64,000 nucleotides of DNA from Eledone cirrhosa. Lineage: Eukaryota. Made by a program: the position numbers and the translations under genes. Positions within the stretch are counted from its first letter, which is position 1. The number at the start of each line of letters is the position of its first letter. Under the pieces are notes generated by a model. The model had not been told where the DNA came from, made no database searches, and saw nothing but the letters and a program-made list of their open reading frames with translations. The stretch is taken from assembly GCA_964016885.1 (NCBI GenBank), contig OZ024746.1:67208001-67272000 (forward strand), given 5' to 3'. Positions 1-64,000 of the stretch are shown one piece after another.

Positions 1-300
1 CAATGCTTTGGGGAAATTTGTATGCGTCATGAGAAAAGTTGTTTATTCAAGTTGCGGAAGCTTTGTGTGCATGACCGCTGGAACGGCTGTAGAATCACTG
101 CAAACTCATCTGTCATTCCTTCCGTTAACCTTCTTGTCTTTATCAAAGTTTTTCTCATCAGAGGAAAACCAAAACATTCTAGGCTCTTGATGTTTAAACT
201 TGCTCAACAAGCGCTTTACAAACAGGATTTTCTCCTGCGCATCAAATATAACTGTTATCGAAAGTCCACTTGTAAAAATTCTTTCGAAAGTGTGCCGTGA
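1..300 (-). mobile_element. Tc1/mariner (maT/DD37D-like) transposase relic, truncated by window edge
   Basis: Minus-strand translation KRLLSKFKHQEPRMFWFSSDEKNFDKDKKVNGRNDR*VC...VMHTK contains the first catalytic motif (SDEK) and in-frame stops. Confidence 0.75.
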
Positions 301-3300
301 AATCTTGAGGTCCTTATGAATGGCACTAATTGATTTTCTGGGGTCCTTATTGAAACTTTTAGAATTTGTAGGACATTGGCTGCTAAACGTTATACGTTAC
401 TTTGACTATATGATAGTAAATTTCATTTAAGTTTTAGTCTTTAAATATTAATTAACATCATGCGTAAACATGGTACTAATGCATATGGCATTAATTGCAT
501 CGGATTTATTTTGAAGTAATTTCCCCAAAATTATTATCCATGGGAAAAAAAGGTGGCATAGAAATACTCATTAATTTAATTTTGTCGAATTCAGTTTAAA
601 AAATATGGTTGAATTAAATTTCTAGTCAAATTTTCGTTTTTAATTCCTCCATTCAAAATTGGTCTCAATTATGGAAATTAACATGCGTTAGAACATCTAT
701 TGGGGCTGCGTTCTCTCTTTAATAATTTTGTTTAAGTATTCTCAAATTTTTACACATAATTAAAAATGAAGGAGTAATTGAAGTCAGCATCTCACCACGA
801 AATCCGTATTCTGAATCAGTGACAAACAAGAAACTTAAAACAAAATGATGTCAAATGTTATTAATGAACACATCAATGAACGCCTGAAACTTTAAGTATA
901 GAAATAGGTTAGAGCTGGAAATAAGCAACCAACCAGATTACTACAAGAAATGTTGTCACTTTGTGTTGTTTGTCTTTATGCAGAATGCATGGAATGAAAG
1001 TAATAGAGAAAAAAGCAAAAAGAGAGTAAGACAAGAAGAAAAACATGATAGGTCAGGAGAACAGCTAGAATGAGCGGAACTGATTATAGCTTGCAGTAAA
1101 AGGCATTAGCTTCACAAATTCAATTTATGATTGATTCACTTACAGACACTATTATGCCGCCGGAAAAAATTGTTAAAACAACATTTTTTATCAAATTTTC
1201 TACATCCTATAGTTCAAGCACGATCTACTTCACGAGAAAAAATACATGTACAATGTTACGTGTAAATCTAACAGGTAATGTCTTTCTTTAAAAAAACATT
1301 ATTCTGTATGTGAGTGCGATAGCATACATATACACGACATTTTGGGTGGGTTATATAAAACAACTAACGTCCTTAAACGTCATATATTCATTTATAACAA
1401 ACGGGAGCAACAAAGAGTCTAAAATATATTCAACTTATTACACAACCATAATTGGTGGTTAAAAGCACTTTAGTGTAATCTTTCAATGTGCTCATCACAT
1501 ATACGAGGGATCCAGGGTTCAAGTCAAGTATACGCTTCTATCGACTTTGTACCTTCTCGATGAGTATTTTATCTGACTTATCTAACTACTATTTATAGTT
1601 ATCAAATATTTATTATGGTTGTCTGTATTGTGTCTTTACTAACAATAACCGCCATACACCACACCTCATAAAAATTACGCATTCTTTGCTGCTTTCCTGA
1701 TATACAGCGTTTCAGAAAATATGGAACACCATCTTTTTGATTACATTTCATCAAAATCTGCTTGATATTGTATGACCTGGGACTAATAAATATCAAGAGG
1801 AGACATTAATAAAACGATATTCATGTTATTTAGAAAGGAAAGAAACATAAAAAGCTTAGGCAAGGAAGGGGAAATTTGCGGTTTTAAAAAAGGAATCTTC
1901 GATAATTGAGATGAAGAAGATATAATAGGAAGCATGTAATATTCACTAAGTCTCAAATTAGCATTAACTAATTTCTTTTTTGCCTCTAAATTCCACTCTA
2001 TAATCCATACTGTTAGCTATGCTTTGAAATTGTAAAGAAAAGTTTATATCTTTATCGACTGAGTAGAATAACTAGCCCTAACGTCGCTCAATATTATTAT
2101 TGGTTTAGAAAATCTAATTTATTTTCTCTCCCTTTTGATGTAGATCTCAAATCAGATTGCTATCAAAAGTTCTTCATTCAGTGTGTGCCTGTGTATGTGT
2201 GTGTGTATGTGAATGTGTGAGTGTGTATGTGTGTGAGAGAGAGAGTGGGAGGGGGTGTTCTTTTTCAATATATACTCTTCTCTTTGTACTTTTGTCTGGT
2301 TTAGTATTTCGCTAATGTAAAATCAAGTAAATCTATTATATGAATTAAATCCAATTAGCAATTACACTTCTCACTATTTTACATTTTATTGATATTTTCT
2401 TCAGATTTTATTCAGCGTTGATAGATTTTCTTTTGGGGATCTGTTGTGCTTAACATTGTTCTGCAGTTTTATTTCTATAAATTATACGTTTATTTCTTTG
2501 CTTGAGACTGTCATTTTATTTGCCGATACATACACACACATACACATATGATAATGCTACTCCGTTAAGTCATACATTGATACTGAATGTACCCTACATA
2601 TCTATTACTTGGAGGAATGATTAGGGACGTTATTTGTAAAAGTGAGCGTAATCAGAAATATTTAGAACACTGTGTAAGAGATTTAAGAACAATACGGTCC
2701 ATTCTATTAATGACATAGAAATGCAGCTATATGTATAAATTGTTACCGTAATGCAACAGTTCACCAATCAAAAGATTAAGATCACATCCTGCAAGATTTG
2801 AACGATTTACTGAATCTTACATTATCTTTCGTGTGAACTGAAGAAATCGACGGAAATGTGGTTTCAGTTCTTTTGTATCATTCATCCATGTAATGTATAA
2901 GTAATGTGTCAGAGATCTTGTTTAAATTTCAAGTTTGCCTTTCAGTTACAACTATTATAGCTAACATGTATCTTTCGGAACAATGAGTCGGTATTAAGAA
3001 ATTTAAATTTAATATTCATTCCCATCAATTGAATCGTATCATAATCATACGAAGTTTCAACGATATTAGCTTTGATTTTGCATCAGTATAAACTTCAAAC
3101 AATTCGAAACGTTCACGGTGAAAGCTAATTTACATATGACAGTACATTTTAATGATTAACATTTGCACAACAGTGTTTTTATTCATCAATTATCTCATAT
3201 CAAAGAACAGGACAAAACTTCTATATTAACGTCGAATTAATTCCAAATAAACGCAAGCTATAATATTAGTGTAGAAGAAAGCATCTAATTTTGAGTAGCG

Positions 3301-4019
3301 TCCAAATTTTCTGACATATTAACTTCGGTGCATATTAACCGTAGCATAGAAAAACTGCCAGAAAGTTTTCACTGAAAACAACATCATAGCCAACTTTAAC
3401 ATCACATGACAACAGACTCCAAGTAAAGTCTATTCAAATGGTTAGTCGACGAGGTTTCCGTTAATCAACACAAGTAAATAGATTTCCACCTCTAGACATA
3501 GTTCAGAGGAGAGTGCCTCAATGTCTGTTTTTAAATAATTTACTTTGACATGATAAAATAAGGAATAAATGACAAATTTCAATTTACCAACTTAGTTATG
3601 GATTTGTCTGTGCTAAAATTACTTTTTGCCAATAGCAGATAATCTGGGATGGATATTTCTGAGTACATATAACGAATGCGAACAAGCACCGATCAAGCCC
3701 TTACTGACCTTCCAGGCATATAAAATACAAAAAAGCCATTAAATAATCGACTGCATTCAGCGTGAATTCATATGAAGTAGTTTCAGGCTAGTAGCTTGAT
3801 ATTTATAGAAAACACCAGAACAAACATCTCGCATGTATGTACAAATTCTGTTTTGAACCCACACAGAAATATTAATATATATATATATGTCTGTATGTAT
3901 GTATGTGTTTGTGTGAGTACGCGTGTGTGTGTGTGTGTGCGTACGTGTGTGTGTGTGAGTGTGTGTTTGTGTGTATGCATATATATATATTTACACACAC
4001 ACACACACATATATATATA

Positions 4020-4097
<78 letters not shown>

Positions 4098-4348
4098 GAG
4101 AGAGAGAGAAATATTTATATATTTATATTGAAAGAGTGTGTGTTAGAAAATGGGGAGCGGATATTCGAATATTGAATTAGAAGATTTCAGCGTACTTTTC
4201 TGTTCATTTGTCTTATACGTCCTATTATTTAGTAAAAAATACTGCGAAATCTTCTAACACAATGGTCACTTATGCATACACATGCACTCACCATATATAT
4301 AAATATATATATATAAATATATACATATATAAATATATAAATATATAT

Positions 4349-4605
<257 letters not shown>

Positions 4606-4619
4606 TATATATATAATTT

Positions 4620-5024
4620 ATAAAATAAAATAAAATAAAATAAATAAGTCAAATGTTTAAAATTTGGCTTCGTTTATTACTGCTATATATATTTCGGTGA
4701 CAGCCATCTTTGGCTGTGACCTCTTCAGGCAGTCCGAATTAGTGTGGTAGAGACGAGTACGCATGTTGTTTAACTTTGTCAATATTCTGATATGCCCAGT
4801 TCCTGGTTGGGTTGTTATTTCACTGAGGAACTGGAATCATATGATTCCAATTCCTTAGGGAAATAACAATCCAACCAGGAACTGGGCATATCAGAGTATT
4901 GACAAAGTTACCTTATTTATTTTATTTTATTTTACATTACTCCGAACTAACCAAACCAGCCTGCGCACTTCGTCGAGTGCTCCAAGCTGCATACTGAGGT
5001 GTTGTTATACAACCAACATATACT

Positions 5025-5030
<6 letters not shown>
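4620..5030. mobile_element. PLE end, fold-back unit (family K) between (TA)n tracts
   Basis: ~140-bp near-perfect palindrome 4770-4910 centred on ATCATATGAT; outer (TAAAA)n/(TTTTA)n arms; HHR in the left arm; unpaired tail 4935-5028. A decayed related copy lies at ~16420-16500. Confidence 0.7.
4679..4733 (-). ncRNA. Minimal type-I hammerhead ribozyme
   Basis: Minus strand reads actgc CTGAAGA ggtcacagcca-aaga-tggctgtcacc GAAA t-atat-a TA gcagt: complete core, 5-bp stem I, long stem II, 1-bp stem III with palindromic loop. Confidence 0.85.
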
Positions 5031-5055
<25 letters not shown>

Positions 5056-5164
5056 CGGATTAACAAATAATAGTTAAATGCAGTCCACTTGTTCTAATTG
5101 AATGCCATAACTACTCCATATTTTCTTTTCTTTTCTTGCCTGTGTATTTTCTTCATTCTCGCAT

Positions 5165-5270
5165 GCTCCGAAGATCTGACTGGTTATAATTCTGTATTGG
5201 CGATCGAGTGACGCAAAATTAGGCGGATAGCGATCTCTAGACATACCAGTTCAGTGAAACAAATGTAAGC
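5165..5270 (+). ncRNA. Hammerhead-like motif, one core substitution
   Basis: gct CCGAAGA t-ctgactggt...accagttcag-t GAAA c-aaat-g TA agc, inside a ~270-bp island (5055-5325) flanked by (TA)n; U4 is replaced by C. Confidence 0.55.
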
Positions 5271-5322
5271 TATGTGATTAAAAACTTTTTTGTATAGCAA
5301 ACCATGTAAACCTTCTTTCCTG

Positions 5323-5381
<59 letters not shown>

Positions 5382-5409
5382 GGGAAGTAAGGTTCTATAC
5401 AAAACAGGG

Positions 5410-5715
5410 GATATAGAGAAAAGCTGAAGTTGTAAATAGCACGGAAAATATATTTTGTTTTTCTTTTTTCTTCTTTGTCAAAGTCACACTATTGAAAAAA
5501 TGAGAGGGACAATTCTTTTAAAAAAGAATTTTAATGTATATAAAGTATGTAAAGTATTACCCGTTTCGATGTATTATTAAAATTCATCTTATCAAATGTT
5601 GAGTATTACAATTAAAAAGAATTAATAAGAATTAAACACTAAAAATTTAAGATTTAAAATTAAGTGTTGGGGTAAGTGTTTTTTTCCATCTTCCGTGATC
5701 AGAAGGCGACTGGAA

Positions 5716-5720
<5 letters not shown>
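5410..5720 (-). repeat. Repeat with an inverted partner at ~8995-9480 (partner interrupted by a SINE); carries a TTGATAA...GAAA-c(c/g)gg-TA hammerhead-like core
   Basis: Reverse complement aligns with 8995-9215 and 9390-9480; core-like motif at ~5553-5600 (-) and ~9110-9152 (+), but stem I is poor. Confidence 0.6.
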
Positions 5721-5808
<88 letters not shown>

Positions 5809-6059
5809 ATAGTGTGTGTGTGTGTGTGTATGTGTGTGTCTGTGTGCGCGTGATGTGTGTGTGTGTGTGAGGGAGAGAGAGAGAGGGAAAGAGAGAGAGA
5901 GAAATTCATAGCACAAAATTATCTGTTAAAACATACTTTTATACACCACATTTTATATCATCGCATTTCATATTTCATAATATATAGTCTATAATCTCTA
6001 TATCATATTTTATTCAATTTTAATGATAGTTTTAATCTTTAATTTAAATCTATTTTTCA

Positions 6060-7240
6060 GAAAAATATTTTCACTATGGTCGTTCATAATTTACACTACT
6101 ACACTACACAGCATTCCCCTTCCCCCACTATAAATACCTCTCATTCTGTTCTGTCAATTCCACCAATTCTCATTTTCTCCTTCACTACCCCCATACATCC
6201 CCCATCACCTTTTAGATTCTTATCATTGTTTTATTCTTTCCTCCACAGCTACTGACTCAATTCTACTTCAATATGTATTTCAGCTTCCATCCTCCGGGGA
6301 AACGCCTTCTCCATTCTGTCCGCGGGGCTGTAGGGAGGCCAGCACGTGGGACCCCCATTTGTTCACCATACAGAGAGATGGGGAGGATGATAGAGATGGA
6401 GGCGATGACAGTGGGAGTTCGGCTCTTCCACGTTCGGACCATATCCTTGTGGTTGTGTTCATTATCTATAGAGTTCATTCTCCGTAATCAAATACCTATA
6501 GCAGTTGTGTTTCTGCCACATTCATATTGGCAGAATCCTTAGAGAGACTGCAATGTTGTTTGTTTTAATCATCCAATCCCGCCTTCTTCTGAGCACTTGA
6601 AATCTATACAACTCATTTGTTAATCTGCAGTACCTATTTAAGTCCATATTTGGTGGTATTTGTATTAATAGGCAGTAGTGTTTTTCATTATATGCCGGTA
6701 GCCAAACGAGCTGCACATAACGGTGACCACCAAGCATTACCATCTCCCTGATAAATATGTCTGAACACGGAGGAGTCGAACTCCCACTCTCATCGCCTCC
6801 ATCTCTCTTGCCCTCCCCATCTCTCTGTATTATGAGCAAATGGGGTCCCACGGGCTTGCCGCCCCACAGCCCCGGTGGACAGAATGGAGAAAGCGTGTCC
6901 CCGCTGGAAGAGCCATTCAGCTTTTAAAAACAACTCTTTACGCCTATTCTTTACCACCTTCTGTGCCTAGCCAAATATCTCCCGCCACTGCAACTACCAT
7001 CATTTCCATCGTATTTCCGTCTTAGTAACTCCTCGCTACAACTAACTCCCTCCTATTTCAGGATTATTGTCTCACCTTCCACTGAGTCTTCCTTCATTTG
7101 TGCTGTCTCCACAATTGAATGTTTATTTCTTGACTTATGGTTACGTATGCAGACAGGTGAAACACCAGAGTAACAAAAGTAACTATTTACCCATAATTAA
7201 TGATTGACTACATCCACCAACTAAATACGGATAGCTTTTG
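6060..7240. mobile_element. Decayed PLE (family J) with inverted GIY-YIG 3' end
   Basis: Inverted repeats ~6283-6445 and ~6757-6910; frameshifted peptides RRMN... and W..VLASLQPRGQN resemble the PLE GIY-YIG C-terminus (WI..L.TL.P.GLN); 3' end (gagtaacaa...atacggata) is shared with 25680-26060 and 50892-51050. Confidence 0.5.
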
Positions 7241-7414
7241 TTATATATAAATAATATATAATGAATATATTGTATGTAATGCATACATACATATATGCGT
7301 GTTTGTCAGTTATATAAATATTACGTACAATATATGTAATATATATTTATATTTAAACACACACAGACATATAGAAACATACACGCATACATTCATGCAT
7401 ACATACATACATAT

Positions 7415-8000
7415 ATGGTGGCTGCCAACTCCTTTTCGATCATGGTCACTACTTTATATCCATGTAGGAGAACCCCTACCGATGCGCTGAACGAGTGTGA
7501 CTTTTTAGTCCAACGAGCGACTTGAAAACTCTGGAACAAACACTACACTTGTGACAATTATTGACACATAGTGCTGGGCCCATGATACCATGTGACGACA
7601 AGTGCAGAGGGATCTCCAGATTCAAAGCAATGCCTGTGCTGTGAAGCTTTTATAGTGAGCAAAGGCACTGCACAAAGCCAGTCCCACTCTCTTAACCAAG
7701 ATGATATTTACTAAAAAGAAGAACAAGTCAACATAATTGGATACCATCAGGGTTGCAGGTGTTATATCAGAGTTTTCCTTCTCCTAGAATTCTGCCTTGA
7801 CAAAGGCTAAGGGGTCATCTGCCCGTTGATTTTGGATGGCCATTGACTCTTAAGAGCTCCCTTTCCCTTTGACAGGTTTTGTTTTTAGTCCTGCAGGATG
7901 TCCAAAGTCACCCTCCTCACCAAGAAACATTGGTGGAGTTGCCTGTTTAGTCGCCAACGACCCGACCATGGGACAGGTTGTACTGGGATACATGTTACAT
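7415..8000 (-). mobile_element. Non-autonomous RTE-derived retroelement (~590 bp) with (TATG)n tail
   Basis: Closely similar to 54590-55200; 3' part encodes an RTE-like C2H2 end (CSVC.RVFKSL.GLKSHTRSAH*) followed by the (TATG)n tail. Confidence 0.75.
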
Positions 8001-9213
8001 ATATATATACATAGATACGTACATACATATACATATTTATATGTGTGTGAGCAGCGATAGGTTACTATATGTGTGTATGTCTGCTTCATAAGATAAGGAT
8101 CGATGCATATTTAGTGACTATGTGTAGATTTCATGCGACATCCCAATAAACAGAGTTATAATGATAGAAGTAAAGTAAAATATGAAAAGAATGGTTTGGT
8201 AAGCATGTATCTAATAAACCGATGGCCAACAGCTAGTAAAGGATGATTATACAACTCTAACCCTATCTCTCTTTCTCTGTATAGAAAAACTATTTATTAA
8301 CAAATTTAAACAAAAATGAAATATGTAATAACTCCCAATATATCCCCCCCCCCTCCACACACACACACACACACACACGCGTTTACATGTACCCCGAATC
8401 TTTCATTCAACAACAAAGAATAAATAATGAAAAACTATTTATTTACAAATTTAAACAAAAATTAAATATGTAATAACCCCCATTAGATTATCTCTCTCTC
8501 CCACACACATACGCACGCACACATATACACACCCACACGAACGCCCATACGCCTTCACACACACACACACACACACACACCACGAAATAAGAGAGAAAAA
8601 TTTACTGATACACATATTTTCCTTTTTTTAATTTGCCACCAAAAAGGGACCTGTGACAGACAGGCTGAAGCACACACACACGTGTTTGTATCATTTTATA
8701 TATTCACTGTCACATGCACACACTCACGCTCTCTAAAATCATATCCCCAAAATAGAATTTCTTTTACAAACCTACTGTTGCCAATCCGACAGAATGTGTC
8801 TCTATCTTACAATCCCACCCCCTTTTTACCACTCCCAACTGAACTCTTGACCAATTCAGTAACACAATTGAGATACACACATATTTACAGAATATTTCCT
8901 TTGTCCCGAAAAAAATGTTGCTCTATGTGGAGAAACACAACTACGAAACACTGCTGCTGCTACTACCACCTATCTCTATACACACAAGAGTTCATTTTCC
9001 AGTCTCCTTCTCGACAAGGAAGATGAAAAAAAATACCTCAACACTTAATTTTAAATCTTTAATTTTTAGTTTTTAATCTTTATTAATTATTTTTAATTGT
9101 AATACTCAACGTTTGATAAAATGAATTTTACTAATACATCGAAACCGGTAATACTTTATATACTTTATATACATTATAGAACTCTTTTTAAAAAGAATTT
9201 CTCTCATTTTTGC

Positions 9214-9392
9214 AATAATTGTTTCCACTTTTAGCACAAGGCCAGCAATTATCCCAGTGCATTACTGGTACTTTATTTTATCGATCCCATACGAATGAAA
9301 GGCAAAGTTAACCTCGGCGGGATTTGAACGCAGATCATAAAGAGGCGTAACGCTATGCTATAAAGCATGTTGCCCGCCGTCTACATGCCACT
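9214..9392 (-). mobile_element. tRNA-derived SINE (octopus-type family)
   Basis: Minus strand has B box GTTCAAATCC, the gaggttaactttgcctttcat...gatcgataaaataaagtaccag core and the ggccttgtgct...gaaacaattatt tail. Confidence 0.8.
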
Positions 9393-9610
9393 TTGACGAA
9401 TCAAAAAATGAAAATATGAAAAACAGAACCTTAAATATATTTTGCGTGCTATTTCCAATTTCACTTTCACCCTCACTCTCTCTCACTCTCTCTCTGTATA
9501 TAAATAAATATATATATAACGAAAAAAATGTGGTAAGCCACCAGTTGGACCATAACGCACCAAAGTACTCAATACTTAAGGTAGTAGAGTGGGTAATATG
9601 AATAAGTAGG

Positions 9611-9706
9611 ACCCCGACGGCTGAGCTCAAGCCGTTTCGACGGATAATTCTGGACTAAATGAACATTTTTAGCCTGGTAAATGAATAGCCGAACTTCTCA
9701 GGGGGT
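9611..9706 (-). ncRNA. Variant hammerhead ribozyme of family A (second copy 11872-11965, + strand)
   Basis: acccc CTGAGAAG tt-cggctatt...aattatccg-tc GAAA cggct-tgagctc-agccg TC ggggt: 5-bp stem I, 5-bp stem III, GUC site; core reads CUGAGAAG rather than CUGANGA. Confidence 0.6.
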
Positions 9707-10967
9707 AATTCCACATATGGTAAAAGTGATTGTCACAAGGATTGGTCAAAAGTTTGTTGTTAAGACACATGATTCTATCATGGCATTTTGTGGAAGGTAG
9801 GGGTAGCTAAACTTGCCAGTAGAAGAAAGAGAAGAGGGAGTGGAGGAAACCCAGTCAAGCGTTGAAAGTGAAAACTACAGCAGATTCTAAGGATAGTGTA
9901 TAGAAGGTCGAAAAAAGTATACTAGAGGGGGAAGGGGGGAAATTGAAACAATAAGTAAATCTAAATGGAGTAAATATATAAAAAATATAAAAAATATAAA
10001 AAATATAAAAAATATAAAAAATATAAAAAATATAAAAAATATAAAAAATATAAAAAACATAAAAAATATAAAAAATATAAAAAATATAAAAAATATAAAA
10101 AAAAATTTCTGGTTATTAGACCCCTTCCACAATCATCAAATCTCTCACTGGTACTGCTAAGCTATAGAAGAGATTAATAGTTGGGAAGGAATACTAAATA
10201 CGAGATTGTAGTGAAAGAATGTTATGAGGCCATCATTACAGGGGGTCCACCACCACTACAATAGTTAGTAGTAATCGGCCAAAGCTATCTTACAATGATA
10301 GGTTAACAAGTTGAGGACCAACATACTAAAAAAAATAATACGAATTATTAATTCAGAAACCCTAAACTAATACGAAATATTAATTCAGAATCCCGAAACA
10401 TGAATACTAAAACAATATATATAAGTACTGCTACAATACATAAATTCTAATACAATCTATATAAATACTCATACAATATATATTAAAAAAATTAATACAA
10501 TATATATAAATACTGCTACAATACATAAATTCTAATACAATCTACATAAATACTCGTACAATATATATGAACAACTAATACGAAAGATTAATTCAGAATC
10601 CCCCAAAATAAATACTGATATACGAGAAACTAAAGCAGAAATACCACTAAGAAATCTAGAAATCACGGAAATGGGGCAGCAACCAGAGAAGAAAGCAAGT
10701 ATCTGGGGTCTAGCACATCTGCTATAAAAAGCGGAATCGGCCAATTCTATCATAAAATAAGGGGGTGGGGGGTGGAGGTACTGAGGTTATAGAGGACCGA
10801 AGGCTGCATCGGGGTGGGCGAGAAGGTGAAAAGAACGACGATAAAGAAGGAGATATGGCATGGAAGGACTAGGAAGGGATGGGGGGAAGAAGGAAATATA
10901 GAGGAAACGATAAAAAATATATAAAAAGAATATATAAAAAAGTTACGTCTACCTTTGTAAGCAGGGG

Positions 10968-11198
10968 TTACCCATTACAAAGTCGGCAAGTGGGGTGTTT
11001 AAGCCCTTGTCTACCCCCCGGGTCATTATGGGGTTTGAGGGCGAGGTAAGTCCTACGCAATCTATGTTTGCATGCAGTTACCAGTTCGTCTTTCTTGTTT
11101 AGGAGTTGGTCCGTCGAAAACAGCATTTGTAATGTTTCCTCCGAGCATAAGTTACACGGACGGCGTCCTCCCGTTTAAGAGTTGGCTCTGGACAGTAA
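10968..11198 (-). pseudogene. C-terminus of Naiad-type PLE GIY-YIG endonuclease
   Basis: LLSRANS*TGGRRPCNLCSEETLQMLFSTDQLLNKKDELVTACKHRLRR... matches the CxxC..E...LLN++xE...C+H signature; one internal stop. Confidence 0.75.
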
Positions 11199-11995
11199 GA
11201 GTATTTATGTAGATTGTATTAGAATTTATGTATTGTAGCAGTACTTATATATATTGTATATTCATGTTTCGGGATTCTGAATTAATATTTCGTATTAGTT
11301 TCGGGATCTGAATTAATATTTCGTATTAGTTTTTTTAGTATGTTGGTCCTCAATATTTTGACCTGTCATTGTAAGATAGCTTTGGCCAATTACTACTAAC
11401 TATTGTAGTGGTGGTAAACACCCTGTAATGATGGCTTCATAACATTCTTTCACTACAATCTCGTATTTAGTATTCCTTCCCAACTATTAATCTTTTCTAT
11501 AGCTTAGCAGTGCCAGTGAGAGATTTGATGATTGTGGAAGGGGACTAATAACCAGAAATTGTTTTTTTTATATTTTTTTATATTTTTTTATATTTTTTAT
11601 ATATTTACTCCATTTAGATTTACTTATTGTTTCAAATCCCCTCCCCCTCTCTAGTATACCTTTTTCGAGCTTCTATACACTATCCTTAGAATCTGCTGTA
11701 GTTTCCACTTTCAACGCTTGACTGGGTTTCCTCCACTCCCTCTCCCTCTTTCTTCTCACTGGCAAGTTCAGCTACCCCTACCTTCCACAAAATGCCATGA
11801 TAGAATCATGTATCTTAACAACAAACTTTTGACCAATCCTTGTGACAATCACTTTTACCATATGTGGAATTACTCCCTGAGAAGTTCGGCTATTCATTTA
11901 CCAGGCTAAATGTTAATTTAGTCCAGAATTAACCGTCGAAACGGCTTGAGCTCAGCCGTCCGCGTCCTACTTATTCATATATATATATATATATT

Positions 11996-12111
<116 letters not shown>

Positions 12112-13974
12112 TGTGTTTGTGTGTGTGTGAGAGAGAGAGAATTCGTCTGTATTTGTGTTTGTGTATGTTTGTCTGTTTACTCTGCTGTCCAAAGCGACAC
12201 ATTTTTATATTATCTAAATTCATGTACTTTAACTGTCTGCTGCAACAAGAAAAATACAGAACTGAATGAAAAGTAAAAATATATAATCAGAAGCCAGGAA
12301 AAAAATGGCAAAACGTTTTTAATATTTACTAATAAAATATGTCACTTCATCACTAAAAAATATTATTTATGAAATACAAGGAAGGATCAAGTTGAAGGAC
12401 AAACAGTAATAGAAAAGAAGACACCACCAAAATACTTCAACCAATGTCTATATTCATATATTCATGAAAATGAATGAAATGTGGTTATTCATAGAAAGGA
12501 ATCAAATGTGATTAATTTGAAGCGGGTGGGATTGTGCCATAGAAATGAGATTTTCAATCATATGTGTGTATGGCATTTTCTTCTCCATTAGCTTGTTTGT
12601 GAAGTTATTCATTTATTCCAACACTGCTTCTTTGATACATACTACTATGGTACGTACAAGATTCCAGATGCTCTCACACCCATATATATGGTGTTTAGGT
12701 GAACAATGGACTAACTAATTTAAACTGGTACCTCCCAATCTGTAATATATATATATATATATTGGAAAATACGTGAGATCCTTGGTACAGTTAGGTATAT
12801 TTGAAAAAAGGAAACGAATGATTTCACTTGTAGTTGGTATTCTATAACAATTTAATTTTATAACTTTACAATTTTACACTTTTGCTATGTAGAACTAATA
12901 AGTCATTTGTTAACTTTACTGGGAAGCTTTTTAAAAATCCTAGTTAACTTTCCGGAGAAAATTTCTCGCATTCGTCGGTGGCGATTTTCAAACTGATCAA
13001 ATGTATTTACTTAATAGATATTTCCATATGGAATTTTCAGACAAAATGTGATACAGGACTCATCCTAATTTAGACATTTTCTATATGCATACTGTCTTAT
13101 AGAAAGGGAATCTGAAAAAGTTTGATTAGCGTAAAGATGTGATTGAATAAGGTTTACCTAAGAGGGTTGGTTGGTATTTTCGTTTAGTATGTTTTTTGTA
13201 ACTATTATTTAATCTCTGGTCATACCGAATTTAGCAGATACAAAATGAAAGGCTTTTTACTCCAAGAACATTAAGTCTTATGACTCTTCCTCTTATTTGC
13301 AGAAACCAGATAAGTATAAAGGGACAGTTTGCTAATATTTTTCTCAGGTTGAGCGATAAGCAGAGGGCATCTTCAGGTTACTTAAAAGTCTGTTGAATGA
13401 AATAGTGGTTTAACTAACGGGTCGTGTCAAAGTCATGTACGTTTCGGGTGTGGAAAGACTGGTTTCTGTCCCGGGACCCACATTAATTACGCAATGACGC
13501 CAATGAACCTTTTAAGCCGGTAGAAAAACTTGGGCTTAATCTGTTCTAGTTCAGGTTGCAGCTTTCTATATGGTCGAAGGAGAAATTATTCAGAAAAAGA
13601 TATAGCCTGCGTCATGGAAATTTTCGAAGAGTGTTGTCTAAAATCTAATTGCTACTTGCTAATTGCTACCAGACAATATTTATAATAGTTATGAATGTTA
13701 TGTAATTATTATCGTAATTCTAGTATCCCTCTTGTGAATTCTTTAGTGAATTCTTTAGCAACCGATTTAATATAACATATATATTTTAGTTTACTAAATA
13801 ACACAATGTGTCATTATGACAATGGAATTATGTGTGTGTATATTTATGTATGTGTTTATATATGTGTGAATGCATGTAACAATTATTTAACATATGCAAA
13901 TAGGACATTCGCTTTTAGCTAAAATAATAAATAACAGAAGGATACAATAGATTGATAAATTATAGGAATAGATG

Positions 13975-14044
<70 letters not shown>

Positions 14045-14049
14045 ATATA

Positions 14050-14310
14050 TATTCTCGGTCTATTTTTATTCATATATATATATTTTATTTTATCATATAT
14101 ATATATGAATAAAAATAGAGAGAAACAGGAAAAGTCCGTAATCAGTATTCTGCTGATTCTCATTTCTATTTCTTCGCATTAAAGACTAGATACCTAATAT
14201 CAATGAGAAACAGCAGACTACGGATGACGGACTTTTCCTGTTTCTCGGTCTATTTTTATTCATATGGTCATATTCGCAACAACGCAGCACGCCATTTTTC
14301 TTTCATATAT
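14050..14310 (+). mobile_element. Fold-back unit (family G) in (TA)n
   Basis: Arms ~14103-14165 and ~14202-14265 are reverse complements; tail gcaacaacgcagcacgccattttt also occurs at 22706-22732. Confidence 0.6.
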
Positions 14311-15652
14311 ATATGTATATATATATATATATATATATTAAAATAACAGATTAATATATATATACATATACTGACAAAATTATATTGATATTTAGAAACA
14401 CATGCAATAATTTAAGATAGGCTTCCAGTGGACAACTGCCTCACAGCCAATATTTTACTCTATCAGATATTTTCTCTGAGATTAATATGTTTTTTTTTTT
14501 TTTGGGACTGGCAGAATCATCGTTATTACTCCATTTGTAATTCTATCTTTCACTGAAATGTTTTATCTTGATGTTTATTTTATCTAGAAAGTATGATTGT
14601 GAAACAAATACGTCGACAATTGTGAGATGAACATAGCAACATAATTCTTGCATTTTCTTGGCAGAAACTTTAGTACTAAAATAAAAATTGATAGTAATAT
14701 ATCAGTATTTTGAGATAATATCATATGATTTTCTACCAGATTAATCTATCTATTGGGGTAAACATCATAGATTACACTATATATCTAAACACCAAGTTGT
14801 AAAAACATGATTATAGTTTGTAAATATGGATTCGTGTTGGAAACAACATTCATGTTATCTTAATAAACACGAATTAATATAATATATTTAATCATAAAGA
14901 GAAAGGGAAAATGAAAATCAAAGCTAGCTGTCGAGATTTGAAAGCTGTTGTATTTGGAAAACCTGCAAAAGCACAAGATATTTGAACATTAAATTCATAT
15001 CTAAAATACTGAAAAACTTTTGTGGTCATATAATGCAAGACTACATAAATTTTACTTTTACTTTTTTTTTTGTAGGAAAAATATAAATTTCTGAAAACGA
15101 GTATCAAAATAATGATATCAGTGTAGCTTAAACAAACATAAAACGTGAAAGAAATGCAGGAAATTATATTTCAAGTGTGCAAACCTGGGATTTTACACAG
15201 AACATTTAATAGAATATATTTATACAATAATCAAAATTGCATTTCTACAGAGATTCGACTGAAAATATGCTAAACTAGTTTACGTGCTAACTCATATTTC
15301 TATATTCTCATGCAATGAATTCGTGTAATACTACAAAGATATAGCTCTTTAGATATTGTATATTTAGAAAAATATTTTATTGAGAATTAACGTTGATAAA
15401 AATGAAATCTAAAACACAGAAAAATAAATATCCATTAATGTAAGCATTTTGAAAACTATTTCTGGTTCCACAATAACGTATAATCATATCAGAATGTATA
15501 AGTGCGGCATTTCAAAGAATTCAAGAAATGTAATTGATATTTTGAGGCGCTGTTTCCCAATAATTTAAATTATTAATAGTGTCATGCATAACCATAATAT
15601 CCGTTTTCATACCTAACTAGACACACACACACACACACATATATATACATTA

Positions 15653-15690
<38 letters not shown>

Positions 15691-16089
15691 ACATATATAT
15701 ATATATATATGTATATATAAATATAAATATATATATGTATATATAAATATGAATATGTAAATATATATATATATATGTATATACATATGTGTGTATATAT
15801 AAAGAGAGATAGATAGATAAATACTACATACATACGTACATAGATAGAAATCTGTTTGGTAGGAGGTGAGAAATAGCATGTAATTGGGGTTTAAATGTCT
15901 ATATTTCATTTGAGCAATGATTTGTGCTAAATTCTAATTAAGCCTGTCACTTTTACTCCTAATTCTCTTTTGGTATATATAATTTTTATATTTATTTTCA
16001 ACTCAATTTTGGGTTTAATTTGCTTCCTGACGAATATACATGGTTCATACTCTCTCTCTCACTTTCTCTCTCTATATATATATATATAT

Positions 16090-16143
16090 TTATTAAAATA
16101 ACAGATTAAAGTTTAAGCAAAGAATCTTCAAATTTATTATTAT

Positions 16144-16148
<5 letters not shown>
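16090..16148 (+). mobile_element. Minimal family B insertion: inverted arm joined to the last ~25 nt of the tail
   Basis: ttattaaaataacagattaaagtttaagcaaagaa + tcttcaaatttattattattac, between (TA)n tracts; both parts match 18628-19035 and 20823-21045. Confidence 0.65.
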
Positions 16149-16209
<61 letters not shown>

Positions 16210-16277
16210 TCCTCTCTCTCTATCTCTCTCTCCCCCCTCTCTCTCTATCTCACTTTCTCTCTCATAATCTCTCTCTC

Positions 16278-16392
<115 letters not shown>

Positions 16393-17025
16393 GAAGTGTA
16401 TGTCAAGAGGTTAAAATTAACTTCGTTTATTCATATTCGCTGTTATATATCCGTTTCGGTGATAATCATTATGCAGCAGCTATGATCTCACCAAACATTT
16501 AGAAAAAATTATTAAAATATGATGGAATAAAGATTACTTCTGTTATTTCCATGTTTTTATACGGTGAGTGTTGAACGTTTGTGTTGTTTTATCAAAGCAC
16601 TAGTCTACATACATATGAGAATTTGAAATCACTGACACTATAATTAAAATAAGCCTTCACCATGATATTTCTCGTGACAAAATTGGTCTGTCAGGTTTCT
16701 GAATAGTTTCAGTCTACCTGTTTTGCCCAAAGGGCTAAGATCGACCCAAGGTTAAACTAATCAACATTTAGTCTCGCTATCAAGCTGTGTGGCCAAATGC
16801 GCAGACTGATGGCCGAGAAGAGAACTTCTTAAAATCCGGCCATGCTGTATCCATTAATAAAATATGGGGAAATTGCGGTGTAAGTATAGTTGTTTATAGG
16901 TCTGTTCTTTCACGTCTGGCACGTGGATATTCAACAAGATTATATCCCTTTTATTTTATTTCTAATAAACGCTTCGTGTGGTGTCGAACATCGTCCAATA
17001 TACTGTCATTATTTAATAAACTGTA

Positions 17026-17218
17026 GGGCGGTGGATGGCAGTATCGGTAGAGGGTCTGACGTCATGCTTTGAAGTTACGGCCCTTGCCATTCTGAGTTCA
17101 AATTCCACCGAGGTTAACTTTGCTTTGCCTTTCATCCTTACGGGGTCTATAAAATAAAGTACCAGTAATACACTGGGATAATTGCTGGCCTTGTGCCTAA
17201 AGTAAAAACAATTATTTA
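17026..17218 (+). mobile_element. tRNA-derived SINE (same family as 9214-9392)
   Basis: A box TGGCAGTATCGG, B box GAGTTCAAATTCC, conserved core and tail. Confidence 0.85.
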
Positions 17219-18429
17219 ATGAACTGAAATGTTGTTATGGAGTTACTTTTTTACATTTATTTCAACAAACCTTCCTAGATTTGAATATGATTATTAATCG
17301 ATCATTGTATGGATGTGTTGAATTGTGTGAAAATGTGTGTTGCGTGTGTACCTGCTTGCTGTTACAGGAAAGTCATGATCTGGCTTTATTCCGTCTAATA
17401 TGAATCAAAAAGCTGTAATTTAGTAAAAGAGCAATTAAATAGACACAACCGGGAATCAGTCATTAAAATGTAATTGAGCACATCAACCATACGTGTACTA
17501 AAAACGAATGAGTTTATGGCTATTATCTACTCTCCAACTCCCTTTCTATGATCATTTTCGCTCTTGCGTGATATTTCTATTAGAAATCACTACAAAAGTT
17601 TATAGCGAATAAAATATGACCATTACTGCATGCTTTTATAACAAATAATTAAGGGAACAAACGAAACTCATTTGTTTCAAGATTGGATTCTACTAAAACA
17701 AATTTTAATTAACCTTACAAGGGGTATTAATAACTGCCAGTAGTTAATTTGTTGCTTGACGGAGTTTAATGGAATTCGATACAATCGATAGAACATGGTG
17801 GATTTTAAATGTGATAATTATAAATGTCCTATATGTAATTTGAATAAACACAACAATTTGATGTGATTTGAACATACTGATGATAGTGGAGTAACGATTG
17901 AATTTTAGTGGATTGATTTTCAGGTAACATATCCCACGTTCAATTTCCTTTTATTTCTTGTAGTTTAGCCCTAGGATAACATTGATCATGTAGGTATATG
18001 GTCAAAGATAGTCATACCATGATAATCCCATATACTAGAGTACATTTAACAAGAATATCTATAATGTATTTTCTCATCAGTGACGGTTGGGTGAGATGGG
18101 GTGGTCACCTGGTTGCCATTTTGCAAAGAAAATAACCAAAAAATAATTAAGATTTACGAAATTATACATAGATAAATATTTTATTAGATGTGCCTTAGTT
18201 TCACATCTAGTAAAGGCTCCTTGTCAAAAAAGAAAATGAATAAAGATCAATGAAGAGCTTACAGTTCCAAATACTATAATTATGAAGGCATATCTCCATG
18301 AAAAATTAAAAATTAATTCCATTTTCTTTCTTAGGAATTATCCATGTTTTCACAAATGCATTTTATGTAAAAATGCATGTGCGAAAACACCTGTCTTTTA
18401 TATTAATATCATGTATGTTTATGCGGGTG

Positions 18430-18498
<69 letters not shown>

Positions 18499-18527
18499 AT
18501 GTATGTATAGATATATACATATATGTA

Positions 18528-18612
<85 letters not shown>

Positions 18613-18627
18613 ATATATATATATATA

Positions 18628-19030
18628 TTTATTAAAATAACAGATTAAAGTTTAAACAAAGAATACGACCTCTTTTATACCATAAACGTGGTTCTGTCTT
18701 TGCGCGTAATTGTTTTTCACCGCTCCTATTAATGACGTATTATTCGTTTTTTCCTGTTCTTTGCCAGCGAACGTCACCATGAACCAAAGTATCGTCTTCC
18801 TGTCTTCCTCCGGTTGCAACGTTTTTTGAAATATCCAGTTCTGCGTTTACAGATTGACTTTGTTAGTTTCAGAAGATCCCGTTAAAGGTGAAAGGAACGA
18901 TTCTTTGCTTAAACTTTAATCTGTTATTTTAATAAATATTTGCTCTTCGGTTCTTTTATATCTGATATATATTTTCCTTATCGAGCCCTGTTTGGATTTT
19001 AGTCTTCAATTTTATTATTATTACTATTAT

Positions 19031-19035
<5 letters not shown>
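18628..19035 (+). mobile_element. PLE-like end (family B) with short inverted 5' arm
   Basis: 18628-18665 is the inverse of ~18898-18935; body matches 61138-61500 on the opposite strand; (TA)n on both sides; CAGAAGA-tcccgttaaaggt-GAAA motif. Confidence 0.7.
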
Positions 19036-19082
<47 letters not shown>

Positions 19083-19149
19083 ATGTTTGTATATATATAC
19101 ATATATATATATGTATGTATATATATATATATATATATATATGTTTTCG

Positions 19150-19271
<122 letters not shown>

Positions 19272-19992
19272 TATACGCTTCTGCACCGGCATCTCATCCC
19301 ACATGTGTTCGTAGGTTCGGAACACTTTCTAACCGTTGAAAGAAATCAACTAATTGACATAAAAGGATCACTTGACATATGTGCACGTGTCTTTGTGTGT
19401 GTCTATGTGTGTGTATGTGTGTCTATGTGTGTATCTGTGCGCGCGTGTGTCTGTTACCCCATTTTGTCTTTTTTTGTTTTTCAAAACCAGAAGGAGTAAC
19501 ATATAAAGACCAGAAAGAAGAGGCGGTACAAAAGAGGATAGATAGTGAGGAGGTCACAGAATGTGTGACTAAAGATCTTCAATACACAAAGGAATAAGCA
19601 GTAATAAATATAAAATGAACAAGTGAAAATCATTTTATTGGCAATACTGACCAACCCCAAATATAATAAGAATATCGATTTCAACGCATATATATATATA
19701 TACATGCATACATACATATATACATACAAACAATTAGATTCATATATATTTTATTGTTTATCAGATGTAAGGAAATTGAGCATGCATTAACTGATTTCGA
19801 GGAATTTTATCATTTTGTTATGAAATATGTAATACAATAAAAGCTAAAGACCAAGAGCCAGACATTGGAACTGGGCCATGAAATCACCAACTTAGTTATA
19901 ACCGTACATCATATTATGTATGTAAAAACGTTGTATATCGACTATGGCGGAAACTGAATATTCGTGATAGTTAAAAAGTAAAAGTTACTCAC

Positions 19993-20102
19993 TTGTTGTA
20001 GAGAACAATATCTGGTAACCAGAGGAGTCTTGCTGGAATACGGACAATAGACATATCACCAAAGTCAGACTGGTTCCAACTGATACGTTCGTCTTTCCAT
20101 TC
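19993..20102 (-). CDS. Nicotinic acetylcholine receptor (Cys-loop LGIC) subunit, internal 110-bp exon (loop A region)
   Basis: tttacgtgcag|[36 protein letters not shown](N)|gtgagt; the WLPDIVLYN motif, 110-bp length and phases 0/2 match the conserved nAChR exon. Confidence 0.93.
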
Positions 20103-20183
20103 CTGCACGTAAATAAAATACATAAAGTTACATACATCTATCTATATATCTACCTATATACCTATCTCTGTATATGCATACAT

Positions 20184-20324
<141 letters not shown>

Positions 20325-20422
20325 CATATATGTATACATACATATATGTATATGTACATTCATATACTCACAAGCGTGCGCACACACACACACAGACACA
20401 GCCACACACACATATGTGTGTG

Positions 20423-20534
<112 letters not shown>

Positions 20535-20775
20535 GGGGGGAGATAAAGGTACAGAGAAGAATGACTTTAGTTAATTTAGGTGGGAAGCACCACATCATGC
20601 AGTCTCCTAATTTACAAGATGGAAATGAAATACGCTTAATCCAATGACTATTTGTCTATTACTATTGCACATCCGGATAAAAAAAGGGATACGTTTAGTA
20701 TATGCTTGCAGAATATAAAAATATAGAGATTTAATTTTTTTTTATTTTACACACACACACGCATACATTATATAC

Positions 20776-20822
<47 letters not shown>

Positions 20823-20826
<4 letters not shown>

Positions 20827-21045
20827 ATAATAATAAATTTGAAGACTAAAATCCAAAGAGGGCTCGATAAGGATAAATATATATCAAATATATAAGAACT
20901 GTAGAGCAAATATTTATTAAAATAACAGATTAAAGTTTAAGCAAAGAATCGCTACTTTCACCCTTAACGGGATCTTCAGAAGATCCCGTTAAGGGTGAAA
21001 GCAGCGATTCTTTGCTTAAACTTTAATCTCTTATTTTAATAAATA
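20823..21045 (-). mobile_element. Family B fold-back unit
   Basis: ~135-bp near-perfect palindrome 20910-21045 centred at gatcttc-a-gaagatc, plus an unpaired tail 20823-20910; (TA)n on both sides. Confidence 0.75.
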
Positions 21046-21322
21046 TATATATATATATATATAAGATTAGTAGATTACTTTATATATTGTATTCTCTGTA
21101 AATGAGGAATTTGAAAACAATTCTATAAACAAGTAAATTTCTTTAGTTTCTTCGAGATGTACAAAAACGATCTGCAACAGACGTATTCAGTCCACATGTA
21201 TGTAAATATGATAATTGAAAGATTTTTCGCTATCTTTTATTCTGCAGCAAAAGAAAGATTAACCGAATGAAGACAGAAAGAAAGATAAAGAGAGAGTGTG
21301 TGAGTGATAGTGATAGTGAAAG

Positions 21323-21372
<50 letters not shown>

Positions 21373-21854
21373 GGAGAGAGAGAGAGTGTGTGTGTGTGAT
21401 GTGTGTGAGTGAGAGAGAGAGAGGAAGAGAGAGTGTGTGTGTGTTAAAGAGAGAGAGAGAGAGAGAGAGAGAACATAAAGCTAGACGTGAAAGCAACGTA
21501 TAACATAATGGCGTATACAAAATGAGCCGAGATGACAGAAAATAGTTTTTAAAAATACTTAGGTATGTTCCCATATGTACAAACATTAACATCGAACAGT
21601 GTGTGTATTAGAGTAATATACATAATAGAAGTAATTGTCTATTTTCGCTGTCGTATATATGATTTAAACATTGTAAATTTTATATCGATTCAGCAAATCA
21701 ATGGAAACCAAACTTGCAATAATTTTATTACATTCGAGAGATATACATCATTTTGAAAACAACATATGCTTGAATGTATTTATATTAAATTATATTTCTT
21801 TATTCACGGTATGTACTGGCATGCGCACAGATCAAATATGTAGTCACACCCCTC

Positions 21855-21901
<47 letters not shown>

Positions 21902-21982
21902 GAGGATTTATCACGAATGAAACAGTTCTAGTCCTGTAGAAGCTGTTCTATATTAAAACTTATCTCTCTCTGTCTCTCTGTT

Positions 21983-22078
<96 letters not shown>

Positions 22079-22080
22079 CT

Positions 22081-22114
<34 letters not shown>

Positions 22115-22809
22115 GAGAGAGAGACACAGAGAAAGAACAATAAAAAACAACGCAAACAACGCAGTACAATACGGAAATATATTAGTTTAATACCTGAGTA
22201 GGAAAATAATCTCTACGTTTCACACGCTAGACTTTCATCAGAAGAGAACAAATAAGTAATGATGGAATAGAAAGTTAGAGATTGACACGAAGAGAAGATT
22301 TTGAGAAGTATGTACGTGTGTGTACAATCAGCCATATATATATATATCAAAGATGGTAATGCAACGGAAAGAGAAGAAGAGGAGAAACAAGTCCGTGATA
22401 TCTGTGAACTTAAGTTCGGTGAAATCATACAGAACATCCGACCTGGGTGAGATGTGAGCGAGAAAAGGATTTCACACAGGTCAAACGGGAGTAATTGAGA
22501 GAGGGGGAGTAGCAGAGAGTGAGTGAGTGAAAGTGTGAGGAAGAGGCTAGTTGAAAGAGAGTAACTGGCTATACCTCTGGTTGGTGCGAGCAATAACTAA
22601 AAAAAAGTTATTGGGACACGCAAAATAGGGTGAAGCGAGCGAGACATGTAAACAAACAGAGATGGTAATGCAACGGAAAGAGAGGAAGAGGAGATTTACC
22701 CCATTTGCAACAACGCAACACGCCATTTTTCATATATATATATATATATGAAAAATGGCGTTGTTGCAAATGGAGTACATCTCCTCTTCTTCTCTCTCTC
22801 TATATATAT

Positions 22810-23345
22810 AGCGCTCTTTACTGCTCCGGGTAACATGTTACCCAATACAAGCTGTGCAAGGTCGGATCGTCGGTAACTAAACCGCAAACCCTACCAAGCT
22901 TCTTCGTGAAGAGGTTAATTTTGGACACTATGCAGGATGAAAAACAAAACCCCTCAAAGGGTGGAGGAACTCAGGAGAGTCAAAGGTCATCCAATATCGT
23001 ATTTTTTTTGTGGAGTGAGGGACTGCTATTCTTCAATAACACATCTCTCTAGGAAATGTCACTCTGATGTAAAACCTGCGACTTCGTTTGCATCCAATGA
23101 CGTGGACCAGTTCGACTTTTTGGCTAAATGCATTCGATGTTCAGAGAATGGGATAGGCCCCGTGCAAAGCCTTTCCTTACTTAAAAAAGCTTCAAGCACA
23201 GGCATCGCTTGATATATGACATTTCCTGTGATGCATAGCATTGCTGGTAATAGAACAAGTCCATAGCAGGGCTCAAAAACCACGTTTGTGATGCTGATGC
23301 TTAAGTAACAAGCGAGGGCATTACTCAAAATCGCGTTGCATCCAT
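22810..23345 (+). mobile_element. Older diverged relative of the RTE-derived non-autonomous family
   Basis: ggtaacatgttacccaatacaagctg...ggtcggatcgtcggtaactaaac...ttttggacac...gcaggatgaaaaacaaaacc and aaaagcttcaagcacaggcat match the minus strand of 54590-55200. Confidence 0.6.
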
Positions 23346-24535
23346 CATCATATACACAAAACAAAAATCAATTCGAAATATTTAAGATGAACGAAATATC
23401 TGGACGCTAATCCTTCACCGTAAGATAGGGAAAATAGAAAAAAATGTATAAAAATAAACGGGAGTAAGAAGAGGGACAAAAAGAAAGAAATACTTTTTCC
23501 CGAGGGAAATTATGTCTGTTTATTCAGCCATTTTGTTCTAACACATGCAGAAAATCTCGTATATATGAGGTGGAATATCAGTATGTTTTAACATCAAAAT
23601 TAGCATACATAAACAATGGAAATATAAAAGTCGCTGTCAAAACAACGAACTATTACAGGCATATTTACATCTATGGAATAATATGGCTTTGGTGAGGTGT
23701 GTAGTATAGCAACCTAATAGCCGTACCTCTGTCAATCCAAGTTATATGTTACCGCTTCAAAAGAAAACAATACTGATTCTGAAGCTCTATAAGGTAGCAC
23801 TCAACTCGACATATCAATGCAACTATTTTTCCCTTATCACGTGATACAATATTCCCAGTTAAAATTATCATTTATTTAACTGCTAGAGATATTTATCTAT
23901 TTGAGTGGCTCTAAATCATTTTGTCCGCATGAGTTACTTTAGAACAATTAAATATATTCTGGCGCAATGTGTGCATAAATTATAAAATATTCATTTAAAG
24001 TACTTTGTTTATATGTTTTATCGGATAAATATTGTAACTGCATAATATATGGTACTTAATTTTTATTCAATAAATGTGTTAGAGTTATTAAGTTATTATA
24101 CATAAAATTTCAGTTTAATTTTTTCCCATTTTTGATATATTTTCTTCTCATTACAATTAGGCTTGTGATTCATAATATTCAAAATAATTACAAATGAAAT
24201 GATAATTTAATATGTAGGAGGCATTTAATATGTAGGAGGTTCAATAAATACTAATGATTTTATTCGCTGTGGCCAAATCTCTTAGTATTACAAAAAAAAG
24301 AAAACGTTACGTCTCACGAAATGCGGGGTACAATTGACATTATATTGCAAAATATGGAAAGAAGCGTATTGGCTAACCAATGCTTCATGTGAGAAAAAAA
24401 AATAATTTGGGATGTTTGACAATTAAATATATTTTTGTCTATTTGAGTACTGAATTTGTTGATAGCTTGACATCCCAAATCCACCAAGTCGACTGAGGGA
24501 CAGTCAGAAACGAAACAGAAACATACATACACGCA

Positions 24536-24573
<38 letters not shown>

Positions 24574-24576
24574 TGC

Positions 24577-24617
<41 letters not shown>

Positions 24618-25679
24618 TGTGTGTGTGTTTCAGTATGACAATGTTTGCGTGTGTGAGTGTATAAATATATGTGTGTGCGTGTATTTATATAATTGTGTGT
24701 GTGTGTGTGTGAGAGAGAGTGAGAGAGTAGGCATGTCAATCTGTCCTTGCGTGGTTTTTTTTTTTTGGGGGGGGGGTATATTTTAGAATAATTTTTAGAG
24801 GCTTTACAAGTTTAAATCAATATTTATAGTATAAAAATTCAACTGGAATGTTTATTCTTTTGAACCTGAGTATAATAACGGATGAAAAATTACAGGAAAC
24901 CGCAATAAACAATATGCTCTTTCAAACACAAGGTTTTATGTAATACTTTGTGCTATGTGTTGTGAGTATTTACAAACATTCCCAGTGAATATGTATATAT
25001 TTCTGCTAGTCCAATTTGTAAATAAAATATAGGTAAAATAATATACAACGCATTGGAAACTTTTTCAAAGCTTTTTCTAAAGTCATTACATTTTAACAAC
25101 AATCTATATTCCTTTGCAATGTCCTATTTCAAATAGATTTTAGTTTGTTTTTGTTGTTTTTTGGCAAGCGTAACATTTTTTCGTGTGTGGCAATTTATAG
25201 CATTCCTTGATTCGGAAGGAGATAAATTATCGGAACGGTACCTGCTTTTATTTTGGCTTTCCGTACTGACATGTTTACGCCATTTTAACCAAATATCGTA
25301 TAAATGTCTAAAGTATTGTCTATAGTCGATACATCCATGCCAAACACTCACTACACAGACTATACCAAGCTAGCACCGCCAGTGACATATACACATTCCA
25401 ACAGAGGCTGGCAAATGATACAACGATGACATCAGCTTGCATCGGAAAACGCTGAGTATATAGCAAATTATATGTTTTACATAATATAATATAGTAATGT
25501 AATATAATACAATATATATAGTGGCACTAAAGAGATATTAAGACTGATAGGGGTGTATATGAAAGCATAGGCTGTATGTTTAAATTAAATAAATATAGAG
25601 CCTATCTATCAAAGACTAAATATTTTTTCGTTAAGAGAAACATATTCTTCTCTATTTTGTGCTCTATGAACACGTCACA

Positions 25680-26060
25680 TATATATCCGTATGTGGTTGG
25701 CGACTGAGAGAAAAGAGTTCTCACTACTGAAGTTGAGTTTTAATATTAATTTTCTTTAGGTGAAATAGTGAGTCTTGTTACTCAGGAATTTCGCCTGTAT
25801 ATACCAGAGCCATCAGTCAAGAACTAACCTTTCGATAGCAGACAATGTATAATTAAAGGGAGTTAATTGAGAAGGGGTGGACAGTGTGGTGGTGACAGCG
25901 GAGGAAGTTAGGGCTGTGTGAAAGAAGAAGGTGATAAAGGATGATAGTGCGCATAGCCATAGTATTTTAACTGGTCAGTTGGAGGCAGGTGATGAATGTG
26001 AAGGTGTTTTATAGGGGAGTTAGTGAAAAGGTTAGTGGGGTAGGCAGTGGCTGGAAAATA
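25680..26060 (-). mobile_element. PLE end (family J) with decayed HHR at ~25773-25822
   Basis: Minus strand tcttga CTGATGG ctctg-gtatata-caggc GAAA ttcctgag TA acaaga; tail ...ccaaccacatacggatatata is shared with 51030-51050. Confidence 0.55.
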
Positions 26061-26303
26061 CATATGTATAAAATTACACAGATACATAAATATACATACA
26101 TACAAAACATATCGATTCAAACATACACACTAAATCTACATGTGTTTACACATATATAAACACAACCTATAATTATAAAAGCCACACAAAGAAATATATG
26201 AAAAATATTCAAAAAGAGATAAATAATTATAAAGGTAATAACATATAAAAAGAAAATATATATATATATATACACACATGTACGCGCATAAAAGCCTAAA
26301 CAT

Positions 26304-26392
<89 letters not shown>

Positions 26393-26418
26393 CTATCATG
26401 AAAGTTAGACCACATTGA

Positions 26419-26469
<51 letters not shown>

Positions 26470-26471
<2 letters not shown>

Positions 26472-26837
26472 CGTCTGATGGTAGTTAAGATGCTTCCATA
26501 GGCGGTATGCCGGTTGAGCACTCTATGTTCTTACAGAGCAGAGTGTGATACAATATAAAACGAAAAATCAGTGAAGCATCTGAACTCAATTTATTGTGTC
26601 TTAAAATTGTTTCGCCGGCGGACAGCTCGAGACACGATCATTGTGTGGATCTGTCTGATTCTGGATCTACAGGTTCTCTCAGTGAGAGAATTTGGTCCGA
26701 AATAATTTGACGTGTCCGTTGAACCTGCAGATCCAGAATCAGACAGATCCACGCAATGATCGTTTTCCCGAGCGTTCCGCCGGCGAAATTGTAACACACA
26801 ATAAAGTGAGTTCAGATGCATCACTGATTTTTCGTTT

Positions 26838-26845
<8 letters not shown>
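26470..26845 (-). mobile_element. Fold-back unit (family E) next to (TA)n
   Basis: Arms ~26550-26676 and ~26721-26845 are reverse complements; arm consensus ggc GAAA c-aatt-g TA agacac resembles an HHR 3' half; tail ~26470-26549. Confidence 0.65.
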
Positions 26846-26909
<64 letters not shown>

Positions 26910-27092
26910 ATATTAAATAAATGGAAACTATATTTATAAAACCATATTTATTTTATTTATTTTATAAATATAATTTCCATTTATTTAATATCATTGAATA
27001 TTTACTCCAGGAAACTGTTGAGTGCTCTAAATCAGTTATAAACATTAATATTTATATTTGTCGGATTTCCAACAGATTAAATACCCCTTCTA

Positions 27093-27149
<57 letters not shown>

Positions 27150-27484
27150 ATAATTGTTTACCAATAGTGAAGTAGAGTCGCTTTCTAACATAGATATAAG
27201 ATGTCTGTCATTGGAATTTAAACAACATCAGTTAGGTAGGTAGGTATGTATGCATGTATGCATGTGTGTACAGGTAAGGATGTTATTGTATGTGTGGATG
27301 TGGATGTTTTGAGTTACATATGTGCATGTGCATATGCTTTGTATCTGTACATGTGTATATGTAATTATTAAATGCATAATTTTGGGGATGTTTTACATAT
27401 TTTACTGTTCCAATAATGGATTGTACTTGTAATTTCCTAACTAGTCGTGTTCATTCTGTTTCTGTGAAGCCTAGATTCTCAAGA

Positions 27485-27622
27485 ATTGTACTGAGGCAGA
27501 TACTTATATATCCTAGTGTCCAGATTTGTACTGAAGCAGTTACTAACATATCCCTATGCCTAGATTTGTACTGAGGCAGTTGCAAACATATCTCAGTATC
27601 CGGTTACTAACATATCCCAGTA
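27485..27622. repeat. Minisatellite, ~40-bp unit x ~3.5
   Basis: Repeats of ttgtactgaggcagttactaacatatccc. Confidence 0.7.
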
Positions 27623-28562
27623 TGTATGTATGTGTGTGTTTGTGAGTGTGTATATGTATATATTATCATAAAACCCCATTTACTTTTTTAGATATATAAA
27701 ATATATATAAATATGTAACCCAAGGAAGACGCTATATGCGGTGCAAGCCAGAATTTGATATCATGTTGTAAAGATTCATCGACATTTTTTGTTTTCTTGT
27801 TGTATGAATTCTCCTCATTTACAATGCCAGAGTCCTTCAGATGCATTTTCCGATCCACTAGTTCTTAACTAATAAAATATTATCGAACTGAACCTATAAC
27901 AATCACAACTTTCTCCGATATATCAGAATATACACAAATTTTCGTTATTTTAGCCTCCATCTTTTATCTTTTTCCTTGGATTAATTTCTTGAATGGTTAA
28001 AGATCTTGATTTGTTTTAGTCACATCATTCACAAAACATTTAACATGTCTCTCTCTTATTATTTCTTTTAATGCTATCACCAATTTCTTTGTACTTTTCT
28101 AGAATTTCTGTTTTATTTTCTTTAGTTTGTTTTATCTTCGTTTCATTTTTATTTTGGTTTCTGTTATTTCTTTTTTCTAATTTCTGCATTCAGAGCTACA
28201 TTGAATTTCACGCTATAAAGATCTAAAATTTTAGACATTACTCATTCATGGATTTCTGCTTTCTGGATTCTTGCCAAACTTTGCTGAGATAATGGATTCA
28301 ATAACCTCATTTATGTTCTATTCCTTCTTTGCATAATTAAAAATACGGCTTAACGCAGTATTTTCTGCGCGTCCTAAATAAAGGTTTTCACGGTGCAGTT
28401 GACTTTTAAATGTGTTAACATCGGATTTGTATATGGCATTGTTTTTATTGTAATTGTTATAGCTGCTGCATCAGCAAACAGTTTTGTATATTAGCTTAAT
28501 GATATTACTAGTGTGTGACTGCATTAGTTGGAGCATTGTAGTTTTACCTTAACATTCAGGAA

Positions 28563-29544
28563 TCTGTATATATATAAAATTAAGTATGTGTGCGTGTGTG
28601 TAAGTGTGTGTGTCTGTTTGTCTGTGTATTACCTATAGGGGCCTACATCCTACTACCGATTTTCATGAAACTTTACATAGATTAGTCATCGGGGAGTGTT
28701 TTCTATATATCAGCGTATCGTTCTTTTATTCCGGGGTCATTCTGCAGATAAAAATCGATAGGGGGTGGGGGTCACCTTTTTTTAGGTATCGAAAAATAAG
28801 ATTTTTAGCTCTAGCTCCCATATTTTGCCACCGATTTCGTTCAATTTTTAATGCAAAATAGAATTTCTCATTGCACATCCTAATGGCTTTATATTTTTCA
28901 TTTGTTGTTCAGGGACGGCGTAGCAGCCGCTTAAATATTCAAAATTACCACTTTTAGACTCAAATTTCCACTTTTTCGGCTCTAGCTCCCACATTAATCA
29001 ACCTACTTTGTTCAAATTTTAAACTACGCTAGATCTGACTATTTCACGACTTAAGGTGGCTTTACATTTTGGATTTTTTGTTCAGGAACGGCGTGGCAGC
29101 CGCTTAAATATTCGAAAATACCACATTTTCGCTCAAATTTCCGCCTTTTCGGATCTAGCACTCAACCGATTTTTCAACCGATTTCGTTCAAATTCGAAAC
29201 TTCGGCTCCACCTCACACATAAATCAATTTATTTGGTTCAACTTTTATACTACGATAGAACCTATCATTGCAGATCCTATAGATGGTCAAAGGCAAAACG
29301 ATGGCCACTGACGTCGTCTGTGCTTTTAGTTGTGTATTTGAGAATTCATCGGTTTCCAATCAAGTAACGTGCCCCTTCGTCAGTCACCTGCGTTTCTCAG
29401 TGATAGAGGTCATCACCACCCTCCCCCGCATGGCCTGTGTGTGGCCATAGATGAGTTATCGAAAAGCAGTCGCTAAGATCAACACCTTTTCATCAAAGCA
29501 GATATAATTTTACCTACCCAGGCAACGCTGGGTACTGCTGCTAG
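28563..29544 (+). mobile_element. Non-autonomous Helitron
   Basis: Starts TC(tgtatatatataaaat), ends with hairpin tacccag-gcaacg-ctgggta then CTAG, inserted between A and T; internal ~170-bp tandem duplication (28910-29200). Confidence 0.8.
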
Positions 29545-30374
29545 TTATATATATATACGTCTATGTAGGCCTGTTGAATTGTCCCAGTGCACAACGTAGT
29601 ATTGACTTAAACATTTGGAATGGTAAATCTGCAATGCAAGGTCTATACTTGGTTGAGTAGTTGTTCTTCCATTAATTATATCAAGTTGTTGTCTCTTTCA
29701 AAGTTAGCTTATAGATAACTGAAAATAAACTTTTTATCTACAATCGATGAATGAGAGTGTCATTGATGTTATCTACGCCCACCTCAGACATGATCGCACA
29801 TACATGATGAACAACTATACAAGGCGTAACTATTACATATTGCGTAAAGAATATTACAACAAGAGCTGTATTCTCCACATTGCCACCATTCCTTAGCAAG
29901 AGAGTTGCGTGGAATTTTGGAAGGATGTGCTTGCTATATATAATTGGGCACGTGAAGGCAGAGGTTCACAGTGTAGTAAGGTGTTGGAGAGGTCACATCA
30001 AAACAATCGCCTGGAGTATATCACAAGATGAATATAACATTTTATAACTGTATGCTAAGGGCATATCAAGTGCATAATGGCTATCATCGAAATACGTATA
30101 ACAGCAATGACATAATTAATAAAATAACATAAGATCCCAACATGCTGCTTTCTCAAGAAGGATTAGAGAGACATTTCAAAATGAATCAAGATACAGTGGC
30201 AGTCAATACTGTACCAAAACTAAGCACAAGGCAAGAAATGTACACGAACGTGGTCAAGCTTTCTATTGAACACACATTCTCAGACACATATATGTATGTG
30301 TGGGTGTGAGAGTGATATATGTATATATATATATATATAAAAACACATATATATATATTAAAAAGCACAAACCC

Positions 30375-30448
<74 letters not shown>

Positions 30449-30964
30449 GGGTTTGTGCTTTTTAAATTTCATCTAGTGTTTCAGCCCACACAAATTAATT
30501 TACTTAATGTTTCTGCAGACGAGTGCGCCGATTGCATCCATGAGAAATGTATTTCTACATGAAAAATATCACATAATTATACTGAACAACATAAACTATA
30601 CATAACAAGCATCCGTTAGATTATAAAATATTTCAATGTTCCTCAAAGCCTATAAAAGATCAGAAAATGTCTGGTTTAATATTAAAATAAAGTAAAAATT
30701 TATCTTTAATTTTCAATGTCTTTCAAAAATTTTCTGTCATAATGTGGTTTATACTTTTTAATTTCCTATTTCTAAATTTTATTCTGATCTTAACAACTAC
30801 ATTAATATCTTGCCATTACTAACCGTAAATAATATCACTTCCCCCACCTTACTCTGTCATATTTTCTATCTCACTCTTAAAACAGGAGAGTGTGTGTTTA
30901 TTCATGTATACATACCCCCATATATTTATATATGTATATATATATATATATATATGAAAACTAT

Positions 30965-31172
30965 ATATAGGAAAATCTTAAAGAACCCGACGACAGAGCT
31001 CAAGCTGTTTCGGCGGCTATTTCAGAAATAGCCGTCGAAATGGCTTGAGCTCTGTCGTCGGGGTCCGGGGTCTAGAAGATGTTCCTATTACCCACTCTAC
31101 TACACTAAGTATTGAGTACTCTGGTGCGTTATGGTCCACCTGGTTCCTTACCACACTTCCTTCGTTTTATAT
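30965..31172 (+). mobile_element. Short family A (Naiad) fold-back end
   Basis: Palindrome ~30985-31063 centred in HHR stem II (ggctatttc-a-gaaatagcc), then tail cctattacccactctactac...ccttcgtt into TA. Confidence 0.8.
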
Positions 31173-31177
31173 ATAAC

Positions 31178-31595
31178 CTTGATCACCTTGACCGACCAGT
31201 CTGTCGGGCGTCCATTCGGCGCCGCTGGTCACAGCACGCCGTCCATTCCTCTCTGGATCGTGCTTTCCTCATCCATGTAGTCCCAATCATATTCCTAAAA
31301 TCGTAACTCCACCTTCGCGAAGACCTTCCGAGTGGTCGTTTCCGCACACGCGGGTACCAGCGAGCGAAAGAGTACAAAATGCTTCTTTGCGTCGCGTTCG
31401 TAGACTACGAGAAGGCCTTCGACAGCGTCCAAATACAGGCAGTGCTGAACTCGCTGCAGAGGTAAGGAGTCGAGGCGCAATACGTTCAACTGCTTAGGGA
31501 GGCGAATTCCAGATGCACCACCGACATAGCTCTGCTGTCATCACCCGTACGAGTGCCGGTCGAGAAGGGAGTGAAGCAAGGAGATACGATCTCTC
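31178..31595. mobile_element. RTE-clade LINE fragment with internal inversion
   Basis: 31178-31358 (-) gives the C-terminus WYPRVRKRPLGRSSRRW...AR.REEW; 31360-31595 (+) gives RT motifs FVDYEKAFDSV and GVKQGDTIS. Confidence 0.85.
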
Positions 31596-31602
31596 GAATC
31601 TC

Positions 31603-31655
<53 letters not shown>

Positions 31656-31656
31656 T

Positions 31657-31930
31657 ATTCTAGGACGGGTAAAATTCCCGAGATCCATCGACGAGTTCTC
31701 TCAAGCGGCCTCTGTCCCTCATTATCGCTGTCATGTCCTGCGTCTCCAACAGACCAGTGTCTGTCCTTAGGGAATCAACATACGTTAACCTTGGTCTTCC
31801 TCTTCCAGTGTGTCCATGTTGGGGCTCCCACAGGGGCACTGAGTGCAATGTCAACTCTGGATGTCGGTGAGCATGTCCAGCTAACCTCAGTCTCCTCTGT
31901 GTCACGTTTGAGCTGACTTTTGGGAATAAC
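31657..31930 (-). mobile_element. RTE/RTEX-like LINE 3' fragment
   Basis: RRLRLAGHAHRHPE...LWEPQHG..GRGRPRLTYVDSLRTDTG...MRDR. Confidence 0.8.
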
Positions 31931-32021
31931 CAACAAATTAAATATCTCTTTGCTTATACATATATATATATATATATAACAAATATATATATATATATAA
32001 CAAATATATATATCTATATAG

Positions 32022-33030
32022 CAAATAAAGTGTGGTCAGAAACCAGGCGGACCATAACGCACAAGAGTACTCGATACTTAGGGTAGTAGAGTGGGTTTAC
32101 TTTCCATATCGCTTGAGGAGGGCCCTTCAAAGGTTGAGACTAAACAGAGTGAGGTTACCTTACATATCGCGTGAGAAAATTTACCGTCCTTAGGTGGAGG
32201 CATGCGCTGGAGAAATCGGCCCTTCTGTTGATTAGTTGCGGTCTTCCTCGGAGTATCTCGAGAGTTTCACTGATGCAGAGGCTGCACACAAAGGATCAAA
32301 CCCTGTTTGAGGGAATCTCACCATTCTCGCGGGAAGAGTATTCTATCTATTTTAAGTTTCCAGATTAACTCTTAAAAGGCTAGGGTTGTTTACATTTCTC
32401 GATCCTTTTAAATGAGAGAACATGATTTTACCACCGGTCCTTGTATCTCATCGAAGTTGCTCCAAATTCTGAGTTGGTCTGTTGACCCTACACTTTTAAA
32501 CGAGGTATTTTACCAAACATTGATTTGTGAGCGGGAATGAGTCCAGGTCCCTGCAGTTGGATTTCCTATCTTCTCTTGCACCGGTGCAGTCTATGGGGGA
32601 AGTCCAGCGGTGGTGCACTGTAGGTTATCGCCGGGGTCCTGTGCAAGGTTCCTCCAATGTCTTTGGTTCCCCGGAGCGGCGCTACCACAAGAGTTCACCT
32701 GGTTCACACTAGCACTGTCAGCCGTGTGTCTAGGCATGCTTAACTTTTCCTTGTTGATACCGGCTATGTGCCAGTCAAGGTTGCGTGTGGTGGAATAAGA
32801 TAATATAAGTGTGTGCATATTGAAGATCTTGTGGTACCCATGGAAGCAATTGTCTAGCGCTCTAAACATATAGCCTGGCTATTGTGATCTGGAATCCCAC
32901 GAACTATGGTGGATTATACTAAATATTTTTTCTATGCCCAGTGATACTGTTAGTGGGTTTTCGTTGGGCCCTGTTGGGTACCTGCGGGATCACAGGGTTG
33001 TCTTGCGCCTGGATGGTTGTTAACGCTCTG
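32022..33030 (-). mobile_element. Decayed Naiad-type PLE: RT thumb/linker + GIY-YIG + family A tail
   Basis: Frameshifted peptides RKNI*YNPP, HKIFNMHTLILSYS...N, NCR....PL..QCL...LV*KC, GATSMRYKDRW*NHVLSF, CSLCISETLEIL...LINRRADFSSACLH; 32022-32100 is the family A tail next to TA. Confidence 0.8.
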
Positions 33031-33257
33031 TGTATATATGCGTATATATATGTGTGTGTGTGTGAATGTATGTGAATATATACATATATATGTATGTATA
33101 TCATAATGATTTCTAGTATCATATACTTATAATAATGATGATAATAATACTAATTATATATATATATATATCATAGAAAAAAGAAATACTCTACTCTATG
33201 TGAGCATCGAGTGCTCATACGGCCTACCGCACACAGACGCTTTAAGCATCCAACACG

Positions 33258-33675
<418 letters not shown>

Positions 33676-33690
33676 GGTGTTGGATGCTTA

Positions 33691-34290
33691 AATGTTCGGT
33701 AAACCGATACGTATATATATATATATATATATGTGTGTGCCTGTATGTATATATATACATGCTACTGTACGTCTGTATACATATATGTATGTACGTATAC
33801 ATACATACTTACATTTAAGTATGAGCCGTACTAAGAGTGAGAAATGAAATTTCGTTTCATTCTATTCCATTTATCGTTTTCGGTGCGCCCGGCCGACTAA
33901 CTCACTCGATATGCAAATTAGGCTGTTCAGCCGTTAATATGCATTAGAAAAATATATACTTTCAGACATTTAATCATCTGGCAGAAAGGTATAAGATGCT
34001 GACGATAGCTAATAAGCTTGAAACTAGTACATCGTTCCTGTGTCAGTGTTGAACACTGTACGGCGTAATTCGGGCTGTTTGTTTGTTTACAAACAAACAA
34101 ACCGAGCATTATAATAAATGTTCGGTAAACCGATACGTACATATATATATGTGTGCATGTATGTATATATATACATACTAATGTACGACTGTATACATAT
34201 ATGTATGTACGTATACATACATACTTACATTTAAGTATCAGCCGTACAAAGAGTGAGAAATGAAATTTCGTTTCATTCTTTTCCATTTAT
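33691..34290 (+). mobile_element. Family F non-coding HHR element in partial tandem (~1.4 units of ~420 bp)
   Basis: 33691-33874 is repeated at 34117-34290; HHR lies between the repeats; a near-monomer copy is at 62028-62445; (TA)n on both sides. Confidence 0.75.
33995..34033 (+). ncRNA. Minimal hammerhead ribozyme (family F)
   Basis: gatg CTGACGA t-agct-aata-agct-t GAAA c-ta-g TA catc; palindromic ACTAGT at stem III. Confidence 0.8.
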
Positions 34291-34311
34291 ATATATATCT
34301 ATATATCTATA

Positions 34312-34355
<44 letters not shown>

Positions 34356-34389
34356 AAAGTTCTATTTAAAGTTGTTGGGATACGACAAG

Positions 34390-34440
<51 letters not shown>

Positions 34441-34518
34441 TATATATACATGTATACAGACTCATATATATATATATATATATATGTATCTATATAGATG
34501 TATATATACATATATATG

Positions 34519-34740
<222 letters not shown>

Positions 34741-36014
34741 ATATTTAGTGTGTGTGTGTGTATGTGTGTAGGCTTGCATGAGTGTATTCATTTCTATTCT
34801 TCATGTGATTTATATGTACTACCAATGTTTACAGCGTCTTCCAGATTTTACTGAATTTACTGATATTAACATTGTTTAATATTCATCTTTTGCATCATCT
34901 CAAATCACCCGTTTACCGCACATTTTTATTACTTTAACTTCTTTCACCTTATTCATATTTATTTTATTTTTTCATGTCTGCTTTCTCCGTTTGTTTCCAC
35001 ACACTTCAGACTTTCTTTTGTTACTTTATTAGATAATATATCCGGATATCTAAAATCGCATCAGCTATTTAACGACACACGATGAAGCGATATTAATAGA
35101 AACTTATTTGAAAACAACATTCTTATTTCCCAACAGTTTTGCTGGCATCAATATTTCATTAAACTGCATAGATTTACCTAACTATTACATGTTATTGCCG
35201 CATTCGGGAGAAATAGCAGCACACCGTTTATTTAATTTGAAAGACCGAGTTTTCTGCCGTTTAGTAAGTTAGCATTTAGTACGTAATAAATATCTAGCAA
35301 ATGAATAGAGAGAAAATTTGTCTGGAATTAATCCTTTCATGTTATTCTATACGCCAGCTGTGTTTACCATATTAGTAAATGGTATGGACGTAAACCTTAG
35401 AAAATGATTTCAATCATGTTGATAGCTGCCTTTTAGAATTTGATGCAAATTTTAATTGTAAAAGAAGGTGGTATTTCTTTAATACATCACATTTTACTAT
35501 ATTAAGTGGCAAACAAAATGCCTTTTGGTACTTATTCCAACTCTTTATGTTTTGAGCTCAATTCGCGCCAGGATCAACTTTGCCTTTCATCATTTTAAGT
35601 ACATTAGAAAAAAAATGAATAAAATAGTGAGATTTTCTAGGATATTTCTTAAATTCTAGACGGTCTGTGTTAAATCACACTAACGGTTATTCGATTTAAA
35701 CCACAACCTGGTACTTATGTGACTTTAGAAAAGTTTTCACTGTTGCAAGTATTCGGACGTGGTTTGGGAATACTCTTCTTCCTACTTCCAACCAATCCAG
35801 ACACCTTGAGGGGTCATTGTCCTTCCACATTCAATAAAAAACACCAGGATTTTTTTCATTCTGACGACTGAAAGCAGATTTGTTTGCTTTCAAGAAACCA
35901 CTGGTAAATGAAATAATTATATTATGTTGTTTATTACATAACTAATAAGCTCTGTAACCTACATAGAGCACTCTTTTTTCCTGGACCTTTCCGACGGAAT
36001 TACTTCATTCACAC

Positions 36015-36050
<36 letters not shown>

Positions 36051-36303
36051 GATCTATGTGTGTGTGTGCATGTGCGTGCGTATGTCTTTATGTGTGTATA
36101 GAGGTAAAGGGAGAGGTGTTTAAATCAAGGTAAGCAAATGAAGACACATCAGGGGAAGGATGTATGTACAAAAAGGTAAAAATAATGTGTACAATGAAGA
36201 TAGTAAATATTCATGACAAATGTTTGAAAAAGGTGAAGCTCTAATGGAAGGAATAACATTGAAACAGGAAAAGTGTTAAACGATACCAAATTAAAGAAAG
36301 GAC

Positions 36304-36425
<122 letters not shown>

Positions 36426-36439
36426 CTATCTCTTCATAC

Positions 36440-37290
36440 ACCGAGGAGGTCGGCACCTTACTGAAGGAAAACGAAAGGTTCACAGGAGTGAAGCTGAACC
36501 GGTACAAGTCCATCGTTTTACAACTCGGATCGTGGAGAGGCAAACCGATGCCTTCCGATGGCGTCGACGGACGCTGGACAGAAGCACCGGTGAAGCTGCT
36601 CGGGGTTTTTTTTGGTCCGGAACTCCAGGTGGAGAAGAACTGGAACGAGGTGACGGCCAAGGTGTTTGCACTCACCCTGAAGTGGGCCGAGTGCAAAATA
36701 TGCTTGAAAGGTCGAGCGAAGGTGGCGAACACTTTTATAGCGTCCGTCATCTACTACCGCTTGACCGTCGAGCCTTGCCCAGCCAAAACGAACACCAAAA
36801 TGGAACGCGCGCTCTTCCAATTCCTTTGGAAGAAGCGGGCTTCTTTGGGGAGAAGATCCATCCATTGTCAAAACTCTTCCAACGGAGGGCTGGGGTTACC
36901 GTGGCTGACGATGCGCAAACACGCGCTCAGGCTGCGGCACCTCCACGTATTCCTCACCGGACAACCGGTGTGGGCCTCGTTCGTGAGGCGAGCCTTCCCA
37001 ATACTCGTCTCGCTGACTGAGCTGCAGTCCTGGGTCAAGCAAATACCGAGAAAAATGGGCGACTGGCACATCGAATATGCTCAGGTGGTCACAGCCCTCT
37101 GGCAGGCGGACCCGGCGATCAGTGGAGACTCCACTTCGTTATATTCTATAGAGGGTTAATCCGCAGCAAGTGCGACGACGTGCTCGATGAAACTCTAGGC
37201 GTAGAGGAAGACTAACTGGCCAATCTGTTCGGTAGGACCTTCCGCCCGGGACTAATGGACAACTTCCAAAAGTCCCTGGCCTGGGCTGGT
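36440..37290 (+). mobile_element. L1/Tx1-clade LINE ORF2 fragment following (TC)n/(TATC)n
   Basis: ORF 36488-37159: KLN..KS...LGSW, VKLLGVFFG, NW, W....LKGRAKVAN, FQFLW, GGLGLP; GC-rich island. Confidence 0.85.
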
Positions 37291-37698
37291 TTTCCAAAGA
37301 ACACCCTTCACAGATATCTATCTACCTTGAAGGGTAGACTTTCTAGATGCAATCACATGGTCATTAATGACCAAGAGAGAGTGGTGTTTTACTCTATATA
37401 TAAATCAAATATTAAAATTGGCGAATAGTATTCGCTTGACATTTCCTGTCTAAACTATATTTTCCGAACCTATCCTAAGTTAAAATGTAATATATCCTTC
37501 TTAATAAAGGGCTTGATTTGCTTCTTTTTCATTTATTCATCTAAATCGTGGACTTCATGATGATCTGAAGGCATTTCATGGAATTGGGAAATGAAAAGAT
37601 GTCATATGTCATCTATTAATGAATCTGCACGGTCTTGGCAATGATATCTTATATCATATATATATATATATATATATATGATATATATATGTATGCAT

Positions 37699-38597
<899 letters not shown>

Positions 38598-38757
38598 CAC
38601 CTACACGACCACCCACATCGATTAGAAGTTACGGTTCAATACATCTCTATAATTTTTGCATTTGATTATAGTAAAAATTATTTATACAACGCCAAATGTT
38701 ATAATGACGAGAAAACCAAGAAAACACGCAAGTAGATAAAATCAGGCAGGTACTCAC

Positions 38758-38802
38758 CATTACTAACCAAGCGTTCGTTATGAGAACTTGGTTCTTTTCA
38801 TC
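38758..38802 (-). CDS. Nicotinic acetylcholine receptor subunit, internal 45-bp exon (loop D region)
   Basis: ttttttcatttcag|DEKNQVLITNAWLVM|gtgagt; 45 bp, phase 0/0; splices in frame to 20102-19993 across an ~18.7-kb intron. Confidence 0.92.
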
Positions 38803-39112
38803 CTGAAATGAAAAAACGTAAATAAGTTGAAGTATATAGAAAGAAATTCCAGACATACAGACAGAAGCAAAAACAAATAGGGATATTCGGTTAGACAAGC
38901 AGATAAATAAATATACACTGTATATACAAGGCTCACGCTCAACAGATATATAGGTATAAAGATGCATGTATTCTTACATACCTATATATCTACATATTCT
39001 CGTACATACATACATAGATACATCCATATATACACCTAAATTCATGCATACATACACCTGAATTCAAATGATGGGGGGTGTTTCTTAGAATCATGAGATA
39101 TTGGCAAGAATT

Positions 39113-39189
<77 letters not shown>

Positions 39190-39711
39190 CACATATAAAT
39201 GTTCATAGCCCAGTGAGTATAAACCAGACTTCTAAATTAATACTCAAATTCCTAAATATACGCAAATCTTTATTTATATATACAGGAAGATTTTATTGGC
39301 AGAAATATGCTTGGTACTGAATTTGTCCACACAAGCAAATAAGTTTATTTGAATTGGAAATCAAAAGATGAATATTTATTACAGCATAAACACAGTCATA
39401 GTTTAAGTCACACGTTCACAGGGAGAAGAACATACGTCCACAACTTTACGCTTACACACAAACGCGCGCACCCAACACACACACACGCATTCGCATACAT
39501 ATGATGACACAAACAGAAATACGCACTCACATACAGCCATATGTTTTCTTACAGTTATCACACATATGAAACATCAATAAACGCATATATAAAACAAACG
39601 TCGTATGTACATGTCTTCTTTACTCGTCCTTAACATTTGAACTCACATATACATATTCACACATATACTCATACGCACACACACACACAGACACATATAA
39701 TATGCATATTT

Positions 39712-39784
<73 letters not shown>

Positions 39785-39993
39785 AGTGCATGTAGTTTGG
39801 GTGTGTGTATGTATGAGTAGGTGTGAAAGTCAGTATGTATTACATTTTACAGAAAGCTTGACGTGCAACCTTTTCTCTTCATCACCTGTTGACTGCAAAT
39901 CATATACATAGATGTTCTCCAGTATATTTCAATACACAATTACATGAACACGTATCTACACACACACACATAGGTCTCCCGTTCTCTCTCTCT

Positions 39994-40040
<47 letters not shown>

Positions 40041-40145
40041 TGAAATACCCATGACCGCTGGTAAATCACTGATGAGGGACTCATTTTATAACATGTTATC
40101 CATGTGCAACCATGCCGTATTATTCTCCCAATTTTTTCATATATA

Positions 40146-40310
40146 TGAATCGAACTCACAACCTTACGATTGCGAATCGAATTCTCTAACCACTCAGCCA
40201 CATGCCTTCATATATATATATATTCGCAATCGTAAGGTTGTGAGTTCGATTCATGGACCAGGCGATACGTTATGTCCTTGAGCAAGACACTTTATTTCAC
40301 GTTGCTCCTT
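40146..40310. mobile_element. Second tRNA-SINE family, head inverted relative to body
   Basis: 40146-40211 (-) has A box TGGCTGAGTGG and B box GAGTTCGATTC; 40223-40310 (+) repeats the B-box segment and continues with gtccttgagcaagacacttta. Related heads at ~53219-53270 (+) and ~63965-63993 (-). Confidence 0.7.
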
Positions 40311-40405
40311 CTACCTGGAGTTGCGACCGATAGATAGTATTAGCAATTGGAAAGACCAACGGAAACATTGTTCCCTCGGTCCGATTTGACGAAAGTCGAT
40401 CGTTC

Positions 40406-40458
<53 letters not shown>

Positions 40459-40784
40459 GGGTGTGTATGATTGTGTTTAGAAGATTATATTAATAAAAGT
40501 CTGATTTACTCGTTTTATTTACAATCCTTTAAAATCATAATGATATTATAATGAAATAGTATGGTAGAATATTAAATGTTAAGTGTTAAGTACTTTCATG
40601 CTTTCGCAATTTTCAGGTTCATATTCTGTGGTGACAGTCAAATTTGCAATTTTCATATATATATATATATTTGCCGAACTCCACGTGGGGTCAGTAACAG
40701 CCATTCCTTGTATTAGCAATTGAACTAAAACCTGTTGATAAAGTGGCTTCCTTGTTCAATCATCTTATCAGAAGCCTTACATTA

Positions 40785-40975
40785 TTTGGATTGGCAGTAT
40801 TGGTAGAGTGTCGGATGCCATGCTTTGGCGCATAGAGTTACGGCCCTTGCCATTCTGAGTTCAAATTCCGCCGAGGTTAACTTTGCCTTTCATTCTTACG
40901 GGGTCGATAAAATAAAGTACCAGTAATACACTGGATAATTTGCTGGCCTTGTGCCTAACGTAGAAACAGTTATTT
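40785..40975 (+). mobile_element. tRNA-derived SINE
   Basis: Same A/B boxes, core and tail as 17026-17218. Confidence 0.85.
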
Positions 40976-41288
40976 ATGTAAGCGGACAGTACTTGATTTA
41001 GGAGTCGCAGAAACCCAAATGCTGGATTTTACCAACCATCCAGAGGTCCGGGTAAATTTTCAATCACATATATTTTTATTTATTTGACCCGAATTACTTG
41101 GTCGTTTCTTTGGCTGTGCGGATGTTTGTTTAACCATCGTCTCAGTGTGTTTGGCCTTTAACGTATGTTGTAGCTCTGGTTCATCTGTATCATCGAACGC
41201 TTGCCACACTTCTCGGAAGTTGTTTTTCGTTATTTCCTAAGCTGAAATACGATTCTCGCTAATTTATATTTATATATATATATATATA

Positions 41289-41324
<36 letters not shown>

Positions 41325-41325
<1 letters not shown>

Positions 41326-41505
41326 CCTCGACGGCTGAGCTCCTGCCGTTTCAACAGCTAGATCCGTATTGATCTGATCTAGCTGTCGAAATGGCAGGAG
41401 CTCAGCCGTCGTGGTCCTGAATTTTTCATATTATCCACTCTACTAACCCAGTATCATGTACTCTGGTGGTAATGGTCAAACTGGTTTTTACAGCATCCAT
41501 TCGGA
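41325..41505 (+). mobile_element. Diverged family A-like fold-back end
   Basis: Palindrome 41329-41411 (gacggctgagctcctgcc...ggcaggagctcagccgtc) plus a family A-like tail, within (TA)n. Confidence 0.7.
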
Positions 41506-41549
41506 TATATATATAGATATATATATATATATTTATATATATATATATA

Positions 41550-41815
41550 CACCAACAACTAGGAAGACCTGTTTTTGCATTATAAGTCAGTCCTTCCCCT
41601 CGGTGCTAAAACCGGATACATAAGGAATGAGCTTACGCGTAGCCGGACTAAATGCGGAAAGGCAAAGGGACATGTTACTCGCACTGCACACTTCATTGGT
41701 GTACTAAAGACGAACGAATACCCACCATCAACAGTGAATCATCTTAGGAATTGAAGGCGAAGCAGGCATAAGATCTCCTCTAACACGTGCTTCATGAAAG
41801 TACCTATCACTGGCA
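41550..41815 (+). pseudogene. PLE reverse transcriptase thumb-region fragment
   Basis: DLFLHYKSVLPLGAKTGYIRNELTR...KC....HFIGVLKTNEYP matches the PLE H..S..P...K......E..R....C...L..N.YP pattern; flanked by (TA)n. Confidence 0.65.
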
Positions 41816-41865
41816 TACACACACATATATATATATATATACACACATATATATATATTTATATA

Positions 41866-42098
41866 TATAGGAAAATGTTTAACCCCGACGGCAGAGCTCA
41901 AGCCGTTTCGACGGCTATTTATTGACTATTTATGGTGCGTTATCGTCCATCTGGCTCATTACCACAACTAACCGAAACGGCTTTAGCACTGCCGTCGGAG
42001 TTAAACATGTTCCTATTACCCACTCTACTACCCTAAGTATTGAGTACTCTGGTGCGTTATGGTCCATCTGGTTCCTTACCACACCTCCTTCGTTATTT
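41866..42098 (+). mobile_element. Family A fold-back end with an extra internal tail fragment
   Basis: Inverted arm 41866-41920, a partial tail copy 41933-41967, then the GAAA-stem III-GTC half and full tail. Confidence 0.75.
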
Positions 42099-42676
42099 AT
42101 ATATATATATATATATATGTGTATATATATATTTATATATATATATAAATATATCACACACTCATAGATATACATGTTTTTATGTGTATATGTATATATG
42201 TGTCCTTGTGTATGTGTGTTTGTTAGTGTTGAAGATACTGTTCAGTTTCAATTATTCCTTAATGTCATTGCTTTTGGTTCGGAATAGCAGTGTTTCTACT
42301 GTCTGATCATCAGATGTATCGTTGTTATATCTTAGTCCTTCCTTTCTTATAGGCATCTGTATTTCCTGGTGTAACATGCAGTTTTTATTTCACCTTAACA
42401 CTAAGCCTCTCTAAGTTAAGTTTGAATCTTACAGCTGGCCGTTAGACTCACACATCACAAGTCAAGTTTTCAATCTATTGTATATATGACGCCTTTGGCA
42501 GGCAACATCCTAGATATTGACCTTGACGCATAGTATTGCTTCCTTCTGTGATTAAAATCACACTTTTGTTCAGGATTCTGTATAATACAAAGGTATTATG
42601 CTTTAATGTTCTCCTAACTGTATAAACACACACCTAAAATGCATTATATCTAGAGCTATCCCTCTATCTATCTAAC

Positions 42677-42892
<216 letters not shown>

Positions 42893-42901
42893 CATATATA
42901 T

Positions 42902-42951
<50 letters not shown>

Positions 42952-43085
42952 ATATATACATATATATATATATAATATATACTTATCAAATATTATGTAT
43001 AGCTGCTTCCCACACGGCTAACGTATTTTCAAATTACCCTAACACTTGGTAATTTAAGAAAGGTATACACACACACACACACATG

Positions 43086-43152
<67 letters not shown>

Positions 43153-43677
43153 CCTGGCAATTACCCGCTGTTTCATGGCAATAATTCTAATTCTTCAGTT
43201 AGATAACACGCAAGATGTCCGCTGGGCACACAATAAGCTAATAAGTACAGACTCTTTAATATGGAGTAGTCAAATATTTACCATACCTCTCATTTTCAGG
43301 TAAACATTTCTCTTTTGTGTTTAAGGAATCTGTATTGGTAGTATGACGTTCTTAGTTCGAGGTTATCCGAATATCCACCTCCAAAAAGGGGTATCTTAAT
43401 CAGCTGACTAAACGTAAAGTGGAATAATTTCAGACCATCTTTTATTCTAAATTTATTTTATTCCTTGTCATATGTTACTGCTCTTGCGAAATATTGACGT
43501 CATTTAAATATATTAAAGTATTAATCTCAACAGCACAATATACTCTGTCTTATTATTATTACCCATATTGAGTTCTTTGACTAATCCTGATATTTTCAAT
43601 CAGAATATCGAATTATAATACATTCACAAACACACAGATATGTATATATGTATGCATAAATATATATATATATATAT

Positions 43678-43776
<99 letters not shown>

Positions 43777-43789
43777 TATATATATATGT

Positions 43790-43975
43790 ATAGGTCGGTA
43801 AAGATATCCAAAGCTTAGAGAAACGCAAGTCCGTAGGGCGAGTTTAATATAACTATTAGGGCTAGTTACTACAACGGCGCCATACCAGTTACGTACGTTT
43901 CGTTAGACCTGCGGACTACTACCGAAACGCACATATATGGAATGGCACCGTTATATTACCTGGCCTTAAGATTTA
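43790..43975 (-). mobile_element. Fold-back unit (family L) with an HHR 3' half
   Basis: Imperfect arms ~43855-43902 and ~43923-43972; minus strand c GAAA c-gtac-g TA actgg. Confidence 0.5.
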
Positions 43976-44174
43976 TATATATATATATATATATTATTTA
44001 AGGCCAGTTTCTCGATATGAATACCCCCTCCGCCTCCGTGGTATTTTCTTCGTGGTTATAAGAGGCTTAGCTCTGTTTCTCGACCGTTATATCGCGTGAC
44101 TATCTCCCCCTCCGCCTTTTGGGATTCTTTCTCACGTCGTGTAGACGCGTTCTTGAGACTAGTAAAATGAGGTA

Positions 44175-44262
44175 TCCTCTTGATAAGTTGGCAGACCTCG
44201 CAAGGACTCTATATCTTTGATATATTGTTTTTGTTTATGCCACGAAACTACGTAGTCGAGGA
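44175..44262 (+). ncRNA. Type-I hammerhead ribozyme, U3-A8 core variant
   Basis: tcctc TTGATAA g-t-tggca...tgcca-c GAAA cta-cg-tag TC gagga; predicted cleavage after 44257. Confidence 0.8.
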
Positions 44263-44765
44263 ATTTAGGAACAGTTTAGGTATGATACATTTTATTACTA
44301 ATTATATCTAAATGTTTCTTCTCTCTTCATAATGTATTTTTAACTCTGATACTGGTTCAGTCTGGTTCAAACTGAATTGGTCTGTCCCAGTCATTCATTG
44401 AGCAACATCGGTGAAGTTGGCACCCTTAACTCACAGTTGGGTGCGGATGCATTCATGTATATATGTGTGTGTCCGCATGTATCTGTGTGTTTTTAAATAT
44501 ATTAATAACTCCCTCTGGTCGAGCAATCTTTGAAGTGTGGGGACAACTGGAAAGCTTCCATTACTCATACTTCTCGCCTTCTTCACTACCTCTTCTACGG
44601 CCTCGATATGAATACCCCCTCCGCCTCCGTGGTATTTTCTTCGTGGTTATAAGAGGCTTAGCTCTGTTTCTCGACCGTTATATCGCGTGACTATCTCCCC
44701 CTCCGCCTTTTGGGATTCTTTCTCACGTCGTGTAGACGCGTTCTTGAGACTAGTAAAATGAGGTA

Positions 44766-44853
44766 TCCTCTTGATAAGTTGGCAGACCTCGCAAGGACTC
44801 TATATCTTTGATATATTGTTTTTGTTTATGCCACGAAACTACGTAGTCGAGGA
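44766..44853 (+). ncRNA. Second identical U3-A8 hammerhead ribozyme
   Basis: Same sequence as 44175-44262; predicted cleavage after 44848. Confidence 0.8.
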
Positions 44854-44922
44854 ATTTAGGAACAGTTTAGGTATGATACATTTTATTACTAATTATATCT
44901 AAATGTTTCTTCTCTCTTCATA

Positions 44923-44968
<46 letters not shown>

Positions 44969-44974
44969 TAAGGC

Positions 44975-45025
<51 letters not shown>

Positions 45026-45851
45026 AGACACTGCGTATCCTAGCCTTGATACATGAATGCACCAGCGTGTGTATGTAAGTGCTTATTTGTATGTGCATAG
45101 TATTTTGTTTTCTAAATATACTTACTAAAGGGAAAATAAAATAATTTTGCGGAGAAACTTTTTGCCGGAAATTGCTTGATGGTAAACATAGCGCCAGTTC
45201 CCGGTATATTGCAATAATCATTTGTTAAATAACACCTGCGAATCTTTCTAAATTTCAATAAAATATGAATCCAGCCACAATAATGTGAGACACTTTGTTT
45301 ATAGACATAGCATGACTGTGTACCTGTCTTCCGGTGGAATGTCTTACACTTTGTTCCCTATATATATAGACAGTTGATTTAACGCCATTAGGGAAGACCA
45401 AACGCTTTAGAAATAGGAACTAACTGTTAGACTGTACGACCTTCGCTAGATATAGACGACTGAGTGTGTTTATATATGCAAAAGAAATGATGTTATATAC
45501 AGTATAGAGGAAGTATAATTAAACTTGAACGATTTTTATGAAAGCATCTCAATTATCTTCTTCTTATTAATCTTCTTCTTCTTAAGTGAATCGTGGGGCC
45601 TGTCAGAGCAACCATCTCCAACTGGTCCGTCTGGATCGTTATTCAGAGAAAACCTATTTCTGCCGATCTATGGTCAAGTTCCATGACCATAGATAAGGGC
45701 TGGAAATTATTTTACAAATTTATAGACGAACTCATGGCTTAGCTATAGTAATACTGAAAGTTTCTAGTATATACAATAGAAAGAAAACATTTGTTGATCA
45801 TTTGCAGTCTGTAATTTGATGTTTATAAATATATATATATATATATATATA

Positions 45852-45914
<63 letters not shown>

Positions 45915-46363
45915 GGGGGGATATGGAGATGGAGGAGGGAGGGAGATGTACATATAGATATAGACATGTGAGTATATTTATATTCGTGTCTGAGATGTTA
46001 ATACATTTCTTTAAGTCAAGTAGCATTTCAATTGCACAAATAGAAATTGATAACAAAACCATAAGTACTGAGGGTGATTGATTAAACGCCCGAATGTGGT
46101 TTTCTAGCATAGCCACAATCCCATTATTATTATTACACCAGAGCCTTCCTTCTAAAATGATGTCCTAACAAGAACTAGGGGTCTCTTATTTCCGGCGAGC
46201 AGCTAACCGTGTATGCGGGTACCAAAACGAGTATTTAGATATCCCAACACATACATACATACATACATACATACATACATACATACATACATACATACAT
46301 ACATACATACATACATACATACATACATGCATACATACATACATACATACATACATACATACA

Positions 46364-46822
46364 TGGAACCTGAAAATAATAGCTGCCACCAAATTAAAGC
46401 ACAACCGGCCTGATATTGTTGTTTGGGACCACACATTGAAAACGGGCTCTGTTGTAGAGATCAGCTGCCCACTCGATGTCAACGTTGTAAGAAAAATAGA
46501 AGAGAAGGAGGACATCTATGGACATATATGGGGATTTTGCATATCCAGTATCCAAGATACACCTTCAGCTTCATACCCATCATTATTGGAGCTACAAGTT
46601 ATATACCAACCCGATTGGACCAAAGTATGACTGAACTTGGATTTGTGGACAAAGAGCGTAGCTCCCTAATTCATAGACTACAAAGGGCTGCGCTAGCTGG
46701 CACCTTCAAATTTTGCAAAACATTCTTGCGATTCAAAGGATGACAATTTCTTTTCTTTTTCAACCTTGTCACCAGGAAGGTGGCCGGTCAAAAATGTACC
46801 CGAAATTAAGAGAAAGAGAAAC
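46364..46822 (+). mobile_element. R4/Dong-like non-LTR retrotransposon 3' end (restriction-like endonuclease) within (CATA)n
   Basis: WNLKIIAATKLKHNRPDIVVWD...VVEISCPLDVN...EEKEDIYG, frameshift, then FIPIIIGA...LQRAALAGTFKFCKTFL*; ~115 bp of (CATA)n 5' and ACATACAT 3'. Confidence 0.8.
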
Positions 46823-49800
46823 ATACATGCATAGAGTCAAGGTCGGGAAAATAATTCCATTTTAAAGATCAACATTTACAAACATGGAAACATGGAATTG
46901 ATTCTAGTAATAATGTGGAACAGAACGAGTGCTACCTTGCATGAAGATGATCTACGTGGCAGAACATGTGATCAAAAACTATGCATCTCTATCTGATGTG
47001 TTTGTCCTTATATTGCATAAAGTATTTTTAAACCTTGGTTCTATATATCTTATTTGTGTATCCACACGCGTTATTTTTTTTCCCCCTTTTTTTTTTTTTT
47101 TTTGAACACATGTGTAACATGTTTTAGCATGAATGAATGGTCATTCGTGACAATAATTTTGTTTTATTAATATGATTTTTGATATTGTTTATTTTCTTTT
47201 TCTTTCTTTTTTTTTTCATCAATGCAACCGTTGCAACTTTTAATTTCATCTTATAAACTTTATATTCTTTATTCTTACTAGAAATCAATTCTATCGCAAA
47301 TAGATTATCCTTCAAAACGTCAATAGTTTGTATCCTTGTAGCATTAACAGTGTTGCGCTCTATGCATAGATAATGATGGACCGGTGTTCAACAAACTATA
47401 AATATGTTCTTGTTCTCGCTGCTGCTGATGCTGCTTAACTGTAGGTCATGTTTGATCTAAGGCTTACAAACCTTGATAAACCCATTCTTTTTTTATAAGA
47501 TAGAGTGTATCTAACACATCATTATGCAATGTGTCCTTTCCTTTTTCTAAAATACATTTTTTTACAGATACCATAGTGTGCTTTATGGAAACTTTGTCCG
47601 CTACCATTTACAGGTCGAGTGATTCTATATGGATGTACAATCAACTCTTCTCGGCAGTGAATGATCTGTAGAATTAATCAGTGTTTCGTTAACTTAATTG
47701 CTGACATCAAATATAGTACTCCTGTTAAGCAAAGCCCTAAACGGATCATTTAATTCTACCATGGTTGGTAGTTTTGTTCTCTCTCACTCGTTTTAATTTT
47801 CAGTTATTTCTTTCACTTTGAATTTTCGCCATGTACTCCAGCATTCCTTCGTTCTTCCATGTTCTGTGTCTATCTTCGTTATTTTTTTCTTTTATCTGTT
47901 CGTTTTTCTCAAGATTTATTCCCATCATTAACCTTCATATATTATTACTAATATAGTTTTTTTCTCATTTTTATTCCTTTCCAGCTTTTCATATTTTATT
48001 TTCGATTTCTCGTACCTTACTCATCATACTAACTTCATACTTATTTCTTGTATTTTCCATTTTTTGCAATCATTTTTTTTTTATGTAAAGTTATTTCCAT
48101 ATGAAAATTTCTAATGATTATTTCCCATCTAGCTTATATTTTATTTTACATCAACTTATATCTTTATTCCAAAGATTGATTTCTTTTTTATCATTGCAAT
48201 CTTATCTATTTCCGAAACCAAGTTCTACTTTGTCAATCGTAAAATGATATATCACGGATAGTATTATCAACTGTTTACTGTTATCAAATATAGTAGCTCC
48301 CAACATCTTAATGTTCTTAATGACATCAGCCAGGTATTGATATCGAGATTTACTCTCAAGTTTATCATGATAAAGAGTTACTACTGTATTTCCTGTCGAA
48401 AAACAAAACCAGTTTCAATACGTAATATTTTCAAAAGCAGTTCTTTATGAATCAGAGAATTAATGGAATCATCTGAGCGTTCTGATGACTGGTTTCATAT
48501 TTTCAGATCTTCTTTTCCAATGATCGGGAGCCAATTAAATAAATAAGAACAATATATTGAAGGAGGTTCCGCCTATCTTGTCTATCATTGAATATGGAAT
48601 CATAGACTTAGCTAAACATGATATTTCATTAAAGAGGGTAAAAACAATTTCTTTAGAGTGTCTATTAATGTTTAACGTAGGTCAACTCTAGATGAGTAGG
48701 TCTCAGATGAAAGGCATCCCAATGATTACAACATCATGACAACATCTTCAGATTACAGAATGTGTTGTAAGTCAGATTCGGCAGCTATTTATCTCTGGCG
48801 TAATATGTAGAGACGCCATGCTTGGCCAGTTATTCCCGCCATAGCTACACTTCAATCCAACATTTATGACTGAAGACGATATAATCTTGATCTTCTCCTG
48901 TTATATTATGTCATTAAGTTCTGTTAAAGGATGCATTTCTGATGGTGTAGATTCTATCTTTATTAGGCGGATCTTGGTATTATTATTATTTTTTTTTTTT
49001 TTTGGTGATGCTGCTGTAATTTTAACTAAATAGAAGTAATGGTGGGCAATATTTTTGTATGTGAAGGGCGATTGTGCATATCTTATTATTTATTAAGTCA
49101 TTGATTGACTTATCGTATTGCACTTTGATAAAACAGCTGTATATATTTGTTCTAGATAAATCTACCTCCGTCGTTTTCGACTTTACGTGTTCTTGTTGTT
49201 CGCAAAATGCGATAGCTTTACACATTAAATTTAACGCGAAAGTGGCTAAGTAATTTACAGATACGGCTAACCTATACATTATTCTCAATGAGAATCAGCT
49301 GACAGAGTGTATTACAGGGGCTTTCAAATAGATTTCACTTACTTCATTTCACTTACCTACGAAGCTATGGTAAATAACATTTGCACAAAATTCCACGCAG
49401 AGCGAGTACGTGGGAATATTAATGATAGTGAAACCAAATATGGAACCACATCCCCATATGTGTTCTATCAGAAATACAATACATTCTGATGTAAATAGGT
49501 TCTGACACATAATTTGATCTATGATATTCTCTATATCTATGTATTTTAGTGTAATAATTTATATGTAGATAAAATGTATATTAAATAGCTCATATATAAA
49601 TACTAAATATTTCTAGAATATATTTTTAAGTATTTTTTCATTAGATCACACTGTGTATCGCTAAGTTATGGACAATCCCTACAAGTGATAATGGCTTGGG
49701 AAATAATATAAAATTTATCGATGAAATATTGAGAAATTATCGAGAAAACGTTTACTACATGGCTACCCAATTATAGATAAGGCTGAAAGCTTTTGTTCTA

Positions 49801-50692
49801 AGTGTAATAGAGTTTACAATGACGGTAAAATGTAAGCGAAAGTTTAATTAATTCAGCCAATAGTTAATAATCCACTACTTCCTGATAAAACAACTTCTTC
49901 GACAAGACAATTATCATATATTATAGATATTCAATGATTACACGTAGAGGTTACAACACCTCAGCATGAAATCATTGGCTTTCTATAAAATAAACGAAAC
50001 CATTAAACCTGACATGATGGTACAAACTTCAGTTAAGTAAATTACTCAACACGTCTTCATGGTAAAGGCTAAACATAAAGATTATTGATATTAGTACCAC
50101 TTCATGCTGAAGTAAGAGATATTACACAAATAATGCAACGTTTGATATATGTTGTTCGTGAACAGAGTTAATATTCGATTCGCTCAGTCGTTTCTGTTCA
50201 CTTTATTCTGTCTTTAGGGATATTTTACCTTACTCAACTATTATTTAAAGGTATCAACTATTAATTATAGTTGTTTGTATTGTGGCTAAACATTTTCAAT
50301 TTTCAAATTTCAAATTTCCCCAGTTTAAATCTCATTAAGATACTTATACTTCTGGCTTTACGCTCAAAACTTCTAAAATGACAGAGACTAATGATTCAAT
50401 GAAAACCTCTGGCTTAGAAGAGGTTCAGTGTTTAATTCTTGCGTTTATCTTCGTTCACATTTCTGTGTAATCAGTGGTATTTTGCCGGACTTATTGACAT
50501 ATTTATAATTATCAACTATTAGTCATAGCTGTCTGCACGATGGCTACCGTATTTTCAAATTTCTCCAAGGCTTCGTACAACAACAAACGTATATATAAAT
50601 ACATATCTATACAGGATGTCCCAGAAGACTGTATACATACTTTTATTAGAATACTGTTGGTTGAAGTGTGTATACATTGTTTGGAGACACCC

Positions 50693-50877
50693 TGTGGATT
50701 GGCAGAATTGGTAGTGAGTCGGACATGCTTTCCAGCATAGCTACGTCCCTTTACGATCTGAGTTCAAATCCCGCCGAAGTTAACTTAGCCTTTCATCCTT
50801 ACGGGGTCGATAAAATAAAGTACATTAATGTACTGGGTGATTGCTGGCCTTGTGCGAAAAGTAGAAACAATTATTAT
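50693..50877 (+). mobile_element. tRNA-derived SINE
   Basis: Same family as 17026-17218. Confidence 0.8.
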
Positions 50878-50891
50878 AAAGGTTAAAAATT

Positions 50892-51042
50892 GAGACTTGT
50901 TACTCTTTATCATAGGGCCATGAACCTGTACTAATCAGGCGAAGCGTCTGAGTAACAAGACTCATTTTTTAGCCTTGATAATAATGAATATTCAAATTCC
51001 ACTTCGGTATTGAGTACTTCTTTCTCCACCCGTCAACCACAT

Positions 51043-51050
<8 letters not shown>
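50892..51050 (+). mobile_element. Short family J fold-back end
   Basis: gagacttgttactc ... gagtaacaagactc inverted pair, decayed HHR between them, family J tail into (TA)n. Confidence 0.55.
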
Positions 51051-51098
<48 letters not shown>

Positions 51099-52327
51099 AT
51101 GGATTTACATAATCTCACTATCACTCGATTCTTTGGGTACCTAACGCAGTACAACACCATGCCACACATTATCTTCCTCAATAATAAGTGAGATAAACTC
51201 CAGAGTCAGAGCACACTCTTATATACTTTGTAGTGGGTGGCGATAATCGAAGAAAGCCATTGGGATTTTCAACAAAATCAATAAAAGTATTGTCAACCAA
51301 TTAATCAAATTAAAAAGTGTTAGTTGCATTTAAGTAAATACATGAATATTTCAATATCGATTTTAGTTGATTGCCAGTTCTGCATTCTATCATTCAATCG
51401 ACAACGAATTATGGAGTAATCCAACTTAGCACCCCACGTTTGTTATACATATCTAAGAAAGAACAGGGATCACGCAAACCGGAACTCATCGAAGTACTGA
51501 AATGTTAATAGATATGAAGACACCGTTCTATTTTCCCATGCACATATCAGAAGCACCAGACAGTAGGTACGTATGAATCATATAAATCGAACATTTCATT
51601 ATTAGACGGTGTTGCACTAATGTGGCGATATGAAGACCGTAAGACCGTAGAACAAAGGTTGTTGATTTTCCAAACTTCGGTCAACATTTAGTAGTAGTGT
51701 GTCTCAATTTCTTCCAGCTTGCTAGTAGTGGATGTCGTCAGAATCTGGTCGTTCGCTAAATGTTCAACACGGTCCAGTTTTCATCCTCTTTCTTTTTCTC
51801 TTTCTCTCTCTCAAACAGAAACATATACACGCATATTGTTCACTACACGCATATTGTTCACTAGCTGTTCAGAGATCAGCTTCTGCAATCTTGAGCTCTC
51901 TATCTTACTTAGGGCAATAACACAAACTACATCTAGCTACCTAGCTAACTGTCCATTTATTTGTCCGGCTACCTATCTGGCTGCATGTCTAGCTATCACT
52001 GCCTGTCAGTTGTATCTATTTTTGGAAAATATCAAAAATAACAATCCTCAGACAAATAAATGTACTGATATATAGATAGAGTGCATGAGAGAGCATGAAA
52101 ATGAGAGTGCAGATGAGAGAGGGGGGAGGGTAAGAGAGAGAAAGAGGAAGAAAGAGGAAGGTAGTGACACAACAAATTAACATACCATACTTGCTAATTT
52201 GGTATTGAACTAACATAGTCCAAAGGACAAACTGAATATGTCCTTTGGACTATGTGCTCTACCAACTTTGGATATAATCTCCCGATTTTTTACCACTATA
52301 TATATGTATATATATATATATATGTAC

Positions 52328-52364
<37 letters not shown>

Positions 52365-53294
52365 TATATAAACACACAAAAAGACACATACATATATGTT
52401 ACCATTTAAATGTATTTAATCTTTGGCGTGTTTCTCAAATGATATATAATATTGCGTGAATGTGTTACCGGACGTGCTATCCATCATATATTACAGATAC
52501 ATTTCTTTCATTATAATATGATAATATGAATATGAAGGAACATATGAAGAGTTTGAAAATTACCAGACCGACATCTATGGATTCTATTTCCATGGTCAGT
52601 AGAATTCGTGGGTCGGCTGAAAAGTCCATACGTTGACTATGAAGGATTGATGCTAGAGATGTGAAATATTTCATGCATTAATTCAACTCTGCTTATTTAT
52701 AATTGCATTGTTTCTTTGCTGGAAATATGTTGAAAAATAAACCGCATTTGGTTTGAGAGTATCTTGGTGTGTTTATGAACACTTCAGCCAATCCTCGTAA
52801 ACACCATTTCAATAGTGTGACGTTTTCCTCCTCCCCTCACCCATAATATGTGTGGCCTTGTGGCTTATGTAAGTGATCAATATTTATAACTATACTATCT
52901 TGTAGGTAACTAAATTATATTTAGTTTATTACACCCCCCAACCACGCCGTACGAAATATCAATCTGGTTATATTTATTTTACACGGAGGTTCGTTTACCT
53001 CAATCAACTTTTTAATACTATATAAACTCAATTATAAATGAAGATAACATGATAAAAGAAAAAAAATGAATCTTAAAGAAAACATATATGTACAAAAACA
53101 AATAGCATCAATATCTGAGATGTAAGTACCTCTTTCATTCAATTGAAATCGTATTACAATAATTTACTGGCGCCATATTGTGTTATCAGCAAATTGGCTT
53201 AATCTTTATTAAATTATGTGAAGGTGCATGGTTTAGTGGTTAGCGCGTCGGGCTTACAATCATGAAAGCGATAGATACATACATACATTCATAC

Positions 53295-55825
53295 ATGGTG
53301 GCTGCCAACTCGTTTTCGAGTACGGCAACTACTTTATATCCAAGTAGGAGAACCCCTACCGATGCGCTGAACGAGTGTGACTTTTTAGTCCAGCCAGCGA
53401 CTTGAAAACTCTGGTACAAACATAACACCTGTGACAATTATTGACACATAGTGCTCGGCCCATGGTACCATGTGACGGCAAGTGCAGAGAGATCTCCAGA
53501 TATAAAGCAATGCCTGTGCCGTGAAGCTTTTATAGTGAGCAAAGGCACTGCACAAAGCCAGTCCCACTCTCTTAACCCAGATGATATTTACCAAAAAGAA
53601 GAACAAGTCAACATCATTGGATACCATCAGGGTTGCAGGTGTTATATCAGAGTTTTCCTTCTCCTAGAATTCTGCCTTGACAAAGGCTAAGGGGTCATCT
53701 CTCCCGGGGTCATCTCTCTAAGGGGTCATCATTCATACATACATACATACATACATACATACATACAATACATACATGCATTCATACATACATACATACA
53801 TACATACATACATACATACATACATACATGCATGCATACATACATACATACATACATACATACATACATGGTGGCTACCAACTCGTTTTCGAGTACGGCC
53901 GCTACTTTATATCCATGTAGGAGAACCCCTACCGATGCGCTGAACAAGTGTGACTTTTTAGTCCAGCCAGCGACTTGAAAACTCTGGTACAAACACTACA
54001 CTTGTGACAATTATTGACATATACATACATGCATACATACATACATAATGGCTGCCTCGTTATTGAGTATAGCCATTGCACGATATACCATTATTAATAA
54101 TTATTAATTAATTCTATTGTGCAATGCTTGTGCGTGAAGATATTTTTTTTAATTGAGGAAAGACTGTGCACTGAGCAAATTCCACTCTCTGAGCGACAGT
54201 AGCTATAACTCGAAAAGAAGAAAAGGTCAACATCATCGGTAACTACTGAGCAGCAGGTTTTATATCAGAGTTATCCCAGTTTCCTGAGTTGCCTTCTCCA
54301 AGAAGAATGCCCTGACAAGGGCTATGGGTCCTTCACTCTAGTGGTTTAACCGCGGGTTACATGTGTATATAAATATTTACACACTTTCGGATGGCCGTTG
54401 ACTCTTAAGAGTTCTTCCGCCCTTTGTCAGGTTTTGTTTTTTGTCCTGCAGGGTGTCCAAAATCACCCTCCTCACCAAGTAAACTTTGTGTGGTTGCCGG
54501 GTTAGTCGCCGACGACACGACCATGCGACAGCTTGTACTGGGTTACATGTTACCAGTAACACTCAAGAGTGACCCGATACATACATACATGGTGGCTGCC
54601 AACTCGTTTTCGAGTACGGCCACTACTTTATATCCATGTAGGAGAACCCCTACCAATGCGCTAAACGAACGTAACTTTTTAGTCCAGCCAGCGACTTGAA
54701 AACTCTGGTACAAACACTACACTTGTGACAATTATTGACACATAGTGCTGGGCCCATGGTACCATGTGACGACAAGTGCAGAGAGATCTCCAGATATAAA
54801 GCAATGCCTGTGCTGTGAAGCTTTTATAGTGAGCAAAGGCACTGCACAAAGCCAGTCCCACTCTCTTAACCAAGATGATATTTACCAAAAAGAAGAACAA
54901 TTCAACATCATTGGATACCATCAGGGTTGCAGGTGTTATATCAGAGTTTTCCTTCTCCTAAAATTCTGCCTTGACAAAGGCTAAGGGGTCATCTCTCCCG
55001 GTGATTTTGGATGGCTAATGACACTTAAGAGCCCCTTTGCCTTTTGACAGGTTTTGTTTTTAGTCCTGCAGGATGTCCAAAGCCACCCTCCTCACCAAGA
55101 AACCTTGGTGGGGTTGCCAGTTTAGTCGCCAACGACCCGACCATGAGACAGGTTGTACTGGGATACATGTTACCAGTAGCACCAACTGGTGACCTGACAC
55201 ATACATACATACATACATACATACATACATACATACATACATACATACATACATACATACATACATACATGCATACATACATACATACATACATACATAC
55301 ATACATGATGGCTGCAAATTCTGATAAGAGAATTGCTTGTCAGAATATAGAGTTCGGTGCACTTTTAGGCTACGTCCAATCACAGGAACAGGTAACAAAT
55401 CCTGAACAAGTAATGCCTTTGCTTTGAAGGATTTTTAAGTAGGGAAAGGTCTTGCACTCGACCAATCCCACTCTCTGAGCACCGAAAACGCTATCCGAAA
55501 AGGAGAACTGTTCAACATCATCGGATGCTTCCGAAGCCGCAGGTTTATTTTTCAGAGTTTCTCTCTCCTAGAAAGGTGTTCTGACAACAACTCGGGGTCT
55601 TTCACTCCCAGGTGAAAAAAAAAAGTACTATTTGGATGGTCGTTTCTCTGCTCAGTTCGTCCGCCCTTTGCCGTGTCGTGAATTCTATCCCGCAGGGTGT
55701 CCAAATATCATCCTCCTCACCAAGAAAGCTTGGTGGGGTTGCTGGTTTAGTCACCGATGACCCGACCATGAGACAGGTTGTACTGTGTTACATGTTACCA
55801 GTAGCACTCGAGATCGACCGGACAT
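53295..55825 (-). mobile_element. Head-to-tail stack of five RTE-derived non-autonomous elements separated by (CATA)n
   Basis: Copies at ~53295-53728, 53868-54020, 54047-54578, 54589-55200, 55307-55825; shared ends atggtggctgccaactcgttttcgag and catgttaccagt; C2H2 peptide CSVCTRVFKSLAGLKSH on the minus strand. Confidence 0.8.
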
Positions 55826-56474
55826 GCATACATACATACATACCTACATACATACATATATTGCTTCAATATATCCGTGAAAATAAAATACCAGTATATA
55901 AAAAGATCCACTTGCATATTGTAATATGTCCAACTGTATATGAGGGTATATTTTTTTATATGCCTTATATTTATATATGAGTGTATAGATGCGTATGCCT
56001 GTGTATGTACTTTTGCATCATCTTGAGCATGTACATATATTTGCTGAATGACCTTGTTTGTATCTCCTACCTCCGCCATATGACCAGATCACTGTCGATG
56101 TTTTTCATGAACTGAAACATCTCAGCTGACATATTAATGTAATGTTACTTCTCTCTGTGAGATGAAAACGTCATATCAAAGCAGCATTTGGAGGTGGAGG
56201 TCTAAATCCAACTATGATGGATGGCTTTAGGTTGTCATTCCCTTGATAGTAAAACAGAGTGACGTATGGGATGTTTTAGAAGATATGTATCAAAGCCGTC
56301 GACAATTACTTGTTTTTCGCAAGCTATCTGTTTATAAAACTATTGATTATTTCTTCGTACATATTATCCATGAGGTTATCGATGCTTTTTGGTACCTATA
56401 TAAATATTTCATCCCCAATACCCACCTGAGATTGCACACAGACACATATATATTATATTTCTCGTATATATATA

Positions 56475-56535
<61 letters not shown>

Positions 56536-57003
56536 AGCGGGGGTGAATGTTGGGGAGATAGTGTGTTCGTTAGATTTTACATCGTGGTTATTCAGTATTT
56601 CAAGGTAATTCTGTGTGGAGAAATGCAGATTCACAAAGGTATGGAATCTTACATTTAATTATTAACATTATTAATTCTACTTAGGTTAGAGGATTGTCAG
56701 AGTCGTTAGAGAGACAGGCAATGCAGTATCTGTTTACGTTATGATTTCAAATCCTGTCAAAATTAACTTTCCTTTTCAACCTTCCTGTTTTAACCAGTGC
56801 ATTTCAACACGATATTCTCGGGCTATGAACCACTTTTCAAGTATGAAAGGAAACAAAATCAGAATGCGATGTCTGAAATACGTATGCCTGAAATCGTTAT
56901 AATAGACAATCTGCTTCGTGCGTTTCCATTAACATTTGAAAAAGGGCATTAGCCCTGAAATATAACGTTGAAATATACAGGGACATTTATTACAAATCAC
57001 ACA

Positions 57004-57052
<49 letters not shown>

Positions 57053-57137
57053 GTATGTATATATATATTAGACCTGAAATATCACGTTGAGATATACTCG
57101 GTCACTTATTACAGATCTCGCAATGTTTAGATTTAAC

Positions 57138-57191
<54 letters not shown>

Positions 57192-57195
<4 letters not shown>

Positions 57196-57480
57196 GTAAA
57201 CATGTGAGTATGTTTTTGAAACGGCGCGCGAGTTTGAAATTAGAAATTAGAAATTATAAGCTTTCACCGTATTTTAGACTAAAGAAACTTTTAGCCTGAT
57301 AGTGGGGTTTATAACCCTCGGAGAAATGGAAAAAGATGAGTGTTGCCGTACATGGGAGCAACACTCACCCCATGTACGGCAACACTCATTTTTTTCCATT
57401 TCTCCGAGGGTTATAAACCCCACTATCAGGCTAGAAGTTTCTTTAGTCTAAAATACGGTGAAAGCTTATAATTTCTAATA
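57192..57480 (-). mobile_element. Fold-back unit (family C) in (TA)n
   Basis: ~110-bp near-perfect arms 57247-57356 and 57368-57479; unpaired tail 57192-57246. Confidence 0.75.
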
Positions 57481-57517
57481 TATATATATATATATATAAA
57501 AAATATATATATATATA

Positions 57518-57555
<38 letters not shown>

Positions 57556-57558
57556 AAT

Positions 57559-57975
<417 letters not shown>

Positions 57976-58459
57976 TCTACCATTGAAAATCAGAACATAA
58001 CTTTCTATCAAGTAGGTACTGAATATTGATCTGATTGACAAAATCATAGAAAGTGGTTGTAGTCCAATGCGAGGAAACACCAAAGTAGTAAAGAATAAAT
58101 ATAATACATTATCTGCGGTCGTGTATTTATATATGTTTGTCCTTGTGTATGTGCTTGTGCGTATATGTCTGTGTGTGTGGCGCTCTGATTGTGTTCTTGT
58201 CATGTGTAATCTAAATAGGATTACACCACCGGATATATGTTTTCGCTCTATCGAACTTCTGGTCGACTTATGGCTGACATCAGTGAATGATGAGTCCACT
58301 CGACAATAATCCTCATGGAAAGAAACCTACCTGCAGCTATACAATCCTCTTTCTTGTGCACGTGCTAAAAATATCTCAGATTCTACAGACTTCGATCTCA
58401 AGGGTATATCCAATACGCACTTTTATGTTTTTGTACTAAAAGACAAAATCGCAACAATG

Positions 58460-58545
<86 letters not shown>

Positions 58546-58673
58546 AAAGTTCTACTTAAATTGTTGAGATACAACAAGCAAATATTTTTATTACTGATAT
58601 AAAGCACTCAACAAATAATTGGAGTAAAAATACGATATTGACAAATGGAAACTATACTTATAAAACGATATTT

Positions 58674-58736
58674 ATTTCATTATACATATTTCAAGGACAC
58701 CAAGTTAAATGATGGTGTGCTTTCATCAGATCAAAT
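58674..58736 (-). ncRNA. Minimal hammerhead ribozyme (family D, left arm)
   Basis: atttgat CTGATGA aagcacacca...tggtgtcctt GAAA t-atgt-a TA atgaaat (one stem I mismatch). Confidence 0.75.
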
Positions 58737-58875
58737 ATAATATAGAGCAGTTTTATAAATAAATATTGACATACCCTTAAAGAATGCAACCATTACTATC
58801 CGGGAGCTTCCAACAGTAATGGTTGCATTCTTTAAGGGTATGTCAATATTTATTTATAAAACTGCTCTATATTAT

Positions 58876-58938
58876 ATTTTATCTGATGAAAGCACACCAT
58901 AATTTAACTTGGTGTCCTTGAAATATGTATAATGAAAT
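58876..58938 (+). ncRNA. Minimal hammerhead ribozyme (family D, right arm)
   Basis: attttat CTGATGA aagcacacca...tggtgtcctt GAAA t-atgt-a TA atgaaat; 7-bp stem I. Confidence 0.8.
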
Positions 58939-58977
58939 AAATATGGTTTTATAAATATAGTTTCCATTTGTCAATAT

Positions 58978-59038
<61 letters not shown>

Positions 59039-59040
59039 AC

Positions 59041-59082
<42 letters not shown>

Positions 59083-59770
59083 TTATGGAGTGTGTATGTG
59101 TGTATGTGTGGAGAAAAAAAAACGATAGTGTGAAAATGCGAGACGAAATACGCCATCGAGAATATACATAACGTCTGCGTTTACCTACTGAATTTATTTT
59201 AAGAGACACACCCACGTGCACCCCTGCATACAGAGAGAGAAAGGGAACAAGAGAGAAAGAGAGAGAGAGGGAGAGAGAGAGAGAAAGAGAGAGAGATTGA
59301 TAGAGAGAGAAATTTGCATAGATACGCGCATATATGCCGATTAATATTTGCCATTCACCTGAGTACGCCGAGATATTCATGTTGACAAGAATATTATGTG
59401 TGTGTAAGTTTCCTGCGTATATAAATATGTAATCTTTGCAGATGTACAGATGTATGTACGCACGTTGAATGAAAAAAAGTAATTGTGTATTCACAGTTGT
59501 CTAATAATATACACAAGAACATGGAGATACATAGTTCTTCAGAATTTCCTGCTTAAATATTTTATAAGAATAGAATAGAAAAATAATCTGATGTTATATT
59601 CTTATAATGTTATGGATTGAATCATGAATATAACAGTGGGACATGCATACATATATGCACCAAGATTCATACATGCATATATGCCTACATATATACATAC
59701 ATACAATACATACGTATACATACAATAATTACGTACATACATATAGTTAAATATAAATAGAGAATTAAGA

Positions 59771-59853
<83 letters not shown>

Positions 59854-59904
59854 TATATGTGTATATATATATATATATATATAAATATATATGTGCGTGT
59901 ATAT

Positions 59905-59941
<37 letters not shown>

Positions 59942-59945
59942 AATA

Positions 59946-60099
<154 letters not shown>

Positions 60100-60896
60100 G
60101 AGAGGGGGAGAGGGAGGAGGAGAAATGACGAGAGAAGAGAGAATGTGAGAAACAGATCCTTACGTGTATTTATGTTTGTGTATGTTATGTGCTTGAATTT
60201 ATTTTTATTTTTATATTTTAATATAAAAGAAAATATATTTATTTTACTCTTTTTGCGAATAGTATTCATATATTTTCTCCCCGGGTATAATGAAAATATA
60301 CATATTCAAAACTATGCTTATACGAATATGTTTGGCTCGGTTTCATTCCCATTATTCTGGCACCTTTCAATCCAAAAATGTGTACAAGATGAAATAACTG
60401 CTTTCTTTCTTCAACGTTAATGGAATATAAAAGAAAATACGCGTATAAGACGGTTTATTGTCCCTTGTTCTATTCTATCCTACTGATTTTTTTCTGTCAA
60501 TTTTTAAAGTATATCTTAAGAGTATCCGCAGATGTATGTGTATATGCGTAAGACGGTAAGTGCTTGCAATCATCTGTTATCTGAAATGCCATTTATTCTT
60601 TTTTTACGTTTGACAATGCCTCATACACGCACAGACGCACACATTTAGAAGTATTCTATTGTTATTGTTGTTATTTAAATGCTATTTGAGCCATGTTCGT
60701 AATATCGTGTAACGTTAGCAACAAGTAAAGCAAAATATATTAAAAATTAAATCAAAATATCTAGTTTCTGTCATTTATGTTTCGTCATAATATCTTAATC
60801 ATAAATGGAGATTACAAATAAAGACATCTCATGATTCTTTATAATGTTTGAGTTACCTAACATTTGAATAAACATTGCATTAAAATGAAGAATGAC

Positions 60897-60941
<45 letters not shown>

Positions 60942-61058
60942 TGTATATATTGTATATATATATATATATTGTATATATATATATATTGTATATCTATATA
61001 TATATTGTATATATATATATATATTGTATATATATATATTGTATATATATATATATAC

Positions 61059-61137
<79 letters not shown>

Positions 61138-61138
<1 letters not shown>

Positions 61139-61505
61139 AGTAATAATAATAAATTTGAAGACTAAAATTCAGAGGGGGCTCGATAAGGATAAATATATAT
61201 CAAATATATAAGAACCGTGAGGCAAATATTTATTAAAATAACAGATTTAAGTTTAAGCAAAGAATCACTGCTTTCACCCTTAACGGGATCTTCTGAAAAT
61301 AAAAAAATCAATCTATGAACGCAAAAGTAAATATTTCGAAAAACGTTGCAACTGAAGGAAGACAGTAAGACGATACTTAGGTTCGTGGAGACGTTGCCTG
61401 GCAAAGAACGGAAAAAACGGAGATAATACTTCATTATTTGGAGCGGTGAAAACAATTATACGCAAAGACAAAATCACGTTTATGGTATAAATGAAGTCAT
61501 ACTAT
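61138..61505 (-). mobile_element. Family B PLE-like end
   Basis: Reverse complement of 18665-19035; tail abuts (TA)n. Confidence 0.75.
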
Positions 61506-61913
61506 TTAGGAAACCGGATGATTCTCGGCTCAGAGTTAAGAATAATGTAAATAAATTAGAGAGGTTATTGAAATCAACAATAATTAAATGTATACATGCA
61601 CGCATCCAAAAACGTAAATGCACATGCATTCGCGACAACACCCGCTATGGGTATGCAAATACAGACACGTACACAAAAACACACGCACACATACAAAACC
61701 CACGCAATGCCTGTACCGCACACATACGATCGTATACACCAAATACACATAAAATATATATATATATATGTGTGTGTGTGTGCGTGTATACATTTAATTA
61801 TATAAATATATCTAAATATACACACATAAATACGTATTTAACGCGCGCACACAGATACCTACATTTATATACATATATAAATACATATATAAATATATAT
61901 CGTATATATATAT

Positions 61914-61972
<59 letters not shown>

Positions 61973-62027
61973 CATCATATATATATACATATATAAATAT
62001 ATATATATATATAAGTATACATATATA

Positions 62028-62445
62028 AACTCACTCGATATGCAAATTAGGATGCTCAGCCGTTAATATGCATAAGGGAAGTATATACTTTCAGACGTTC
62101 AACTATCTGGCAGGAAGGTATACGATGCTGACGATAGCTAATAAGCTTGAAACTAGTACATCGTTCCTGTGTCAATGTTGAACAAAAAGGTGACGTTGTT
62201 GCCTAAACACTGTATGGCGTAATTCGGGCTGTTTGTTTGTTTACAAACAAACAAACCGAGCATTATAATAAATGTTCGGTAAACCGATACGTGCATATAT
62301 ATATATGTATGCATGTATGTATATATATACATACTACTGTACGTCTGAATACATATATGTACGTATACATACATACATACTTACATTTAAGTAAGTGCAG
62401 TACTAAGAGTGAGAAATGAAATTTCGTTTCATTCTATTCCATTTA
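62028..62445 (+). mobile_element. Family F HHR element, near-monomer copy
   Basis: Matches 33898-34290; (TA)n-rich flanks. Confidence 0.75.
62122..62164 (+). ncRNA. Minimal hammerhead ribozyme (family F)
   Basis: acgatg CTGACGA tagctaataagctt GAAA c-ta-g TA catcgt; 6-bp stem I. Confidence 0.85.
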
Positions 62446-62551
62446 TATATATATAAATATATATATAAGCGTCGTTCTTCATTTTAATGCAATGTTTATT
62501 CAAATGTTAGGTATGTCATACAGTATTTATTCAAATGTTAGGTAACTCAAA

Positions 62552-62696
62552 CTGGACTAGTCCAGAAATAGCCGTCGAAAATACTTGAACTCTGCCGTAG
62601 TGTTTAAACCTTTTCCTATTACCCACTCTACTACCTTAAGTATTGAGTACTCTGGTGCGTTATGGTCCATTTGGTACCTTACCACACTTCCTTCGT

Positions 62697-62700
<4 letters not shown>
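62552..62700 (+). mobile_element. Short family A (Naiad) 3' end
   Basis: tagtccagaaatagccgtcgaaa...cctattacccactctactacc...ccttcgtt(TA)n. Confidence 0.8.
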
Positions 62701-62727
<27 letters not shown>

Positions 62728-64000
62728 GATGATGTGATCCGTTGCAGAGATGCCATGAAATAGCTTATAAAATATGGTGAAGACCCTTAGGAGTCGAAAA
62801 AAGGAATCGATATCTGGGAGATATAAGTTTCAATTCCTCATAACGGCCGGTGGCAATCTCATTTTCCATCTTTTATTGGTCTTCATCCTATTTTATAGCA
62901 TTCCTAGCATATCTGCGCATGAGCATACACACACACGTATATATATATTTATATATATATATATAATATCAGAGCTTTAAATTCCAAAAGATCGGCTTCG
63001 TATATTGTTTGTTAATATATAAAGTGGCATATCTTGAAGAGTTTACTACAGCTAAACCTCTACCTGAACACAAGAAATGAAACGTTTAAAGCGTACAAGC
63101 ATAGCTTAAATATCCTGTTGTCTTTCTGGTCACTACAAGGAGTCGCAGAAAATGACGCGCAACCAAACTACTATGAAATATTATAACAAAAATATAAATT
63201 ACTATAAATTAAACTGATGATTAAATTAAGGGCTTAAAGTAGAATACAATGTTTGTCATTATAGTGTTTAACTGTGCTATAAGGCTTTTATAGAAAGGTA
63301 TAAGCGAAGTGTCACGGTGGAATATTTCGATATAAATGGAATGTGCAGTGTGAGTCTTGGATTGTCGGAATGGTCCAAACAGCTTGCCGCGGACAGCATT
63401 GAAACCAATCGAGGTTATCCGACAACGTGTCTAACCGATAAGAGGCTATTAGTGAGTGAGGCAAATTATTAAATAGGGTGATTCTTAATACTATAGACTG
63501 AGCCAAAGTACTTTTTAAAAAAAAATTATAATAAATACATAAAGATAAATTAAAGGAAATTAAATTTAAGTATGGCCAGAATCGTAAAGATCTAAGGTTA
63601 GATATAATAAGAAATAAATGAAAATGAAACAACCATCATACAAAATAAAATAAAAAGAATAGAAAACAAACACTGGATTACTTGGGTTTTACTCTTAAAA
63701 TTCACCTCCCCCAAGGCACAAGCCTGGACAACGTCTTTACTAGAAGAGCAGCAGTGACACATACATACAAATGCCCCCTCTCCATGCCAACGATGTTGTC
63801 CAAGGGAAAGGCAAGGGTCGATACACATTGGTACTAGTGACATCGCAGCTAATTTCTCCAGTTGAGTGAACAAAAACAACGTGATATAAGGTCTTTCTCA
63901 ACAACACAATACATCTTCCGATCCAATACATCGAACTCACAATATCACGATTATAAATAGAACTGTGTAACCACTAGGCCACATGCCTTCACGTTTATAG

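Follow-up and report, generated by a model that had tools for sequence, protein, structure and literature searches.

A young non-coding retrozyme in Eledone cirrhosa, likely inserted by a Penelope-like protein and probably copied from circular RNA

Introduction

The window analyzed here is a 64,000-nucleotide stretch (G000:C6:67208001-67272000) of a 3.0-Gb assembly, in which two hammerhead motifs lie in identical repeats bordered by TA runs. This arrangement raises the question of what kind of element the locus represents and of which machinery copied it into its target. We read it as a 1.55-unit copy of a young non-coding retrozyme. A Penelope-like element (PLE) likely supplied the RT/GIY-YIG protein that inserted it, and the copy was probably made from a circular RNA; taken as a whole, this account seems to us moderately probable.

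Results

Structure of the window locus

Inspection of the window reveals an exact direct repeat, X, in which 44011-44337 equals 44602-44928 (327 bp, 100% identity, offset 591; Table 1). The tandem unit is non-coding, with a GC content of 41% and a longest ATG ORF of 75 aa. At its 3' end the copy fuses with TA at AATGTAT (44928), and among the architectures of its family it is the single-arm, short-ended form. A 17-mer is present at 43994-44010 and 44964-44980 with a TA run preceding each copy, and together with its right-hand context it has one match in the 3.0-Gb genome, the window locus itself; the 17-mer is therefore duplicated host DNA. Across 134 insertions examined, a junction-adjacent, non-microsatellite target duplication was found once (1/134, the window locus), where a duplication lying wholly inside pure TA would be invisible at the other insertions. 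The original prediction thus holds for the identical repeats with hammerheads, for the lack of a credible ORF, for a duplicated target, which proves specific to this locus among the 134, and for a 3' end that merges into TA, a property shared by 200/204 arm 3' ends across the family.

Several further observations concern the surroundings of the insertion. A 10-bp inverted repeat (43960-43969 / 43998-44007) flanks the TA target; longer inverted flanks surround the target in 6/134 family insertions versus 0.4% of shuffled flank pairs, and palindromes centred on TA are common among the loci fetched. The window copy differs from most of the family at 44189, the helix II bulged base, and at 44493, positions that mark a young subfamily. 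Pfam returned no family for seven plus three further window ORFs and no match for the fragment at 46169-46743. This fragment, broken up by a (TACA)n run, seems to resemble the restriction-like endonuclease region at the C terminus of a LINE. With ARAGORN, the interval 43000-46000 yielded no tRNA gene.

Table 1. Positions of the insertion and its parts within the window.
Feature	Positions	Strand	Comment
Target-site duplication, left copy, host DNA	43994..44010	+	17 bp plus up to ~20 bp of the TA run 43974-43994
Retrozyme insertion, single-arm, 1.55 tandem units, 918 bp	44011..44928	+	5'-truncated at unit position 1; 3' end is the short start site
Full 591-bp unit as phased here, non-coding	44011..44601	+	X 44011-44337 plus Y 44338-44601
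Type I hammerhead 1	44175..44262	+	Motif and fold; predicted cleavage after 44257
Type I hammerhead 2, identical to hammerhead 1	44766..44853	+	Predicted cleavage after 44848
Predicted 591-nt unit-length RNA between cleavage sites	44258..44848	+	Fold z = -6.9; putative circularisation
Short start site, internal copy, AATGTAT, unit position 327	44331..44337	+	80 nt past the cleavage site; follows a long predicted hairpin on its 3' side
Long start site, unit positions 492-494	44495..44504	+	245 nt past the cleavage site; internal here, the second arm's TA-fused end elsewhere
165-nt stretch separating the two start sites	44338..44502	+	Equivalent of the Penelope 'tail' (PMC11167929)
3' junction: short start site joined to TA target run	44922..44963	+	Sequence
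Target-site duplication, right copy, then second TA run	44964..44980	+	Sequence

Twin hammerheads and their fold

The U3-A8 core, palindromic stem III and GUC site that had been predicted are read in both motifs, while the stem II described as branched turns out to be a long bulged hairpin. In hammerhead 1, helix I pairs UCCUC (44175-44179) with GAGGA (44258-44262), the core UUGAUAA spans 44180-44186, and helix II occupies the 57 nt from 44187 to 44243; GAAA (44244-44247) and the palindromic helix III ACUACGUAGU (44247-44256) then lead to the GUC site, with C17 at 44257. Hammerhead 2 lies 591 bp downstream, with C17 at 44848. Position labels such as U3-A8 and C17 follow hammerhead numbering.

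The active monomer is predicted to fold at -21.5 kcal/mol, compared with an MFE of -23.1, and a 10-bp duplex of two palindromes at -12.9 kcal/mol, values consistent with the dimeric mode that PMC4209133 reports for motifs of this kind. The structure is not attributable to chance: for the 591-nt unit the fold gives z = -6.9, with 0/100 shuffles equally stable. Helices I and III and the base of helix II are invariant in 17 copies from two families that are 71% identical. Changes in the helix II extension of the same 17 copies mostly preserve pairing (99.1% of 440 cells), with seven pairs varying on one side and one on both, and a covariation control was not significant, its score being reached in 34/500 shuffles. 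Transmitted variants are fewer in hammerhead columns (2/43 versus 88/548, p = 0.046), and single-copy variants show no deficit there.

Scanning 42000-47000 against Rfam produced AT-repeat artefacts and a weak mir-268 match, and nothing for a hammerhead at E<=1. A genome search for a relative with a short helix II and a pattern scan of metagenomes each returned 0 matches. A different hammerhead-like motif, with a canonical C3-G8 core, a long helix II and an 8-nt palindromic helix III, is present at L243:743-830, and further C3-G8 motifs occur at L136, L141, L145, L232 and L253.

A large young family with two fixed 3' ends

A genome search with one unit yielded 522 candidates, and the 40 that were scored are full-length units 99-100% identical, many of them in tandem and on many contigs. 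Exact TA junctions were found 1,897 times at a short end (unit position 327) and 1,694 times at a long end (unit positions 492-494), with 0 matches for the reversed-pattern control in each case; from these junction counts we estimate 2,000-3,000 insertions. Exact matches to the ribozyme's 3' half number 7,444 across the genome, with the 591-nt and sister families pooled. The recent, non-autonomous, hammerhead-bearing retroelement of 1.55 units that had been predicted is supported, and the search for other copies with permuted ends, which the prediction had named as a check, found many, the 204 arm 5' ends being spread around the unit.

To describe insertion architecture, 141 loci were mapped and one (L059) was dropped as a near-duplicate of L058. 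The remaining 140 comprise 36 best matches, 68 loci with an exact short junction and 36 with an exact long junction lacking an exact short partner; selection by junction fixes one end and leaves the other free. Overlapping or truncated search loci, L051 and L081-L100 stood outside this count. Seventy loci consist of two arms head-to-head and 64 of a single arm, with four cut by the locus edge and two complex. Inspection of the end pairs in the 70 two-arm loci indicates a striking regularity, in that 68 join a short to a long end, two a long to an irregular end, and none like to like. A later refetch resolved three edge loci and one new locus as short plus long and one as single, and three loci scored as single conceal an inverted long arm of 26-50 nt. 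Among resolved short-selected loci 35/62 are two-arm, and about 60% of family insertions have two head-to-head arms. Counts along C1:1-132.4 Mb (100 short and 84 long junctions) agree, with 33 divergent short-long pairs and 0 short-short or long-long pairs; under independent ends the probability of such pairing is ~1e-10. This pairing of two fixed 3' ends is not visible from the window alone.

The arms are pure tandem units of up to 4,443 nt, reaching 7.5 units at L227, where the array has no mismatch between units. At least two cleavage sites lie in one arm in 45/98 junction-selected insertions, and arms in this set cross up to 5 cleavage sites. Arm-arm junctions (n=70) show an overlap of 0-14 nt in 59 cases and 1-20 extra bases in 11. 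The 5' ends (n=204) cluster slightly around unit positions 1-60 and 420-450, with 4 near the cleavage site versus 3.1 expected; linear cleaved monomers were accordingly rejected as templates. We likewise rejected unit position 1 as a fixed transcript start, which holds 8/204 5' ends versus 3.1 expected and does not exceed positions 27, 57 or 423. Arm lengths deviate from a pure exponential (p = 0.026), with few arms above 1,200 nt, in part owing to the cutting off of long arms in small loci.

A sister family is older and has a unit of 590 nt that is 71% identical, with 1,818 search candidates and a reference locus at L247:1752-2342. It shares the core, helix I, helix II base and helix III of the 591-nt family, and its ends lie 81 and 247 nt past the cleavage site. 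Two arms are present at 18/23 distinct loci, with 16 short plus long, one long plus long (L247) and one irregular. A sister variant with a 508-bp period occurs at L243. Nesting in TA tracts was seen: at L055 the retrozyme adjoins the sister family, and at L126 it lies downstream of a GIY-YIG ORF. L192, considered as a retrozyme/PLE chimera, reads instead as a nested insertion at an older PLE short end and was left out of the evidence.

Sequencing runs provide side observations. Contigs of run X3 have loose TA ends at both fixed places, where X3 may be the assembly's source and not independent of it. A near-identical unit appears in runs labelled as 17 coded organisms, at low depth in X2, X9 and X14; over 44011-44601, three of the four runs examined have a depth of 3-105, compared with ~400,000 in X3. 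The low-depth unit in other organisms' runs may reflect carry-over, mixed samples or close relatives, and as low depth could equal carry-over or mixed samples, horizontal transfer is not claimed.

Both arms usually derive from one haplotype

Variant calls within insertions fall into 306 present in all copies, 175 in one copy and six that are partial. Sixteen variants are private to one insertion yet present in all its copies; eight of these span both arms, and three are present in three or more copies, up to 4/4 copies across both arms. Such insertion-private variants indicate a bottleneck of one unit, and both arms usually derive from one haplotype. Uniform units would also be expected from young homogeneous source arrays. 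The six partial variants, found in four insertions, do not fit a monomeric circle: at L161 and L213 the first unit of the long arm matches the second unit of the short arm, and partial variants also occur at L159 and L195.

Resident Penelope-like elements as candidate partners

The genome holds 10,597 GIY-YIG candidates, and 50 loci were examined. Among them are several families with RT, a C-terminal GIY-YIG domain and a Cys-rich linker, which appear Neptune-like when read against the description in PMC8557442. One young autonomous PLE (L131:773-6122; G000:C1:145869000-145877500) has an intact 938-aa frame with RVT_1 and GIY-YIG; the homologues of the PLE protein that carry a name come from bivalves and are 46-48% identical. 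Its family carries a U3-A8 hammerhead with palindromic helix III and has TA-fused ends 76 and ~141 nt past the cleavage site, with 3,013 short and 6,670 long TA junctions. In C1:1-51.6 Mb, which has 49 short and 100 long junctions, neighbouring divergent pairs no more than 3 kb apart comprise 27 short-long, one long-long and no short-short, and within 8 kb 28, two and none, respectively. A second PLE family shows one-of-each ends at one locus (L144). Many insertions of the L131 family are tiny two-arm palindromes of ~130-360 bp (L262-L266) that could be mistaken for MITEs.

No homology between the retrozyme unit and 50 of the 10,597 GIY-YIG loci was detected by blastn, and tblastn found no PLE ORF in the window. 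Close to the junction, the 5' flanks of the 64 single-arm copies share no sequence. What ties the retrozyme to PLEs is therefore common behaviour, and the (TA)n microsatellite target is common to the retrozyme and a resident RT+GIY-YIG element. Several resident PLE families are candidate partners, and mobilisation of the retrozyme by a PLE enzyme appears highly probable.

Discussion

A proposed route of insertion

In our reading, a locus such as the window copy, one arm of which holds two hammerheads, would be transcribed, and its hammerheads, probably paired through the palindromic helix III, are predicted to excise a 591-nt RNA that would be ligated into a circle. Judging from the junctions, a PLE protein would cleave both (TA)n strands, after which one target strand would prime synthesis from the short site and its partner from the long site, each through a few bases of TA microhomology. 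The two fixed ends and their one-of-each pairing are observed, and from them we infer priming on one RNA. How far each cDNA extends around the template would vary, reaching as much as 7.5 units. The two cDNAs would then be joined head-to-head, mostly via short microhomology, giving the two-arm structures observed, or one cDNA would be joined to the far target end to give a single arm, as in the window, where a staggered cut would have left the 17-bp duplication. Provided that a PLE enzyme mobilises the family, a circle is its probable template.

The strongest competitor to the circle, which we nevertheless consider unlikely, keeps the same family and the same PLE enzyme but takes an uncleaved linear multimeric array transcript as template, such that the hammerhead is dispensable and no circle is copied. 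It would accommodate the register-specific variants of L161 and L213, the partial variants of L159 and L195, and the under-representation of arms beyond about two units. Unprocessed RNA is moreover the dominant anole PLE substrate (PMC11167929), and most tested Xenopus dimers were without cleavage (bioRxiv 10.64898/2026.07.22.740005). Yet private variants shared by all copies of an insertion, up to 4/4 over both arms, need a one-unit bottleneck, and arrays reach 7.5 units without mismatch at L227. The retrozyme also lacks a 5' wall; by contrast, in five short PLE copies inspected by eye the sequence ends some tens of bases on the 5' side of the element's own hammerhead, which is what a linear RNA end would cause. 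Finally, the hammerhead has been kept across families that are 71% identical.

The remaining alternatives concern the identity of the unit and the origin of the inverted arm. That the unit is the pseudo-LTR of a longer, unsampled coding PLE, with the copies as its truncated forms, is improbable: the window has no PLE ORF, the 50 PLE loci show no homology, the single-arm 5' flanks have nothing in common next to the junction, and the arms are purely tandem units to 4.4 kb, even though the architecture and U3-A8 hammerhead are PLE-like, the comparison covered 50 of 10,597 candidates, and pseudo-LTR descent is proposed for the whole class in bioRxiv 10.64898/2026.07.22.740005. Fold-back self-priming, as in the rotifer PLE model (PMC3846280), or L1-type twin priming on linear RNA would likewise place arms head-to-head, and a few junctions are near-symmetric (L074, L079; 8/70 within 20 nt versus 4.9 expected). 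Junction-symmetry and inner-end counts largely refute both, with 62/70 junctions asymmetric and inner ends near the other arm's outer end in 8/140 cases versus 12 expected; neither accounts for two fixed outer ends paired one-of-each, and we regard this origin as very improbable. Least credible of all is an LTR retrozyme, in which X would be a true LTR moved by an LTR retrotransposon. The X-Y-X appearance of the window locus and a unit size resembling that of plant retrozymes invite this reading, but it is contradicted by the variable 5' ends, multimeric arrays and inverted arms of other copies; in addition, the ribozyme is of type I, the 3' ends are fused to TA and the duplication measures 17 bp instead of 4 bp.

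Returning to a PLE enzyme acting on a retrozyme circle, we tentatively extend the model to a two-primer PLE integration in which a dimeric enzyme may use the short and long starts of one RNA, the retrozyme circle letting both arms roll. The one-of-each pattern would then be a general PLE insertion rule, seen in three families. Such a model fits the anole PLE start sites being alike on both strands, in that either genomic arm may be short but never both. If the two-primer and circle readings are correct, the genome would preserve in these insertions the traces of rolling-circle reverse transcription on a retrozyme circle. The rule is countable, with a short end, a long end and one haplotype, and it connects genomic architecture with the two start sites that the anole PLE uses in vitro; the retrozyme obeys it without detectable homology to the PLEs sampled. 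The 591-nt RNA, a TA duplex and the intact L131 frame together offer the components of a compact in vitro system. Should circles be the templates, this would be a natural route to write circular RNA into TA repeats.

Comparison with known systems

On every feature tested the element files as a non-LTR retrozyme, judged from its letters as tandem type I hammerhead units that are non-coding, low in GC and dispersed. The label 'LTR-retrozyme-like' in the original prediction gives way to this assignment, X being a partial tandem unit, with copies to 7.5 units, starts all around the monomer and a type I ribozyme; the type III hammerhead, true LTRs and 4-bp duplication of an LTR retrozyme are absent. 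Nor is it the undescribed system that had been suggested, as non-LTR retrozymes are a described class (PMC7229834), units of 51-972 bp with a proposed PLE origin have been reported (bioRxiv 10.64898/2026.07.22.740005), and PLEs of Schistosoma have been described as carrying U3-A8 cores (PMC4209133). Like metazoan non-LTR retrozymes, it consists of non-coding tandem type I hammerhead units with GC <45% in dimers to multimers (PMC7229834; bioRxiv 10.64898/2026.07.22.740005), its duplication exceeds 4 bp when present, and PLEs co-exist with it. The 591-bp unit lies within the preprint's 51-972 bp range and above the 150-450 bp of the 2020 paper (PMC7229834). The U3-A8 core and 57-nt helix II set it apart from the metazoan retrozymes as those sources present them. 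Circular RNA has been demonstrated for coral, mussel and axolotl retrozymes, whereas the circle here is predicted; 24/57 Xenopus families have a homologous PLE pseudo-LTR, whereas none was found here among 50 loci. Eight of nine Xenopus retrozyme dimers were without in vitro cleavage, and the preprint leaves the mechanism of retrozyme mobilisation open (bioRxiv 10.64898/2026.07.22.740005).

Plant LTR retrozymes share two hammerheads ~600 nt apart and a non-autonomous nature. They differ in that their ribozyme is of type III, their LTRs are true ones, their duplication is 4 bp long and their GC is >55%, none of which applies here.

By analogy, the mode of insertion resembles that of a PLE. The retrozyme has no RT + GIY-YIG ORF of the kind that marks an autonomous PLE, and it displays the features of a PLE-mobilised element, namely a partial tandem with an inverted 5'-truncated copy, a tail at one end and a shared microsatellite target. 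Partial tandems, inverted 5'-truncated copies, one-end tails and microsatellite bias are likewise found in endonuclease-bearing PLEs (PMC8557442, PMC3846280, PMC11167929, PMC4209133), as are a hammerhead with palindromic helix III, the U3-A8 variant and two internal RT start sites; previous descriptions include inverted pseudo-LTRs of which one carries a tail (PMC3846280, PMC8557442). Given AT-rich DNA in vitro, purified anole PLE cuts both strands and extends them, starts reverse transcription at two internal sites bounding the tail, is a predicted dimer whose start site does not differ between strands, and inserts in vitro independently of hammerhead cleavage (PMC11167929). Unlike PLEs, the retrozyme has no ORF, a tail of 165 nt rather than 30-40, and long multimeric arms without a 5' wall. 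Both of its start sites have TA-like microhomology, whereas those of the anole PLE are non-homologous to the target (PMC11167929). The non-autonomous Chlamys PLEs (such as MRC1) are similar in forming pseudo-LTRs, in being multicopy and head-to-tail, and in having once been mistaken for LTR elements; these green algal elements generally resemble their autonomous partners at the 3' end and are mostly without hammerheads (PMC8557442).

In the literature within reach, with most subscription papers and Repbase outside it, we found no description of retrozyme tails, TA targeting or inverted arms, nor of a one-of-each count or haplotype sharing between arms; families with such ends may be listed in the preprint's supplements. 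The origin of tandem and inverted PLE insertions is called unresolved in PMC8557442. The class, its PLE origin, the unit sizes and the U3-A8 cores are known, and what is new and testable is a family-wide one-of-each insertion rule, which links retrozymes to PLE enzymes.
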